A DNA stretch of 64,000 nt, taken from Bacteroidales bacterium. GTDB taxonomy: Bacteria; Bacteroidota; Bacteroidia; Bacteroidales; SZUA-534. The stretch spans positions 159,106 to 223,105 of the forward strand of contig JBJKSB010000041.1 of the NCBI GenBank assembly GCA_046704385.1, read 5' to 3'. The notes under the pieces are model-generated. The model searched no databases and was not told the DNA's origin. It saw only the letters and a list, made by a program, of their open reading frames with translations. Position numbers and translations under genes: made by a program. Positions 1 to 64,000 of the stretch are shown one piece after another. How positions within the stretch are numbered: position 1 is the first letter of the stretch; the number at the start of each line of letters is the position of its first letter.

Positions 1-1
1 G

Positions 2-280
2 ACCTGTGAATGGGCAAAATATAACATCCAGGTGAATGGCATTGGTCCTGGTTATATTGCAACTTCACAAACAGCTGCTATCCGGGAGGGAAATCATCCG
101 TTTAACGATTTGGTAATGACCCGTACTCCGGCAGGACGTTGGGGTGAGCCTGAGGATGTGGGAAATGCAGCCTTGTTTCTGGCTTCAAAAGCAGCCGACT
201 TTGTAAACGGCCATGTGCTTTATGTTGATGGTGGTATACTTGCAAACTTTGGATATGTTAAAGGTGAAAATGATATTTAA
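2..280 (+). CDS. SDR-family oxidoreductase, C-terminal fragment (gluconate 5-dehydrogenase / KduD-like); the 5' end lies outside the window
   Basis: This frame is open from the window edge (TCEWAKYNIQVNGIGPGYI...). The C-terminal SDR signature 'RWGEPEDVGNAALFLASKAADFVNGHVLYVDGG' is present. The gene lies directly upstream of uxaC-kdgK-eda. Confidence 0.8.
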   Translation, partial: TCEWAKYNIQVNGIGPGYIATSQTAAIREGNHPFNDLVMTRTPAGRWGEPEDVGNAALFLASKAADFVNGHVLYVDGGILANFGYVKGENDI

Positions 281-466
281 TTTTGGATATAAAGTTTATT
301 AATCAGGATTCACCCTCCTAACCACCCTCAAGGGAGGACTGTTTCAAATAAACTCAACTGCTGAAATGAAACAGTATCCCCTTGAGGAGATTATAGGGGT
401 GACTCCATGAAAAATGAACAAGGAACGTGTATAGAACCCGTTTATTAAACAAAAAACAGAAAAAAA

Positions 467-1867
467 ATGAAACCATTTTTAGACGATAATTTTGTATTGC
501 AAACCGAAACAGCTGAATATCTGTATCATGAGCATGCTAAAAAGATGCCGGTTATTGACTATCACAGCCATTTAATTCCGCAGCAAATAGCAGAAAATAA
601 AAAGTTTGAGAATATCACTCAGCCCTGGTTGTATGGTGACCATTATAAGTGGCGGGCTATGCGTACCAATGGGGTGAACGAACGCTATTGTACCGGTAAT
701 GCCTCCGATTGGGAGAAATTTGAAAAATGGGCCGAAACGGTTCCTCACACCTTGCGGAACCCCTTGTATCATTGGACTCACCTGGAGTTAAAAAGATATT
801 TTGGTGTGGATGAACTATTAAATACGACAACGGCCAAACGAATCTACGATCGCACATCAGCCATGCTTCAGGAGGATTCCTACAGGGTAAAAGGATTGTT
901 GAGCAAAATGAATGTGGAACTGGTATGTACTACCGACGATCCGGTTGATAACCTGGAATTTCATAAACAGATTGCCCGTGATGGTGATAAAACCCGGGTA
1001 TTGCCCACCTGGCGGCCCGATAAAGCAATGGCAGTAGATAATGCTAAATCTTATAATACGTATCTCGATTTACTATCTTCTGTTTCGGGTGTGGAAATAA
1101 AAGAATTTAAAAATCTGATTGAAGCCTTACGGATCAGGCATGATTATTTTGCAGAATTGGGATGCAAACTTTCTGACCATGGTATCGAAGTGTTTTATGC
1201 GGAAGATTATACACAAGCAGAAATCAATTCTATCTTCAATAAAATAAGAGGGGGAAAAGATTTAAATGCCAATGAGGTTCTGAAGTTTAAATCAGCCATG
1301 TTATATGAGTTTGCCATATTGGATCACGAAAAAGGATGGACACAACAATTTCATTATGGGGCATTACGGAACAATAGCACCCGGCTTTTGGCCAAGTTAG
1401 GACCCGATACAGGACTTGATTCCATTGGCGATTGGACGGTTGGTGTTGAAATGTCAAAATTTTTAAATAAACTGGATACAGAAGACAAACTGGCAAAAAC
1501 CATTTTATATAACCTTAATCCGGCTCACAACGAGATGGTAGCCACCATGATTGGGAATTTTCAGGATGGTTCGGTTCCTGGTAAAATACAGTTTGGATCA
1601 GGATGGTGGTTTTTGGATCAGAAAGACGGCATGGAAAAACAAATGAATGCTTTGTCTGCATTGGGTTTATTAAGCCGTTTTGTCGGAATGTTAACCGATT
1701 CCCGCAGCTTTTTAAGTTTCCCCAGACATGAATATTTCCGACGCATTCTTTGTAACTTGTTGGGCAATGATGTGGAGAATGGATTAATTCCTAATGACAA
1801 GGAATTACTCGGACAGATGGTGGAAAACATCAGTTATTATAATGCAAAAAATTATTTTAAGTTTTAA
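467..1867 (+). CDS. uxaC: Glucuronate isomerase (uronate isomerase)
   Basis: 466 aa. The N-terminus 'FLDDNFVLQTETAEYLYHEHAKKMPVIDYHSHL' and the motifs 'GDHYKWRAMR' and 'SGWWF' are typical of UxaC. Confidence 0.95.
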   Translation: MKPFLDDNFVLQTETAEYLYHEHAKKMPVIDYHSHLIPQQIAENKKFENITQPWLYGDHYKWRAMRTNGVNERYCTGNASDWEKFEKWAETVPHTLRNPLYHWTHLELKRYFGVDELLNTTTAKRIYDRTSAMLQEDSYRVKGLLSKMNVELVCTTDDPVDNLEFHKQIARDGDKTRVLPTWRPDKAMAVDNAKSYNTYLDLLSSVSGVEIKEFKNLIEALRIRHDYFAELGCKLSDHGIEVFYAEDYTQAEINSIFNKIRGGKDLNANEVLKFKSAMLYEFAILDHEKGWTQQFHYGALRNNSTRLLAKLGPDTGLDSIGDWTVGVEMSKFLNKLDTEDKLAKTILYNLNPAHNEMVATMIGNFQDGSVPGKIQFGSGWWFLDQKDGMEKQMNALSALGLLSRFVGMLTDSRSFLSFPRHEYFRRILCNLLGNDVENGLIPNDKELLGQMVENISYYNAKNYFKF

Positions 1868-1869
1868 AA

Positions 1870-2970
1870 ATGTCAGCATTAAACATAAAGCCATCTTCAG
1901 AGTGCACCTACGATTGTATTTCGCTGGGTGAAGTCATGTTAAGGCTGGATCCGGGAGAAGGAAGAATCCGGACAGCCCGCCAGTTCAGGGCATGGGAAGG
2001 TGGTGGAGAATACAATGTGTCCCGGGGTTTGCGTAAATGCTTTGGCAAAAAAACAGCCATTATTACGGCTTTAGCCGATAATGAAGTTGGAGCATTAATC
2101 GAAGATTTTATGCTTCAGGGAGGAGTGGACACCCAATTTGTTAAGTGGATGCCTTACGACGGATGTGGCCGGGAGGTTCGCAACGGACTGAATTTTACTG
2201 AAAGAGGTTTTGGCATACGTGGAGCCAAAGGGGTTTCGGATCGGGGAAACACAGCCGCCTCTCAGTTAAAACCAGGAGATATTGATTGGGAATATATTTT
2301 CGGAACGCTGGGCGTACGTTGGTTACATACCGGTGGAATTTTTGCTGCTCTTTCAAAGACTTCTGCACAAACCGTAATTGAGGCCGTAAAAATGGCAAAA
2401 AAATTTGGAACCATAGTTTCATATGACCTGAATTACAGGCCATCACTTTGGAAAGCCATTGGTGGCGAAGCCAAAGCCCGGGAAGTGAACCGGGAAATTG
2501 CAAACTATGTGGATGTTATGATAGGAAATGAAGAAGATTTTACGGCCAGTCTCGGATTAAAGGTTGAAGGCAACGATGAAAACCTTGCAGCTCTTGACAT
2601 ACAGGGCTACAAGAACATGATAAAATCAGCGGTAAAAGCTTTTCCTAACTTCAAAGTGATTGCAACAACATTGCGTACTGTAAAATCAGCAACTATAAAT
2701 TCCTGGGGAGCCATTTGTTATGATGGGAATGAAATTTATGAAGCAACCTACCGCGAAGACCTGGAAATTTTAGACCGGGTTGGCGGAGGCGATAGTTTCG
2801 CATCCGGGCTGATTTACGGATTTCTGGAATTTAACGATGGGGCAAAAGCTGTTGAATATGGTGCCGCCCACGGGGCCCTGGCAATGACAACTCCTGGTGA
2901 TACAACCATGGCAACATTGGCAGAAGTTGAGAAATTAGTAGGTGGAGGTAGCGCACGGGTGGACAGATAA
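1870..2970 (+). CDS. kdgK: PfkB-family sugar kinase, probably 2-dehydro-3-deoxygluconokinase
   Basis: 366 aa. It carries a PfkB signature-2-like motif 'DRVGGGDSFASGLIYG'. Its start lies 2 nt after the uxaC stop and it is followed by eda. Confidence 0.8.
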   Translation: MSALNIKPSSECTYDCISLGEVMLRLDPGEGRIRTARQFRAWEGGGEYNVSRGLRKCFGKKTAIITALADNEVGALIEDFMLQGGVDTQFVKWMPYDGCGREVRNGLNFTERGFGIRGAKGVSDRGNTAASQLKPGDIDWEYIFGTLGVRWLHTGGIFAALSKTSAQTVIEAVKMAKKFGTIVSYDLNYRPSLWKAIGGEAKAREVNREIANYVDVMIGNEEDFTASLGLKVEGNDENLAALDIQGYKNMIKSAVKAFPNFKVIATTLRTVKSATINSWGAICYDGNEIYEATYREDLEILDRVGGGDSFASGLIYGFLEFNDGAKAVEYGAAHGALAMTTPGDTTMATLAEVEKLVGGGSARVDR

Positions 2971-3111
2971 CAGTCAGCAGTCCTCAGTATTCAGTTCTTA
3001 GCAAATACTACTTGCTTTGAATTGCTGACTGAGGAGTGAAGATTGATTTAAACAAAATGAAAAGACAATAATAAATAGAGAACCAATAAGCTTGTAATTA
3101 ACAGTAAAACA

Positions 3112-3786
3112 ATGGCACGATTTAAACGATTACACGTACTGAATACAATCACCGAAACCGGTATCGTTCCGTTATATTATAATTCGGATACCGACCTGGT
3201 AAAAAAGGTGGTAAAAGCCTGTTATTCAGGGGGAGCCCGGGTTTTTGAGTTTACCAATCGGGGAGACTTTGCCCATGAAGTATTTGCGGAAGTCAACAAA
3301 TGGTGTGCAACGGAATGTCCTGAAATGATCATGGGAGTGGGTTCGGTCGTTGATCCGGGAACAGCGGCTCTTTACATACAATTGGGGGCAAATTTCATTG
3401 TATCACCCAGTCTGAATCCCGATATGGCAAAAACATGCAATCGTAGAAAAATTGCCTGGATGCCTGGATGCGCAACACTTTCGGAAATTAACCTGGCTGA
3501 AGAGCTGGGTTGCGAAATTGTGAAGATTTTTCCCGGCAAAGAAGTGGGAGGACCGTCATTTGTCAAAGCTGTTTTGGCTCCGTGCCCATGGACCCGTATT
3601 ATGCCAAGTGGGGGCGTTTCTCCCGACAGGGAAAATCTTGAAGCATGGTTCAAAGCCGGTGTTACATGTGTAGGTTTGGGTTCTCAGCTTACACCCAAAG
3701 AAGTTATTGCCAAAGGTGATTTTAAATTTATTGAAGATAAAGTGAGAGAAGCTTTAGCCTTTGTTAAAGAATTAAAAACGAATTGA
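3112..3786 (+). CDS. eda: KDPG / 4-hydroxy-2-oxoglutarate aldolase
   Basis: 224 aa. The Schiff-base lysine context 'EIVKIFPGKEVGG' and 'MPSGGV' are typical of class I Eda aldolases. Confidence 0.85.
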   Translation: MARFKRLHVLNTITETGIVPLYYNSDTDLVKKVVKACYSGGARVFEFTNRGDFAHEVFAEVNKWCATECPEMIMGVGSVVDPGTAALYIQLGANFIVSPSLNPDMAKTCNRRKIAWMPGCATLSEINLAEELGCEIVKIFPGKEVGGPSFVKAVLAPCPWTRIMPSGGVSPDRENLEAWFKAGVTCVGLGSQLTPKEVIAKGDFKFIEDKVREALAFVKELKTN

Positions 3787-3864
3787 AATTAGTAACCTTA
3801 CAAGGGTTCAAATCCTCCAGGAGTTAAACAGAATAAAATAAGGTTTAAACAAATACATATTCCT

Positions 3865-5037
3865 ATGAAACGAAAACTATATCTTTTAATCCTATCTGTT
3901 TTAACACTTATGTCTTGTTCAGAACACGATGAGGGCATATGGGTAAAAAATACACTCGATGAAGACTGCGTTAACGAAACAGTGAAAATTAACAAACAAC
4001 AACTTAATGCTGAAAACCAGCAAAATTTTGAAAACCTTGGGGTTTTTGATGAAGAAACACAAAAGTTTCTGCTTACTCAAAAATTGGATACTAATGAGGA
4101 TGGTGTTTCTGATGCCATGCTCTTTCAACCTAAAGTACCAGCCAATACTACCCGAAAATACAAATTGATGATAAACACTGACACCCAGAAGGTGGTGTCA
4201 AAAGTGTATTCACGTTTTGTACCTGAACGAACTGATGATTATGCCTGGGAGAACGACCGGGTTGCTTTTCGTACATACGGACCCCACGCTCAGCAACTGG
4301 CTGAAGCAAATGATCCGACAGGAACACTCTCAAGTGGATTGGATTGCTGGCTGAAACGGGTAGACTATCCGATTATCAATAAATGGTATAAAAAATATAC
4401 TTCAGGTACAGGTACTTACCATGTTGATACGGGCGAGGGACTGGATAATTATCATGTGAATTCCAGCAGAGGTTGCGGTGGAATTGGAGTCTATGAAAAT
4501 GGAAAATTATATACATCTAAAAATTTTGTGGCCTATAAAACGCGGACTAATGGACCAATTCGCACTTCGTTTAATCTTGATTATGCAAACTGGATGGCTG
4601 GAGAAAAAGCAGTGTCGGAACAAAAATTGATTAGTCTTGATCTGGGAAATAATTTAATGCGTATTGAGGAAAGGATTGCCGGAACAGATGAAATAGCGGC
4701 AGGAATAACACTACATGAAAACACGGGCACAACCTTTGAGGATACCGTAACGGGTTGTTTTTCATATTGGCAGAAACTTGACGATTCGGAATTGGGAACG
4801 GGATTGGTTATACCAGCAGCATACTATAATGGTTATACAAAAGTGGAATCTAAGGAACCTGATAAATCTCAATTGTTAGTACATCTCAAGGTAATTGATG
4901 ACAAAGTTGTTTATTATTCAGGTTTTGGATGGAAAAAAAGCGGTCAATTTGCGAACCAACAAGATTGGAATAATTATTTAAAGACTGAAGCAGTGAAAAT
5001 TAAAAATCCTTTGGAGGTAAGCATTTTAAGTAAGTAA
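3865..5037 (+). CDS. Lipoprotein of unknown function, DUF4861-like
   Basis: 390 aa. It has a lipoprotein signal 'LLILSVLTLMSC'. The motif 'DDYAWENDRVAFRTYGP' and a later 'YH...GCGGIG' recur in the paralog at 25902-27185. The family name is recalled from memory, not searched. Confidence 0.6.
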   Translation: MKRKLYLLILSVLTLMSCSEHDEGIWVKNTLDEDCVNETVKINKQQLNAENQQNFENLGVFDEETQKFLLTQKLDTNEDGVSDAMLFQPKVPANTTRKYKLMINTDTQKVVSKVYSRFVPERTDDYAWENDRVAFRTYGPHAQQLAEANDPTGTLSSGLDCWLKRVDYPIINKWYKKYTSGTGTYHVDTGEGLDNYHVNSSRGCGGIGVYENGKLYTSKNFVAYKTRTNGPIRTSFNLDYANWMAGEKAVSEQKLISLDLGNNLMRIEERIAGTDEIAAGITLHENTGTTFEDTVTGCFSYWQKLDDSELGTGLVIPAAYYNGYTKVESKEPDKSQLLVHLKVIDDKVVYYSGFGWKKSGQFANQQDWNNYLKTEAVKIKNPLEVSILSK

Positions 5038-5063
5038 ATCAAAAAAATTTAAAATATCATATC

Positions 5064-6308
5064 ATGTTAATCGAAAAATATTCATTTGGAACCGGCGATC
5101 GGTTTGGTAAGGAAGGGAAAGCTCAGCTGGCTGCAATACAAGCAATTAACAAACTTGGATTTAATGTGGTTCCGGTTTGGAATAAAAGCTACCGCGAACA
5201 CAGCATTGTGAAGACAACTCAAGCAGCAGTAGCAACCGAGGCTGCGGAAGCCGTAAAGGTAAATGATTGGGATGGCAACTATTATGTAGATGCCGACCAT
5301 ATTGGCATGGCCATAGTAGATGAGTTTGTTGATTACAGCAATTTTTTCACAATTGATGTTGCCCATTTTATTGGTAAATCAACCTCTCCGTCTGAAAAAG
5401 AAGGCTTTGTAAAAAACTATTCCAAATATCTTGGAAAATTAAATTTTCCGGGTATTGATGAGCAGTTTGATGTGACGGAAGCCTTTTTAGAAAAAGTTGC
5501 CGACACGTATTTAAATGCCATAAATGAAGTAAAAACCATTTACGATCATCTTGTGGCTAAAAAGGGAGCCGATAATTTCATTCCTGAGGTGTCGATGGAT
5601 GAATGTGAAATTGCACAATCGCCTCTTGAACTGTTTTTTATTTTAGCGGAACTGAAAAGGATTGGTGTTGAGGTACAGACTATTGCACCCAAGTTCACCG
5701 GCCTATTTGCAAAAGGTGTCGATTACATTGGAAATGTGGACCAGTTTGCCAAAGAATTTGAACAGGATGTTGCTGTAACTCAATTTGCCATTGCTAAGTT
5801 GGGATTACCTGCAAGTTTAAAACTTAGTGTACATAGTGGAAGCGATAAATTTGCCATTTATCCGGCCATGAAAAAAGCCATCGAAAAATTTGATGCCGGC
5901 TTACACGTGAAAACCGCAGGAACCACCTGGCTCGAAGAGGTGATTGGATTGGCACAGGCCGATGGCGAAGGTTTGGAGATTGCTAAAGAAATATATGCCA
6001 AATCGATGGATCGTTACGATGAATTAACCGGACCCTATGCTACGGTTTTGAACATCGAAAAGGCAAAATTGCCTTCAGTTCAGGAAGTTAAAGGTTGGAA
6101 CAGTCAGCAATTTTCTGATGCGTTAACACATAACCAGTCTTGTGCCGGTTATAATTCCAGCTTCCGCCAGGTAATTCATGTGGGTTATAAAATTGCAGTT
6201 GAAATGGGAACCCGTTATTCAAGTGCTTTAGATACGTACAGAGCGGTTATTGAAAAAAATGTAACGTATAATTTATTGGAAAGGCATCTGAAATTGCTTT
6301 TTAATTGA
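5064..6308 (+). CDS. uxaE: Tagaturonate/fructuronate epimerase
   Basis: 414 aa. The motifs 'SFGTGDRFG', 'SVHSGSDKFAIYPA' and 'HVKTAGTTWLEEV' match what I recall of the Thermotoga UxaE family. Confidence 0.7.
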   Translation: MLIEKYSFGTGDRFGKEGKAQLAAIQAINKLGFNVVPVWNKSYREHSIVKTTQAAVATEAAEAVKVNDWDGNYYVDADHIGMAIVDEFVDYSNFFTIDVAHFIGKSTSPSEKEGFVKNYSKYLGKLNFPGIDEQFDVTEAFLEKVADTYLNAINEVKTIYDHLVAKKGADNFIPEVSMDECEIAQSPLELFFILAELKRIGVEVQTIAPKFTGLFAKGVDYIGNVDQFAKEFEQDVAVTQFAIAKLGLPASLKLSVHSGSDKFAIYPAMKKAIEKFDAGLHVKTAGTTWLEEVIGLAQADGEGLEIAKEIYAKSMDRYDELTGPYATVLNIEKAKLPSVQEVKGWNSQQFSDALTHNQSCAGYNSSFRQVIHVGYKIAVEMGTRYSSALDTYRAVIEKNVTYNLLERHLKLLFN

Positions 6309-6348
6309 TAACTCAGGTTAATACAGAGACCCATATTATACAGTTTTC

Positions 6349-6380
6349 AATTCCCGCTATCAGGTGGGAATTTTTATTTA
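6349..6380 (+). terminator. Rho-independent terminator of the hexuronate operon
   Basis: A 7-bp stem AATTCCC / GGGAATT with a 10-nt loop is followed by TTTTTATTT. Confidence 0.6.
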
Positions 6381-6688
6381 AAATATAGGCAAAACCCAAA
6401 CAAGCCATAATAAGGGTTTTTAAAATAATCAAAGAATTATTTTATGACTAACTGACCTGTATTTATTCAAATCATTGTAAAAAAAATTTAAATTATGGAA
6501 TTTTACTTATTATTTTGCAGAAGGTATTTGCACACAATGATCTGAAAAACAACCTTCATTTTTTGGAAAAGTTATAAAAGTTGAAACAGAGGAAGAGTTA
6601 TATCGTAGATTGGATTTAGGATATTAGTGATGCAATAATATTTTAAATTAAAGAAAAACCGGGATAACTTTAAATATTAAATTTAAGA

Positions 6689-8125
6689 ATGGATAGTTCT
6701 TTTGATTCTATAAAAATAAAAAAGGAGTATGAGGATTATTTAGGAAAGATTTTTTTGAAGAATCTAACCCTTATTTTAAGTATTAGTATTGTTATTCTTT
6801 GCTATTATATTTATTCCGATTGGAGTGTAAGACATAATTTATTAGCCATTGAAGTCCGCATACCTCCTTTAGTGCTGATAATTACTTTACTTATTATCCA
6901 TTTATTGGCTCCACAAAAGCTTTATCGCTTAAAACATATACTTTACCTCTCAATTTACCTGACGCTTCAACTGATGATGTACGGCAAATGCCTGGTTCAT
7001 TTACATGAAGAAGCGCTTGCCCCAAGTGTTACAGGAACAATTTTAATACTTTTTTTAATTTCGTTAGATAATAAAGAAAATACTATGATAACAGCCATTA
7101 TTTATGCTGTACCCATACTTTTGTATACACTTCTGCTTATTTTAATTGGCAAACCTTCGTCTAAAGAATTCCTGGTTATGGCCGATGTTTATCCTATTGT
7201 GTTTTTGGGTTATACCGTAAACCGGATTCATAACAAACTTCGATTCAAACTTTTTGTAACAAATCATCTTTTAAATTTTGAAAAAGAAAAAACAAAAGAT
7301 TTGTATGAAGAAACATTACAAATAAATGAAGAACTGAAAAGATCAGCGACTGAAGCCATCGTAATTAAAGAAGAGATTCAGGAAAAGAATGAGGAATTAA
7401 ATATTAGCAATGCTACAAAAGACAAATTCCTTAGAATTATAGCCCATGATTTAAAAAATCCAATTCATGCAATTTGGGGAAGCTCTGATTTATTATTGAA
7501 AAAAGATAACATTAGTCCGGAAAAGCATCGGGAGTATCTGGTTTCAATAAATAAAACTATAAAACATACTTATCAGTTACTTGAAAATTTGCTTAACTGG
7601 GCCATGGCACAAAATAAATCCATTCTTTATAATCCGGTATTGCTTGATGCCAGCAAAGTAGTGGAAAATGAACTGAAAATGTTAAGAGAGTTAGCGGATA
7701 AAAAAGCGATAACTATTGAAAACAATATTCCAACAACCTTTAATGTTTATGCTGACCTTAGCATGTTTGAGACAATTATTCGAAACCTGGTTTCAAACGC
7801 TATAAAATATACTTTTAACAAAGGCCATATTCAAATTAATGCCAGAATGATTAATGAAGGAAGAAAAGACTACAGCGAAATAGTTGTTAGTGATGACGGA
7901 GTTGGAATGACCGGGGAAAAAACAGCAAAGCTGTTTAAAATAACTAAAAATATTTCGACCAAAGGTACCCAAAAAGAAGAAGGGACAGGGCTGGGACTGT
8001 TGCTTTGCAAAGAGTTTGTTGAGATTCACAAGGGAACCATTGAGGTTGAAAGTGCACCCGATAAAGGAAGTGTTTTCAAAGTTATACTGCCCTTTATTCC
8101 AACCAAATTAAAGGATTCCGTATAG
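6689..8125 (+). CDS. Membrane sensor histidine kinase (orphan; no cognate response regulator adjacent)
   Basis: 478 aa. The N-terminal ~190 aa is strongly hydrophobic with several TM segments, followed by a coiled-coil. The H-box is 'FLRIIAHDLKNP', and the HATPase_c N and G boxes are 'NLVSNAIKYT' and 'GTGLGLLLCKEFVEIHKG'. Confidence 0.85.
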   Translation: MDSSFDSIKIKKEYEDYLGKIFLKNLTLILSISIVILCYYIYSDWSVRHNLLAIEVRIPPLVLIITLLIIHLLAPQKLYRLKHILYLSIYLTLQLMMYGKCLVHLHEEALAPSVTGTILILFLISLDNKENTMITAIIYAVPILLYTLLLILIGKPSSKEFLVMADVYPIVFLGYTVNRIHNKLRFKLFVTNHLLNFEKEKTKDLYEETLQINEELKRSATEAIVIKEEIQEKNEELNISNATKDKFLRIIAHDLKNPIHAIWGSSDLLLKKDNISPEKHREYLVSINKTIKHTYQLLENLLNWAMAQNKSILYNPVLLDASKVVENELKMLRELADKKAITIENNIPTTFNVYADLSMFETIIRNLVSNAIKYTFNKGHIQINARMINEGRKDYSEIVVSDDGVGMTGEKTAKLFKITKNISTKGTQKEEGTGLGLLLCKEFVEIHKGTIEVESAPDKGSVFKVILPFIPTKLKDSV

Positions 8126-9323
8126 GTACATTTCTTAAAACCTCTTCGGTTTCAGGAAAATGTCGGTACTCTTTCCATAATTCAAACCATAAATTATTTT
8201 GGTAATATTTGGCACCAAACAGCATAGCAGGTTGAGCTACCGGCCATTTTTCCCAGTACATCACGTCGGGTTTTAACGGCCAAAAGTTCTTATTTTGAAT
8301 ATAAGGAGCCATATATTCCAACCCTTTTTTAATGCTTTTTCCGTCAGGGGTCGAAAATTGCCACAAGTTGTGGGTTGAATCCGAAAGTATTAAACAGTTC
8401 ATCACCATGGCATCGAGATTAAATAGTGAATAACCATAAGGTTTGGTACGCTCCTGTTCCAGTGGAAAACTTCCGTCGGCAGCCATCTGGTCGGGTAAAA
8501 GATGATTTATAAAACGATCACGGCAAAAGGAATAAATAGTATCGTTGCCTGTAAATTTGGCATATAATCCTACCTGCATGTTCCAACAGGTTCCGTGATT
8601 ATTGGGGTGTACCATTTCATCGTGGCCGTAAGGATGTGTTATTAACCATTGTGTAAACTCCGAAAACCACTGTTTGACTTTCTTCAGGGTTACCGGGTCA
8701 ATAGCATGATGCGATTCCAAAACCATGGTTGCTTCTACCACTTCCATTAAATGAATGGCATCGATAATACCAATGCCCCGCCCGGTATAGCGTCCTTTAA
8801 TGGCTTGTGCATAAAGCAGGTTTGGATTCATCCGGGTACTGTCGGTGATAAACCAGGCTTGTAAATGTTTTATAATGGCGTTAGCGTATTGGGTATCGTT
8901 TGTCAGCAAATAGGCTGAAGCTAAATTGCCGGTTATCTGGCTGAACCGGAGCATGGCTTCCCGATGTGAAGTGAAGTTTTTTGGATTTGATAGTCCATCC
9001 TTTCTGATATAAGGGCCACCAGGATTTTCCGGATCAGGCCACCAATAATCGCCTTCTGAATAAAAATCGTTTTGGGTTCCGGCACTGCGATCGCATGAAA
9101 AAGCAGTAATTGTCACAGGCTTTTCATGAATGTTTTTTTGAGCCAGCAATAAAACAGAATCTTTTAAAATGACGGTTGCTTTTGCGTTTAACGACTGAGA
9201 TTTCTCAACACAGGCACCCAAAATAAATGTGAGTGCAACAACTATCACGGAGTTCAGCAAAAGATATTTTTTATAAAGTTTTGTTTTGTTTAATCTGTTG
9301 AATTGAAGCAGGAGACCGGTCAT
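8094..9323 (-). CDS. Alginate-lyase-fold (PF05426-like) polysaccharide lyase family lipoprotein
   Basis: 409 aa. It has a signal or lipoprotein motif 'LTFILGAC'. 'HPNNHGTCWN' resembles the NNHSYW motif of AlgL/PL5-type lyases. The coding call is confident but the substrate is unknown. Confidence 0.55.
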   Translation of the reverse strand: MTGLLLQFNRLNKTKLYKKYLLLNSVIVVALTFILGACVEKSQSLNAKATVILKDSVLLLAQKNIHEKPVTITAFSCDRSAGTQNDFYSEGDYWWPDPENPGGPYIRKDGLSNPKNFTSHREAMLRFSQITGNLASAYLLTNDTQYANAIIKHLQAWFITDSTRMNPNLLYAQAIKGRYTGRGIGIIDAIHLMEVVEATMVLESHHAIDPVTLKKVKQWFSEFTQWLITHPYGHDEMVHPNNHGTCWNMQVGLYAKFTGNDTIYSFCRDRFINHLLPDQMAADGSFPLEQERTKPYGYSLFNLDAMVMNCLILSDSTHNLWQFSTPDGKSIKKGLEYMAPYIQNKNFWPLKPDVMYWEKWPVAQPAMLFGAKYYQNNLWFELWKEYRHFPETEEVLRNVPIRNPLIWLE

Positions 9324-9363
9324 AAACGTATCAAAGTATTAATCTATATTTTTTTCAATCCGA

Positions 9364-9404
9364 ATATACAAAATAAGCCGGGTCAAACAGAACACCGGCT
9401 TATT
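9364..9404 (-). terminator. Rho-independent terminator downstream of the tricorn-like protease gene
   Basis: A perfect 10-bp stem AATAAGCCGG / CCGGCTTATT (9372-9404) is followed on the minus strand by TTTTGTAT. Confidence 0.6.
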
Positions 9405-9426
9405 AAAAATTTATATATCAGCTTTT

Positions 9427-12400
9427 TTAATTATCGGTGGGATAAGGTTGATGTACAGGCATTTTAACCGGTTGCTCATCAATTTGTTTCATCAGTACTT
9501 CTACCGCTTTCATTAACTGATTATCGGTTCCTTTGCTCATTTGTTCCGAATCAACTTCAATCTCTATATCGGGTTGAATTCCATGGTTTTCAACCACCCA
9601 TTCACCTTTTTCGTTATAAATCCGATAATCGGGGGCAGTTAATCCACCACCATCAACCAGCTCAATAAACATCGAAACGCCAACCAATCCACCCCAGGAA
9701 CGGGTACCAATAATTGGACCCATATGATTCCACCGGAATTCGTATGGTAATTCGTCGCCTCCCGAACCAGCATAGTGATTTGTTAAACAAACCATATGCG
9801 CCTGAACCGCCAATGCCGGAATGGTTTGATCGGCAGAATACCGGCGGGTCCAGAATCCATGAGGTTTTTTCCGTAGCCGCTGAAGGAAAATTTCAGGATC
9901 AAGGCCTCCGCTATTAAAGCGGCCATCTAAAATAATCCCGTCTTTTTTGGTTTGTGAATAAAAATATCTGGGGAAATCAATTGCTGAACCCATGTAGGTA
10001 TCCGGAAGGTAAATATAGCCGATTTTACCACCCGAAGCTTTTTCAACCGCTTTTCGGTTGGCTTCCAATCCGTCTATATAACGAATTCCGGTTTCGCCTC
10101 TGGTCGGTTCAACCACAACTTCTCTGGCTCCGGTTTCTGAAGGTTTGCTGTTTACCAGCAGTGTTACCTGTTGACCGGCTAACCCAACAAAATAACTATA
10201 AATGTTTTTATCTGCTTTTACATCTTTTCCATTCACTTTAAGAAGATAATCACCTTCATTAACATTGATTCCGGGTTTAGCAAGTGGTGGAAAAATTTCG
10301 CGCGACCAGTCGCTTTCTTTGAATATTTTATCAAACTGATAACGGTTACTTCTGGCATCGGTTTTCCAATTAACCCCGAGCATTCCTATATTTACCCGGT
10401 CGGCATGACGTTGAATGTCGCCGCCCATAACATACGTATGCGATGTGTTTAATTCTCCAATTAACTCACCAATCAGGTAGGTTAAATCCTGACGGCATGA
10501 GGCCCGGTCAACCAAAGGCCTGTATTTGGATTTCATCTGGTTCCAGTCCAACCCGTGCATGCCTGGTTCATAATAATAATCACGTTCCATCCGCCAGGCT
10601 TCATTAAATATCTGTTTCCATTCCTCTTTTGGATGGTACATCATTTTCAAATTTGAAACATCAACAACTTTAGATTCTGCTCCCTTTGAATCAACCGCGA
10701 TCATCGACACCTTATTTCCGTCACGGTAAATAATTTGCTTTCCATCGGCAGATAAATCGTATTGATTTACATTTTCGACCAGTTTATTCTCTTTTTTGCT
10801 GTTAATATTAAACGCATAAAGCGACATTTTATCTACAGCCCTGAATTCAAACCGGTTAAAATCCCCATCATCAGCATTTTTATAAAATACAGATGATTCA
10901 TTCACCGAAAGATTCCGATAGTTTCCCCGTTTTAACGGAATAACTTCTATACGGTCGGCAATACCATCAAAATCGATGGAAACCAACACATTAGCAAAAG
11001 CTGTTTTGGCTGGTTCCGAACCGTTTTCTTCATCTTCATGCATTGGAAATAATGGTTTACCATCTTTTTTCAGGGTAATGGCATAAATGCCTGCGATTTT
11101 TTTGTATACCATCTCCCATTCTAAATCACAATAAGTTGGATCGAACTGCCGATTGGATATAAACAGAAGGTGGTTCCCGTCTTTGGTAAACACGGGGCTA
11201 AAATCGTGAAACAAGCCATTACTGACGGTTTGTGCCAATTTGTTTTCCAATGAATAAATGTAGATTTGATACATAAAATCTTTATTCATTTTCGAGTATG
11301 CCAGGAACCGGCTATCGGGTGACCAGGAGAAATCATAAATTGATTTAAGGTCGATAGATACATCTACATTTTCATTTTCTTCCCGATCAACTTTTGTGAT
11401 GGCTTTTGTAGTAACATCAATATAGTACAGGGTTAGCGTTTGATCTGTAAATGCAATTTTTTTGCTGTCGGGCGACCATTTTAAGGTATGCCGGTAACCA
11501 TCTTTAAAGGAGGTAAGTCTAATTGCTTCTTGCTCTCCATTGGGATTTACCAGGTAAAGATTATATTCTCCATCTTTATCCGACAAATAGGCAATCCATT
11601 TCCCATCAGGCGACCAAACGGCATCTTTATCGTGAGCTCCTGAGCTTTGGGTAAGATTCCTGGTAATGCCGTCTTTTGCAGGAACAGAAAAAATTTCGCC
11701 ACGGGTTTCAACCAGGGCCCGGGTTCCTGTTGGAGAAATCCCTACGTGTTTAATTTCTGTGCTTACATCTTTCATATAAGGACGGGTTTCCTCCATATCG
11801 GGCAATACAGCTATCGGAATCCGGTGTGTTTCTTTGGTTTTCAAATCAAGACACCAGAGGTCTCCTGCCAACTCATAAACGATGTGTTTTTGATCGGCGC
11901 TGGGCCAGCGAACATCATAGTTGGTATGATTGGTTATTTTTGAAATGGTTCCGGCCTGGGTGTCATAAGCAAAAATATTTAACTCCCGGTCACGATCGGA
12001 ACTGAAATAAATCTGGTTTCCTATCCACATGGGCAGCCGGTCGGTTCCGTTATAATTGCTTATATTAGTTTCCTTGTTCGTGGTGAAATCATAAATGTAA
12101 ATTTCCTGGGCCATTCCACCATGATAACGTTTCCAGGTTCTGTTTTCCCTGCCTATTTTGTTGTAAGCAATTTTTGTCCCGTCGGGCGAAAAGCTTCCCT
12201 GGGCTGCGTCGTACATAATTAATTCTTTCAAACCGGTTCCATCAGGCGATATCTCAAACAATTTAATAAATCGTCGGTTGGTACTATTCCGACCCGAAGA
12301 AAAAATAATTTTATTAGTGGTGGCATTCCAACCCACAACCCGGTCATAACCCGGATGATAAGTAACCCGGGTAATATTTCCTCCATGCGTATTCATTACG

Positions 12401-12702
12401 TATACATCAGGGTTTCCGTCATACTCTCCTGTAAAAGCAATAAGCTTTCCATCAGGCGAAAATTTCGGATAAACTTCCTGACCGTCATTAAAAGTCAACC
12501 GAACAGCTTCTCCTCCATTTAGCGGTGCTTTCCAAATATCTTCTCCAGCCTCAAAAACTACGGTATCGCCGAACACATCGGGATGCCTGAGTAATGGATT
12601 TGCCGCCTGGCTTAAACAACTTATTACCAGAAGACTCATTAAAACGATGGTCTTTTTTATCGAACCGCGTTGTTTGGTTTTAGTTTCTTTAATTGTTTTC
12701 AT
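9427..12702 (-). CDS. Tricorn-protease homolog (S41 peptidase with TolB-like/WD40-like beta-propellers and a PDZ domain)
   Basis: 1091 aa with an N-terminal signal peptide. It has repeated 'SPDGK.IAF' propeller motifs. The C-terminal S41 core contains 'TNHYAGSGGDELPYEF'. Confidence 0.85.
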   Translation of the reverse strand: MKTIKETKTKQRGSIKKTIVLMSLLVISCLSQAANPLLRHPDVFGDTVVFEAGEDIWKAPLNGGEAVRLTFNDGQEVYPKFSPDGKLIAFTGEYDGNPDVYVMNTHGGNITRVTYHPGYDRVVGWNATTNKIIFSSGRNSTNRRFIKLFEISPDGTGLKELIMYDAAQGSFSPDGTKIAYNKIGRENRTWKRYHGGMAQEIYIYDFTTNKETNISNYNGTDRLPMWIGNQIYFSSDRDRELNIFAYDTQAGTISKITNHTNYDVRWPSADQKHIVYELAGDLWCLDLKTKETHRIPIAVLPDMEETRPYMKDVSTEIKHVGISPTGTRALVETRGEIFSVPAKDGITRNLTQSSGAHDKDAVWSPDGKWIAYLSDKDGEYNLYLVNPNGEQEAIRLTSFKDGYRHTLKWSPDSKKIAFTDQTLTLYYIDVTTKAITKVDREENENVDVSIDLKSIYDFSWSPDSRFLAYSKMNKDFMYQIYIYSLENKLAQTVSNGLFHDFSPVFTKDGNHLLFISNRQFDPTYCDLEWEMVYKKIAGIYAITLKKDGKPLFPMHEDEENGSEPAKTAFANVLVSIDFDGIADRIEVIPLKRGNYRNLSVNESSVFYKNADDGDFNRFEFRAVDKMSLYAFNINSKKENKLVENVNQYDLSADGKQIIYRDGNKVSMIAVDSKGAESKVVDVSNLKMMYHPKEEWKQIFNEAWRMERDYYYEPGMHGLDWNQMKSKYRPLVDRASCRQDLTYLIGELIGELNTSHTYVMGGDIQRHADRVNIGMLGVNWKTDARSNRYQFDKIFKESDWSREIFPPLAKPGINVNEGDYLLKVNGKDVKADKNIYSYFVGLAGQQVTLLVNSKPSETGAREVVVEPTRGETGIRYIDGLEANRKAVEKASGGKIGYIYLPDTYMGSAIDFPRYFYSQTKKDGIILDGRFNSGGLDPEIFLQRLRKKPHGFWTRRYSADQTIPALAVQAHMVCLTNHYAGSGGDELPYEFRWNHMGPIIGTRSWGGLVGVSMFIELVDGGGLTAPDYRIYNEKGEWVVENHGIQPDIEIEVDSEQMSKGTDNQLMKAVEVLMKQIDEQPVKMPVHQPYPTDN

Positions 12703-13001
12703 TAATATGTTTTTTTAAGTTTTATATCTGATTAATCCGGTTATCCAAGAAACCAGAATGAATTAATTAGACAACAATTTTTCAGAATCATTACACAAAT
12801 TACAGTTTTTTTCAAATAGCAGGGTAACGTTTTAAAATAAAGCTTGGTTCAATAAGTTGACATTTAAATAAGCTGTTGTTAGCTTTTTTAAGTTCAAAAC
12901 TGGGAGTTCCACCCATGCCAACCTTTGTGAGAGTCCATAGAATCTTGTGAGTGCATACCTCGTAGGAAATTTAATTAAACTTTTTATCGGAATGACGGCT
13001 A

Positions 13002-13123
13002 AATATTATTTTGAGGTGCTGGGAATATCAACGGATATAATTTTCTTGTTATTCTAAGCCCCCAAGGAGCTAGAGTTAAAAATTGCATGTGTGTTTTTAT
13101 CGTCAGCGCCTCAAAATAATATT
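13002..13123. repeat. 20-bp inverted repeat (1 mismatch) flanking an 82-bp spacer in the divergent tricorn/hybrid-regulator intergenic region
   Basis: The left arm at 13002-13021 is AATATTATTTTGAGGTGCTG. The right arm at 13104-13123 is CAGCGCCTCAAAATAATATT, whose reverse complement is AATATTATTTTGAGGCGCTG. Confidence 0.6.
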
Positions 13124-13155
13124 AAAGATCATGAACCGGTATTTTTTAATTCTAA

Positions 13156-16100
13156 ATGACTAAATTATGCCGTGAAAAAAACCAGGGTATGCGCAAAATT
13201 TTTCTGGCAATAGGGTTACTATACAGCTTGGTTTGTTATTCAGGTAACGACCTTATTAAAAGCTCATTGTTTGAAAATTACACCGTTTCAAACGGACTGT
13301 CAGATGAGAAAATACATTGTGTTTTTCAGGACAGTAAGGGCTGGATTTGGCTTGGCACCGATTATGGTGTTTTTAGGTTCGATGGATATCGCTTTACCGC
13401 TTTTAATCCGATGACCGAAACGGGCAATACACTTTCAAATTCCTTGATTCGAAAAATATTTGAAGACAACAAAGGTAATCTTTGGTTTGGGACAGATTTT
13501 CAGGGAATATTTAAATATGTTAGAACTGAAAATACGCTGGAACAGTTTAAGGATAAAGGATTTTCGCACAATTCGGTTTGGGATATTATTCAGGATGCAA
13601 AAGGAAACCTTTGGTTAGGTACTGAAGGGGGTTTAACTTATTTTAATACGAACACCAATGAGGTTGAATTTACCTATACAACTTCAAACTCAAAAATTTT
13701 ACCAGGGAGTTGGATCAGGAAGCTTTTTATTGATAATCAAAACAAATTATGGGTGGGCTCAAACAGAGGAATTGTGGTTTTGGATGAAAACCATAATAAA
13801 GTGGAATCGTGGCTTACAGGAGACGCATATCATGAACATGAGAATGAAATATGGGAGATTTTTGAAGATAATAGCGGTGCAATATGGATTGGAACCTACC
13901 TGGGTGGGTTGCTCAAATACAACCGGAATTCCCGAAAGCTGAAACATATTATTTTGGACAAAAGGAATCCCCGTTCGGAAACGGTACGTGCCGTCATTCA
14001 GGATACCCGTGGTGACATTTGGTTTGGGACACGGGGCGGATTATATTCATTAAGTGCACAAACAAACATAATTAGTCATTATCAAAATGAGGTTGACAAT
14101 AATTATAGCCTGATACATAATTCTGTATTGGATTTGCTTATCGATAAAAAAGGTGATTTATGGGTAGGTACCCGCAACGGACTTAGCTATTTAAACTTTG
14201 ACAAGCAGGCTTTTGGATATTTATCGAGTAAAAGCGGTGATGAAAAAAGGCTGAGTAACGGGGAAATTTATGTTATTTGGGAAGATGAAGCCGAACAACT
14301 CTGGATTGGTACTGAAAGCGGAGGTATAAATATATTAAACAAGAATCAGGACAACATTGAATACCTTACCACCACGAATGGATTATCAAGCAATTGCATT
14401 AAAGCCATCTGTCCCGACAATAAAGGAAATGTACTGATAGGAACCTATCTGGGGGGATTAAACATGTATAATCCGGCAACCGGAAAAGTGAAAGTCTTTT
14501 TGCACGATCCCAATATCGAAAGCACCATAAGCGATAACGAAGTTTGGGCCATTTTAAATGACTCAAAAAAGCGCATTTGGGTGGGAACATCCAAAGGGCT
14601 TGATTTATTTGATGAAAACACACAGACTTTTCATCATTACAACAAATCCGATCACATTACCAATGTGTCAATGATTTACGAAACCTCAAAGGGAGAGTTA
14701 TGGATCTATTCATCTGACAAGGAGAAGTTATCGGTAATTACACCATCAAAATCCCGTAGGATTTTTGATATTCAAAGCCGCGCCATTTGTGAAGATATTG
14801 ACGGCAATATTTGGATGGGAACCCTGGGAAATGGACTGATTAAAATGAACGACAAAGGAGAAATAATAGAGACTTTTACTACTGCTGATGGTTTGTCGAG
14901 CAATATACTTAATGGAATTATTGATGTAAACAATGAATATTTGTGGATTAGTTCAAATAATGGAATTTCGAAGTTCAATATTGAAAAACACGACATTAAA
15001 AACTATTTTGTCACCGATGGGTTACTGAACAATAAATTCAATTATGGTGCTTTTTATAAAACCCGTAATAATAGCCTGGTTTTTGGGGGAAATAAGGGTG
15101 TCGATTTCGTGTTTTTGGATAAATTAAACCGGAATGATTATATTCCACCCATTGTGATAACCGGATTCAGGGTTTTTAACAAAGAAATTAATGTTTCACC
15201 CACCGGAACCTCAGGTCTTTTAACAAACCTCATTTCTGAAACAAAATCGATTGTTCTTAATTATAACCAGAACATGATATCGTTTGATTTTGCAGCCCTA
15301 AACTATGCCAACAGCAAGAAAAACAAGTACAAGTACAAACTTGAAGGATTTGACAAAGACTGGAATGATATTGGAACAAACCGGTTAGCTACCTACACAA
15401 ATCTTGAACACGGCGAATATAATTTTCGCGTTGTGGGTTCAAATAACGACCATGTTTATAATGAAGCGGGTGTGGAACTTGCCATTACGATTATGCCACC
15501 GTTTTGGAAAACCTGGTGGTTCAGATCACTGGCCATTCTGGTCATGTTACTTTTACTATTCCTTATTTACAGGATGATCCGAAACCGGGAAAAACTGAAA
15601 CAGGAATTGATTTATGAACGACAAACTGCCCGCAAAATGCATGAAGTCGACCGATTAAAACATCAGTTTTTTATGAATATTTCCCATGAAATCCGGACAC
15701 CATTATCATTGATTGTGGGGCCATTGGATAAAATAATTTCTATGGGAGTTAAAGACAAGGTGATATCAACAAACCTGCAATTGATAAAAAGAAATACCGG
15801 CAATTTAAAGAAACTGGTAAGCCAATTGCTTGATTACCGGAAGCTTGAAACTGGTAACCTGAAACTGGAACTCCAAAAAGGAAACCTGCGGGTATTCCTT
15901 GAAGAAATAGTGGATTCGTTTAGGGCTCCGGCTGATGAAAAAGGAGTTAGTGTAGAGTTTATTGCTTTTCAACCCAATGTTTTTGCCTGGTTCGACGGTG
16001 ATAAAACCGAAAAAATTACCAACAATTTAATATCTAATGCACTGAAATATACTCACCCTGGCGGATCAATTACCGTGTCGCTTTCAATGGTTCTGGTTGA

Positions 16101-17250
16101 CGACATTGACAATCCCAATCTATTAATTCCACCAATGGATACGGAGCAAATTAAGTATAAAAAGTATCTGAAAATTAAAGTGGTTGATACCGGAATTGGT
16201 ATACCCAATATTGATTTACCCAGAATTTTTGATCGGTTCCGGAGGATAAATAATGTTCATGAGGATCAGGCTCAGGGTGCCGGGATAGGTTTGGCGCTTA
16301 CCAAAGAACTGGTAAAACTTCACGACGGACATATTAAAGTACGAAGCAAAATTGGCATAGGATCCCGATTCTCGGTTTTCATTCCTTTTATGGAAAAAAC
16401 CGATGAAATTCCGGAAAATGATGAAGCAAATTTAGACGGAGAAAAATTCGAGTTTCCTATGGGTGCTGAAAAAGAAGAAAATCCAAATCAGTTGCTGGCA
16501 TTGGTAGTTGACGACAATACCGATTTAAGGGAATTCATAAAATCGCACTTTGAACCTGAATATAAAATAATTGAGGCAAAAAATGGCAAAGAAGGATGGG
16601 AACGAGCCCTTCAGGAAATTCCTGATATTATTATTGCAGATGTGATGATGCCCGTGATGAACGGCAATGAACTATGTAAAAAAATTAAGCGCGACGAACG
16701 TACTTCACATATCCCGGTTATTATGCTTTCGGCTTTGGGTTCTACGGCGAGCCAGATTGCAGGTATTGATGCCGGGGCCGACGATTATCTTACCAAACCT
16801 TTTGACGTGGGCTTACTAAAAGCAAAAACAGACAATATTTTAAGTATAAGGAAAGTAATGCGCGAAAGGTATAGTAAAGAGATGGTGTTAAAGCCCAAGG
16901 ATATAATACTAAGCTCTCCCGATGAAAAATTTCTGAAAAAATTGATCAATCTGGTTGAAAAACATTTATCTAATGAAGAACTTGATGTGGAATTTTTATC
17001 GCAAAATCTTGATGTAAGTCGAACACAACTTTACCGAAAAATAAGTGCCCTGACCGACATGACACCAAAAGAGTTTGTAAAAGATTTGCGGTTAAAACGG
17101 GCTGCTCAGCTTATTTCTCAGAACAAGCTAAATATATCGGAGGTAGCCTACGATATCGGTTTTAGTGATGTATCGTATTTCAGAAAGTGCTTTAGAGAAA
17201 AGTTTGGGGTAAGTGCATCTGAATATAAACATCAGCATAAGGAGGAATAA
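13156..17250 (+). CDS. Hybrid two-component system regulator of the PUL (periplasmic propeller/Y_Y_Y sensor, histidine kinase, receiver domain and AraC HTH)
   Basis: 1364 aa. It has many 'W.GT..GL' propeller repeats and a TM segment 'WWFRSLAILVMLLLLFLIY'. The H-box is 'FFMNISHEIRTPLS'. The receiver domain contains 'LVVDDNTDLREF...DVMMPVMNG'. The AraC HTH contains 'AYDIGFSDVSYFRKCFREKFG'. The true start may be the second Met at 13189 (MRKIFLAIGLLYSLVCYS is a signal-like sequence). Confidence 0.9.
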   Translation: MTKLCREKNQGMRKIFLAIGLLYSLVCYSGNDLIKSSLFENYTVSNGLSDEKIHCVFQDSKGWIWLGTDYGVFRFDGYRFTAFNPMTETGNTLSNSLIRKIFEDNKGNLWFGTDFQGIFKYVRTENTLEQFKDKGFSHNSVWDIIQDAKGNLWLGTEGGLTYFNTNTNEVEFTYTTSNSKILPGSWIRKLFIDNQNKLWVGSNRGIVVLDENHNKVESWLTGDAYHEHENEIWEIFEDNSGAIWIGTYLGGLLKYNRNSRKLKHIILDKRNPRSETVRAVIQDTRGDIWFGTRGGLYSLSAQTNIISHYQNEVDNNYSLIHNSVLDLLIDKKGDLWVGTRNGLSYLNFDKQAFGYLSSKSGDEKRLSNGEIYVIWEDEAEQLWIGTESGGINILNKNQDNIEYLTTTNGLSSNCIKAICPDNKGNVLIGTYLGGLNMYNPATGKVKVFLHDPNIESTISDNEVWAILNDSKKRIWVGTSKGLDLFDENTQTFHHYNKSDHITNVSMIYETSKGELWIYSSDKEKLSVITPSKSRRIFDIQSRAICEDIDGNIWMGTLGNGLIKMNDKGEIIETFTTADGLSSNILNGIIDVNNEYLWISSNNGISKFNIEKHDIKNYFVTDGLLNNKFNYGAFYKTRNNSLVFGGNKGVDFVFLDKLNRNDYIPPIVITGFRVFNKEINVSPTGTSGLLTNLISETKSIVLNYNQNMISFDFAALNYANSKKNKYKYKLEGFDKDWNDIGTNRLATYTNLEHGEYNFRVVGSNNDHVYNEAGVELAITIMPPFWKTWWFRSLAILVMLLLLFLIYRMIRNREKLKQELIYERQTARKMHEVDRLKHQFFMNISHEIRTPLSLIVGPLDKIISMGVKDKVISTNLQLIKRNTGNLKKLVSQLLDYRKLETGNLKLELQKGNLRVFLEEIVDSFRAPADEKGVSVEFIAFQPNVFAWFDGDKTEKITNNLISNALKYTHPGGSITVSLSMVLVDDIDNPNLLIPPMDTEQIKYKKYLKIKVVDTGIGIPNIDLPRIFDRFRRINNVHEDQAQGAGIGLALTKELVKLHDGHIKVRSKIGIGSRFSVFIPFMEKTDEIPENDEANLDGEKFEFPMGAEKEENPNQLLALVVDDNTDLREFIKSHFEPEYKIIEAKNGKEGWERALQEIPDIIIADVMMPVMNGNELCKKIKRDERTSHIPVIMLSALGSTASQIAGIDAGADDYLTKPFDVGLLKAKTDNILSIRKVMRERYSKEMVLKPKDIILSSPDEKFLKKLINLVEKHLSNEELDVEFLSQNLDVSRTQLYRKISALTDMTPKEFVKDLRLKRAAQLISQNKLNISEVAYDIGFSDVSYFRKCFREKFGVSASEYKHQHKEE

Positions 17251-17524
17251 AGAAAAGAATTATAGACCATTCTTGCTTTGACATAAGGCTGCGAATTATT
17301 TAAATTAATTATGAAAAGCTGCTAAAAACCGATTTTTTTCTTCCCCACCACCACCTTTTTAAACACCAATAAATCAACCGCTTAAACAGGGCGTTTAAAA
17401 TTTTATTCCTCCTTTTTTGGTACAAAATTGCCCGGTATTGGAACATCAGCTCCCTGTTTTAGGAATTTCATTTCAAACGATTGCATAATCTTCTTGGTAA
17501 TTTTATCCGAATCATTGAATTGGT

Positions 17525-17629
17525 ATGGACACAACAGAAAAACGAATAAAAAACTTGAAGTATTTTATCGTGCTTGGCATTATGGCTTTCATATTATTAT
17601 TAGTAGTGATAGTTAAAATTATTTTTTAA
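17525..17629 (+). CDS. Possible 34-aa single-pass membrane peptide immediately upstream of susC (speculative)
   Basis: This ATG-to-TAA ORF is below the track's apparent minimum ORF size. It translates to MDTTEKRIKNLKYFIVLGIMAFILLLVVIVKIIF, a polar head plus one TM helix. It ends 13 nt before the SusC start. An AT/T-rich sequence can produce such an ORF by chance. Confidence 0.2.
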   Translation: MDTTEKRIKNLKYFIVLGIMAFILLLVVIVKIIF

Positions 17630-17642
17630 ACACAAGATAAAT

Positions 17643-20600
17643 ATGATTAAAACTTACTCAACAAACAAATTAATTAAAAAGATATCTCTATTGTCTTTTT
17701 TATTGCTTTTTGCCTGGGGAGCAGTGGCGCAAACCACGATTTCCGGAATAGTTTCCGGTCCCGATAACCAACCATTGCCCGGGGTAAATGTTATAGTAAA
17801 AGGAACCACATTGGGTACCGTTACCGATATTAATGGTAAATATTCGCTGTCGGTACCAGCAGCTGACAATATTATTGTTTTTTCGATGATGGGAATGTTA
17901 ACCGAAGAGATGGACATAACCGGTAAAACCACTATTGATTTAACCATGACTGAAGACCTTATAGGATTAGATGAAGTTGTTGTGGTGGGTTATGGTACCA
18001 TGAAAAAAGCAGATTTAACCGGATCAGTGGGTTCTGTTGATACAAAAACACTTGTTGAAAGAGGAACTCCTTCACTATTGGAATCCATGCAGGGAGCTGT
18101 TGCCGGGGTAAGTATTACACAAAGTGGAGGACGAAGTCAATCATCAGGCTATGATATCCAGATTCGGGGTAAATCTTCAATAAATTCAGAAGTTAAGCCT
18201 CTTTACGTAGTTGACGGAGTAATTGTCAGCGATATTGATTTTTTAAACCCACAGGATATTGAACGTGTTGATGTTTTGAAAGATGCATCTTCAACAGCCA
18301 TCTATGGTTCGCGCGCTACAGCCGGGGTTGTAATGATAACTACAAAAAGCGGTAAATCATTGCAAGGAAGTACTTCGGAGCAACCAACAGTTACCTATGA
18401 CGGGTACACAGGGGTAACCAAAGTTGTACGCATGCCGGATTTTATGGATGCCCAGCAGTTTTATGATTACCGGTTTCTGGACTTTATAAGTACAAATGAT
18501 AAATCACCACAACCCGTTTACCGGATGACTCCGGATGCTTTTCAACAAGGGATGTTGTTTGATGGAGGTAATAAGTATGTCATGAAGGAAATGTTAAACA
18601 ATGGGGAGTCGTACAACTGGCCGAGCATGATAACACAGAACGGGATTGAACAAAATCATTTTCTTACTGTAGGCGGAAGCACCGAATCAGTAAGTTATTA
18701 TTTCGGTTCGGGTTACAATTCAAGCACAGGCACTTATAAAGGTGATGCTGATGATCGCTACACCATTAAAGGAAGCGTTGACTCAAAAATCAATAAATAC
18801 TTTTCGGCCGGGATGAATTTTAATTTAGCCTATACCAAAACCGATTTTGCAAGCGATGATGCCATCAAAAGTGCATTTCGTGCCAACCCGTTTATGCGGC
18901 CCTATGATGCTAATGGTGATTACAATGTCAAACCAGGAAATTTCGAGGCTATGGGAACTGCTTCTAATCAGTTTTCTGATTTTTATAATCCTTTGTTATA
19001 TAACGATGATGAACAGAAGCAAGATAAAATTTACCGGGTGTTGGGTAATTTATATCTGGAAGCCAAACCGATTGAAAATTTATCGTTGAAATCAACTTTT
19101 TCGCCTAACTATGGACATACAAGAGAAGGTGAATACAGAGGGGGTAAAACAGGGAATACTCCAACAGGTTTCTATACTTCAACGGAAAGTTTTGACTGGA
19201 CCTGGGATAATATTATTAATTATAATCTCACCACCGGCGATCATTCAATCGGGGTTATGGGATTGTTCAGTATGAATGCTTACAACTACGAAAAATATTA
19301 TCTTGAAACTACCAATCCGATAGAAGGTACAACCTGGTACAATCTGGGTTCTGGTGAAATTCAGCAATATTCTTCTGCCTATAAAGAAAACAGCCTGATT
19401 TCATATGCCATGCGTCTGAATTACAGTTACAAAGGTAAATATATGATTACCGCAACAGCACGGGCCGATGGTTCATCCCGTTTTGCTAAGGATTACAGAT
19501 GGGGAACTTTCCCCTCAGCAGCTTTGGCTTGGCGTATTTCCGAAGAGGATTTTATGAGTAACGACTGGTTATCAAATCTGAAATTACGTTTAAGCTATGG
19601 TATAACGGGTAATAACTCGGGTATTGGAGATTATGCTACGCAAACAACCGGTTCAGGGCCGAATTATTATGCATTCGGTGATCAGGTTGCTTACGGGTAC
19701 CACCCGAGTGGTGTGGCAAACGCTCTTTTAAGCTGGGAAACTTCATCGGAAACCAACTTTGGTTTTGATTTTGGTCTGTTTGAAGGAAGAGTAACCGGTA
19801 CGGTTGATCTGTATAACAAAGATTCTAAAGATTTGCTTTACCAAAGATCACTTCCCTTGGTGTCAGGTGGAGGATCTATTACTGCTAATATTGGGAATGT
19901 CCGTAACCGGGGTTTAGAGTTATCATTAACTTCTGTAAACATCAAAACAAAAGACCTGACCTGGAAAACCTCTTTTGCCTTTTCAACGAATAAAAACGAG
20001 GTTATTAAAATTAATGGAACCAGCGATTTCATAATTGATAGTGATAACCCGATAACAGCTTCATTATTCCTGAATCAGCCGGTTAATAACATATATTCAT
20101 ATGTTTGGGATGGTATTGTTTCCGACCGCACTATGACAGTGCCGGATAATGCTGCCTCAGCTGTTGGAGGATTCACACCCGGCGATCAGGTTACAGAAGC
20201 TGAATATTACTATAAAATTTATGGCTGGACAGAAGGAATGCCAATAATTGAGGACCTGAACCACGACGGTTCAATAGATTCCGATAATGATAAAAAAGTT
20301 CAGGGCAGTCAGGATCCTCAATGGACTGGTAACATAAGCTCATCACTGATTTACAAAAACTGGGATTTTTCATTCTCAGTATACACAAAACAAAACTACC
20401 TGGTTTACTCAAATTTTTTGTATGAGTATTATAATTATGCTTATCGGGGATGGAATAAACTTAATATGGATTATTACATTCCTGCAGGTACCCTGGTTGA
20501 TTGTGATGGTGTAACCGCAGACGGTTTATACATTAACCCGGTATACCAGGAACAAACGCATTATGGAACTATGCCATTTCCAAATTCAACTGTTGCAAAC

Positions 20601-20882
20601 TACGGAGCAGGTTCAATCTGGTATGAAAAAGAAGTTCACAACCTGGCAGGAATTGTTGATGCCTCCTATTGGAAAGTGCGAAACATTACTCTCGGGTATA
20701 CTTTCAATGAAACATTGCTTAACAAATATGGATTCAAAAACCTTCGTGTTTACGCGAATATTACCAATCCGTTCGTGTTTTCAAAATACCAGGGGTTCGA
20801 TCCTGAATGGGCTGGTTCAGAAAGTCGTTACGATGGACCAAGTACTACAACGTTCCAGTTTGGGATTAATTTGAAATTCTAA
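17643..20882 (+). CDS. susC: SusC/RagA-family TonB-dependent outer-membrane transporter
   Basis: 1079 aa with a signal peptide. It has a CarboxypepD_reg-like domain 'ISGIVSGPDNQPLPGVNVIVKGTTLGTVTDINGKYSL' and a TonB box 'DEVVVVGYGT'. The C-terminal barrel ends in '...FGINLKF'. Confidence 0.95.
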   Translation: MIKTYSTNKLIKKISLLSFLLLFAWGAVAQTTISGIVSGPDNQPLPGVNVIVKGTTLGTVTDINGKYSLSVPAADNIIVFSMMGMLTEEMDITGKTTIDLTMTEDLIGLDEVVVVGYGTMKKADLTGSVGSVDTKTLVERGTPSLLESMQGAVAGVSITQSGGRSQSSGYDIQIRGKSSINSEVKPLYVVDGVIVSDIDFLNPQDIERVDVLKDASSTAIYGSRATAGVVMITTKSGKSLQGSTSEQPTVTYDGYTGVTKVVRMPDFMDAQQFYDYRFLDFISTNDKSPQPVYRMTPDAFQQGMLFDGGNKYVMKEMLNNGESYNWPSMITQNGIEQNHFLTVGGSTESVSYYFGSGYNSSTGTYKGDADDRYTIKGSVDSKINKYFSAGMNFNLAYTKTDFASDDAIKSAFRANPFMRPYDANGDYNVKPGNFEAMGTASNQFSDFYNPLLYNDDEQKQDKIYRVLGNLYLEAKPIENLSLKSTFSPNYGHTREGEYRGGKTGNTPTGFYTSTESFDWTWDNIINYNLTTGDHSIGVMGLFSMNAYNYEKYYLETTNPIEGTTWYNLGSGEIQQYSSAYKENSLISYAMRLNYSYKGKYMITATARADGSSRFAKDYRWGTFPSAALAWRISEEDFMSNDWLSNLKLRLSYGITGNNSGIGDYATQTTGSGPNYYAFGDQVAYGYHPSGVANALLSWETSSETNFGFDFGLFEGRVTGTVDLYNKDSKDLLYQRSLPLVSGGGSITANIGNVRNRGLELSLTSVNIKTKDLTWKTSFAFSTNKNEVIKINGTSDFIIDSDNPITASLFLNQPVNNIYSYVWDGIVSDRTMTVPDNAASAVGGFTPGDQVTEAEYYYKIYGWTEGMPIIEDLNHDGSIDSDNDKKVQGSQDPQWTGNISSSLIYKNWDFSFSVYTKQNYLVYSNFLYEYYNYAYRGWNKLNMDYYIPAGTLVDCDGVTADGLYINPVYQEQTHYGTMPFPNSTVANYGAGSIWYEKEVHNLAGIVDASYWKVRNITLGYTFNETLLNKYGFKNLRVYANITNPFVFSKYQGFDPEWAGSESRYDGPSTTTFQFGINLKF

Positions 20883-20903
20883 TCAGAAAAAGGACAAACA
20901 GAT

Positions 20904-22778
20904 ATGAAATATTATAAGCAGATGAAAAAATCAATTATTATACTAATGTTAGGTGGTCTTATAAGTTTTGTCGGACTTACAGGATGTGAAGACTTTTTAA
21001 ACGCTGATAACAAATCGGCGGTCTCAGCCACTCAACAGTTTTCTACAAAAGAAAATTTCGAAACCCTGGTTAACCAGGCCTATTATACCTTGGACACCGT
21101 TTATGAAGGACCGGGTGTTTTTTGTGCTGGTACTGATTTGTATTATGGAATCCGTGCGGCAGGCGATGTTACCTTAGAGGGTTATACACTAACCTCCGAT
21201 AATGCTTCGGTAAAATCATTATATACCAACCTGTTTGCTGTAGTTAATGCCGCCAATGCAGTACTGTATTATGCAGATATTTGTGAAGATTATTCCGGTA
21301 AGGAACTTCGTAAACAAGAAGCCCGGTTTATCCGTGCATATGCGTATTATTTACTTACTCAGCAATTTGGTCGGATGCCGATTATTAAAGATTACATTAA
21401 TTCGGCCGAAACTTCATATCCCAGAAACACATTGGAGGAAACCTATCAATTTATGATTGATGAGTTGGTTGATTTATCTGGCAGCTCCCTTTTACCGGTT
21501 ACCGATAAAACAGGTAGGGCAAGCATACAGGCAGTTAAGGCATTATTATCCAAAGTTTACCTTTCAGCAGGTTGGGATCTTGAAACGGCATTGACCAATG
21601 CCGAAGCCGGAACCTTCTCAATAAAAGGCACCAGCTATTTTACCAAAGCTGCAGCCATGGCTAAAGAGGTTGCCGATGCGGTTCCGCTTACACAGACATT
21701 TGAAGAAAAATGGTCGCCCTTTAATGAAGAAAACGACGAGGTTATTTTTGCAATTCAACTAAATAGAGCTACTTCGTTAGATATCTATACCGGAGGAAAT
21801 TCGCATCAAAATGATTTTGGAACTTACCTGGGTGCGGTAACGCTGGGAATGAAGTTTGTAAATTCTGATTTAAACCCATCTGCAAAAACATTCTATTTAT
21901 ATGAAAAGGGAGACCAGCGTTACGATGCAACCTTTATGACCACAGTGTATAATTACTCCGGTAATGCTGATAAATGGAGTGAAGAAGGTTATTGGGCTTA
22001 TTATAATGCATCGGCTGCTGATTTGGCTAATTTGGGAATTGCCTTTTATTTCCCGGCATGGTATGTTACCGATCAGGAAATTGCTGATTACCAAACCGCT
22101 AATGCCGATCGTTTTGTAAGTACGGGATATCAGAGTGTTTCTCAAATTATCCATACTGCTGATCCTGTACGTTGGATTAAATATAATACTGACGGAACCG
22201 TGGCCTCTGATGAAACCGGTGTCAACTATTTAACCGCTTTAACCCGGGTAGGTACGATTCCAACAATCAAAAAATTTGATGATCCCGAAACTTCTGTCAA
22301 TGCTGCAACAAGCAATGGAGGTTATCGTGACTTTGTGCTTTTGCATATTAGTGATATCTACTTAGTGGCAGCTGAAGCTAACCTGATGGCCGGTAATGAA
22401 GGAGAAGCGCTTAATTACCTGAATAAAGTGCGGGCCAGAGCCGGTGCTTCCCAATTAGCATCATTTGATTCCTACCAGCGGTTTGATCCTAAAAAGCAAC
22501 AATATGTATCCGCTGATCAACCGATCGATTTAATATTAGATGAACGGGCACGCGAATTACTGGGAGAGTACGACCGTTGGATGGATTTGCGCCGGACACG
22601 TCAATTGGTGAAATACAACCTCAATTGGAATGTCAACTTTAATATTTCTGACATGAGAGGCGCTGATGGTAATCTTAAATGGTTACGTCCTATACCGGCT
22701 GATGAAATTGGTTTAAATACCGGTATCACTTCGGCTGATCAAAATCCGGGTTATACCGCAGATACTGCAGAAAAGTAA
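20904..22778 (+). CDS. susD: SusD/RagB-family glycan-binding lipoprotein
   Basis: 624 aa. It has a lipoprotein signal 'VGLTGC'. It lies immediately downstream of SusC. The C-terminal motif 'ERARELLGEYDRWMDLRR' is typical of SusD proteins. Confidence 0.9.
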   Translation: MKYYKQMKKSIIILMLGGLISFVGLTGCEDFLNADNKSAVSATQQFSTKENFETLVNQAYYTLDTVYEGPGVFCAGTDLYYGIRAAGDVTLEGYTLTSDNASVKSLYTNLFAVVNAANAVLYYADICEDYSGKELRKQEARFIRAYAYYLLTQQFGRMPIIKDYINSAETSYPRNTLEETYQFMIDELVDLSGSSLLPVTDKTGRASIQAVKALLSKVYLSAGWDLETALTNAEAGTFSIKGTSYFTKAAAMAKEVADAVPLTQTFEEKWSPFNEENDEVIFAIQLNRATSLDIYTGGNSHQNDFGTYLGAVTLGMKFVNSDLNPSAKTFYLYEKGDQRYDATFMTTVYNYSGNADKWSEEGYWAYYNASAADLANLGIAFYFPAWYVTDQEIADYQTANADRFVSTGYQSVSQIIHTADPVRWIKYNTDGTVASDETGVNYLTALTRVGTIPTIKKFDDPETSVNAATSNGGYRDFVLLHISDIYLVAAEANLMAGNEGEALNYLNKVRARAGASQLASFDSYQRFDPKKQQYVSADQPIDLILDERARELLGEYDRWMDLRRTRQLVKYNLNWNVNFNISDMRGADGNLKWLRPIPADEIGLNTGITSADQNPGYTADTAEK

Positions 22779-22803
22779 GTTATTAAATTAAAAAAACTAC
22801 GCA

Positions 22804-23313
22804 ATGAAAACAGCTAATTTTATAATAAGTTTTTTAATGATTTCCCTGATATTATCGCTGGCATCATGTGAAGATGAATTTGAAAGAACCAGCACCCATA
22901 CGGATGTTTCCGGTATGGTCGGAGGAACTTACACCGGCACAATTTCTTTAAACGATGTTGCGTCCTTCGATAATGTAACTATTACTATAGAAAAGTATGG
23001 TGCTGATACCGTTCAGGCAGTATCTGTCACAATTAAATCATCGGCTTTTAATTATAATGGAGCAGGAGGCCTCGACCTGCCAGCATTTATAGATGCAGTT
23101 AGCAAAGTAATTGTAAAAAAGCCGGTATATCTTAATGTTGCCAAAGCTAACGACGGATACTCATTTTCCTGCGCCAATTCTGAAGCAATGCGACTTAATG
23201 GTCGTTTAAACGGAAACGATTTGTTTATGCAGGTTCCTATACTGGTATTTGGTGGTCAGGCTGCATTCCATGCTAATGGTGATGATTGGATGTTTTATGG
23301 AACAAAAAATTAA
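22804..23313 (+). CDS. Small PUL-encoded lipoprotein of unknown function (candidate surface glycan-binding protein)
   Basis: 169 aa with a lipoprotein signal 'LILSLASC'. It occupies the SusE/F-like position after SusD. I recognise no motif. Confidence 0.7.
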   Translation: MKTANFIISFLMISLILSLASCEDEFERTSTHTDVSGMVGGTYTGTISLNDVASFDNVTITIEKYGADTVQAVSVTIKSSAFNYNGAGGLDLPAFIDAVSKVIVKKPVYLNVAKANDGYSFSCANSEAMRLNGRLNGNDLFMQVPILVFGGQAAFHANGDDWMFYGTKN

Positions 23314-23415
23314 CCAAATAAAAATAAAATCTGTGCAGATGGAAAAGCGAAATTCTGTCTGCCTTTTTAAAATGGATAATAACAATTTTTAAGTATTAAT
23401 TTAAAATCTAAAATT

Positions 23416-24282
23416 ATGAAGAAAAGTTTACTCTTAATGGCAGTACTTATTACTGCTGTAGTGTATGTTAAAGCACAGGACCCCGTAACATGGGTGGCTG
23501 ATACTTATTGTACAGACCAAGGTTTAGATGCAGATGCTATTGCTCTTCTGCCAGGAGCAACTATAGCCGTAGGAGATGTAACATTTACTGCACAGGAAGC
23601 AGATGGTGATGGCATGGGTTGGAAATATAAAACAACCACTGATCCTGATTTTGAATATAACGGCGTTACATACAAAGCAGGTCAGGTTCAGGGTCAAACC
23701 AATCCTCTTAATGGAAAACTTCTAAGAGATGGTGGCGGTTGCGCTATTGCTATGTTCACAACTACCAAAAGCGGATCTCTTGATGTAGCTTTCAAGTTTG
23801 GATACAATAAAAAATTCTGGGTTGCTGCTGTTCCCGTGGCTGATTTGGCGTTGTTGAATAAAGATGATTCTTTGGCTTGTTCCGCTTATAAGTATGAGTA
23901 TGCCACCGGGCAATACTATTGGAGCGGATATCTTGATCCAATGACCACTCCTGCAGAGTATTATGATGCAGCGGCTCCAAAATATACAGAGGCTCCTGCC
24001 GATGGCGTTTTTTACACAGGTATTACACTTGATATTAAACCAGACTATGAATATTATGTATATTTCGCAGGTTCAAAAATAATGTTGTGTGGTGTAACCT
24101 TCACTGCCAGTAGTGGTGTTTCTGTAAAAGACCATATTTCAAATGCTTCTGTAGTTTCTTCTGAATATTACACGATTATCGGACAAAAATTATCTAAACC
24201 TCTAAAAGGAGGATTAAATATTGTAGTTAATACTATGTCAGACGGTACAGTTGTGACAGAAAAAAAATTCATTAGAGAATAG
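23416..24282 (+). CDS. Secreted protein of unknown function with a T9SS-type C-terminal sorting domain
   Basis: 288 aa with the signal 'LLLMAVLITAVVYVKAQ'. The C-terminal ~45 aa 'SSEYYTIIGQKLSKPLKGGLNIVVNTMSDGTVVTEKKFI' looks like a CTD. The rest is unrecognised. Confidence 0.7.
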   Translation: MKKSLLLMAVLITAVVYVKAQDPVTWVADTYCTDQGLDADAIALLPGATIAVGDVTFTAQEADGDGMGWKYKTTTDPDFEYNGVTYKAGQVQGQTNPLNGKLLRDGGGCAIAMFTTTKSGSLDVAFKFGYNKKFWVAAVPVADLALLNKDDSLACSAYKYEYATGQYYWSGYLDPMTTPAEYYDAAAPKYTEAPADGVFYTGITLDIKPDYEYYVYFAGSKIMLCGVTFTASSGVSVKDHISNASVVSSEYYTIIGQKLSKPLKGGLNIVVNTMSDGTVVTEKKFIRE

Positions 24283-24306
24283 TTTTTTGGTTTTTTCATA
24301 AAAAGT

Positions 24307-24337
24307 GAGACTATCGATAAGATGGTCTCTCTTTTTA
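24307..24337 (+). terminator. Probable Rho-independent terminator
   Basis: A GAGAC / GTCTC stem is followed by TCTTTTTAT. Confidence 0.45.
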
Positions 24338-24350
24338 TCAATTCATTTGT

Positions 24351-25757
24351 ATGAAATTCTTCTATCCAATACTTTTAATCATATTTATTTCCTGTTTTCA
24401 GGAATTTAAAACCGTTACCGACACAACGCATTCTCTTACGGATCCATGGGGGTACAGGGACTCTGTTATACAATCGATACCCCATATTGTTTTTAACGAT
24501 ACCGTTTTTAATATTGTTGATTTTGGTGCTGTGGCAGGTGAAACAATCGATAACACAAAGGAGATTAATGCTGCAATTAATGCGTGTAATCAGGCAGGGG
24601 GCGGCACCGTTTTGATTCCTGAAGGAATTTGGCTCACCGGGGCCGTGGTTTTAAAAAGTAACGTTAATCTTCACTTAAGTAAAGGATCAACTTTGCTGTT
24701 TACAACTCAAAAAGAAAAATATTTACCGGTTGTCAAAACGCGTTTCGAAGGTATGGAATGTTTAAATTATTCACCTTTAATTTATGCCTTTAATTGCCAG
24801 AACATTGCTGTAACCGGACAAGGCAAGCTTGACGGGCAGGGTCAATCGTGGTGGAATTGGAAAGGTAAATGGACGGGTTCTGTTGAAATTGAAAAGGGGA
24901 ATAACCCTAAAGAAGAGCAGGTTGATGATGTTCAAAAACTGACACAAATGGTTCAGGACAATGTCCCTATTGAAAACAGGATCTTTGGTGAAGGGCATTA
25001 TCTGCGTCCCTGTTTCATTGAGCCAAATGAGTGTAAGAATGTACTTATTGAAGGCATTACAATTGTTCAGTCACCCATGTGGGTGATTCACCCCTTACTT
25101 TCAGAAAATATTATTGTTCGCAATGTCAAAATTGAATCTTTGGGACCCAATAATGATGGTTGTGATCCGGAATGCTGTACCAATGTTTTAATCGACAGCT
25201 GCCTGTTTAATACCGGCGATGATTGTATTGCGATAAAATCCGGGCGGAACAACGATGGCAGACGCATAGGAATCCCCAGTAAAAATATTGTAATTCAGAA
25301 TTGTACAATGGTTGAAGGCCATGGAGGAGTGGTTATGGGAAGCGAAATTTCAGGAAATATAAGCTATGTTTTTGCTGAAAACTGTTATATGGACAGCCCC
25401 AACCTGGAACGTGCCGTTCGCATTAAATCAAACTCATTACGGGGCGGAACCGTGGAACATGTTTATGTGCGAAACATTAAAGTGGAAAAGGTACGCGAAG
25501 CCATTCTGAAAATCAATATGATTTATGGAAATGAGGAAGGTAATTATTTACCTGTTGTTTCTGATATTAATCTGGAAAATATCACCAGTCAAAAAAGCAA
25601 CTACGGATTTTATATTAAAGGCCTTAAAGGCAGGCCTGTTAATGGAATTAAACTGGTGGATTGCTCATTTAACAATGTAGCCGATGGCAATTTTCAGGAA
25701 AATGCAACGAACCTGGTGGTGCAAAATGTTAAAATAAACGGAGAAGATATTAAATAG
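24351..25757 (+). CDS. GH28 polygalacturonase / rhamnogalacturonase-type hydrolase
   Basis: 468 aa. The GH28 catalytic motifs 'NNDGCDPE', 'GDDCIAIKSG', 'GHGGVVMGSE' and 'RAVRIKS' are present. Confidence 0.9.
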   Translation: MKFFYPILLIIFISCFQEFKTVTDTTHSLTDPWGYRDSVIQSIPHIVFNDTVFNIVDFGAVAGETIDNTKEINAAINACNQAGGGTVLIPEGIWLTGAVVLKSNVNLHLSKGSTLLFTTQKEKYLPVVKTRFEGMECLNYSPLIYAFNCQNIAVTGQGKLDGQGQSWWNWKGKWTGSVEIEKGNNPKEEQVDDVQKLTQMVQDNVPIENRIFGEGHYLRPCFIEPNECKNVLIEGITIVQSPMWVIHPLLSENIIVRNVKIESLGPNNDGCDPECCTNVLIDSCLFNTGDDCIAIKSGRNNDGRRIGIPSKNIVIQNCTMVEGHGGVVMGSEISGNISYVFAENCYMDSPNLERAVRIKSNSLRGGTVEHVYVRNIKVEKVREAILKINMIYGNEEGNYLPVVSDINLENITSQKSNYGFYIKGLKGRPVNGIKLVDCSFNNVADGNFQENATNLVVQNVKINGEDIK

Positions 25758-25760
25758 GCA

Positions 25761-25870
25761 AACCTTTGGATTCCGGAGGTTGAATCAAGAGAGCGCTTTC
25801 CCGTTCAGCTTGTCGCTTGCGCCAAAGCTTCTGTGCTGGAGCACTACATGGAGCTTCAATTGGATCAAAC
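25761..25870. repeat. GC-rich REP-like hairpin element in the GH28/DUF4861 spacer
   Basis: This segment is locally GC-rich and has nested inverted repeats. Examples are CCAAAGCTT...GAGCTTCAATTGG at 25822-25863 and an inner GTGCT-GG-AGCAC. The GTG-initiated ORF start at 25833 lies inside it. Confidence 0.4.
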
Positions 25871-25901
25871 TTTTCATAGTAATGTATTAATTATTACAAC
25901 C

Positions 25902-27185
25902 GTGAAACTGATATTTAGAATTATTGTTTGGGCATTAATAATGAACCTGTCATTTTTAATGGCTTGTTATATAACACCCGAAAACAAGATTCTGGTAAAA
26001 GTGCAAAACACGATCAATATTGAGCGTAACGGTGAATTAGTTGCAGTAAATATAAGTACAATAAAGAATTTACTTAAAGATGTTGATATTACTAAGCTGA
26101 TTGTAGAAACAGACACGGTGATACCTTTTCAATTTACTGACACCAATAATGATAAAATGCCGGATCAACTCATTTTTGAGATAAACCTAAAGGCCGGCGA
26201 ACAAAAAATGGTCACCATTCGAAGTTTAGCGGATCAGGAACAATTGCCTGAATTCACCAAACGTACACAGGCGGAATTATCAATAAAAAATGGAGGAACC
26301 TGGGAGTGGGTCACTAAAAAGAATGGAAATGAACAATATGAATACAAAGGAGGAACTTTTAAAAACATAAATTACCTTAAAGTTCCCGAACAACATACCG
26401 ATCATTCATTCTATATCCGATATGAAGGACCCGGGTGGGAATCCGACAAGCTAGGTTATCGCCTTTACCTTGACTGGCGCAATGCGGTTGATTTATTTGG
26501 TAAAAAGGTTGATACCATGGTTTTACAAGGTGTAGGTCAGGATGGTTTTGAATCGTATCATTCTGAATGTCCCTGGGGAATGGATATCCTGAAAGTCGGA
26601 AATTCTCTGGGTATTGGCACCATTGCTTTCTGGGATGGACAGGAAGCCCAGCGTATTGCAAAAACAGACAGTGTGGAGTGTTCCATCGTTGAAAATGGAG
26701 TGCTGCAATCTTTGATTCAGACAAATTATTATGGATGGGATTATGATAAAGAATCAAAGACGGATTTAACATCAAAAATAAGTATCAATGCGGGTAGTAG
26801 ATTAACATTTCAGCAAATATTTTTGAGCAGCCCTGTTGAAAATATTTGCACTGGCATTGTAAAATTAAAGGGGGGCAGGCTTTATTCCACCAAAACCTCA
26901 GATAAAAATTGGGGTTATATTGCCTCTTTTGGTGATCAAAGCCTGAACAACGATAACATGGGGATGGTCATCTTTTATAAAAACAGGCAACGGATCAAAA
27001 TTACAAACGACACCTTAAGTCATGTAATTGTCTTAAAACCGGAGGGGAAAAGTCTTAGTTATTTTTATGCAGCTACCTGGGAACAGGATCCTGATCATAT
27101 TGCCGATAGTAATCAGTTTTTAAACTATGTGAATACAACGTTAATGCGATTGAACAACCCGGTTAGTATTGATGTTGATCTTTAA
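25902..27185 (+). CDS. DUF4861-like protein, second paralog (probable lipoprotein)
   Basis: The track ORF starts at 25833 (GTG) inside a hairpin element. More plausible starts are GTG 25902 (VKLIFRIIVWALIMNLSFLMAC is a lipoprotein-like signal) or ATG 25941. The motifs 'YEGPGWESDKLGYRLYLDWRNAVDLFGKK' and 'SYH...GNSLGIG' parallel the 3865-5037 protein. Confidence 0.6.
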   Translation: MKLIFRIIVWALIMNLSFLMACYITPENKILVKVQNTINIERNGELVAVNISTIKNLLKDVDITKLIVETDTVIPFQFTDTNNDKMPDQLIFEINLKAGEQKMVTIRSLADQEQLPEFTKRTQAELSIKNGGTWEWVTKKNGNEQYEYKGGTFKNINYLKVPEQHTDHSFYIRYEGPGWESDKLGYRLYLDWRNAVDLFGKKVDTMVLQGVGQDGFESYHSECPWGMDILKVGNSLGIGTIAFWDGQEAQRIAKTDSVECSIVENGVLQSLIQTNYYGWDYDKESKTDLTSKISINAGSRLTFQQIFLSSPVENICTGIVKLKGGRLYSTKTSDKNWGYIASFGDQSLNNDNMGMVIFYKNRQRIKITNDTLSHVIVLKPEGKSLSYFYAATWEQDPDHIADSNQFLNYVNTTLMRLNNPVSIDVDL

Positions 27186-27210
27186 ACGTTATTTAAATTA
27201 AAATAATGAC

Positions 27211-28425
27211 ATGAAGTATTTTTTAGGAATAGCCATAACATTTATACTTTTTGCGGCTTGTAATAGTGAAGTAAATAAATCTGATAAACAAGAAGGAACA
27301 TTTAATTCAGGCATTGATTATGCACAGTGGATGGGAAACACGGTCATTAATAAATACCCTGATTTATGGAGTATTGAAGAGAGGAACCAAGCTAAGTGGG
27401 ATTATACTTATGGCTTAATAAGTATGGCAATGCTTCAGCTTTATAACGAAACACAAAACATGGAATATTATAACTATGCCAAAAGGTATGCCGATAGTCT
27501 GATCGATGATAAAGGCATAATTAAAGGATACAAGAAATCAGATTACAATCTCGATAAATTGAATTCGGGTAAAATTCTATTTACACTGTACAAACAAACT
27601 CAGGATACCAGGTATAAAACCGCGATGGACTCGTTAAGAAATCAACTGACAACCCAGCCGCGCACTGAAATTGGAGGCTTTTGGCATAAAAAACGTTATC
27701 CGCACCAGATGTGGCTCGATGGAGTGTATATGGCAGCCCCTTTTTATGCAGAGTACGCCAGGGAGTTTAATCAGCCGGAATGTTTTAATGAAATTGCCGA
27801 TTGGATCATTAATGTTGAGTCCGTTACGCGTGATAGTGCTACCGGACTTTTATATCATGGTTGGGATGAATCCAGGGAGCAAGCCTGGGCTAATAAAGAA
27901 ACAGGTTGTTCGCCAAATTTCTGGGGACGCGGGATGGGTTGGTATGCCATGGCGTTGGTCGATGTGCTTGATTATTTTCCCTCAGATAATCCAAAATACG
28001 ATACCCTAAAACAAATAATTCAGCGTACGGCCCGGGCAATAGTGAAATTTCAGGAGGAAAAATCAGGGTGTTGGTACCAGGTCCTCGACAAAGGAGACCA
28101 GGAAGGCAATTACCTTGAAGGATCAGCAACTGCAATGTTTTCGTATTTTCTTTTAAAGGGAATCAATAAAGGATATCTCGACAAAAAATTTTATCAGCCA
28201 AATGCCCTTAAAGCTTACCAGGGAATGGTGGATAACCTGATAAAAACCGATAAAGATTCAATGTTAGTTATTTCACCGGTATGTGCTGTTGCCGGATTAG
28301 GCGGTAATCCGTACCGCGATGGAAGTTACCAGTATTATATAACTACTGAAAAACGTGATAATGATCCCAAAGCAGTAGGACCTTTTATTTTAGCAGGAAT
28401 CGAATATAGAAAATTAACTAAATAA
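27211..28425 (+). CDS. GH105 unsaturated rhamnogalacturonyl/galacturonyl hydrolase (YteR/YesR-like; Glyco_hydro_88 fold)
   Basis: 404 aa with a lipoprotein signal 'ILFAAC'. The motif 'WHKKRYPHQMWLDGVYMAAPFYAEYA' and 'FWGRGMGW' are typical of GH105/GH88. The pectin context favours GH105. Confidence 0.8.
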   Translation: MKYFLGIAITFILFAACNSEVNKSDKQEGTFNSGIDYAQWMGNTVINKYPDLWSIEERNQAKWDYTYGLISMAMLQLYNETQNMEYYNYAKRYADSLIDDKGIIKGYKKSDYNLDKLNSGKILFTLYKQTQDTRYKTAMDSLRNQLTTQPRTEIGGFWHKKRYPHQMWLDGVYMAAPFYAEYAREFNQPECFNEIADWIINVESVTRDSATGLLYHGWDESREQAWANKETGCSPNFWGRGMGWYAMALVDVLDYFPSDNPKYDTLKQIIQRTARAIVKFQEEKSGCWYQVLDKGDQEGNYLEGSATAMFSYFLLKGINKGYLDKKFYQPNALKAYQGMVDNLIKTDKDSMLVISPVCAVAGLGGNPYRDGSYQYYITTEKRDNDPKAVGPFILAGIEYRKLTK

Positions 28426-28439
28426 TATTTTAAACCAAC

Positions 28440-30953
28440 ATGAATTTAAAGAACGCAATTTTAGCAATTACTCTTATAACTTTATTTTTCTCAACACGGG
28501 CCCAAGTAATTTTTGAGGCAGAGGATGCCTTTTTTTCTTCAGGGAAAGTTGACACAAAACATGTTGGGTTTACCGGTGATGGCTTTGTAGATACTGAGAA
28601 CAACTCTGGTGAATACGTTGAATGGAGCATACATAGTTTTAAACAGGTAACCGACACACTGGGATTCAGGTATTCATTAGGAAAAGATGAACACCGAACC
28701 ATGCAGGTGTGGGTCAATGGAAATTTGACGGATACTATTGATTTCGACAATACCGTTTTGTTTACCACTTATGAATATAAGTATACCGTTGCTACACTGG
28801 AGGTTGGTGATAACACAGTAAAATTACTAGCCATTAATCCCAATGGGGCTCCAAATCTCGATCACATGACAGCTAAGACAGATACAAACCTGTATCTGCA
28901 TATAAATTCTATTGTTAATGGTTCTGGCAGTGTTAGTCAAAATCCGCCAGGCGATTCTGTAAAATACGGCACACGTATCAAAATAACAGCGACTCCGAAT
29001 TCTGGTTATAGCTTCCTCAATTGGACTGGCGACAGGTCAGGAACGAACAATACCCTGGCATTAACTCTTGACAATAATTACGCAGTTACTGCCAATTTTA
29101 GTAACAATTTACCTGCATTTCCGGGAGCTGAGGGCTTTGGAGCCCTGACAACAGGAGGCAGAGGTGGTGAAGTTATTGAGGTGACAAATTTAAATGATTC
29201 AGGAACGGGCAGCTTGCGCGATGCCATCCAAAAATCAGGTGCTCGCACCATTGTTTTTCGGGTTTCGGGTACCATCTATCTGAAATCAAGTTTGTCAATC
29301 AGTAATGGAAATTTAACCATTGCAGGGCAAACTGCACCTGGTGATGGTATTTGTTTGGCAGGCTACACGGTTAAAGTAAAGGCCGACAATGTAATTATTC
29401 GTTTTATCAGATCAAGACTGGGCGATGTAAATCTTGTGCAGGATGATGCCATGAATGGCACCAACCACAAAAATATTATCATTGACCATTGCAGCCTAAG
29501 CTGGTCGGTTGATGAAACGGGTTCATTTTACGACAACGAAAACTTTACCATGCAGTACTGTTTATTAAGCGAATCACTTTACAATTCGGTTCATGATAAG
29601 GGGCCTCACGGATATGGTGGTATCTGGGGAGGAAAAGGAGCATCGTTCCATCACAATTTGTTGGCCGATCATACCAGCCGCAACCCGCGTTTTTGCGGAT
29701 CGCGCTATTCAAATCTGCCCGACAGGGAGCTAATTGATTTCAGGAATAATGCCATTTTTAACTGGGGATTTAACAGTATTTATGGGGCCGAAGGAGGCAG
29801 CTATAATCTGGTGAATAATTATTATAAATCGGGTCCGGCCACCAAATCAAGTATAAGAGACCGTATCATAAATCCCAATGCTGATGATGGTACAAACAGC
29901 CAGCCTGCAGGCGTGTGGGGAAGGTTTTATTTGAATGGAAACTATGTAGAAGGATTTGCTGATGTTTCAACGAACAACTGGTTAGGTGCCGATTATTCAG
30001 GAACCTCGGAAAGTACTATTAAATCAGATACCGAGTTTAAAGTGGCTGATATTACGACACAAGATGCCCAGGTGGCTTTCGAGCATATTCTGGCGCAGAC
30101 AGGTGATATATTGCCTAAAAGAGATGTGGTGGATTCCCGGATTATTAATGAAACGGTTTCCGGAAATCCGGTCTATGGAGACACTTATGGCAATGGTATT
30201 ATTGACTCACAGAAAAGCGTGGGCGGATGGCCGGAATTAAATTCAACAACCCCCCCGACAGATACCGATCACGACGGTATGCCTGATGCCTGGGAGCAGG
30301 CTAATGGTCTGGACATTAACAATCCTGATGACCGCAATGACGATGCAGATAATGATGGCTACACAAACCTGGAGGAGTATTTAAATAGTTTGGTTGATGA
30401 TTATACTTATATCATCAGACCGATAAATTTCAGGGTTGAATCAAGCTCTGAAACTCAGATAAACCTTGCCTGGGATGATGTGGTGGATAACGAAACCGGC
30501 TTTTTATTGGAAAGGAAACGGCGCTCTGGTGAATTTGTTGAAATTGCGCAGCTTCAGGCAAATACATCAGGGTATACCGATAAAATTACGGAGCCCGCAC
30601 TTTATACATACCGGTTAAGGGCCGTAAATAAAACCGACACTTCTTTTTATACCGATTCTGTTGTTGTTGACCTTTCTACGGGAATCAATACAAAAAAAAC
30701 GGGAATAAATAATTTCAGGGTTTACCCTATTCCATTTCAAAACACGTTAGAGGTTGCATTTGAAAAGAATACAAACGAAAAAGTTCAGCTAAATTTGGTT
30801 GATATGATGGGAAAAATAATCTGGCAGCGATATTCATATACACAGAATAAATTTATTATTGACACCAAAAACATAAATGATGGTATTTACCTGCTTCAGG
30901 TATCTACACCGACAGATTATTTTATTAATAAGATTGTTAAATCGGCAAACTAA
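28440..30953 (+). CDS. Multidomain PL1 pectate lyase (CBM-like, InlB-B-repeat-like, PL1, TSP3-type Ca-binding repeats, FN3 and T9SS CTD)
   Basis: 837 aa. The N-terminal 'VIFEAEDAFF...' looks like a CBM6/35-type module. 'GSGSVSQNPPG...ATPNSGYSFLNWTGD' is a Listeria-Bacteroides repeat. The PL1 core contains 'FPGAEGFGALTTGGRGGEVIEVTNLNDSGTGSLRDA'. It also has 'DTDHDGMPDAWE...DADNDGYTNLEEY'. The C-terminal CTD begins 'FRVYPIPFQNTLEV...GIYLLQV'. Confidence 0.85.
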   Translation: MNLKNAILAITLITLFFSTRAQVIFEAEDAFFSSGKVDTKHVGFTGDGFVDTENNSGEYVEWSIHSFKQVTDTLGFRYSLGKDEHRTMQVWVNGNLTDTIDFDNTVLFTTYEYKYTVATLEVGDNTVKLLAINPNGAPNLDHMTAKTDTNLYLHINSIVNGSGSVSQNPPGDSVKYGTRIKITATPNSGYSFLNWTGDRSGTNNTLALTLDNNYAVTANFSNNLPAFPGAEGFGALTTGGRGGEVIEVTNLNDSGTGSLRDAIQKSGARTIVFRVSGTIYLKSSLSISNGNLTIAGQTAPGDGICLAGYTVKVKADNVIIRFIRSRLGDVNLVQDDAMNGTNHKNIIIDHCSLSWSVDETGSFYDNENFTMQYCLLSESLYNSVHDKGPHGYGGIWGGKGASFHHNLLADHTSRNPRFCGSRYSNLPDRELIDFRNNAIFNWGFNSIYGAEGGSYNLVNNYYKSGPATKSSIRDRIINPNADDGTNSQPAGVWGRFYLNGNYVEGFADVSTNNWLGADYSGTSESTIKSDTEFKVADITTQDAQVAFEHILAQTGDILPKRDVVDSRIINETVSGNPVYGDTYGNGIIDSQKSVGGWPELNSTTPPTDTDHDGMPDAWEQANGLDINNPDDRNDDADNDGYTNLEEYLNSLVDDYTYIIRPINFRVESSSETQINLAWDDVVDNETGFLLERKRRSGEFVEIAQLQANTSGYTDKITEPALYTYRLRAVNKTDTSFYTDSVVVDLSTGINTKKTGINNFRVYPIPFQNTLEVAFEKNTNEKVQLNLVDMMGKIIWQRYSYTQNKFIIDTKNINDGIYLLQVSTPTDYFINKIVKSAN

Positions 30954-30991
30954 CTTTATGTCATGCTTGAACGCCCTGTTATACTAAACAT

Positions 30992-31024
30992 AATCGGGGT
31001 GCGACTTTGAGTCGCGTCCCGATT
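30992..31024 (+). terminator. Long GC-rich hairpin downstream of the PL1 gene (terminator-like, no clear T-run)
   Basis: AATCGGGGTGCGACT-TTG-AGTCGCGTCCCGATT forms a 15-bp stem with 2 mismatches. Confidence 0.45.
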
Positions 31025-31146
31025 AGATGTAGAATATTGCGATAGAAAAAGCTTAACCTGACACTAACCGTTTGTTCTTAAATACCAGAATTATAAAAAG
31101 CAATCTTTCAAACGCGGAACAAGAAATTATAAATTGAAAACAGATT

Positions 31147-31887
31147 ATGAAAAAACATCGTAAAATACTGCTTTTTGGTCTTTTAATTGCCTTAATTGCC
31201 TGTAAGAAACATACCCCGGTACTTTATATGATTGGTGATTCAACCATGGCCAACAAAGAAAAACTTTATTTGCCCGAACGGGGATGGGGGCAGCTTTTCC
31301 CGCAATTATTTATCGATAGTTTTGTGATTGAAAATCATGCTAAAAATGGACGGAGTACACGCTCGTTTATTTATGAAGGGCGATGGGATTCAGTGTATGC
31401 AAAATTGCAGCCTGGCGATTTTGTCATCATACAGTTCGGCCATAATGATGAGAGCGAACAAAAGACAGAGCGCTATGCCACGAAAAAGGAATACGAGTAC
31501 AATTTGCGAAAGTTTGTCCGGGAAACGCGGGCCAAAAAAGCAAATCCGATTTTGGCAACTCCAATCGTACGCAGGCGTTTCGACGAAAATGGTCAATTTT
31601 ACGATACGCATGGCGATTATCCGGATATTGTTCGTAAAATAGCTGCAGATTCAAATGTACCTTTGTTGGAGATGCATTTAAAAAGCATGGAGATGGTTAA
31701 GAATGCAGGGCCGGAAAAATCGAAAGAAATTTATTTACATATTCCTCCAAATGTGAACGATTCATTACCTGATGGTAAAATTGATAATACACATTTCTCA
31801 GAATTCGGGGCGTTGGAAATGGCAAAAATTGCCCGTGACGAAATCAGGGAAAAAGTTCCTAATCTGGCAATCTATCTTAAAAAATGA
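31147..31887 (+). CDS. CE12 rhamnogalacturonan acetylesterase (SGNH/GDSL hydrolase)
   Basis: 246 aa with a lipoprotein signal 'LLIALIAC'. Block I is 'GDSTMA', block III is 'IQFGHND' and block V is 'DNTHF'. Confidence 0.85.
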   Translation: MKKHRKILLFGLLIALIACKKHTPVLYMIGDSTMANKEKLYLPERGWGQLFPQLFIDSFVIENHAKNGRSTRSFIYEGRWDSVYAKLQPGDFVIIQFGHNDESEQKTERYATKKEYEYNLRKFVRETRAKKANPILATPIVRRRFDENGQFYDTHGDYPDIVRKIAADSNVPLLEMHLKSMEMVKNAGPEKSKEIYLHIPPNVNDSLPDGKIDNTHFSEFGALEMAKIARDEIREKVPNLAIYLKK

Positions 31888-33491
31888 GGAAAATTAAGTA
31901 TTCAGTAGTTTTAATTTTAGTTATTTATCTTTTAAGTAGCTGTACTCCAAAAGAGTCAAAGCAATATATAAAAATCAGCTATACCAATCCGGTGCTGCAT
32001 GCCGATTATTCTGATCCTGATGTTATACAATCCGGCGATAAATATTACATGACCGCTTCAAGTTTTAATTGTGTGCCGGGATTACCTTTACTGGAATCGG
32101 AAAACCTGGTGGATTGGAAACTCATAAACTATGCATTACCGGAACTTTATCCTGATTCGGTCTTTTCAAAGCCGCAACATGGTAATGGAGTTTGGGCACC
32201 ATCCATGCGGTTTCATAACAACAAATATTATATATTTTATGGCGATCCGGATTATGGAATTTACATGCTTTCCGCCGATTCCATTAATGGAAAATGGAGT
32301 AAACCCTGGCTGGTAAAGGCTGGCAACGGCTGGATTGACCCCTGTCCTTTGTGGGATGACGATGGCCGGGCATGGCTGGTACATGCCTGGGCAGGGAGTC
32401 GAGCCGGGATAAAAAGCACATTAATGCTTCATCAAATGAGTCCTGATGGCAAAGCTTTATTGGATAATGGAATTATTATTTTTGATGGACACGATGGTAA
32501 CGCAACGGTGGAAGGCCCTAAACTATACAAACACAATGGCTATTATTATGTTTTTGCTCCCGCCGGGGGTGTGACTTTTGGATGGCAACTAGTACTACGG
32601 TCAAAAGATATTACGGGGCCATACGAGGTTCGGCAGGTACTTCATCAAGGCTCCTCACAAATTAATGGCCCACATCAGGGAGCCTGGGTTACCGGACCTG
32701 ATGGAAGTTCGTGGTTTATCCATTTTCAGGATAAAGGAGCATTTGGCAGGATTGTACATCTGCAACCCATGCTGTGGAATGAAGATTGGCCTGCTATGGG
32801 CATTGATATTGATAAAGATGGAATTGGAGAGCCGGTTTTTTCAGGTGAAATTAATGCACTTAAAGACCGACCGGAGTATAATCCCGATCAATTTTCAGAT
32901 GAATTTAATACTTCTGTTCTTAATCTGAACTGGCAATGGCATGCCAATCCAACGGCAAGGTATGGTGCCCCAACTGGACATTTAGGATATTTGCGTTTGA
33001 ATGCTTCTCCGTTCAATGAAATTAGAAACTTGTGGGAAGCTCCTAATTTATTATTGCAGAAATTTCCTGCCGAAAACTTTTCGGCTACGACAAAATTAAA
33101 TATTCATCTAAAGGAAGAAGGAGACAAAAGCGGCTTGTTAATCATGGGTTACGACTATGCCTGGATTGGCATACAGCGAAAAAACAATCAGAACCAACTG
33201 GTTTATGTTAATTGCCATGATGCTTACAAAAAAGGAACGGAACAAACCCTGTTTACACTTCCTTATGCTTTGGATTCGGTGTTTTTAAAAGTGCAGGTTG
33301 CACCCGATGCCACCTGTAAGTTTTCGTACAGTGCAGACAATAAGAGTTTTACCGCTTTTGACAAATCATTTACAGCATTGCCCGGAAAATGGATCGGGGC
33401 AAAAGTGGGTTTGTTCTGCATCGGTTCATCTACCACCAACGATGCCGGGTATGTAAATATTGACTGGTTTAGGATGCCTGTGGGAGAATAA
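31884..33491 (+). CDS. GH43 glycoside hydrolase (beta-xylosidase / alpha-L-arabinofuranosidase type) with a C-terminal concanavalin-like domain
   Basis: 535 aa. It contains 'YTNPVLHADYSDPDVIQSGDKYYMTASSF' and 'VEGPKLYKHNGYYY'. Its start overlaps the CE12 stop by 4 nt (ATGA). Confidence 0.85.
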   Translation: MRKIKYSVVLILVIYLLSSCTPKESKQYIKISYTNPVLHADYSDPDVIQSGDKYYMTASSFNCVPGLPLLESENLVDWKLINYALPELYPDSVFSKPQHGNGVWAPSMRFHNNKYYIFYGDPDYGIYMLSADSINGKWSKPWLVKAGNGWIDPCPLWDDDGRAWLVHAWAGSRAGIKSTLMLHQMSPDGKALLDNGIIIFDGHDGNATVEGPKLYKHNGYYYVFAPAGGVTFGWQLVLRSKDITGPYEVRQVLHQGSSQINGPHQGAWVTGPDGSSWFIHFQDKGAFGRIVHLQPMLWNEDWPAMGIDIDKDGIGEPVFSGEINALKDRPEYNPDQFSDEFNTSVLNLNWQWHANPTARYGAPTGHLGYLRLNASPFNEIRNLWEAPNLLLQKFPAENFSATTKLNIHLKEEGDKSGLLIMGYDYAWIGIQRKNNQNQLVYVNCHDAYKKGTEQTLFTLPYALDSVFLKVQVAPDATCKFSYSADNKSFTAFDKSFTALPGKWIGAKVGLFCIGSSTTNDAGYVNIDWFRMPVGE

Positions 33492-33545
33492 TTTTTAACA
33501 TAAATAAATGATCAAGAATTGATAAAGACTCTGAAATTAAGCTTT

Positions 33546-33736
33546 TTTCCCTCACTGAGGGAAACGAAGTTCGTGAACGCCATAAAAAATAATTATATGT
33601 GTGAACAAAATCCCGACAACCTGTCCCGAACTTGTTTCGGGAGGGAAAAAGGTGAAAAAGAAATATATTAATTTGTACCCTTCTCCCGCCTATTGGCGGG
33701 ATTACCCTAACCTGGGGAGAACGAAGACGTTGAAGC
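33546..33736. repeat. Cluster of GC-rich hairpins and a degenerate direct repeat in a 404-bp gap inside the PUL
   Basis: There are three hairpins: TTTCCCTCA-C-TGAGGGAAA (33546-33564), TCCCGAA-CTTGT-TTCGGGA (33624-33642) and TCCCGCC-TATT-GGCGGGA (33684-33701). The direct repeat is GGGAAACGAAGTTCGTGAACGCC (33559-33581) versus GGGAGAACGAAGACGTTGAAGCC (33714-33736). Confidence 0.5.
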
Positions 33737-33895
33737 CAGTATTAAATAAAGTAAATTCAATTGATTTTTTACTAGGTTGACAGTCTGCCATGAACTTGAT
33801 TTTAGGGGACGTTACTATGGAGGATGAATATCCCTAAATTCACATATTTGAAATGACAAGAATAATGTAATTGAAAAACATTAAAATAAAGAATA

Positions 33896-36313
33896 ATGAA
33901 GAATATATTTTTAATATTAATCGCCGGAAGCCTTGGTTTATTTGCTAATGCCCAGGACACGGCTTCTGTAGTTTGGTCGCTGAATGTTAACACTGCTGAT
34001 TCCTATATTTCAAGTGGTGCGGTGAATGCTACGAATCAAACTTCAAGCGATTCATACGTAATTCGCGATTATGGAGGCATGGAAACCAGCCAACGGGTAT
34101 ATTCATCAGGAAGCGGATTGGGATATTGGCCCAACGAAACCAGAGAAAATCTTGACAGGTATTGTGAATTCAATATATCCCCTCGGACAGGAGTTGATTT
34201 ACAGCTAACAGGAATAAGCATGAGGCTTGGTAACAGTGGGGGCTCCAATGAAGTGCGGGCCAGCATTTATTATTCAACCGATAATTTTGAAACCGCAACC
34301 CGCCTTGACTCTGATATAGTTTTGCCTAGCAAGGCATTAATTCCACTTGATTACGATGTAAGAGATTCAAATATTCTGGTCAGTCTTGATAAGTCGATAA
34401 CAATAAGGGTTTATCCATGGCTGGTAGGAGGGGTGGCCAGCGGTAAATATTTTAATATTGCCGATGTCAAACTTGCTGGTTTGACCACTGGTGAAGTGGT
34501 TCCTGAACTTGCGCAAGTGGAAGCAACCTGTATAACGAAAATTTCAACGCAAACAGCCTTGTTTCAAGGGAGACTAATTAACACGGGCGGTGTAACCCTC
34601 GATTCACTGGGTATTGCTTATGGCACAAATGAAACACCAGACACTTCTCAAAATATTATTCTGGTTAATCCGGTTGCAGGCGATTTTGAAGTTCCCTTGG
34701 CTGATTTAATTCCCGGCCAAATGTATTATGTTCGGGTTTTTGCGATTAATGATGCAGGAGTTGCATATAGCAACGAGCTGAGTTTTACCGCCTTATTACA
34801 CCTTTCGATTCCCGGGGTAAATACCGTTGATATTTCCGATTTGAGGCCAACCGGTGCCGTGGCTCATGGCGATGTTTTTTTTGATGGCGGGCTCGAAGTA
34901 ACCATGACAGGATTTTGTTACAGTCAGCAGGTTTCACCCACCATTTCAGATAGCACGGTTAATGCCGGGGAAGGATTGGGAAGTTTCAGTGCGTATCTGA
35001 CTAATTTAAAGAGCAAAAAGACGTATTATGTGAGAGCATTCGCTAAAAATTCTGAAGGGGTTGGTTATGGCGATGAACTAGAATTTATCACTCCGGATTA
35101 TCAACCGGAACTTAATTATACGGTAGATTTAAACGGATCGGCTGATTTTAAAACCCTACAGGAGGCTTTTGACGCAGTTCCATTGAATTATCTGGGGAAT
35201 ATTAATATTTATGTGAAAAAAGGAATTTACCATGAGAAAGCCTTACTGGAAAAAGGGAAGATAAATGTCCACCTGATGGGAGATGACCGCGACAGCACCA
35301 TAATTACCTGGGACGACTATTCTGGCAAGGTGGTTGACGGAGTTACCCTGGGGACATCAACTTCGTATACCGTGGCTGTTGATGCCGATGATTTTATAGC
35401 TCAAAATATTACTTTTCAGAACACCTATAATGGTTCGCAGGCCGTAGCGTTAAGGGTGAAAGGCGATCGTATGATTTTCCAGCAATGCAAATTGCTTGGC
35501 TTCCAGGACACCTATTATACCTGGGGCACAGGACGTGTTTATATGCAGGATTGTTATATTGAAGGCACCGTCGATTTTATATTTGGCAGCTCTGTTGCTG
35601 TATTCAAAAACTGTGAAATTAAAAGTTTACGCAATTCCACAATAACAGCAGCATCGACTCTTGAAAATTACAGTTTTGGATACATATTTATGAATTGTAA
35701 ACTAACCGCCGATAATATAACAGGAGCTTCGTTAGGACGTCCCTGGAAACCTTATGCCCAAACTGTTTTTATGAACACGGAAGAAGGCAGTCATATTTCT
35801 GCTCAGGGCTGGTTGGAATGGAGCGGAACCACCAATCATCTCACAGCCTGTTATGCCGAATATAATTGTTCTGATGAAGGGTATAAACCAGACAGCCGGG
35901 TTGCCTGGTCGCATCAGCTTACTGATGAAGAAGCGGCGGTATACACTATCGAAAATATCTTTTCGAAAAACAGTGCAGATCCGGATTATTATTATGACTG
36001 GATTCCGGTTTTTGATCCGGTTGTGGTTTCCATTTCTTCGCCGGAAGGCTCATCAGGTAATAATGTATTGCCTGTTTACCCTAATCCGTGTAACGGTGAT
36101 GCTGTAATAGCCTATGAATTATCGGAATCTTCGACAGTATGTTTTACCATTTATTCCAGCGAGGGTCGTTTAATAAAGGAAGTACCGATGAAAAAGCAAA
36201 ACCCCGGGAAATATGAATTAAAGCTAAATACAGCGGATTTACCTTCAGGAATATACCTTGTAAAAGCAGTTATAAATGATAGCATTTCCAGCCAGTTATT
36301 AGTCAAACCATAA
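33896..36313 (+). CDS. CE8 pectin methylesterase with a long N-terminal non-catalytic region and a T9SS CTD
   Basis: 805 aa. The canonical CE8 motifs 'SQAVALRV', 'GFQDTYY', 'GTVDFIFG' and 'LGRPWKPY' are present. There are two ~95-aa tandem repeats ending '...YYVRVFAINDAGVAYS' and '...YYVRAFAKNSEGVGYG'. The C-terminal CTD begins 'VYPNPCNGDAVIAY...GIYLVKA'. Confidence 0.9.
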   Translation: MKNIFLILIAGSLGLFANAQDTASVVWSLNVNTADSYISSGAVNATNQTSSDSYVIRDYGGMETSQRVYSSGSGLGYWPNETRENLDRYCEFNISPRTGVDLQLTGISMRLGNSGGSNEVRASIYYSTDNFETATRLDSDIVLPSKALIPLDYDVRDSNILVSLDKSITIRVYPWLVGGVASGKYFNIADVKLAGLTTGEVVPELAQVEATCITKISTQTALFQGRLINTGGVTLDSLGIAYGTNETPDTSQNIILVNPVAGDFEVPLADLIPGQMYYVRVFAINDAGVAYSNELSFTALLHLSIPGVNTVDISDLRPTGAVAHGDVFFDGGLEVTMTGFCYSQQVSPTISDSTVNAGEGLGSFSAYLTNLKSKKTYYVRAFAKNSEGVGYGDELEFITPDYQPELNYTVDLNGSADFKTLQEAFDAVPLNYLGNINIYVKKGIYHEKALLEKGKINVHLMGDDRDSTIITWDDYSGKVVDGVTLGTSTSYTVAVDADDFIAQNITFQNTYNGSQAVALRVKGDRMIFQQCKLLGFQDTYYTWGTGRVYMQDCYIEGTVDFIFGSSVAVFKNCEIKSLRNSTITAASTLENYSFGYIFMNCKLTADNITGASLGRPWKPYAQTVFMNTEEGSHISAQGWLEWSGTTNHLTACYAEYNCSDEGYKPDSRVAWSHQLTDEEAAVYTIENIFSKNSADPDYYYDWIPVFDPVVVSISSPEGSSGNNVLPVYPNPCNGDAVIAYELSESSTVCFTIYSSEGRLIKEVPMKKQNPGKYELKLNTADLPSGIYLVKAVINDSISSQLLVKP

Positions 36314-37570
36314 ATGAGAAGAAGCATGGGCAAAAGATTTTTAACGTTCGTTATTCTTTTAGGAATCAGGATTTTATATGCTGAAAATTTACCCCATAAT
36401 ATTGTTGTAGCAAAAGATGGCACCGGTAATTTTGCTTCGGTTTCTGAAGCTATTGAATCACTGCCCATGTATTGTTACGAAAGGGTTACCATCTTTATAA
36501 AAAATGGCACATATAATGAAAAAATAAAGATCGATCGTGATTATGTGACCCTTATTGGTGAAGATCGAGATAGTACCCGTATTGAATTTAATCAATTACG
36601 TGAAGACTGGAATAAAAACAGGGACGATATAGGACCGGCGGTAGTGAATATCTTTGCAGACAATATTATTATTAAAAATCTGACTATTGAAAATACCCAG
36701 CCACAAATCGGACCGCATGCATTTGCAATTTATGGAACGGGCACACGGACCATTTTACAAAACTGTAAGGTATTGAGCAAAGGAGGTGATACCGTTTCGT
36801 TGTGGGATTATAAAACCGGAATGTATTATCACGACAGCTGTTATTTTCAAGGCGCAGTGGATTTTGTGTGTCCGCGCGGATGGTGTTTTATTTCAAATTC
36901 AACATTTTACGAGGTGAAAAACACGGCAGCGGTATGGCATGCGGCACCAACCAATTCCAACCAGAAATTTGTTCTGGAAAATTGCGATTTCCAGGGAGCG
37001 GATAGTTTTTACCTGGCCCGGCATCATTACGATGCGCAGTTTTACTTTCTGAATTGTACCTTTCCGGCTTTAATGCGCAACAAGCCGGTGGAACATGTAA
37101 TGAATATGAAAGAACCGGAGAAAAACAGGCCGTACTTATACGGCGACCGATATTATTTTCATCATTGCTCAAGAGCGGTAAGTAATTATTCCTGGTTTGC
37201 CGATAATGAAAATAGCTGGCCCAATCATACCACACCCGACAGCATTACTCCGGTATGGACATTCGATTACCAATGGAACCCAACGGATACAACCGAGTTA
37301 AAAATTGCCCGGATGGAATATGAAAATGGATCGCTTTACCTCTGGTTTAACGAATTGGTAATGGCGGTTGATGAACCGGAAATAGTATCGGCATTTGGTG
37401 TACATTTTAAGTATTTTTCCGGGAGCGGCCGCGACAGACTTGAATTTAAAAGTAACCAGGAGTTTGACAGGAATGACTTAACCAAAACGTTCAAATTAGT
37501 AAAAGGAAACATTCAGAACATTACAGCGACAGTAAATCCCCGGAAAGCAAACAGACTCATAATCCAGTAA
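36314..37570 (+). CDS. Divergent CE8-like (pectinesterase-fold) secreted protein
   Basis: 418 aa with a signal peptide. Its ATG abuts the upstream stop (TAAATG). The CE8 motifs are altered: QAVAL becomes 'PHAFAI', xQDT becomes 'GGDT', VDFIFG becomes 'AVDFVCP' and LGRPW becomes 'LARHHY'. Both Asp residues and the Arg are retained, and both Gln residues are lost. Confidence 0.7.
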   Translation: MRRSMGKRFLTFVILLGIRILYAENLPHNIVVAKDGTGNFASVSEAIESLPMYCYERVTIFIKNGTYNEKIKIDRDYVTLIGEDRDSTRIEFNQLREDWNKNRDDIGPAVVNIFADNIIIKNLTIENTQPQIGPHAFAIYGTGTRTILQNCKVLSKGGDTVSLWDYKTGMYYHDSCYFQGAVDFVCPRGWCFISNSTFYEVKNTAAVWHAAPTNSNQKFVLENCDFQGADSFYLARHHYDAQFYFLNCTFPALMRNKPVEHVMNMKEPEKNRPYLYGDRYYFHHCSRAVSNYSWFADNENSWPNHTTPDSITPVWTFDYQWNPTDTTELKIARMEYENGSLYLWFNELVMAVDEPEIVSAFGVHFKYFSGSGRDRLEFKSNQEFDRNDLTKTFKLVKGNIQNITATVNPRKANRLIIQ

Positions 37571-37817
37571 AACCCTCTGTATTTATTTTATCTCGAATTA
37601 GGTTTTAAAAAATTATACCGAATTAAATTCATAAACTTGTACTATGTTTGGTATAAAAATGAAATATTTATTTGCATACAGTCCTTTGCGAAAGAGTCTG
37701 TTCTGCTTTAAATTACATCAGACAAAATTATATTAGGAAATTAAATCCGGGAAAGGCCATGGTCATATTTAAAACATCCACATCTCTCACACAATATTAT
37801 TTTGTTGTAAAATTAAA

Positions 37818-38939
37818 ATGAGCCAGATGCTTTTAATTATCATTAACATAATAACCCTTTTTCAGATTATTTTCTTTACTGCATTTTTATTTTTTAAAAG
37901 AAGAAATCGTTTGTCTAACAAGCTGTTAATAGGCTTTTTGATTTCTCAGGGACTTATATATATCAACAATTTAGGCTTTTTGTTTTATGATTTCTTCTAC
38001 AAAAACCTGCCCCATTTGTTCTATATAGGCGAACCATTTATATTCCTTTGGGCTCCTTTCCTATACCTGTATATACGCTCATTAACTAATAGCGACTTTA
38101 AAATGAGCCGGAAACAATTGCCTCATTTTCTTCCTTTTTTTACTGCCTTTGTTTTTTTATTCATCACAGTCTATATTCATAGAGCCGAAACCAAACGACT
38201 AATTCTCCGAACCCATGATATTGGCCTGTTTTCCGACATTTGGAATTCGGTATGTCACATCCAAATCATGGTTTATGTTATTGTTTCCATTATTCATTTG
38301 AATCGTTTTGCAGTACGACTGAAAAATAATTATTCCAGCATTGAAAAAATCAACCTTTCCTGGTTAAGGGTCATATTGTACTGTTATATTGTTGCATGGG
38401 TTATAGCCTTGTCACATTTAGTCAGAAGGTGGATTCTTGTTGAGACACCTGAAATTTTCACTATAACGGTATACTTGTTCTTCCTAGCCTTTTTTAATAT
38501 TATTGTATTCAAAGCGCTTACTACTCCTGAAATTTTCTTTAGTCAGAATATACCTGTAGCGGAGAAGAAAAAATCATTATCGGAGAACAAAAGAAAGCAG
38601 TACCTTGAAAAAGTGGAAAAGTACGTAATTGACAACAAGGCCTATCTTTCGCCAACCATCAGCCTGAGCGAATTGGCTGAAATGGTGGAAATTCCTCCCC
38701 GTTCCCTTTCGGAAGTATTGAATCAATCGCTGAACCAGAGTTTCTTCGATTTTATTAATAAATACAGAATTGATGAAGCAGAAAAATTGCTGTTAAGTAC
38801 GGATGACGATTCAATAACTGTTTCGGAGGTTATTTGGGATGTGGGATTTAACAGTAAATCAGCGTTTTATAATGCTTTTAAAAAACACAAAGGATATTCT
38901 CCTGCCCGGTTAAAACAAATTCGTAATACAGGTTTTTAA
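37818..38939 (+). CDS. Membrane-anchored AraC-family transcriptional regulator
   Basis: 373 aa. The N-terminal ~235 aa contains several TM helices. The C-terminal HTH_AraC domain contains 'LSELAEMVEIPPRSLSEVLN' and 'VIWDVGFNSKSAFYNAFKKHKGYSP'. Confidence 0.8.
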   Translation: MSQMLLIIINIITLFQIIFFTAFLFFKRRNRLSNKLLIGFLISQGLIYINNLGFLFYDFFYKNLPHLFYIGEPFIFLWAPFLYLYIRSLTNSDFKMSRKQLPHFLPFFTAFVFLFITVYIHRAETKRLILRTHDIGLFSDIWNSVCHIQIMVYVIVSIIHLNRFAVRLKNNYSSIEKINLSWLRVILYCYIVAWVIALSHLVRRWILVETPEIFTITVYLFFLAFFNIIVFKALTTPEIFFSQNIPVAEKKKSLSENKRKQYLEKVEKYVIDNKAYLSPTISLSELAEMVEIPPRSLSEVLNQSLNQSFFDFINKYRIDEAEKLLLSTDDDSITVSEVIWDVGFNSKSAFYNAFKKHKGYSPARLKQIRNTGF

Positions 38940-39064
38940 TATAATAATAGTGATCTGGTATTCATAAAATGTTTCCTTCTTTCAGCGCTGCGTAAAATTC
39001 AGGACTTGTTTCAGATATATTTTTTCTTCATTCGCTTAAAAAATTTATCAAACATTATAAAATC

Positions 39065-40564
39065 ATGAAAAAAGTTAATGTTATTCTAATCCTTAATCTG
39101 TGTTTTTTATTTTTAGTAAATCATGCGGTTCTTAATGCACAGAACGGAGTTGTTTGGAAATTTCAAACAAAAGGGATGATTACATCATCGCCCGTTATTG
39201 CTGATGGAAAAGTTTACTTTGGTAGTGACGATTCCTGCTTATACTGCCGAAATGCCCTAACTGGTGATTCTGTCTGGAGTTACAAAACGAATACCCCTAT
39301 TCTTTCAATTCCGGTTATAAGTAAAGGCATGATTTTTTTTGAGAGTGGAAATAATCTTTATGCCCTGAATGCCGAATCGGGAAATGAAATCTGGAAATTT
39401 GTTCCGGAATTTGATACTCTGGCCGGTAAAATCGATCCCTGGGATTATCACCATTCGTCGCCTTTTGTAGATGATACAATGGTATATTATGGCTGTGGCA
39501 ATGGAAAAGTGTATGGTTTAGCGATAGCTGGTGGAACGGTTGCAGCACAGTATTCCACGGTAAATAATTCAGCGGTTCGCAGTACTCCATCTGTAAAAGG
39601 CGGAATACTTTATTTTGGCGACTGGCATAGTCGTTTATATGCTTTTAATTTGAAAGCAAACGATACACTCTGGACTATTATTGAAACTTCCAACCCCTTA
39701 CCTTATGCGACATTTGGAGCATTTGTTACCGGATTCACTTTCTATAATGATTTGCTATTTGCCGGGGCAAGAAATAATACGGTCAGGGCTGTTGATATTA
39801 AAACCGGTAATGATGTCTGGTCCATATATGATAATTCAGGGTCGTGGATGCCGGGTGATCCGGTCATATATGATACGATTTTGTATATAGGGGGTTCAGA
39901 TAACAAGTCATTTTGGGCCCTAAATGCAAATACCGGCGAGAAAATATGGACTTACCTTGCAGGGCAGAATATTTTCAGTAAACCTATTGTCTGTAAAAAT
40001 TATATTTTTTTTACGAGTGGTAATGGTGGAACTTATGACCTACCTAATCCTAATAGCAGTGGATACCTGCATTTAATAAACAGGAGTACGGGTACATTAG
40101 TCAATAAATTTAGGGTAAACGGGAGTATCTTTTCATCTCCGGTAATAAGCGATGGAATAATATATTTCGGATCAAACGACAGCACATTGTATGCCATTGA
40201 TTCTGCCTATCTGTTCCGGCCTATTCCCTACTTAAGTTTCCCGACACAAAAATCTGTTTTATTAGGCAAAATTTATCGCGATACAACCGTAAATATTATC
40301 TTACGAAACAAGGGTGATATTGCTGATACCTTGTTAATTGATGTTACCTGTAATAAAACGATTACTAAAAGCATATATAATATCTCAGATGAAACAATAA
40401 TTATTGGAGCTCTCGACTCGTGTACCTTACAGGTAACCATTCATCCTAAAAACCTGGCACCCGATAATTATGAACTAAAAGTGAGTTTTAATTCTCATGA
40501 AATCAACTGGTTAGACCTATCAAAAAAAATTATCTTTAATATTCCAATAGCGACGTTTAAGTAA
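39065..40564 (+). CDS. Secreted PQQ-like/BamB-like beta-propeller repeat protein with a C-terminal Ig-like domain
   Basis: 499 aa with a signal peptide. It has repeated 'G..VW.....I.SSPV..DG.VYFGS.D..LYA' blades. Confidence 0.7.
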   Translation: MKKVNVILILNLCFLFLVNHAVLNAQNGVVWKFQTKGMITSSPVIADGKVYFGSDDSCLYCRNALTGDSVWSYKTNTPILSIPVISKGMIFFESGNNLYALNAESGNEIWKFVPEFDTLAGKIDPWDYHHSSPFVDDTMVYYGCGNGKVYGLAIAGGTVAAQYSTVNNSAVRSTPSVKGGILYFGDWHSRLYAFNLKANDTLWTIIETSNPLPYATFGAFVTGFTFYNDLLFAGARNNTVRAVDIKTGNDVWSIYDNSGSWMPGDPVIYDTILYIGGSDNKSFWALNANTGEKIWTYLAGQNIFSKPIVCKNYIFFTSGNGGTYDLPNPNSSGYLHLINRSTGTLVNKFRVNGSIFSSPVISDGIIYFGSNDSTLYAIDSAYLFRPIPYLSFPTQKSVLLGKIYRDTTVNIILRNKGDIADTLLIDVTCNKTITKSIYNISDETIIIGALDSCTLQVTIHPKNLAPDNYELKVSFNSHEINWLDLSKKIIFNIPIATFK

Positions 40565-40770
40565 CCATCCTTGGGCGGCCTTAACAGCCTGGAATTTAAA
40601 TGCAATCAGGACTTTTTAGAGTAATGACCTAACAAAATCATTTGAATTAATTAATGGTAAAATTCAAAATATTATTACCATAATAAATCAGCGCTGATTG
40701 AAGAAGATACTATTTCATTAATACGCAGGTTTAAATAATTTATTCCGGAATTTGGCTAATTGTACGGAAT

Positions 40771-40857
40771 CTGAAAGGGGTTTGTTTGTTTCCATACAAA
40801 CCCTTTCCAGATTTATTGGAAAAATGGAAAACACATAATAAACGAGTCCATTTTTCC
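40771..40857. other. Two adjacent long hairpins in a convergent intergenic region
   Basis: The first is at 40771-40810 with a 13/15-bp stem (CTGAAAGGGGTTTGT / ACAAACCCTTTCCAG). The second is at 40818-40857 with a perfect 11-bp stem (GGAAAAATGGA / TCCATTTTTCC). No T-runs follow. A bridging pairing CTTTCCA/TGGAAA is also possible. Confidence 0.4.
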
Positions 40858-40944
40858 AAAATTCCAGTATTCCTCAAATACAAATTGGTTAAAATTCGCA
40901 ACAATTCATTTTATAACAATTGCATTTGATAGACTCGCGTTAAT

Positions 40945-41949
40945 TTATTTTGGTGCTATTTCCAATACCATAAAAGATCCCGGTTTTGCTTTAGGTCTCC
41001 GTTGCCCTTCGACGCGTGGTTCAAATTCTGCTGTGGGTAAAAAGATATGATGCGTTTTAGGATCGACACAAATAGTTCGTGCACCTTGTTGAGTTGGAAC
41101 AGATGCAAGTACCGTAAACTGATCGCCATTTTCTTGCACAACCGTTAAAGTACCTTCGCCATTTGAACTGTAAGCTCTTCCCAACCCACCATCAAAACCG
41201 GCTCCATCAGTGTGGCCTCCAATAGGTAAGGTTGTGATAACTTTTTCTGTTTTCAGGTCGAAAACCGTCATTAATTTATTGCCGCAAACGCTAAAAAGTT
41301 TCTGGTGTTCAAAATCTGCTGCAAGTCCGCTGGGTTCTTCTCCCGGGGCTATCGACCAACTTTTCAGCACTTTCAATGCTTTTGAATCTATGCAGGTAAT
41401 TAACGATTTATCTTCAATATTCACATAAACTTTTCCATGCCCATCCGCTGCCGAAAATTCGGGTTTGCCTTCGAGGGCAATGGTGGCCACCACTTTATGG
41501 GTGACGGCATCAATAACGGTTGCATCCGAACTGCGCCCATTGAAAGCAAATACTTTATTGCTGAACGGATCAAATAAAATAGCATCGGGATTGGCCCCGG
41601 TCGATTTCACCTTATCAATAACCTTATCAGTATTTAAATTAAAAACTATAATCATCGAATCTCTTCCACTCGAAATAAATCCCTGATTAAGTTTTTCGGC
41701 CAATGCAATTCCATGAACCCCGTTTAATCCGTCAATGGTTGCCGCCAACTTTCCTGATTTAGTGTCAACAATTTGAACAACGCTTCCATGCGAAACATAT
41801 AAACGCCCATTGGAATCAATGGATAAATAATCCCAAAATCCATCATCTCCGGGAATACTGATTTTTTTAACGATGGAATACGAACTGGTTTCCTGTGCGG
41901 AGCTGAATAGAGCAGCCACAAGACATGCTAAAAAAAAGAATGTTTTCAT
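40945..41949 (-). CDS. Secreted YVTN/YncE-like beta-propeller protein
   Basis: 334 aa with the signal 'FFFLACLVAALFSSAQ'. It has a repeated blade pattern 'V.VID..T.KV...I...G.P'. Confidence 0.7.
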   Translation of the reverse strand: MKTFFFLACLVAALFSSAQETSSYSIVKKISIPGDDGFWDYLSIDSNGRLYVSHGSVVQIVDTKSGKLAATIDGLNGVHGIALAEKLNQGFISSGRDSMIIVFNLNTDKVIDKVKSTGANPDAILFDPFSNKVFAFNGRSSDATVIDAVTHKVVATIALEGKPEFSAADGHGKVYVNIEDKSLITCIDSKALKVLKSWSIAPGEEPSGLAADFEHQKLFSVCGNKLMTVFDLKTEKVITTLPIGGHTDGAGFDGGLGRAYSSNGEGTLTVVQENGDQFTVLASVPTQQGARTICVDPKTHHIFLPTAEFEPRVEGQRRPKAKPGSFMVLEIAPK

Positions 41950-42196
41950 TATGAATTAAATTTAATTAGATTAAGCAAGAAACCCAGGTCTTTTTAAGGA
42001 CCAACTTTCGAAGTTACCTAATATTGGAATACGTTATTACCAAATTGTGATTTTTGTTGCTAAAATGTCATGTTTATATATTAATTATAAGCACCCTTTG
42101 CCCTGTCAGGCATTTCCCTCAGAGAAGGAAAATGCTAAATAACAAGACCGCATCAATTATAAATGGTCTGGATTATTTGAGACAATAAAAATTTTA

Positions 42197-42919
42197 TTAG
42201 TTTGAATAACTTAGCAGTTCATCGATACTCCATGAATTATCAACTTTTTCCTTATACTGAACAAAAATATGTGGAGGGGCCACAGTGAAGTATAAATAAT
42301 AAATGTCGGGAGCAAACCACGATTGCCATCCGCCCACCGATAAGGCAAGCACATAACACTCATAAGTTCCGGCTTTCACGGTGACAGTTTCCCGTTTTAC
42401 CTCGGCCAGGTTCATGGTTAACACATCGCCATAAGCGTACATATAAGTTTTAAATGAGAGTTTTTTGTCTGGCTGGTCGAATGGAAAACCCCGAAAAGAG
42501 AAATAGTAGGCCAATGGGGAATAAATATTGGTTTCGTCAGTGGTCACTGTTTTATCGGTATTTTTTTCTGCATTATAAAAATGGACGGTGTTGCCGTTTT
42601 TTTCATACGACTGAATAACTTTCCCGGTCCGCAAATCGGTGCGCTTCTCCGAAATGGTAGTTAAATCATTGTATTTTAAAATGATATCATTGGCAAAAAA
42701 ACCACCCTCATTTGCATGAACCTTATACACCTTTCCTCCGTTTTGTTCAGTCAACGAGACATCTATTTTTGAGTTAGCCCGGCCAATTGATGGATCAACC
42801 AATTCATTAATTTCAAACGATTCTTTGGCAGGAATTCCGGGGTTTTTTAAAACCGGCTGGGCGGGACTCATAAATCCAATGGAGGAAAGGGACAGAAAGA
42901 ATAACAGCTTTTTAACCAT
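42197..42919 (-). CDS. Secreted protein of unknown function
   Basis: 240 aa with an N-terminal signal peptide. I recognise no motif. Confidence 0.7.
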   Translation of the reverse strand: MVKKLLFFLSLSSIGFMSPAQPVLKNPGIPAKESFEINELVDPSIGRANSKIDVSLTEQNGGKVYKVHANEGGFFANDIILKYNDLTTISEKRTDLRTGKVIQSYEKNGNTVHFYNAEKNTDKTVTTDETNIYSPLAYYFSFRGFPFDQPDKKLSFKTYMYAYGDVLTMNLAEVKRETVTVKAGTYECYVLALSVGGWQSWFAPDIYYLYFTVAPPHIFVQYKEKVDNSWSIDELLSYSN

Positions 42920-43009
42920 GGTTTTTAATCAAAGAAACAACCTTAAAAAATAAATGTTTTCATGGGTATCAAAATTCGTGCTATAAAGAAGAAGAAAAGG
43001 TAATATGGT

Positions 43010-43049
43010 AAAAATAAAAAAGGCACCCAAGTTTACCCTGAATGCCTTT
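43010..43049 (-). terminator. Rho-independent terminator of the tRNA gene
   Basis: On the minus strand, AAAGGCA-(17 nt)-TGCCTTT is followed by TTTATTTTT. Confidence 0.6.
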
Positions 43050-43050
43050 G

Positions 43051-43125
43051 TGGGCCCAGCTGGGCTCGAACCAGCGACCCCCTGATTATGAGTCAGGTGC
43101 TACTAACCAACTGAGCTATGGGCCC
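43051..43125 (-). tRNA. tRNA with CAT anticodon (elongator Met or lysidine-modified Ile2; cannot be told apart by eye)
   Basis: The minus-strand sequence is GGGCCCA-TA-GCTC..AGC-A-CCTGA-CTCATAA-TCAGG-GGGTC-GCTGG-TTCGAGC-CCAGC-TGGGCCC-A. This gives a full cloverleaf. CCA is not encoded. Confidence 0.85.
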
Positions 43126-43181
43126 TAAATATTTTGTACTAACCAATATTTAGTTAATTATCCAAACCTATTAAGAACATT

Positions 43182-43234
43182 GCGACCCTCCCGATGTGAA
43201 TCGGGATGCTACTAACCAACTGAGCTATGGGCCC
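43182..43234 (-). pseudogene. Truncated tRNA-like copy (5' acceptor, D-arm and a diverged anticodon-arm-like hairpin; no T-arm or 3' acceptor)
   Basis: The minus-strand sequence is GGGCCCATAGCTCAGTTGGTTAGTAGCA-TCCCGATTCACATCGGGA-GGGTCGC. Similarity to the intact tRNA then stops. The anticodon-like hairpin has a 6-nt loop. Confidence 0.5.
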
Positions 43235-43429
43235 TAAATATTTTGTACTAACCAAATAGTTTAAATAGTATTCTTTTTTAAGAACGTTTGAGTATAACTC
43301 AATCCCAAATTTTTGGGAGTGCAATTTTACGCAATTGTTAAATATTTCCCAAATAATTTGCCCGTTTTTTAACTCGAAACAGATTAATGAACCTTAGGCT
43401 TATCATAAAACCGAATACTTATTTTCCAT

Positions 43430-44539
43430 TCAATGTTTTTTGTATTCTGTAAACAACGACAAAATCCCTTCCTTCGATGCCGGACAAATCCCTCTTTCTG
43501 TGATTAATCCGGAAATGAATCTCGCCGGGGTAACATCAAACCCATAGTTGGCCACCTGGGTTTGTTCGGGCATTAATAATGCATTTTGGGATTTTCCGTC
43601 TACCAGGCATTCCATTTCGCGGACTTCCTCACCACCTCGTTCCTCAATAATAATATCCTTGCCGTTTTCCAGGTCAAAATCAATGGTTGAGGAGGGCAAT
43701 GCCACGTAAAAGGGAATGGAATTATCGTGTGCTGCCAGCGCTTTTAAATAGGTTCCAATTTTGTTGGCAACATCACCATTAATGGTAGTTCGGTCGCTAC
43801 CCACAATAACCATATCAACCATTCCATGTTGCATCAGATGCCCACCGGTATTATCGGCAATTACCGTACACGGAACACCGGCTTTTTCAAGTTCCCAGGC
43901 AGTAAGCCGGGCCCCCTGGTTTCGGGGACGGGTTTCATCAACCCAAACATGAACCGGAATCCCTTTTGAATGTGCCTTATAAATTGGCGCAAGGGCTGTA
44001 CCCCAGTCTACACAGGCCAGCCAACCGGCATTACAATGTGTTAAAAAATGAACAGGTTGCGATCTTTTTTTCTGATACAAATTTTCAATAATTGTCAATC
44101 CATTATCACCTATCAGGCTGCAATTCTCAATTTCCTGTTTTTCGGTTTTCCGGGCCAATTCAAGTGATAGCTTAGTTAATTGGGAGTTATTTGTTGTTGA
44201 AAGCAAAACAGAAGTAATTTTATCGACAACAAATTCCAGGTTTACTGCTGTTGGCCTTGCCGATTTAAGATATCGGGCCGTTTTGTTAAGAACGTCTTTT
44301 GATAAGTTTTCCGGGTTATTCTGCAGCGCCAGATAAATTCCATAAGCAGCGGTTACTCCAATCAAAGGGGCTCCCCTGACTATCATTTCTTTAATCGCCA
44401 GAAATGAATCTTCTACAGAGGTTAATTGTAGCACCTCGAACGCAAAAGGGAGCTTTCGCTGATCGATTACAAAAACTTTGTTTTCACTCTGATTATACCA
44501 AATGGACTGATAAGGTTTTTCATTTACCAACATAGACAT
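43430..44539 (-). CDS. mtnA: S-methyl-5-thioribose-1-phosphate isomerase (eIF-2B alpha/beta/delta family)
   Basis: 369 aa. It contains 'VIDQRKLP', 'MIVRGAPLIGVTAAYG', 'THCNAGWLA' and 'VGSDRTTINGDVANKIGTY'. Confidence 0.85.
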   Translation of the reverse strand: MSMLVNEKPYQSIWYNQSENKVFVIDQRKLPFAFEVLQLTSVEDSFLAIKEMIVRGAPLIGVTAAYGIYLALQNNPENLSKDVLNKTARYLKSARPTAVNLEFVVDKITSVLLSTTNNSQLTKLSLELARKTEKQEIENCSLIGDNGLTIIENLYQKKRSQPVHFLTHCNAGWLACVDWGTALAPIYKAHSKGIPVHVWVDETRPRNQGARLTAWELEKAGVPCTVIADNTGGHLMQHGMVDMVIVGSDRTTINGDVANKIGTYLKALAAHDNSIPFYVALPSSTIDFDLENGKDIIIEERGGEEVREMECLVDGKSQNALLMPEQTQVANYGFDVTPARFISGLITERGICPASKEGILSLFTEYKKH

Positions 44540-44556
44540 TTTAATTTACATTCATG

Positions 44557-44564
44557 CAAATATA
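44557..44564 (-). promoter_or_regulatory. Bacteroidota -7 box (TATATTTG) for mtnA
   Basis: This matches the TAnnTTTG consensus on the minus strand, 18 nt upstream of the mtnA ATG. Confidence 0.45.
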
Positions 44565-44588
44565 TCCATTCATATCAAGCTTAGTTAT

Positions 44589-44596
44589 TATATTTG
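44589..44596 (+). promoter_or_regulatory. Bacteroidota -7 box (TATATTTG) for the HAD hydrolase gene
   Basis: This matches TAnnTTTG, 19 nt upstream of ATG 44615. It overlaps the TTG 'start' at 44594, which argues against that start. Confidence 0.45.
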
Positions 44597-44614
44597 CGCT
44601 TTAATTTTTTCAGC

Positions 44615-45229
44615 ATGCAGGTTGATTTATCCTTATACAACACAATTATATTCGATTTTGGAGGAGTGATTTTCGATATTGATCCTGAGCGGACCCGGCA
44701 TTCCTTTAATAAACTGTATGGATCAGCTTTGGTTGACCGGTTTTATCAAAATGAGGTTTTAATGAAATTCGAAAAAGGACAGATTACAGCTAATGATTTG
44801 CGAAAAGAAGTTCAAAAAATAACCGGGATCACGGTTAAGGACGAAATTTTTGACCGGGCCTGGAATGCCATGTTGATAGACTATAAACCCAAAAGAATTG
44901 AGCGAATTCAAATGTTGGGAAAAACACATAAACTATTAATGCTAAGTAATACCAATGATCTTCATTTTGCTTTTTTTTCCAATAAGTTGAAAAGAGAATA
45001 CGGTGTTACTTTTTATGATTTATTTGATTCTGTGTATTTGTCGCATGAAATGGGGTTATTAAAACCAGATAAAGAAATTTACAAACAGGTTTTAATTCAG
45101 CAAAATCTTGATCCGGAACGCACCCTGTTTATTGAAGACACCAAAGAAAATGCTGAAGCAGCAAAAGTCCTTGGTATTGAGACATTGATTATTCCCCGAA
45201 ACGGCAGTTTTTACGAATATTTTTTATAG
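44615..45229 (+). CDS. HAD-superfamily hydrolase (subfamily IA type)
   Basis: Motif I-like is 'IIFDFGGVIFDI', motif II-like is 'LLMLSNTN' and motif IV-like is 'LFIEDT'. The ORF is open from 44594 (TTG), but the ATG at 44615 is preferred. Confidence 0.8.
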   Translation: MQVDLSLYNTIIFDFGGVIFDIDPERTRHSFNKLYGSALVDRFYQNEVLMKFEKGQITANDLRKEVQKITGITVKDEIFDRAWNAMLIDYKPKRIERIQMLGKTHKLLMLSNTNDLHFAFFSNKLKREYGVTFYDLFDSVYLSHEMGLLKPDKEIYKQVLIQQNLDPERTLFIEDTKENAEAAKVLGIETLIIPRNGSFYEYFL

Positions 45230-45233
45230 TGGA

Positions 45234-46022
45234 TTATCTCTTTTTAAAAGTTTCGGTTTTAATACCGTAGTTTAAAAAGTAATCGCCTTTGGCTAGTTTA
45301 GTGATATCAACCCGTGCAGAATAACCTTTATCGACCAGGTTGCCATAGTAATCATAAATTTCGTACAAAGTTTCCCTAGAAAAAACGATTTCAGTTGTTG
45401 GTTTAGCCGGTTCAAATGTTACGGGAGGCAGCGGCGAGCGATATCTTATCTCTGTGCTGTATCGTGGTTTTCGTGTATAATCAACTTGTTTTATGCGAAA
45501 ACGGTTACTGCCTGAATGTGGATGAACCTGCAAACTGTAACTATTGGTTCCTGAAGTTCCAATACCATCAACCGTTCCAACGTTTACCCATTTATTCCAT
45601 CGGAATTGTTCAACTATAAAAGGCAATGAACCACTTTCAGCAGTAGTGGTCCAGGTCAGCATACCCTCGCGGTCAATTTTCATATTAGCAGCAACAAAAG
45701 TACTTTGGGGTTTTAACACTTCCGGGTTAATAACCTTGGGCAAACAGCCGTCCTTATGTTTAATTACAATAATGAGCTTGTCTCCTTTCGAAAACTGAAA
45801 AACAGTCAAATCAATTTCAAATGCACTTGAGTTTATTTCATCGGTAGTAAGCTGGCCGTTTACAGTGACTTCGTACACACAAAAACCTACGCCAGATGAA
45901 GCAAACGGGTTCATAACATAAATGTTCTTGCCCTGATACACTCCTTTAAGCACAATTTCGCCCGATGCAAATACTTGAAAGCATGCAAATAAAAAAAGTA
46001 CTACGGTAAATACTTGTTTCAT
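45234..46022 (-). CDS. Secreted protein of unknown function, possibly with a T9SS-CTD-like C-terminus
   Basis: 262 aa with the signal 'VVLFLFACFQVFAS'. The C-terminus 'YEIYDYYGNLVDKGYSARVDITKLAKGDYFLNY' resembles a CTD. Confidence 0.65.
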   Translation of the reverse strand: MKQVFTVVLFLFACFQVFASGEIVLKGVYQGKNIYVMNPFASSGVGFCVYEVTVNGQLTTDEINSSAFEIDLTVFQFSKGDKLIIVIKHKDGCLPKVINPEVLKPQSTFVAANMKIDREGMLTWTTTAESGSLPFIVEQFRWNKWVNVGTVDGIGTSGTNSYSLQVHPHSGSNRFRIKQVDYTRKPRYSTEIRYRSPLPPVTFEPAKPTTEIVFSRETLYEIYDYYGNLVDKGYSARVDITKLAKGDYFLNYGIKTETFKKR

Positions 46023-46379
46023 TATTAACTATTTAATTTCAAGGGCAGCAAAATACTGCATTTCAATTTTTAATCCGGTAATTTCCACAAAAATATTGAA
46101 CTATGCTTAAACCATTCAAAAACCAATGAATTTGTTGAACAACCAAAACTAATATAAATATTTATTTTATAAAAATCTCTAACATTTAAACTTACATCAA
46201 TTTTAAAATCACCTATCTGCTTTTATGGGGTCTGGCATGAGGGTAAATATAACTTATAATATATATAAGGCCAAAATCAAAAGGTCTTAAATTACTTTCG
46301 TTAAAGATTTATTAAATAGAAACTATTATTTACTGTATCGCGAAAAATAATTTATTACTTTGTGCTAAAATTTTTTGTT

Positions 46380-47183
46380 ATGACATTATTGTATATTCAC
46401 TGGAATGTGACACCCGAGATTTTCACTATTACTAAATGGGGTTGGGGTCCTCGGTGGTACGGATTACTTTTTGCCCTGGCTTTTGTTTTTGGCTATTATA
46501 TAATGCTTAAGTTCTTTAAAAAAGAAGGAATTAAGCAGGAGGTTCTCGACACTTTAACCATGTACATGTTTTTAGGTACTTTAATTGGCGCTCGTTTAGG
46601 CCATTGTTTATTTTATGAGCCAGGCTACTATTTGCATCATCCGTTGAAAATATTTGCAGTTTGGCAGGGAGGGTTGGCCAGTCATGGCGCTGCATTAGGA
46701 ATTTTAATCGCATTATATTTATTTGTCAGGAAGCAAAAAAAGCCCTACCTCTGGATACTCGATCGTATTGGTATCGTGGTGGCGTTGTCCGGATTTTTTA
46801 TCCGTACAGGAAATCTGATGAACTCTGAGATTTACGGACATGCAACAACCCTTCCCTGGGGTTTTATTTTTGAACGCAATCATGAAACAGTAGCCAAGCA
46901 TCCTACTCAGATTTATGAAGCACTAAGTTATCTGGCTATTTTTACGTTATTATATTTCCTTTTTGAAAAAACTAAAGTAGGTGAACGAAAAGGTTTACTT
47001 TTTGGTATCTTTTTAGTTTTGCTGTTTTCTGCCCGTTTCTTAATTGAATTTGTAAAGGAAGATCAGGTTGGATTCGAAGCAAACATGACCTTGAATATGG
47101 GGCAGTTGCTAAGTATACCGCTGGTACTGGCCGGAGTAGTTTTAATATATAATGCTATGCGAAAATCGCCGGTAAAACAATGA
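46380..47183 (+). CDS. lgt: Prolipoprotein diacylglyceryl transferase
   Basis: It contains 'RWYGLLFALAF', 'GARLGHCLFYEP', 'GGLASHGA' and 'HPTQIYEAL'. The ORF is open from GTG 46362, but ATG 46380 is preferred because a TACTTTG -7-like box overlaps 46362. Confidence 0.9.
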   Translation: MTLLYIHWNVTPEIFTITKWGWGPRWYGLLFALAFVFGYYIMLKFFKKEGIKQEVLDTLTMYMFLGTLIGARLGHCLFYEPGYYLHHPLKIFAVWQGGLASHGAALGILIALYLFVRKQKKPYLWILDRIGIVVALSGFFIRTGNLMNSEIYGHATTLPWGFIFERNHETVAKHPTQIYEALSYLAIFTLLYFLFEKTKVGERKGLLFGIFLVLLFSARFLIEFVKEDQVGFEANMTLNMGQLLSIPLVLAGVVLIYNAMRKSPVKQ

Positions 47184-47785
47184 AAAAGGAGTTAATATTT
47201 TTGGGGTTTATTTTAGTTTTTGCGTCATGTAAAAAAGACAATATAATACCGATTATTAAACCCCAACCTTATTTACCGGCCTTTCCCGGGTCGTACTGGA
47301 CTTATTCAAATGGTGACCGGACTGTTGTTCAGGATGATTATGTAGTGCATAGTTATCAGCCCGATATTAATTCGCCTGCATATACCGCCGAAAAAAGGGT
47401 ACCTAAAATTGATGATAAATTTTTGTACGGATATGAAATCACGCAAAATTCCACAAACCATCCATTAAAAAAATTATTGGAAGAAACAGTGGGTTCGGCC
47501 TGGGAGGTAAATAATATCAACGGCGACGAAATAATGAGGCAAACTATTCAGGTGCTTGATACGGTCAGGCTCGAATTCACCCCGAAAGAACATGCTAAGG
47601 ATTCAACTTATCGCAATGTTGTGGTAGTGGTTGAATTTATAAAACGCTTAGGGAATGCCAATTGGAATATTAAGGAATATTATGCTAAGGGTGTTGGTTT
47701 GATTAAATCAGAAATAGACAATCCTTACGATACACTTCCGGCTATCGTGGAAAAAAAGCTGGTTAGTTACAAAATTGGTGATTAA
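47180..47785 (+). CDS. Lipoprotein of unknown function
   Basis: 201 aa with a lipoprotein signal 'LVFASC'. Its start overlaps the lgt stop (ATGA). Confidence 0.7.
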   Translation: MKKELIFLGFILVFASCKKDNIIPIIKPQPYLPAFPGSYWTYSNGDRTVVQDDYVVHSYQPDINSPAYTAEKRVPKIDDKFLYGYEITQNSTNHPLKKLLEETVGSAWEVNNINGDEIMRQTIQVLDTVRLEFTPKEHAKDSTYRNVVVVVEFIKRLGNANWNIKEYYAKGVGLIKSEIDNPYDTLPAIVEKKLVSYKIGD

Positions 47786-47787
47786 AG

Positions 47788-48444
47788 ATGCGTTTCCCGT
47801 TTTCCTATACGGGCGAAGTAATATTTTATAAGCCTGAAGGGTTTAGCAGTGAGCTTTTTCTTAAATCTTTTTATCCACAGGCAACAATACATGATTCGGG
47901 TAACGGATTCCTGGTTTTTACCACGCCCATTACACTTTTAAAATTACCAGTTAAAGTTAAAATTTGGCTGGCTGATGATAATACCTCCATTCAATGTAAT
48001 TACCAGATTTCAATGCTTGGCAATAACCTGGTAATCCTACTCGGACTTTTGTTCATGATGTTTTTTATGTATTTCCACGCTAAGTTGCCAGAGATATTAT
48101 CGCCGGTATTGGCTGTATTTTATTATGTGCTGAATACGCTTAGAATTTCTTCGCATTTAAAAAAAATAATTTATAGTTATTTAGGGTTTGACAATGTGGC
48201 AGGAAAACCTGAACTGTGGCAGCAACAGATAAAGTGGATGCAGGATCAGAAAGTTTGCCCGGCTTGTGGAGAAGAACAAAACCCATATTCAGTAAAATGT
48301 GTAAATTGCGGTTTATTTTTGCATAAAAAACCCCAAAAACTGAATCAGATTAATACCAGTAATCCTTTTTTTAAGGACGTACACTATGAATTTAAAAAAG
48401 GGGGAAATGAGAAGAATAGCGGCAAACATAATTTATCCGGTTAA
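47788..48444 (+). CDS. Membrane protein with a C-terminal zinc-ribbon
   Basis: 218 aa. It has two central TM helices and the zinc-ribbon sequence 'CPACGEEQNPYSVKCVNCG'. Confidence 0.65.
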   Translation: MRFPFSYTGEVIFYKPEGFSSELFLKSFYPQATIHDSGNGFLVFTTPITLLKLPVKVKIWLADDNTSIQCNYQISMLGNNLVILLGLLFMMFFMYFHAKLPEILSPVLAVFYYVLNTLRISSHLKKIIYSYLGFDNVAGKPELWQQQIKWMQDQKVCPACGEEQNPYSVKCVNCGLFLHKKPQKLNQINTSNPFFKDVHYEFKKGGNEKNSGKHNLSG

Positions 48445-49522
48445 CGGGAACCCTGTTAAAGATGCCTTTATAGAAGTTGATGACTTTGGCAGAATACTCA
48501 ACATTGTAAGATACAACCAGCAGGCAGAGGAAATTGCCGGATTGGAATTTTACAGCGGAGTATTGATTCCGGGTTTTGTAAATGCGCATTGCCACCTGGA
48601 ACTATCGGGTTTAAAAGGAAAAATCAATCAGGGCGACGGGCTGAATATTTTTATAAAACAAGTACAGCAACTCAGAAATCAAGACCTTGAAGATATTGAC
48701 CGGATTATGCAAAAGGCCTTGCGTTACATGTGGTCACGTGGTATTAGCGGGCTTGGTGATGTCACAAATTCTCCAAAAGGATTAAACGCAAGGCAAAATG
48801 CTAAGATGCATTTGCATAATTTTGTAGAGTTGTTTAATGTAAAAGAAATGCCGGTTAAGGATATTATTCAATCGGGAAAATCAACGATTCAAATATTTGA
48901 TGACGCAGGACAGGAATCTTCCATGGCACCACATTCCATGTATGGTACAAATAGTGAATTGCTTAATGAGATAGTTAATCAAAGTAAAAAAACGAAACTA
49001 ACCACACTTCATTTTTTGGAAAGCCATTGGGAATCGCTGCTCGATTCTAACACTATTATCAATTATTTGAATAAGCTTAAACGTTTTAACCACATTTTAC
49101 TGGTTCACAATCTGAATCTCTCAAAATCATTGTTTGATGAAATTGCCAACGATGCGGAACTGATTGATAAAATACGCTGGGTTTTATGTCCAAATTCAAA
49201 CAGGTACATAAAAAACCGACAACCCGCAGTGAACGAGTTTGTCCAATGGGGCATGAGGCTTTGCCTGGGAACCGACAGCCTGGCATCAAACCATCAGCTT
49301 TCGATACTGGATGAAATGATAACAATATCAGAGGAATTTCCTGATATACCATTTGGTGAATTGTTAAAATGGGGAACCCTGAATGGTGCCGAAGCCCTGG
49401 GTATGGAAAAATATCTGGGGAGTCTGGAACCGGGTAAAACCCCGGGCGTGCTGTTACTCTCCGGTTTTGATCTTAAAAACAGCCGGCTTACTAAAAGCAC
49501 AGAAGTCAGCCGGTTAGTATAA
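48407..49522 (+). CDS. Metal-dependent amidohydrolase-superfamily protein (chlorohydrolase/deaminase-like)
   Basis: The metal-binding motif is 'GFVNAHCHLELS', with a later 'GTDSLASN'. The ORF is open from 48386. Met at 48407 (MRRIAANIIYPVNG) looks like the native N-terminus. Either start overlaps the upstream gene. Confidence 0.75.
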   Translation: MRRIAANIIYPVNGNPVKDAFIEVDDFGRILNIVRYNQQAEEIAGLEFYSGVLIPGFVNAHCHLELSGLKGKINQGDGLNIFIKQVQQLRNQDLEDIDRIMQKALRYMWSRGISGLGDVTNSPKGLNARQNAKMHLHNFVELFNVKEMPVKDIIQSGKSTIQIFDDAGQESSMAPHSMYGTNSELLNEIVNQSKKTKLTTLHFLESHWESLLDSNTIINYLNKLKRFNHILLVHNLNLSKSLFDEIANDAELIDKIRWVLCPNSNRYIKNRQPAVNEFVQWGMRLCLGTDSLASNHQLSILDEMITISEEFPDIPFGELLKWGTLNGAEALGMEKYLGSLEPGKTPGVLLLSGFDLKNSRLTKSTEVSRLV

Positions 49523-49557
49523 CGTACAAAAGGTTTAAGGGCAGTAATGCGGGATTC

Positions 49558-49974
49558 CTACGCTACTCCATTCTTTTTCAAAATGTTGATGAGCGAAGGT
49601 GTATAATATGATATATAATGAGGAAACTCCTCTTTCAAATAATTATAAAGATCCAAAAACAACTCTGAGGGAGCGGAGCTTAAAAATTTTTCTTTGAATT
49701 CCTGAATGTGGGTTAAAAACTGGTCGTGCTTTTCCCGAAAATAAGAATAATCAATTTCAGGGATGCTGTTTACCAACATTTTTTCTTTCATAAGGAAATC
49801 ATCTGAAAAATGGCATAACGAAAAAAATATATCGCGCCCTTTATCAGCAACCGAATTATCGGCAATACTGGTACCAATTTCATTTAATATGGCTAAAAAC
49901 CGCTGATGCTGTTTATCTACTGATTTTAACCCAACGCTAAATTCATCTTTCCAGTTTATTGCTTCAATTTCCAT
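49558..49974 (-). CDS. Hemerythrin-like metal-binding domain protein
   Basis: 138 aa. The N-terminus 'INWKDEFSVGLKSVDKQHQRFLAILNEI' is the typical bacteriohemerythrin N-terminus. Confidence 0.7.
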   Translation of the reverse strand: MEIEAINWKDEFSVGLKSVDKQHQRFLAILNEIGTSIADNSVADKGRDIFFSLCHFSDDFLMKEKMLVNSIPEIDYSYFREKHDQFLTHIQEFKEKFLSSAPSELFLDLYNYLKEEFPHYISYYTPSLINILKKNGVA

Positions 49975-49995
49975 AGTTACACCTTTTCAACGACT

Positions 49996-50003
49996 CAAAT
50001 TTA
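49996..50003 (-). promoter_or_regulatory. Bacteroidota -7 box (TAAATTTG) for the hemerythrin-like gene
   Basis: This matches TAnnTTTG on the minus strand, 22 nt upstream of the start codon. Confidence 0.4.
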
Positions 50004-50099
50004 AAATAATCCAAACCCGATCAAAATGACTTAAATCATACTTCGGGTTGTAAAATGTTGTGGTTTGGGTTTAAACATCGCAATTATGCAGGATATAAA

Positions 50100-50107
50100 T
50101 ATATTTG
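50100..50107 (+). promoter_or_regulatory. Bacteroidota -7 box (TATATTTG) for the glycosyltransferase gene
   Basis: This matches TAnnTTTG, 7 nt upstream of ATG 50114. That would give a near-leaderless mRNA. Confidence 0.35.
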
Positions 50108-50113
50108 TAATAG

Positions 50114-51088
50114 ATGAACAATAACGAAATAGTTTTGATAGCACCCCTGAACTGGGGGTTGGGGCATGCAACGCGCATGGTTCCGATTATTTACAATTAT
50201 AGGAGCCAGGGTCATAAGGTTATTATAGCCGCTGAAGGTTTATCCATGAAACTACTGAAAAAAGAATTTCCTGATGTACAACACATTATTTTAAAAGGAT
50301 TCAGGGTTCGGTATGCCCCCAGACCGTTCTTTATTTTATACCTTTTATTACAGATGCCTGTTTTTCTGGCTTCAATTATTGTTGAAAAACAAAGGATCAG
50401 GAAAATAGTAAAGGAAAAACAAATCACAACAATAATTTCAGATAACCGCTATGGGTTGAGGCATAAAAAAGTAAAAAGTATTTTAATTACACACCAGATT
50501 TTCATTAAACTTCCCCGGGCATTGAAACTTTTTGAACCCGTGTTACATTCATTTACCAGGCAGCTAATTAGCAAGTTCGATGAATGTTGGATTCCCGATT
50601 ACGAAAAAATGGACGAAAGCCTTTCCGGGGAGTTGTCGCACGAAAAAAAATTGCCGGCAAATGCTAAATTTATTGGCCCGTTGTCGCGTTTTAAAAACCT
50701 GAAGTTGATGGATTACCCCTTGGATTTACCGGCATTTGATGTGGTAATTATTATTTCAGGTCCGGAGCCCAACCGAACCCGGTTTGAGAAGCAAATGGAA
50801 GCCCGGTTTGAAAAGTCTGCACAAAAAGTGCTTATGATCTGTGGAAAACCTGAAAGTAATGATGATGAAATTATCCCAAATTCTACAGGACTGGTAAAAG
50901 TAAATCATTTAAATACTGCCCAAATGGCTTTTTACCTGACCCATGCATCAAAAATTATCGCCCGAAGTGGTTATAGCACCATCATGGATTTACATTTATT
51001 GAATGTAATGGCGGAACTTATTCCAACCCCCGGCCAAACTGAGCAGGAGTACCTGGTGGAATGGTATATGAAGAAACAACAATTTTAG
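50114..51088 (+). CDS. GT-B fold glycosyltransferase (MurG/GT28-C-terminal-like, MJ1255-type family)
   Basis: 324 aa. The N-terminus 'IAPLNWGLGHATRMVPII' and the C-terminal 'ARSGYSTIMDL' plus 'PTPGQTEQEY' are typical of this family. Confidence 0.65.
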   Translation: MNNNEIVLIAPLNWGLGHATRMVPIIYNYRSQGHKVIIAAEGLSMKLLKKEFPDVQHIILKGFRVRYAPRPFFILYLLLQMPVFLASIIVEKQRIRKIVKEKQITTIISDNRYGLRHKKVKSILITHQIFIKLPRALKLFEPVLHSFTRQLISKFDECWIPDYEKMDESLSGELSHEKKLPANAKFIGPLSRFKNLKLMDYPLDLPAFDVVIIISGPEPNRTRFEKQMEARFEKSAQKVLMICGKPESNDDEIIPNSTGLVKVNHLNTAQMAFYLTHASKIIARSGYSTIMDLHLLNVMAELIPTPGQTEQEYLVEWYMKKQQF

Positions 51089-51111
51089 CAAGGAATAAAA
51101 TTGATTAAGTC

Positions 51112-51420
51112 TTATGAAATTTCTAAACCTGTTTTTTTAACTAAATCAATTAATGGAGAATTTTCACTATTATTAAAACGATCTTTTCCAACAAGATACG
51201 GTTCAATTTTTGAATTAACTTTTCTGGTTAAACTCCAAATTTTACCGGTAATGTAATCTTCTTCATTTTCTGAGACAATCATTATATCAATATCGCTATC
51301 ATCATTAGCGGTATTTGTCAAATAACTGCCATATAAATAAGCTTTATCCACAGTTATCCCTTCGGCACGTAATAAGTAAATAAATTTTTTTAATATTTCT
51401 ACAACTTCGCTTTTAGCCAT
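51112..51420 (-). CDS. Minimal nucleotidyltransferase (MNT) domain protein, antitoxin-type partner of HEPN
   Basis: 102 aa. The NTase motif is 'YLYGSYLTNTANDDSDIDIMIV'. Confidence 0.8.
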   Translation of the reverse strand: MAKSEVVEILKKFIYLLRAEGITVDKAYLYGSYLTNTANDDSDIDIMIVSENEEDYITGKIWSLTRKVNSKIEPYLVGKDRFNNSENSPLIDLVKKTGLEIS

Positions 51421-51779
51421 TGTAATAGGGTTTTAGTATTTTCTAAATATTCATTTACTTTTATTTTGTTAGGAAGCACAGGATTGTAGTCAGGGTATCT
51501 TCCCTGTAATTGGTATTTCATTAAAATTCCTAAAAAGATTTGGATTTCATCATCAAAATCCAAACCAGCTCTTTCAGATAGATAAATCAGGTTATGCGAC
51601 CGAGGGGCAACATCTCTTGATATTTTGACAATGTGAGCCTTAATTGCTTTTTCAATTACCAGGTGGCAAAAAAATAATCCATGAAGAATCCGTTTTTCCC
51701 GAATCAATAAATCAGCGGTTAAAAGATCGTCCTCAGAACCCTCAATCCAATATTCTATCTGCTTATGAACGTCAATCAT
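51399..51779 (-). CDS. HEPN domain protein (toxin-type partner of MNT)
   Basis: 126 aa and all-helical. The Rx4-6H-type motif is 'SRDVAPRSHNLIYL'. It overlaps the MNT gene by 22 nt. Confidence 0.8.
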   Translation of the reverse strand: MIDVHKQIEYWIEGSEDDLLTADLLIREKRILHGLFFCHLVIEKAIKAHIVKISRDVAPRSHNLIYLSERAGLDFDDEIQIFLGILMKYQLQGRYPDYNPVLPNKIKVNEYLENTKTLLQWLKAKL

Positions 51780-51798
51780 TTTTTGTTTTCTAAATATT

Positions 51799-51806
51799 CA
51801 AATTTA
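51799..51806 (-). promoter_or_regulatory. Bacteroidota -7 box (TAAATTTG) for the HEPN-MNT cassette
   Basis: This matches TAnnTTTG on the minus strand, 20 nt upstream of the HEPN ATG. Confidence 0.4.
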
Positions 51807-51844
51807 CTAAAAACAATTAATGAAATAATTTTATCTCATGATGT

Positions 51845-51878
51845 CTTTTCTTTGGATGCTATTTTACTAAAAGAAAAG
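51845..51878 (-). terminator. Hairpin downstream of the 1154-aa gene (possible terminator)
   Basis: A perfect 9-bp stem CTTTTCTTT / AAAGAAAAG with a 16-nt loop. No strong T-run follows. Confidence 0.35.
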
Positions 51879-51896
51879 GTAACAATATTCAACAAT

Positions 51897-54800
51897 TTAC
51901 CCTTTAAACAACGGATCCAGACCAATAGTGCCCACCAGCTCTTTCAGGTATTCCGGGGAACTTACTTTAGTCAGTTTTTGTTTGGCAATATCAATTCGTC
52001 CGGGTATGTCCATTTCTATGACAAGGTCGGCATTATCAGGATTTGATTTAAAACTGTTCAGATAATCAATCTGTTGCGACAGGCATTTTTTATCGCGGTT
52101 TTGTTTCAGTTTCAGGCGTTCTTTGTACCAATCGCTTTTGATTACATACTCCCGGTCAAAATATTTACGCAGTTCAGGATCGCTGATTTCTCTACCTTCG
52201 TAATTACCGTAAGCCATAACATGCAACAAAATTTTCAACGGTGGAATGGCAGCTTCCACACTTTTATCTTCAAAATAAGCCAGGGCAACTTTTTGGTGAG
52301 CTTCAACAATATTGTTTATACCATCAACATAATCATCCATACCTTGTAATTCAGGTTTTAGCATGCGTTCGCTGAAAACAGCCTGAGGTTCATCAAACAG
52401 CCGGTTCATACAACGAAAAGCAAAATTTTTGTTAATGCGGTAACCTAACCGGCTTGCCAGTACTTTTTGGCTTTTATATTCAAAATCATCAATTTTTTCG
52501 AGGCAGTCGTTTTCAATGAGTTTTTTCGGGTCACGGTCCTCAGGCATCAGGCGGGCCCAAATTTCAGGTATTAAAATACTGATATCGTGGTCAAAGCGGT
52601 TTTCAGAACCAATATACCCGGCAGCAGAACTAAATCCCTGGTACTCTGTCAAAATATAGGAGAGTAAGGCATTATTCAGATCGGTTGTAGCTACCAGCAT
52701 GTTAAAAGGCCCTTTGGTTAAAGCACCTTCTGATCCGGCGCCTGTGGTCGAGGGCGATTTTCCGGTCAAACTGCATATAAAATCCATAAATAATTCGGGC
52801 AATTCCTGGTAGTGAATTGGATTATACACGCTTAAGGAACGGATACCGGCTTCTTTATCTGACGGATTGTTCCTTCGGCCCGGCAATACGGCATTTACAG
52901 GATAAAATACCGGTTCATCAGCTTTCATATTCCGGTGTAAACGTACGCCCGTATCTGCTACGTAGCTTTCAAAGGTTTCTTCTTTGAACTTATTTTTTTC
53001 GAGATACCTGGGGTTTGCAGTAGGTTTACCATCCACCATGCGCGTGTGCGAGGGAGTTACAAAATATCCGTCGCGTTCACTTTCTGCAACTTTTTTAATC
53101 AGTTCTTTAACAGGATTGGTGTACTCTTCAAAACTAATGGCATCATCATATAAGTCAATAGCATTTTGCCTGGTTAACGGTTCGTAGTTGGTTAAAAAGG
53201 TGTTGCCCTGAACAATATCGAATTCAGCTTCCTTGTCATAACCTCTGATAACAGCTTCGTCTGGGCGTTGAAAGAAATAGCTTTCGCAGTTGGTAACCAG
53301 TTTTATGCTTTGGTTGGGATATTCCTTGTTCAGCGTTTTAAAGTGAGAAACCGGCAGAGTGATTGATGCCGTAATATCATCTTCCATCTGTACTTTTTGA
53401 ACCGGAACAAAATCGGAACGTAGTTTATGCAGCAACCAGTTTCCATCCCCGGTAAAACCGATACGAACATTACTTGAAAGAACCAGGTTGTTGTTATAGC
53501 GCAGGGCGTGTCCCATTTTGCCATTTACAATTTCAACGCTGAATTTGTCCTTCCAGTTACTGGTCTTTTCATCGGTGCGGTACAATCGTTTAATATACAG
53601 AGCCAGGGTCCTTATGTGGAAAGGAATGCTTTTGAGAAACTCGTTATACGCATCGTTGTATTGATCAGAAGGTGTCAATAATTTTACCGCACTTCCAAGG
53701 GTGCGTTCTGGGCTCAGGAACGATCTTGATTTTTTCGCATCGGGCCTCATTTTTTTCCAACGGGTGGAGTAGTCCATATTTAACAGCAAATCAGCCTGTT
53801 TGGCATCTCTCTCCAAATCATCAATATAAAAAGCCCCGTACTTAATGGCATTTTGCATCGATTTTGAAATCTCTGATTTTCCTCCTCCTGAGACGGTGCT
53901 GGGTTTGTGACAGAATATCCCTTCGGGAGATATATCAACAATGCGCCACAGGTTTTGATTCGGGTGTTTGGTTAAGCTGAATTTATGTCCGGTTGGGTGA
54001 ATATAGGTTTTTTGCGGCGATAATTTTAATCTAAAATCTTGTTTGTTGAATTTCCAGCTAATGGAACTATCGTCAATATCAAAATTGGCGAATTCAGGCA
54101 CATATATAATATCAGGATACTTTTTATCGACAGCATATCCTTCCGGCTTTACTTCAATAGTATCACCCAACAGTTTTTTAACATTTTCGAAGTTATAGCC
54201 GGGTTTAAATTTCGAGGTAAAAATTTCACCGTATACTTTATCCATCATGCTTCCGCAGGAGAAAGCAATAGCACCGCCGGCATGTTCTTCTTCAACCAGT
54301 CCATAAAGATTAGCCGAATAGCTTATCTGGGTTTTAATCTCTTTTTTTGAATATCCATAATAATTGTCAGCAATCAGTGTAATTACCACGCCTCTGTTGT
54401 CGCGGCATACCAATTTGAAAGCTTCACCTTCATTATAAAGTTCGCTTTCGTTGCTCCAGCACATTCCGTCTTTACGCTGACGTGCACTTGCACTGTCGAA
54501 ATGGGGCAGGCCAACATCTTTCTTTTTTAATTTGGTAAGATGCGGTGCCAGAATGATACATCCTGTATGTCCGGTCCAGTGCTCTACATCAAGGGCGGCA
54601 TCGTTCATGGCCAGGTTGGGATCGCCGGCATTACCGAATATGGTTTCTACAAAATCAAGGTTGCTTACCAGGCTACCCGGGGCAAAAAACCTGATCTCCA
54701 TGCTTTTTTCACTGATAACGCCTTCAACATTCGGGCAAACCACTGGCCGCATAAGCAGCGATACCATCACCTTTGCTTTTTCGGTCTGTTTTGAGGTAAA

Positions 54801-55361
54801 GGGCAAAATTTGCAGCTCTTCCGGCGGATATAATGCTGCGTGCATCATATGAGCAAAAGTTATTTTAGGAATCTCTTTCTTATCAGGAGGAACAGGTAAT
54901 CCGCCCCGTACTATATGGAAAGTGCCTTTGGTAGTTCGTTTATCTTTGGCCGGATTATTTAATATACCTTGTTTTAACCGGTACGAACTTACATATTTAT
55001 TTGTAAATGTATTACCATCAGGGGGCAGACTGACTTCACGGGCCAGACCGGTTTGATTCAGTATAAAAGTATTGTTGGGAATCCGGCACGGTTTATCAAA
55101 TTCAACATCTTTTAAATAATCATCTAAAAAATTCTGGATGCGGGCATCCGCAGGTGGTAAATGATTGGATAACAAACGCGTTTTTTCCTTGATGCTTTTA
55201 ATTAAATCTTCCGTAAGGGAAATAAAGCGTTCATTTGAATATTTGGTTTTGGCATCGGCATTATCATAAAAAAGAGGTTGACCTAAAGCTGCTAATTGAA
55301 GATTAATATATTGTATTAAATCTTTCCTGTCTTTTTTTGTCGTTTTTTTTATTTTTTGCAT
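51897..55361 (-). CDS. Large cytoplasmic protein, best guess PPi-dependent phosphoenolpyruvate carboxykinase (PPi-PEPCK family)
   Basis: 1154 aa, about 130 kDa, with no signal peptide. The P-loop-like 'STVSGGGKSEISKS' at aa 488-501 resembles PEPCK kinase-1a. 'ADNYYGYSKKEIK' at aa 331-343 resembles the PEPCK-specific YGGxxxKK motif. The size matches the PPi-type PEPCKs. Nothing was verified by search. Confidence 0.5.
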   Translation of the reverse strand: MQKIKKTTKKDRKDLIQYINLQLAALGQPLFYDNADAKTKYSNERFISLTEDLIKSIKEKTRLLSNHLPPADARIQNFLDDYLKDVEFDKPCRIPNNTFILNQTGLAREVSLPPDGNTFTNKYVSSYRLKQGILNNPAKDKRTTKGTFHIVRGGLPVPPDKKEIPKITFAHMMHAALYPPEELQILPFTSKQTEKAKVMVSLLMRPVVCPNVEGVISEKSMEIRFFAPGSLVSNLDFVETIFGNAGDPNLAMNDAALDVEHWTGHTGCIILAPHLTKLKKKDVGLPHFDSASARQRKDGMCWSNESELYNEGEAFKLVCRDNRGVVITLIADNYYGYSKKEIKTQISYSANLYGLVEEEHAGGAIAFSCGSMMDKVYGEIFTSKFKPGYNFENVKKLLGDTIEVKPEGYAVDKKYPDIIYVPEFANFDIDDSSISWKFNKQDFRLKLSPQKTYIHPTGHKFSLTKHPNQNLWRIVDISPEGIFCHKPSTVSGGGKSEISKSMQNAIKYGAFYIDDLERDAKQADLLLNMDYSTRWKKMRPDAKKSRSFLSPERTLGSAVKLLTPSDQYNDAYNEFLKSIPFHIRTLALYIKRLYRTDEKTSNWKDKFSVEIVNGKMGHALRYNNNLVLSSNVRIGFTGDGNWLLHKLRSDFVPVQKVQMEDDITASITLPVSHFKTLNKEYPNQSIKLVTNCESYFFQRPDEAVIRGYDKEAEFDIVQGNTFLTNYEPLTRQNAIDLYDDAISFEEYTNPVKELIKKVAESERDGYFVTPSHTRMVDGKPTANPRYLEKNKFKEETFESYVADTGVRLHRNMKADEPVFYPVNAVLPGRRNNPSDKEAGIRSLSVYNPIHYQELPELFMDFICSLTGKSPSTTGAGSEGALTKGPFNMLVATTDLNNALLSYILTEYQGFSSAAGYIGSENRFDHDISILIPEIWARLMPEDRDPKKLIENDCLEKIDDFEYKSQKVLASRLGYRINKNFAFRCMNRLFDEPQAVFSERMLKPELQGMDDYVDGINNIVEAHQKVALAYFEDKSVEAAIPPLKILLHVMAYGNYEGREISDPELRKYFDREYVIKSDWYKERLKLKQNRDKKCLSQQIDYLNSFKSNPDNADLVIEMDIPGRIDIAKQKLTKVSSPEYLKELVGTIGLDPLFKG

Positions 55362-55381
55362 GATATATAATTTTAAGCACC

Positions 55382-55389
55382 CAAAAATA
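55382..55389 (-). promoter_or_regulatory. Bacteroidota -7 box (TATTTTTG) for the 1154-aa gene
   Basis: This matches TAnnTTTG on the minus strand, 20 nt upstream of the ATG. Confidence 0.45.
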
Positions 55390-55684
55390 ATTAAATAGCT
55401 ATATTTCTTATGATTAAATTGGATTTTACCACATGATTTTTGTCTGGTTTTCAGAATGATTAAAGGACGTTTATTTTGATGCCTAATCCAATTATCATAA
55501 ACGGTTAAAAATCAAAGCGTTTCCTTTTTTCCAATTCATTTTCATTTTAAGAAAACGATTTCATAACTCATTTGGTTCTGAATAAGGTAAAATTCTGTTT
55601 ATTAAATTAAGGTGTTCAAATAAAAGACATGCTTATCTGAAATTACTACTAAAATATTATCAAACCATTAAACTTTTATGTAAT

Positions 55685-55717
55685 TTTGCCCCCCGAAACA
55701 AAAGCATTATACTTTTG
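55685..55717 (+). promoter_or_regulatory. Predicted sufB promoter (-33 TTTG, -7 TACTTTTG) overlapped by a 9-bp inverted repeat
   Basis: TTTG lies at 55685-55688 and TACTTTTG at 55710-55717, with a 21-nt spacer. The inverted repeat AAACAAAAG (55696-55704) / CTTTTGTTT (55712-55720) covers the -7 box. Confidence 0.45.
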
Positions 55718-55780
55718 TTTTGCTGATTACAAATGGTTTAGGTCTGGATTGACCGGAAGCCAGAACAGGAAGGTAAAATT

Positions 55781-57226
55781 ATGAGTGCTAAAGATAAAAT
55801 ATTGAATGACGTTACGCAGAGCGATTACAAATATGGATTTGTTTCGAACATTGAGAGTGAATCCATACAAAAAGGATTGAACGAAGATGTCATTCGGTTA
55901 ATTTCTGCCAAGAAAAACGAACCGGATTGGATGCTTGAATTCCGACTGAATGCATACCGTGGCTGGTTAAAAATGAAAATGCCCCGATGGGCACATTTAA
56001 AAATTCCGGAAATTAACTATCAGGATATCGTTTATTACTCGGCACCTAAGCAAAAGGCAGACTATGGTAGTCTTGATGAAGTAGATCCTGATTTGCTTGA
56101 AACCTTTGATAAGTTGGGAATTCCGCTTAACGAACAAAAATTGTTAGCCGGTGTAGCCGTTGATGCCGTAATGGACAGCGTTTCGGTAAAAACAACTTTT
56201 CGTGACACGCTGGCTGAAAAAGGTATAATCTTTTGTTCGTTCAGTGAAGCTGTAAAAGAACATCCCGATTTGGTTCGAAAACATATGGGTTCGGTAGTAC
56301 CACCAACCGACAATTATTTTGCCGCCCTTAATTCAGCCGTTTTTTCTGACGGATCGTTTTGCTATATTCCTAAAGGGGTGCGTTGTCCCATGGAATTAAG
56401 CACCTATTTCAGAATAAATGCTGCTAATACCGGACAATTTGAGCGAACCCTGTTGGTGGCCGAGGACGATAGTTATGTTTCGTATCTTGAGGGCTGTACG
56501 GCTCCTATGCGTGACGAAAACCAGTTGCATGCTGCTATTGTTGAGATTGTGGCGATGAATAATGCCGAAGTTAAATATTCAACCGTTCAAAATTGGTACC
56601 CCGGTGATAAAAACGGAAAAGGGGGCATCTATAATTTTGTAACCAAAAGGGGTTTATGCCAGGGTAAAGGCTCTAAAATTTCGTGGAGCCAGGTGGAAAC
56701 CGGATCGGCGATTACATGGAAATATCCAAGTACTATTTTGTTGGGTGACAATTCCACATCGGAGTTTTATTCGGTTGCAGTTACCAATAACCATCAGCAG
56801 GCTGATACCGGCACCAAAATGATACATATTGGCAAAAATACCAAAAGTACCATTGTATCGAAGGGGATTAGCGCCGGCATGAGTCAGAATAGTTACCGGG
56901 GTTTGGTAAAGGTTTCGAAAAGAGCCGACGGTGCACGAAATTTTTCACAGTGCGATTCCCTGTTGCTTGGCGATAAGTGTGGGGCGCATACTTTTCCGTA
57001 TGTGGAATGCGAAAATAATACTGCAATTCTGGAACATGAAGCCACAACTTCGAAAATTGGTGAAGACCAGATTTTTTATTGCAACCAGCGAGGCATATCC
57101 ACTGAAGATGCCGTGGGCATGATTGTAAACGGCTATGCCAAAGAGGTACTGAATACATTGCCTATGGAATTTGCAGTTGAGGCGCAAAAATTATTGCAAA
57201 TCAGCCTGGAAGGTTCAGTAGGATAA
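55781..57226 (+). CDS. sufB: Fe-S cluster assembly scaffold protein SufB
   Basis: 481 aa. Its length, its position at the head of the sufB-sufC-sufD gene order and its overall sequence fit SufB. Confidence 0.95.
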
Positions 57227-57316
57227 ATGAAATTGAAAATTGATTAAATAATAAACCAGACGTATAAAAATTTATCTAAAAATCTTTCGTCTGAACTCTA
57301 AATATCTAATTTAAAG

Positions 57317-58069
57317 ATGTTAAGCATTAAAAATTTAAAAGCCGAAGTTGACGGTAAGGAGATATTAAAAGGTATCAACCTTGAAATTAAACCGGGTGAA
57401 GTTCATGCCATTATGGGGCCAAATGGCTCCGGGAAAAGTACGCTTTCGGCTGTTTTGGCAGGGAATGATCGCTATGATGTGACCGATGGCGAAGTTACAT
57501 TCCTGGATAAAAATCTGCTGGAAATGCCAGCCGAAGACCGGGCCCGCGAAGGTTTGTTTTTAAGCTTTCAGTATCCGATTGAAATTCCCGGAGTAAGTAT
57601 GGTGAATTTTTTAAAAACAGCTGTAAATGAGCACCGTAAATATCATGGAAAAGACCCGATGAGCGCCGGTGATTTTTTAAAAATGCTGCGCGATAAAAAA
57701 CAGGTAGTTGAAATTGATGACCGGTTGACATCCCGTTCGGTTAATGAGGGTTTTTCCGGCGGAGAGAAAAAGAAAAACGAAATTTTTCAAATGGCGGTGC
57801 TTGAACCAAAGCTGGCCATTCTGGACGAAACCGATTCGGGTTTGGATATTGATGCTCTGCGCGTTGTGGCCAACGGGGTTAACAAATTAAAAACCAGTGA
57901 AAATGCAACGATTGTAATTACACACTATCAGCGATTGCTTGATTATATAATTCCCGATTTTGTACATATATTATACCAGGGAAAAATCGTAAAATCGGGA
58001 GGTAAGGAACTTGCCCTTGAATTGGAAGAGAAGGGATATGATTGGATTAAAACCACGGTTGACGTGTAG
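57317..58069 (+). CDS. sufC: Fe-S cluster assembly ATPase SufC
   Basis: 250 aa. Walker A is 'GPNGSGKST', the ABC signature is 'FSGGEKKKNE' and Walker B is 'LAILDETDSGLD'. Confidence 0.95.
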   Translation: MLSIKNLKAEVDGKEILKGINLEIKPGEVHAIMGPNGSGKSTLSAVLAGNDRYDVTDGEVTFLDKNLLEMPAEDRAREGLFLSFQYPIEIPGVSMVNFLKTAVNEHRKYHGKDPMSAGDFLKMLRDKKQVVEIDDRLTSRSVNEGFSGGEKKKNEIFQMAVLEPKLAILDETDSGLDIDALRVVANGVNKLKTSENATIVITHYQRLLDYIIPDFVHILYQGKIVKSGGKELALELEEKGYDWIKTTVDV

Positions 58070-58155
58070 TTTAACAGGATAAAGATTTTTGAACGATGGA
58101 TCTGTTATTTCTCGAATTCAGGCCACAAATTTCAATATCCGAATTTTAATTAATT

Positions 58156-59523
58156 ATGAGCGAGTCCATTGATAGCAATACCATGAAATATAAGCTGATA
58201 AGCCTTTATCAGCAAAATAAAACCTCAATAGATGAAGGATTACCGGAATCGTTGAATAAATATCGCGATGAAGCCATTCGCAATTTTGACCGGCTGGGTA
58301 TTCCCTATAAAGGAGAAGAAAAATATAAATATACTGATTTAATGACAGCTTTTGGGAAGCTTTACGGATACGCATTTAAAGCTCCCAAAACAACAGTCGA
58401 TTCCCAAACGGTATTTCAGTGTGCCATTCCTGACCTTGACACACATACTATATTGCTTGAAAACGGATGGTATTATTCTAATAACCAGGAGTATGCCCGA
58501 TTACCAGAGAAGATTAAGGCAATGAGCCTTCGGGAGGCCGCTCAACAATATCCCGAATTGGTTGAGAAGCATTATAATAAACAAGCCGATAATTCATCGG
58601 AAGGTACCACTGCTTTTAATACGGCTCTTGCTCAGGATGGGTTGTTTTTGTATGTCCCTGATGGCGTAATTTTAGAAAAACCGATTCAAATCATTAATTT
58701 ATTGCGTGGCAGTAATCCGTTGTTGGTGAATCAGCGCAATTTGGTTATAGCAGGAAAAAACAGCCAGGCAAAACTAATAATTTGTGATCATACGCTTTCA
58801 CACCAGAATTTCCTTTCGAATACGGTAACTGAAATTTTTGTAGATGAAAATGCTTTATTCGATCTTTATAACATTCAGAATCAACATAACCAGTCGTCGC
58901 AAATCAATTCGGTGTATATGCGGCAAATGAAAAACAGCAATACGCTTACCAACACGCTAACCTTACACGGCGGCTTTGTGCGTAATAATGTTTGCATTTC
59001 GCTTGAACAGGAATACGCCGAGGCTCATGTTTACGGTTTGTCACTGGTCGACGGGCATCAACATGTAGATAATTATACTTTTATTGATCATAAAGTGGCG
59101 CATTGTACCAGTAACGAACTTTATAAGAATGTTCTTGATGATGAAGCAACCGGGGCTTTTCACGGAAGTATCCTGGTAAGGCCCGATGCTCAGAAAACAC
59201 TGGCTTTTCAATCGAATAAAAACATCTGCTTAACCGACAAAGCCCGGTTTTATACTAAGCCACAACTTGAAATTTATGCCGACGATGTAAAATGCAGCCA
59301 TGGGGCAACGGTTGGCCAGATAGATGAAGAGGCATTGTTTTATCTGAAAGCCAGAGGTATTAGCGGTTATGAGGCACGGATGATGTTAATGTATGCATTT
59401 GCTCATGAAGTGATCAGGAATATCAGGGTTCCGGTATTGGTCGAACGCTATGGCGAATTGGTTGAAAAACGCCTGCGCGGGGAATTAAGCCGATGCGAAG
59501 GCTGCTTTGTGCATTGTAATTAG
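58156..59523 (+). CDS. sufD: Fe-S cluster assembly protein SufD
   Basis: 455 aa. It follows sufC. The C-terminal region contains 'LEIYADDVKCSHGATVGQIDEEALFYLKARGIS', which is SufB/D family sequence. Confidence 0.9.
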   Translation: MSESIDSNTMKYKLISLYQQNKTSIDEGLPESLNKYRDEAIRNFDRLGIPYKGEEKYKYTDLMTAFGKLYGYAFKAPKTTVDSQTVFQCAIPDLDTHTILLENGWYYSNNQEYARLPEKIKAMSLREAAQQYPELVEKHYNKQADNSSEGTTAFNTALAQDGLFLYVPDGVILEKPIQIINLLRGSNPLLVNQRNLVIAGKNSQAKLIICDHTLSHQNFLSNTVTEIFVDENALFDLYNIQNQHNQSSQINSVYMRQMKNSNTLTNTLTLHGGFVRNNVCISLEQEYAEAHVYGLSLVDGHQHVDNYTFIDHKVAHCTSNELYKNVLDDEATGAFHGSILVRPDAQKTLAFQSNKNICLTDKARFYTKPQLEIYADDVKCSHGATVGQIDEEALFYLKARGISGYEARMMLMYAFAHEVIRNIRVPVLVERYGELVEKRLRGELSRCEGCFVHCN

Positions 59524-59576
59524 TTGGTTTTCAGAATTAGCGGAATGGTTTTATTTTCATCTAACTGCAAAATAAA

Positions 59577-59606
59577 AAAAGGCAGTATGTTTTCAAACTG
59601 CCTTTT
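59577..59606. terminator. Bidirectional Rho-independent terminator between sufD and the convergent T9SS-cargo gene
   Basis: A perfect 10-bp stem AAAAGGCAGT / ACTGCCTTTT is flanked by A-run/T-run sequence on both sides. Confidence 0.65.
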
Positions 59607-59631
59607 CAACTTAGTTAAAATTACATTGATT

Positions 59632-60957
59632 CTATTCTTTAATAATTTTTTTCTGTTCAACCAGGCCTGTCTGATCTTCAAATTCAACAAAATACAAACC
59701 TCTTTTTAGGTCGGAAATATCCATTTGTTCAACCGGTTTATTTAAATGGATTAATACTTGTCCTGAAACGTTAATTACTGAAGCGGAATTAACCGGCATT
59801 TGAAAATGAATAATATCACGGCAAGGGTTAGGATAAAGGATCAGCTCACTGCTTAAATTTTTATCAATCAGGCTTGTCCAGGTTGAAGTGGTAAAATGCC
59901 AGGGATTACAATATATAGTTTTTTTACCCGGGACAACGGCTGCAACCCTCCAGTAATAGGTGGTTTCCTCTTTCAGCGGTTCCAGATCAGTATTTGTTTG
60001 TTCAGTGGCTTTAAATTCTTTGGTAATATAAAATAAACTGTCAGTTCCATATTCCACATTGTAGCTTGTTGCCCCATCAACACTTTCCCATTTAACAGTT
60101 ACTGTATCATTTTTTTGGACAGAATAATCTGCCGGGGCAACATAATTTACTTCAGCGGGACAATCCATTCCCAGATCCAGCATTGAAATTTTATTTTCGT
60201 TAAACCTTGGAATCAACAATTTTTGATCATTTGGGCTGATTGAAATATCAGCCGGGCCGTTAATTCCTTTAATGATCTGTGTCGGAGGATTTTTAAAATC
60301 GGGATCAAAAGCATATACAGCTCCTGTTCCCCATGAAGTTACATAAATGTTACCACAATTATCACGGGCCAGGCCATCCAGGTCGGTTAACCGCGTAGTA
60401 ACCAGATCAGTAAGAGACGAATCGCTCAGACTCAACGATTGAATTTTAGCGTTGGATCCCATGCTACATACCATTACCGCATTTCTTTGACTGTCGTAAA
60501 GTAAGCCATTGGGATTAATTACCTTAGAATTAAAAATATCATATGCCTTTGTAGCCAGTGAAATTCTGTAAATACAGGATTTATTCATTTCAGAAACATA
60601 AATATTACCTTTCCCATCAGTGGTAACATCGTTTAAAAATTCTGTGCCCGGAATATTTACACGCATAACTTCAGATGCATCTGATAATAGATAGCCCTGT
60701 ACCGAAGTATTGTTTACTGAAATCAGCGTGTCGCCAATAATAATCAATCCTTTGGGTCCGTTTAATCCCGAAGTCACAAAATTTGTGAGCGTATTGTCCA
60801 GGCTTAACTGGACAATAGTGTTTCCACTTTTGTTTGATATAAGATATCTTTGTCCAACACTGTCATATACAATACTCTCAGGATTATTGTACGACTGGGC
60901 TACAGCGAAATATGACGAAGCAAGCACCAGGATTACCAATTGAAATTTCCTAATCAT
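59632..60957 (-). CDS. T9SS-secreted beta-propeller protein (NHL / SMP-30-like), FN3 and CTD
   Basis: 441 aa with a signal peptide. Propeller-like repeats include 'GPKGLIIIGD', 'PNGLLYDS' and 'GPADISISP'. The FN3-like region contains 'VTVKWESVDGATSYNVEYG'. The CTD begins 'LILYPNPCRDIIHF...GLYFVEF'. Confidence 0.7.
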   Translation of the reverse strand: MIRKFQLVILVLASSYFAVAQSYNNPESIVYDSVGQRYLISNKSGNTIVQLSLDNTLTNFVTSGLNGPKGLIIIGDTLISVNNTSVQGYLLSDASEVMRVNIPGTEFLNDVTTDGKGNIYVSEMNKSCIYRISLATKAYDIFNSKVINPNGLLYDSQRNAVMVCSMGSNAKIQSLSLSDSSLTDLVTTRLTDLDGLARDNCGNIYVTSWGTGAVYAFDPDFKNPPTQIIKGINGPADISISPNDQKLLIPRFNENKISMLDLGMDCPAEVNYVAPADYSVQKNDTVTVKWESVDGATSYNVEYGTDSLFYITKEFKATEQTNTDLEPLKEETTYYWRVAAVVPGKKTIYCNPWHFTTSTWTSLIDKNLSSELILYPNPCRDIIHFQMPVNSASVINVSGQVLIHLNKPVEQMDISDLKRGLYFVEFEDQTGLVEQKKIIKE

Positions 60958-61110
60958 AATTTGGGAGTTTTAATTAAACTTATTTTGAGTAACATTTTTA
61001 AAAGACCGATTAACGGTATTGTACCCTATTCAAATTCCTAAAAACTTAGTGTAAAAAATACACAAGCTCTGGGTTTTTGAAAATGTAATTGAAAAACCCG
61101 CTAATTTCAC

Positions 61111-61118
61111 TAAATTTG
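61111..61118 (+). promoter_or_regulatory. Bacteroidota -7 box (TAAATTTG) for pheS
   Basis: This matches TAnnTTTG, 28 nt upstream of ATG 61146. Confidence 0.4.
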
Positions 61119-61145
61119 CTCCCTGAATTTTAATGCATTAGTGCG

Positions 61146-62165
61146 ATGATTGATAAGATCAAGGATTTATTAAAGGAAACAGAAGATTTTACGGTAAAAA
61201 CAGTTGAGGAACTTGAAAATTTCAGGCTGAAGTATCTAAGTAAAAAAGGCCGGATTTCGCAATTGTTCAACGATTTTAAAAATGTTCCTAACGAGCAAAA
61301 AAAACGGGTTGGTCAGGAGATCAATAAACTCAAACAATTTGCCCAGGAAAAATTTGATGCATTAAAAGAATCGCTTGAAGATTTGGGAAGCCAGTCAAAA
61401 GGAGAGGACCTTACCCGACCAGGAGAACCCATGGAATTAGGTTCCCGGCATCCTATATCCATAGTACGGAATGAAATTATCAGCATATTTGGACGTTTAG
61501 GTTACACGGTTGCCGAAGGTCCTGAAATTGAGGACGACTGGCACGTATTTTCAGCCCTGAATTTTCCACCGGAACATCCGGCCCGCGACATGCAGGACAC
61601 TTTTTTTATCGATAAGGAAAATGAAATTTTACTAAGGACACATACTTCAAGTGTTCAGGTTCGTACCATGGAAACAACCAAACCGCCTATCCGAAGTATT
61701 TTTCCGGGAAGGGTTTTCAGAAACGAAGCCATTTCGGCACGTGCCCACTGTATATTTCACCAGGTTGAAGGATTGTTTGTGGCTGAAAATGTGTCGTTTG
61801 CCGATTTAAAACAAACCTTACTATATTTTGCCAAAGAGATGTTTGGTGAGCAAACCCAGATACGTTTGCGACCATCATATTTCCCGTTTACAGAACCATC
61901 AGCTGAAATGGACGTGTCGTGTTCCATTTGTGGAGGCAAAGGTTGTAATGTTTGTAAATACACCGGCTGGCTCGAAATTTTAGGCTGTGGTATGGTGGAT
62001 CCGAATGTACTTGAAAGCTGTGGTATTGATAGTGAGAAATATACCGGCTTTGCTTTTGGAATGGGTATTGAACGTATTGCCATGCTTAAATTCCAGGTAA
62101 AAGATTTACGGTTGTATTTTGAAAACGATGTACGCTTTTTGAGACAATTTAAATCAGCTTTTTAA
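61146..62165 (+). CDS. pheS: Phenylalanine--tRNA ligase alpha subunit
   Basis: 339 aa. The class II aaRS motifs 'HPARDMQDTFF', 'LLRTHTSSVQ' and 'GFAFGMGIERIAML' are present. Confidence 0.95.
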   Translation: MIDKIKDLLKETEDFTVKTVEELENFRLKYLSKKGRISQLFNDFKNVPNEQKKRVGQEINKLKQFAQEKFDALKESLEDLGSQSKGEDLTRPGEPMELGSRHPISIVRNEIISIFGRLGYTVAEGPEIEDDWHVFSALNFPPEHPARDMQDTFFIDKENEILLRTHTSSVQVRTMETTKPPIRSIFPGRVFRNEAISARAHCIFHQVEGLFVAENVSFADLKQTLLYFAKEMFGEQTQIRLRPSYFPFTEPSAEMDVSCSICGGKGCNVCKYTGWLEILGCGMVDPNVLESCGIDSEKYTGFAFGMGIERIAMLKFQVKDLRLYFENDVRFLRQFKSAF

Positions 62166-62215
62166 GATAAATAGAAGCAAGACTTAAGACAATAGACATA
62201 TGACTGTCACAGATC

Positions 62216-62252
62216 AGTTCCTGTCGAATAATTTGGTCAGGAACTTTTTTTT
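62216..62252 (+). terminator. Rho-independent terminator of pheS
   Basis: AGTTCCTG-(14 nt)-CAGGAACT is followed by TTTTTTTT. Confidence 0.7.
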
Positions 62253-62378
62253 AAGCCCTTTCAGATAGAAACATTTCCTTTATACCAAAGTGTTCTTTTC
62301 GCCTAAATTTTCTCCCAAATGTAACGCTCCTAATTTCGTTGCGTCTTTAACTTGAAACCTTTAAAACAACTTAAGACG

Positions 62379-64000
62379 ATGAAACGATTAGTAGCCGTAA
62401 TGCTTTTTGCGACCATGGTTTTGCTTAGCCAGGCGGCAATAAACCGAAAAGAATGCATTACCCAAAAAACCACGACTCATATTATTATTGATGGTGATTT
62501 AAACGACGAAGCCTGGCAAAATGCTCAATGGCACGAAGATTTCCAAATGTATTATCCTTATGACAATAAAAAACCTTCAGAACCTACGAGTTTTGCCATT
62601 ATGTATGATGAAGATTTTGTTTATGTGGCGATAAGAGCAAAGGATGAAAATCCGGCAATGATTACCCGTAGGTTAACCCGGCGCGATAATCTGGATGGCG
62701 ATTGGCTGGGCATACAGATAGACAGTTATAACGATAAACAAACAGCCTATAGCTTTAATGTAAGTGCAGCCGGTACCAAGCGTGATGCTTTTATATCGGA
62801 AGACGGAGACAGCGAGGATGATTCGTGGGATCCAATCTGGTGGGTTGAAACCAGGGTAACCAATGATGGCTGGGATGCTGAAATGAAGATACCTTTTTCG
62901 CAGTTGCGCTTTGTAAACAATTATGAGCAAACCTGGGGAATTCAGGTGGAAAGATACATTCAGCGAGATGAGGAAATTTCGATTTGGAATCCAAAGAAAA
63001 GAAATGATCCGGGATGGGTGCATCATTATGGAGAACTGAACGGTTTGGTGGACATCCAGCCTAAAAAAGTGATGGATTTGTATCCATATTCTGTGGGAAG
63101 TTTTTCAAGTTATCCCAAGGAAGACGGAAACCCTTATGCCGACGGTTCAGATTGGAAAGGTAACTTAGGACTTGATGGTAAAGTGGGTTTGACGAATAAC
63201 TTAACCCTCGATTTCACTATTAATCCTGACTTTGGACAGGTAGAAGCTGACCCTTCATCGGTGAATTTATCAGGATTTGAACTGTTTTTCCAGGAAAAGC
63301 GACCGTTTTTTATCGAAGGGAATAATATCATTAATTTTCCTTTAATGTTTGGTGATGGCGATTTAGCCTGGGAAAATCTCTTTTACAGTCGGCGTATTGG
63401 TCGAAGGCCCCAGTTTGAACCGGAGTTAAATGATGGCGAATACGCTAAAACACCTGATTATACCCGTATTATTGGGGCTGCGAAAATAACCGGACGCACT
63501 GAAAATGGTCTGAGTGTAGGCTTGCTCGAAAGTGTTACCTCACGCGAAAACGCCAAAATTCAAAACGCTGAAGGTGAGGAGTGGAGTAAAATGGTTGAAC
63601 CCATGACCAATTATGCTTCAGCAAGTGTACAAAAGGATTTTGGAGGAGGTAATACTCTATTAAAAGGAATGTTTAACTCGGTAAACCGTGACATCTCCAG
63701 CGATGACCTGAAATTTCTACACAAAAATGCGTATTCCGGAGGACTTGATTTTACCAAATACTGGAAAGATAAGACCTGGTTCTTTTTTGCCAAAGGGGCT
63801 TTTAGCAATGTTTCAGGAGATTCAACGGCCTTGATAAACACGCAACGCTCTACCACTCATAATTTTCAACGTCCCGATGCCACACATGTTAAGCTTGATT
63901 CGAGCCGCACCAGTCTTTCCGGTTATGGCGGCAATATTGCTATTGGGAAAACAGGAGGAGGTAAATTAAGTTTTGTCGCTGCCACCTATTTTAAATCGCC
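62379..64000 (+). CDS. DUF5916-type protein with an N-terminal CBM9-like domain; 3' end outside the window
   Basis: This gene is absent from the ORF track because it has no stop in the window. I translated it by hand from ATG 62379: MKRLVAVMLFATMVLLSQA..HIIIDGDLNDEAWQNAQW...INPDFGQVEADPSSVNLSGFELFFQEKRPFFIEG... The frame stays open to position 64000. The family name is recalled from memory. Confidence 0.8.
   Translation, partial: MKRLVAVMLFATMVLLSQAAINRKECITQKTTTHIIIDGDLNDEAWQNAQWHEDFQMYYPYDNKKPSEPTSFAIMYDEDFVYVAIRAKDENPAMITRRLTRRDNLDGDWLGIQIDSYNDKQTAYSFNVSAAGTKRDAFISEDGDSEDDSWDPIWWVETRVTNDGWDAEMKIPFSQLRFVNNYEQTWGIQVERYIQRDEEISIWNPKKRNDPGWVHHYGELNGLVDIQPKKVMDLYPYSVGSFSSYPKEDGNPYADGSDWKGNLGLDGKVGLTNNLTLDFTINPDFGQVEADPSSVNLSGFELFFQEKRPFFIEGNNIINFPLMFGDGDLAWENLFYSRRIGRRPQFEPELNDGEYAKTPDYTRIIGAAKITGRTENGLSVGLLESVTSRENAKIQNAEGEEWSKMVEPMTNYASASVQKDFGGGNTLLKGMFNSVNRDISSDDLKFLHKNAYSGGLDFTKYWKDKTWFFFAKGAFSNVSGDSTALINTQRSTTHNFQRPDATHVKLDSSRTSLSGYGGNIAIGKTGGGKLSFVAATYFKS

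What the first reader, a model, noticed from the sequence alone, without database searches (positions are those of the whole stretch)
3865..5037. Exported DUF4861-like lipoprotein embedded in an otherwise cytoplasmic hexuronate operon
The order is uxaC, kdgK, eda, this gene, uxaE, with short spacers (2-140 nt) and one terminator after uxaE. All four neighbours are cytoplasmic enzymes. This 390-aa protein carries a clear lipoprotein signal (LTLMSC), so it acts outside the cytoplasm. As far as I know the family has no assigned function. A paralog sits between GH28 and GH105 in the PUL 21 kb downstream. Tight co-location with uronate catabolism twice in one window points to an uncharacterised step in pectin or unsaturated-uronate processing.
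Basis: partly seen in the sequence, partly recalled or inferred. Interest (0 to 1): 0.55.

Follow-up and report, generated by a model that had tools for sequence, protein, structure and literature searches.

The report
Exported BT3233-family protein in uronate operon
This gene encodes an exported protein of a widespread but biochemically unexplained Bacteroidota family that always accompanies the enzymes processing the keto-sugar acid released from pectin and animal glycosaminoglycans, so it probably marks an undescribed periplasmic step of that pathway.

Summary
ORF 3865-5037 encodes a 390-aa DUF4861 protein with a lipoprotein signal, between eda and uxaE. A paralog lies between GH28 and GH105.

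The family is not entirely unassigned. The protein scores above the NCBIfam cut-off for the BT3233 family. The B. thetaiotaomicron BT3233 mutant grows poorly on chondroitin sulfate, hyaluronan and heparin, but no biochemical function is published.

The operon is not purely cytoplasmic. Just upstream of the window it also encodes an MFS permease, the genome's only KduI, an exported GH88/105 hydrolase and KduD.

- In 401 sampled Bacteroidota genomes, all 79 with a DUF4861 match also have KduI, and 72 have a strong GH88/105.
- A uronate or pectin gene lies within 3 kb in 75 of 80 and 48 of 58 loci.
- Thirty of 36 long relatives are fusions to GH88/105.
- Export signals are conserved; lipidation is not.
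- The predicted fold is a small beta domain plus a galactose-mutarotase-like supersandwich, with invariant E129, R136, D160, K164 and D194.

Best reading: a periplasmic partner of unsaturated uronyl hydrolases that handles their monosaccharide product before import. The chemistry is inferred, not shown.

This scan noted the same family earlier on other genomes. It is a typical member of a known, unsolved family; interest is moderate.

The parts
2..280 (+). 3' end of the KduD-type SDR gene; the gene starts upstream of the window
   Evidence: The window starts at L005 coordinate 14107. The SDR ORF L005:13526-14386 matches adh_short_C2, E 1e-58.
467..1867 (+). uxaC (glucuronate isomerase)
   Evidence: PF02614, E 1e-207, full length.
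1870..2970 (+). PfkB-family sugar kinase, probable kdgK
   Evidence: PF00294, E 5e-22. Best NCBIfam hits are KDG/KDGal kinases, all below their cut-offs.
3112..3786 (+). eda (KDPG/KHG aldolase)
   Evidence: PF01081, E 2e-35.
3865..5037 (+). DUF4861 / BT3233-family exported protein (the finding), 390 aa
   Evidence: PF16153, E 5e-83. NF058564 387.5 bits, above the 320 cut-off. AF2 model pLDDT 88.3, pTM 0.87.
3865..3918 (+). Signal peptide with lipobox (M1-C18)
   Evidence: Read from the sequence. N-terminal export signals are conserved in the family; about half have a lipobox Cys and the rest look SPI-type.
3934..4179 (+). N-terminal small beta domain (aa 24-105) with a D75-x-N-x-D79-G-x-x-D83 loop
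   Evidence: Strands in the AF2 model. D75 and D79 are invariant and D83 is at least 90% conserved in A1. The domain is absent from the short paralogs. Calcium binding is an inference from the motif only.
4198..5034 (+). Galactose-mutarotase-like beta-supersandwich (aa 112-390) carrying the invariant residues E129, R136, D160, K164 and D194, plus W128, Y138, Y185, H186 and W356
   Evidence: VIA-align Z 11-16 to supersandwich domains. Foldseek E 1e-7 to GH38 C-terminal domains. Conservation measured over 93 members.
5064..6308 (+). uxaE (tagaturonate/fructuronate epimerase family)
   Evidence: PF16257, E 4e-60.
6349..6372 (+). Terminator-like hairpin closing the operon
   Evidence: 10-bp stem and T-run. 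No intergenic + strand hairpin was found between the upstream MFS gene and uxaC. These are consensus scans only.
24351..25757 (+). GH28 in the pectin PUL
   Evidence: PF00295, E 1.5e-28.
25902..27185 (+). DUF4861 paralog b; the ORF is open from 25833 and the likely start is GTG 25902
   Evidence: PF16153, E 4e-96. Only 110 bits to NF058564, below the cut-off, so it belongs to a different subfamily. A lipoprotein signal follows the GTG.
27211..28425 (+). GH88/GH105-family unsaturated uronyl hydrolase (lipoprotein), 26 nt after paralog b
   Evidence: PF07470, E 6e-116. N-terminus ends FILFAAC.

Best explanation
The gene encodes an orthologue of B. thetaiotaomicron BT3233. It is an exported protein, here lipid-anchored and most likely facing the periplasm. 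It belongs to the unsaturated-uronate branch shared by pectin and glycosaminoglycan breakdown.

Proposed route:
1. Periplasmic GH88/GH105 hydrolases hydrate the 4,5-unsaturated uronate at the non-reducing end of lyase products. [quoted passage not shown]
2. DKI is imported, here probably by the MFS permease that heads the operon.
3. In the cytoplasm it is converted by KduI, KduD, KdgK and Eda.
4. I propose that the DUF4861 protein acts between the hydrolase and the permease, on the monosaccharide product or its ring-closed hemiketal precursor.

Preferred mechanism: the conserved acidic, basic and His/Tyr pocket of the mutarotase-like supersandwich binds the product and catalyses ring opening or interconversion of its forms. 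This would speed flux and limit build-up of a reactive dicarbonyl.

Shown here: family membership, export signal, fold class, gene linkage, phyletic nesting within KduI-positive genomes, and fusion to GH88/GH105.

Inferred: periplasmic orientation, the ligand and the chemistry.
For: Membership:
- NF058564 equivalog, 387.5 bits against a 320 cut-off; PF16153 full length.

Genetics in the type organism:
- The BT3233 transposon mutant is defective on chondroitin sulfate (-1.6), hyaluronan (-0.7) and heparin (-2.2) (PMC8121099). By my own knowledge of the pathway, what these share downstream is the GH88 step followed by DKI.

Own genome:
- Each of the three DUF4861 genes sits in a cluster with one of the three strong GH88/105 genes. 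The spacings are 26 nt, 142 nt, and four genes in the same operon.
- The only KduI gene lies in the same operon as this copy.

Across genomes:
- kduI-kduD-DUF4861 is the dominant order in 80 mostly flavobacterial loci.
- A uronate or pectin gene lies within 3 kb in 75 of 80 and 48 of 58 loci.
- In Lutibacter the gene lies 2-9 nt from its neighbours in uxuB-uxuA-kduI-kduD-DUF4861-uxaC-MFS.

Phyletic pattern in one 401-genome sample:
- 79 of 79 DUF4861-positive genomes are KduI-positive, against 41 of 322 of the rest.
- 72 of 79 have GH88/105 at E<=1e-20. Six of the other seven have weaker GH88-like hits, several of them next to DUF4861.

Fusions:
- 30 of 36 long relatives are fused to GH88/105, in both domain orders, and all examined start with signal-like N-termini. 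Four more came from a second query.

Export and transport:
- Export signals are conserved across subtypes. Lipidation is not, which argues for a periplasmic rather than a surface role.
- Permease genes (MFS, GntP) often lie directly beside the gene.

Structure:
- Mutarotase-like supersandwich.
- E129, R136, D160, K164 and D194 are identical in 93 of 93 diverse members. Y185 and H186 are at least 96% conserved.
Against: - No biochemical data exist for any member.
- The fold is also used by many non-catalytic domains (GH38 C-terminal domains, GH65/GH15 N-domains, YidC P1) at equal or higher Z.
- There is no sequence-level link to aldose 1-epimerase: hhalign probability 1%. I could not inspect whether the invariant residues form one pocket, because no coordinates are returned.
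- By textbook knowledge, the rearrangement after GH88/GH105 hydration is considered spontaneous, so an enzyme may not be needed.
- Several paralogs, each beside its own GH105, could instead indicate partner-specific or oligosaccharide-specific roles.
- Own paralog c lacks several otherwise conserved residues.
- About a third of KduI-positive sampled genomes (41 of 120) lack DUF4861, so the step is dispensable or replaced there.
- The residues after the lipobox Cys here (SEHDEG) are acidic, so surface exposure cannot be excluded.
Confidence: 0.5

Rival explanations
1. It is a non-catalytic accessory module, CBM-like or a structural subunit. It binds unsaturated oligosaccharides, or docks onto the (alpha/alpha)6 barrel of GH88/GH105, and so improves substrate capture or stability. 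It would be the detached equivalent of the beta-sandwich domains that flank catalytic toroids in many GH and PL families.
For: - Frequent fusion to GH88/105 in both orders, as is typical of accessory modules.
- Short paralogs lie immediately beside GH105 in 8 of 8 flavobacterial pectin PULs.
- The best structural matches are mostly non-catalytic supersandwich domains.
- InterPro files the family under putative carbohydrate-binding mutarotase-like domains (PMC8121099).
- The AF2 model of a natural fusion has pTM 0.83, which suggests a defined packing of the two domains.
Against: - The BT3233-type copy usually sits with kduI-kduD, with no GH88/105 within 10 kb (1 of 80 loci).
- It would have to serve GH88 and GH105 enzymes that are only distantly related.
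- Invariant charged residues (E129, R136, D160, K164, D194) fit a fixed small acidic ligand or catalysis better than a variable glycan.
- The fusion model does not superpose on any solved toroid-plus-sandwich architecture; rmsd exceeds 20 A.
- The single-gene phenotype in B. thetaiotaomicron is strong.
Confidence: 0.22
2. It is a periplasmic ligand-binding protein that captures DKI, or a related keto-uronate, and hands it to an inner-membrane permease (MFS, GntP, TRAP or an orphan EIIC). It would be a transport accessory without catalysis.
For: - Permease genes directly flank DUF4861 in several loci, and beside own paralog c.
- The operon here starts with an MFS permease.
- Earlier scan notes report a DUF4861-EIIC permease fusion and a copy beside a TRAP transporter. 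I did not verify these.
- The B. thetaiotaomicron control genome has an EIIC-GAT hit, although 0 of 401 sampled genomes do.
Against: - By general knowledge, MFS and GntP carriers are not known to use binding proteins.
- An outer-membrane-anchored lipoprotein is poorly placed to dock on an inner-membrane carrier.
- No permease fusion appeared in two searches for long relatives, whereas 34 GH88/105 fusions did.
Confidence: 0.15
3. It is itself a new carbohydrate-active enzyme, a lyase or hydrolase acting on oligouronides. In that case it would be analogous to oligogalacturonate lyase in enterobacterial kdu clusters, or to supersandwich-based lyases such as PL4 and PL26.
For: - VIA-align Z 15.1 (285 residues, rmsd 3.9) to the PL26 exo-rhamnogalacturonan lyase across the whole model.
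- Z 12.9 to PL4, and Z 11-12.6 to GH174 and OpgD/G, where supersandwich-containing enzymes are catalytic.
- Conserved Arg, Lys, His and Tyr residues are typical of uronate lyases.
- Fusions to pectinesterase and BNR_4 domains exist.
Against: - The BT3233 mutant is affected on three glycosaminoglycans with different linkages. That fits a common downstream step, not a linkage-specific depolymerase.
- The Z scores are no higher than to non-catalytic domains.
- No residue-level match to PL4 or PL26 catalytic residues could be tested.
Confidence: 0.1

Closest known systems
BT3233 of Bacteroides thetaiotaomicron (DUF4861; NCBIfam NF058564 'BT3233 family polysaccharide utilization protein')
   Same: The window protein scores above the equivalog cut-off (387.5 against 320 bits) over the whole model. 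It has the same Pfam family and carries an export signal. It is linked to the pathway that the BT3233 phenotype implicates.
   Different: The window protein comes from a different lineage; its nearest database relatives are at most 60% identical. It lies in a hexuronate operon between eda and uxaE. I could not retrieve the genomic context of BT3233 itself. No phenotype is known for this organism.
KdgF (cupin that catalyses ring opening of 4,5-unsaturated monouronates; Hobbs et al. 2016, as cited in PMC12838403)
   Same: This is a candidate functional analogue. It is a small accessory protein encoded in kdu clusters, and it accelerates a step long considered spontaneous, between depolymerisation and KduI.
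   Different: The fold is unrelated (cupin against supersandwich): no cupin hit for this protein and no Cupin_2 gene in any of the three DUF4861 clusters. By my own knowledge, KdgF is cytoplasmic in enterobacteria, whereas DUF4861 is exported. An earlier scan note reports both in one locus, so they need not be redundant (untested).
Galactose mutarotase / aldose 1-epimerase (PF01263)
   Same: The fold class is shared: VIA-align Z 11.5-12.9 to three mutarotase-like structures (3mwx, 3ty1, 3os7). General acid-base ring opening of a hemiacetal is the kind of chemistry proposed here.
   Different: There is no detectable sequence relationship: hhalign probability 1% against the genome's own epimerase. 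Catalytic residue equivalence was not established. DUF4861 has an extra N-terminal beta domain and is exported.
Non-catalytic beta-supersandwich domains of GH38, GH65/GH15 and the PL8/PL15/PL21 type enzymes
   Same: These are the best structural matches: Foldseek E 1e-7 and Z 13-16 for GH38 C-terminal regions, and Z 12-13.5 for GH65/GH15 N-domains. Like them, DUF4861 is often covalently joined to an (alpha/alpha)6 catalytic barrel.
   Different: DUF4861 is usually a stand-alone secreted protein with its own signal peptide. The modelled fusion does not reproduce the domain arrangement of any solved enzyme. The invariant polar residues suggest a ligand site of its own.

Membership tests
DUF4861 (Pfam PF16153) | Full-length match to the family HMM above the gathering score | tested here: met
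   279.6 bits against a 22.3 cut-off; residues 27-385 cover profile positions 1-380.
BT3233 family (NCBIfam NF058564, equivalog) | Whole-protein score at or above the curated cut-off of 320 bits | tested here: met
   387.5 bits over profile positions 1-354. Paralog b scores only 110 bits and is not a member of this subfamily.
BT3233 family (NCBIfam NF058564, equivalog) | Required for growth on glycosaminoglycans that yield unsaturated uronates (the phenotype that named the family) | not testable with these tools
   The phenotype is known only for B. thetaiotaomicron (PMC8121099). This organism would need a knockout.
BT3233 family (NCBIfam NF058564, equivalog) | Exported protein (N-terminal signal peptide) | tested here: met
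   MKRK-hydrophobic-LMSC read from the sequence. Signals are conserved in homologs. No dedicated predictor was run.
Galactose mutarotase-like superfamily (fold level) | Beta-supersandwich fold | tested here: met
   AF2 pLDDT 88.3. VIA-align Z 11.5-16.2 to many supersandwich domains, including three mutarotase-like proteins.
Aldose 1-epimerase (PF01263) | Sequence homology and the His/His/Glu catalytic set | tested here: not met
   No Pfam hit. hhalign probability 1% against the genome's own epimerase. Catalytic residue superposition could not be examined.
KdgF (cupin) | Cupin fold and Cupin_2 signature | tested here: not met
   No cupin hit. The model is a supersandwich.
Polysaccharide lyases with a supersandwich (PL26, PL4) | Equivalent catalytic residues and lyase activity | tested here: inconclusive
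   Fold similarity Z 15.1 (5xq3) and Z 12.9 (1nkg). No residue-level alignment is available, and activity is not testable here.
GH88/GH105 unsaturated uronyl hydrolases | (alpha/alpha)6 barrel, PF07470 | tested here: not met
   No PF07470 hit in this protein. It is a partner of, and often fused to, that family.

The most novel reading that the evidence does not exclude
DUF4861 is a new enzyme class: an exported, mutarotase-fold catalyst that completes the GH88/GH105 reaction. It would open the ring of the C5 hemiketal intermediate, or interconvert the cyclic and hydrated forms of DKI. A step assumed to be spontaneous would then become an enzymatic, periplasmic one. It would be the Bacteroidota counterpart of KdgF in an unrelated fold, and it would explain the BT3233 phenotype on all glycosaminoglycans.
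Probability: 0.27. Interest if true: 0.75.

Novelty: new member of a known kind. Interest (0 to 1): 0.5.

Why it matters
Unsaturated uronates are the common currency of pectin, ulvan and host glycosaminoglycan breakdown by gut and marine Bacteroidota. The published pathway goes straight from GH88/GH105 to cytoplasmic KduI, with no periplasmic factor and no defined importer.

A conserved exported protein nests strictly within KduI-positive genomes. It is repeatedly fused to GH88/GH105, and it is needed by B. thetaiotaomicron on three glycosaminoglycans. Together these say that a step is missing from the model.

The comparative constraints assembled here narrow the question to a few cheap assays:
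- the ligand is probably the shared monosaccharide product;
- the compartment is periplasmic;
- candidate residues are E129, R136, D160, K164, Y185, H186 and D194.

The window itself adds nothing exceptional. It is a typical instance of the family.

Tried and rejected
- **PDB by sequence.** No hit for the single protein. With the profile, only spurious picornavirus VP1 matches at E>0.1.
- **ESM Atlas look-alikes outside PF16153.** Best score 0.79, unnamed clusters, no lead.
- **hhalign of the family profile against the genome's own aldose 1-epimerase.** Probability 1%.
- **'DUF4861 + GH88/105 is a split version of a known toroid-plus-sandwich enzyme'.** The modelled natural fusion (pTM 0.83) matched GH105 structures for one domain only (4ce7, Z 46). 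Chains spanning both domains had rmsd above 20 A. Not supported, but not excluded.
- **DUF4861-EIIC permease fusion reported by an earlier scan note.** Not recovered in two searches for longer relatives. EIIC-GAT was not found in the 401 sampled genomes, though the B. thetaiotaomicron control has it. Left untested.
- **KdgF complementarity.** Cupin_2 genes exist in the genome but none in the three clusters. Inconclusive.
- **Surface-export signal after the lipobox Cys.** No conserved acidic motif across lipidated members.
- **BT3233 genomic context and cofitness.** No supplementary files are held for the paper, and no route to the named genome remained.
- **Sequencing runs.** None was listed for this stretch.
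- **Family f7, which has GH88/105 and KduI but no DUF4861 hit.** I checked whether its long GH105 hides a DUF4861 domain. It carries a weak DUF4350 match instead.
Full report
**1. Observation.** The window holds an ATG-started ORF at 3865-5037 (+) of 390 aa. It matches Pfam DUF4861 end to end (E 5e-83). The spacers are 2, 141, 78 and 26 nt. A 10-bp hairpin with a T-run follows at 6349-6372, after uxaE. The N-terminus (MKRK, a hydrophobic run, then LMSC with Cys18) reads as a lipoprotein signal. The paralog at 25833-27185 is DUF4861 too (E 4e-96) and lies between GH28 and a GH88/105-family gene. Its probable start is the in-frame GTG at 25902, which gives a classical lipoprotein signal.

**2. 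What lies just outside the window.** The window is contig C41:159106-223105 of a 5.8-Mb genome. Directly upstream, on the same strand, lie an MFS permease, the only KduI gene of the genome, a GH88/105 gene with a signal peptide, and a KduD-type SDR whose 3' end is window 2-280. No intergenic + strand terminator-like site was found between the permease and uxaC (consensus scan only).

The unit therefore reads MFS-kduI-GH88/105-kduD-uxaC-kdgK-eda-DUF4861-uxaE. It contains a second exported protein and a membrane carrier, so 'otherwise cytoplasmic' is not accurate.

The genome has a third DUF4861 copy. It is 292 aa, lacks the N-terminal domain, has a lipobox, and sits 142 nt after a GH88 and just before a GntP permease. 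The genome has three strong GH88/105 genes, and each lies in a cluster with one of the three DUF4861 genes.

**3. Is the family unassigned?** Not entirely. NCBIfam NF058564, 'BT3233 family polysaccharide utilization protein' (an equivalog model), scores 387.5 bits against a cut-off of 320. Paralog b scores 110 bits and is a different subfamily.

Liu et al. 2021 (PMC8121099) found BT3233 important for growth of B. thetaiotaomicron on chondroitin sulfate (-1.6), hyaluronan (-0.7) and heparin (-2.2). They confirmed the defect with an isolated mutant and stated that the precise function is unknown. Only three papers in the searchable library mention DUF4861 and two mention BT3233, and none gives a biochemical function. 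Recent papers on KduI/DhuD clusters and on hyaluronan catabolism do not mention the family.

**4. Gene linkage across genomes.** I labelled neighbours by phmmer, using this genome's own proteins as queries.

- In 80 loci from named genomes, mostly Flavobacteriaceae, the dominant order is kduI-kduD-DUF4861, often followed by uxaC or kdgK-eda.
- I also fetched 60 twenty-kb loci around hits in an even sample of the phylum. There, both the BT3233 type and the paralog-b type sit beside kduI/kduD, uxaC/uxaE, GH88/105 and kdgK/eda.
- A uronate or pectin gene lies within 3 kb in 75 of 80 and 48 of 58 loci.
- In Lutibacter holmesii the gene lies 2-9 nt from its neighbours in uxuB-uxuA-kduI-kduD-DUF4861-uxaC-MFS.
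- Short forms of about 320-350 aa without the N-domain lie directly beside GH105 in pectin PULs in 8 of 8 flavobacterial genomes checked.

An exported protein embedded among cytoplasmic hexuronate enzymes is therefore the norm for this family, not a peculiarity of this window.

**5. Phyletic pattern.** The same 401-genome sample was searched with four models.

- 79 genomes have a DUF4861 match (NF058564, E<=1e-3), and 20 of them score over the equivalog cut-off.
- All 79 are among the 120 KduI-positive genomes.
- 72 of the 79 are among the 110 genomes with GH88/105 at E<=1e-20.
- Of the other seven, six have weak GH88-like hits, several next to DUF4861. One complete genome has none.
- KduI without DUF4861 occurs in 41 genomes, so the protein is not obligatory for the pathway.

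Related genomes are not independent, so I give counts and no test.

**6. Fusions.** Among proteins longer than 683 aa related to the query, 30 of 36 also carry PF07470 (GH88/105). Both domain orders occur, and all examined begin with signal-like N-termini. A second search with a type-b query gave four more, all GH88/105 fusions. Other fusions are DUF4861::pectinesterase (745 aa), BNR_4-GH88-DUF4861 and DUF4861-GH88-DUF4350. Six proteins have a 550-850-aa N-terminal region without Pfam hits ahead of the supersandwich.

**7. Export.** Of 138 family ORFs, 68 matched a strict lipobox pattern. Most of the rest show a basic and hydrophobic N-terminus of the SPI type; the Flavobacterium johnsoniae group ends ...FSQ before NK. 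Export is conserved and lipidation is not. No conserved acidic motif follows the Cys. This favours a periplasmic role that does not depend on the anchor. The GH88/105 partners here are exported too.

**8. Structure.** AF2 with a 39-sequence alignment gave pLDDT 88.3 and pTM 0.87. The model has a small beta domain (about residues 24-105) and a large beta-supersandwich (about 112-390).

| Search | Match | Score |
|---|---|---|
| Foldseek | GH38 C-terminal regions | E 1e-7 |
| VIA-align | Ams1 / GH38 | Z 16.2 |
| VIA-align | PL26 exo-RG lyase, 285 residues | Z 15.1 |
| VIA-align | GH65/GH15 N-domains | Z 12-13.5 |
| VIA-align | YidC P1 | Z 13 |
| VIA-align | Mutarotase-like proteins | Z 11.5-12.9 |
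| VIA-align | PL4 | Z 12.9 |
| VIA-align | GH174 | Z 12.6 |
| VIA-align | OpgG/D | Z 11.5 |

The fold class is clear, but it does not discriminate catalytic from non-catalytic use. There is no sequence link to solved structures or to aldose 1-epimerase.

Over 93 diverse members, E129, R136, D160, K164, G192, D194, G203 and G205 are identical in all. W128, Y138, Y185, H186 and W356 are identical in at least 96%. Own paralog c departs at several of these positions.

In the BT3233 type, the N-domain carries a D-x-N-x-D-G-x-x-D loop (residues 75-83; D75 and D79 invariant). It looks like a calcium site, but this is inference only.

A natural GH105-DUF4861 fusion modelled at pLDDT 86.5 and pTM 0.83. 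Its GH105 half matches 4ce7 at Z 46. No solved two-domain enzyme superposes over both halves.

**9. Interpretation.** By pathway knowledge, chondroitin sulfate, hyaluronan, heparin and lyase-cut pectin share one intermediate: the 4,5-unsaturated uronate at the non-reducing end. GH88/GH105 remove it by hydration, giving DKI/DHU, the substrate of KduI and then KduD (pathway as summarised in PMC12838403).

Several lines place DUF4861 at or just after the hydrolase step, in the periplasm:

- it is exported like the hydrolases;
- it is fused to them in dozens of lineages;
- it is nested within KduI-positive genomes;
- it sits in kduI-kduD operons even where no hydrolase gene is near;
- it is needed on all three glycosaminoglycans.

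Because the BT3233-type copy is attached to the central operon rather than to a particular PUL, the common monosaccharide product is a more economical ligand than the varied oligosaccharides. The invariant acidic, basic and His/Tyr set fits a small acidic sugar. The mutarotase-like fold suggests acid-base ring opening or interconversion of hemiketal and hydrate forms. This would be a role like that of KdgF, in a different fold and compartment.

I put 0.5 on the general product-handling model and about 0.27 on the specific catalytic version. The rivals are a non-catalytic partner of GH88/105 (0.22), a binding protein that feeds a permease (0.15) and a new lyase or hydrolase (0.10).

**10. Earlier scan notes.** The scan had flagged the same family on other genomes: kduI-kduD-DUF4861 lipoproteins, GH105 fusions, a copy next to a TRAP transporter, a fusion to an orphan EIIC permease, and a copy beside kdgF. 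I reproduced the GH105 fusions independently. I could not reproduce the EIIC fusion.

**11. Verdict.** However, the protein belongs to an already named family with a published mutant phenotype, and its placement is typical for that family. Its value is as one more clean example of an unsolved, testable gap in the unsaturated-uronate pathway.

Noticed in passing
L005:1547-9236 (contig C41:146546-154235, upstream of the window): The same-strand cluster ahead of the MFS-kduI genes encodes a LacI regulator, an SDR, a second PfkB kinase, a LarA-like (Lar_N) protein, a GFO/IDH/MocA oxidoreductase and a full 6-phosphogluconate dehydrogenase. An earlier scan note on another genome also reported gnd embedded in a uronate locus. 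This may be an alternative aldonate or uronate branch.
   Followed up: no
window 22804-23313 and 23416-24282: Two ORFs (169 and 288 aa) directly after SusD in the pectin PUL have no Pfam or NCBIfam hit. They may be surface glycan-binding proteins.
   Followed up: no
L006:4681-6351 and L006:6370-8094 (contig C106): The third DUF4861 cluster contains a 556-aa lipoprotein with no Pfam hit. It also contains a 574-aa GH88 with an N-terminal extension of about 220 aa that has no Pfam match, behind a TonB-dependent receptor and a T9SS-tailed protein. This is a candidate undescribed uronan locus.
   Followed up: no
L132:8359-10596(-) and L149:8361-10601(-): A DUF4861 domain is fused to a C-terminal pectinesterase (745 aa), next to GH105 and SusC, in one genus of the phylum sample.
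   Followed up: partly
P0126, P0130, P0144, P0146, P0151, P0155: Six long relatives carry 550-850 N-terminal residues without any Pfam hit in front of a DUF4861 supersandwich that lacks the N-domain. The N-terminal regions may be unrecognised catalytic domains.
   Followed up: no
L182:9654-11636 (G063) and P0123/P0129: Family f7 of the sample has GH88/105 and KduI but no DUF4861 hit (0 of 21). Its GH105 genes lie in open frames of about 630-720 aa. The one I examined (660 aa) carries a weak C-terminal DUF4350 match. The same domain follows GH88 in DUF4861-GH88-DUF4350 triple fusions. DUF4350 may be an alternative accessory module.
   Followed up: partly
window 8094-9323 (-): A 409-aa protein with an Alginate_lyase (PF05426) domain, E 1e-83, is convergent with and overlaps the end of a histidine kinase gene. 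It lies next to a 1091-aa tricorn-type protease and is not part of any PUL.
   Followed up: no
control genomes: EIIC-GAT (PF03611) was found in none of the 401 sampled Bacteroidota genomes, but it is present in the B. thetaiotaomicron control. This is consistent with earlier scan notes of an orphan GatC-like permease in gut Bacteroidales kdu loci.
   Followed up: partly
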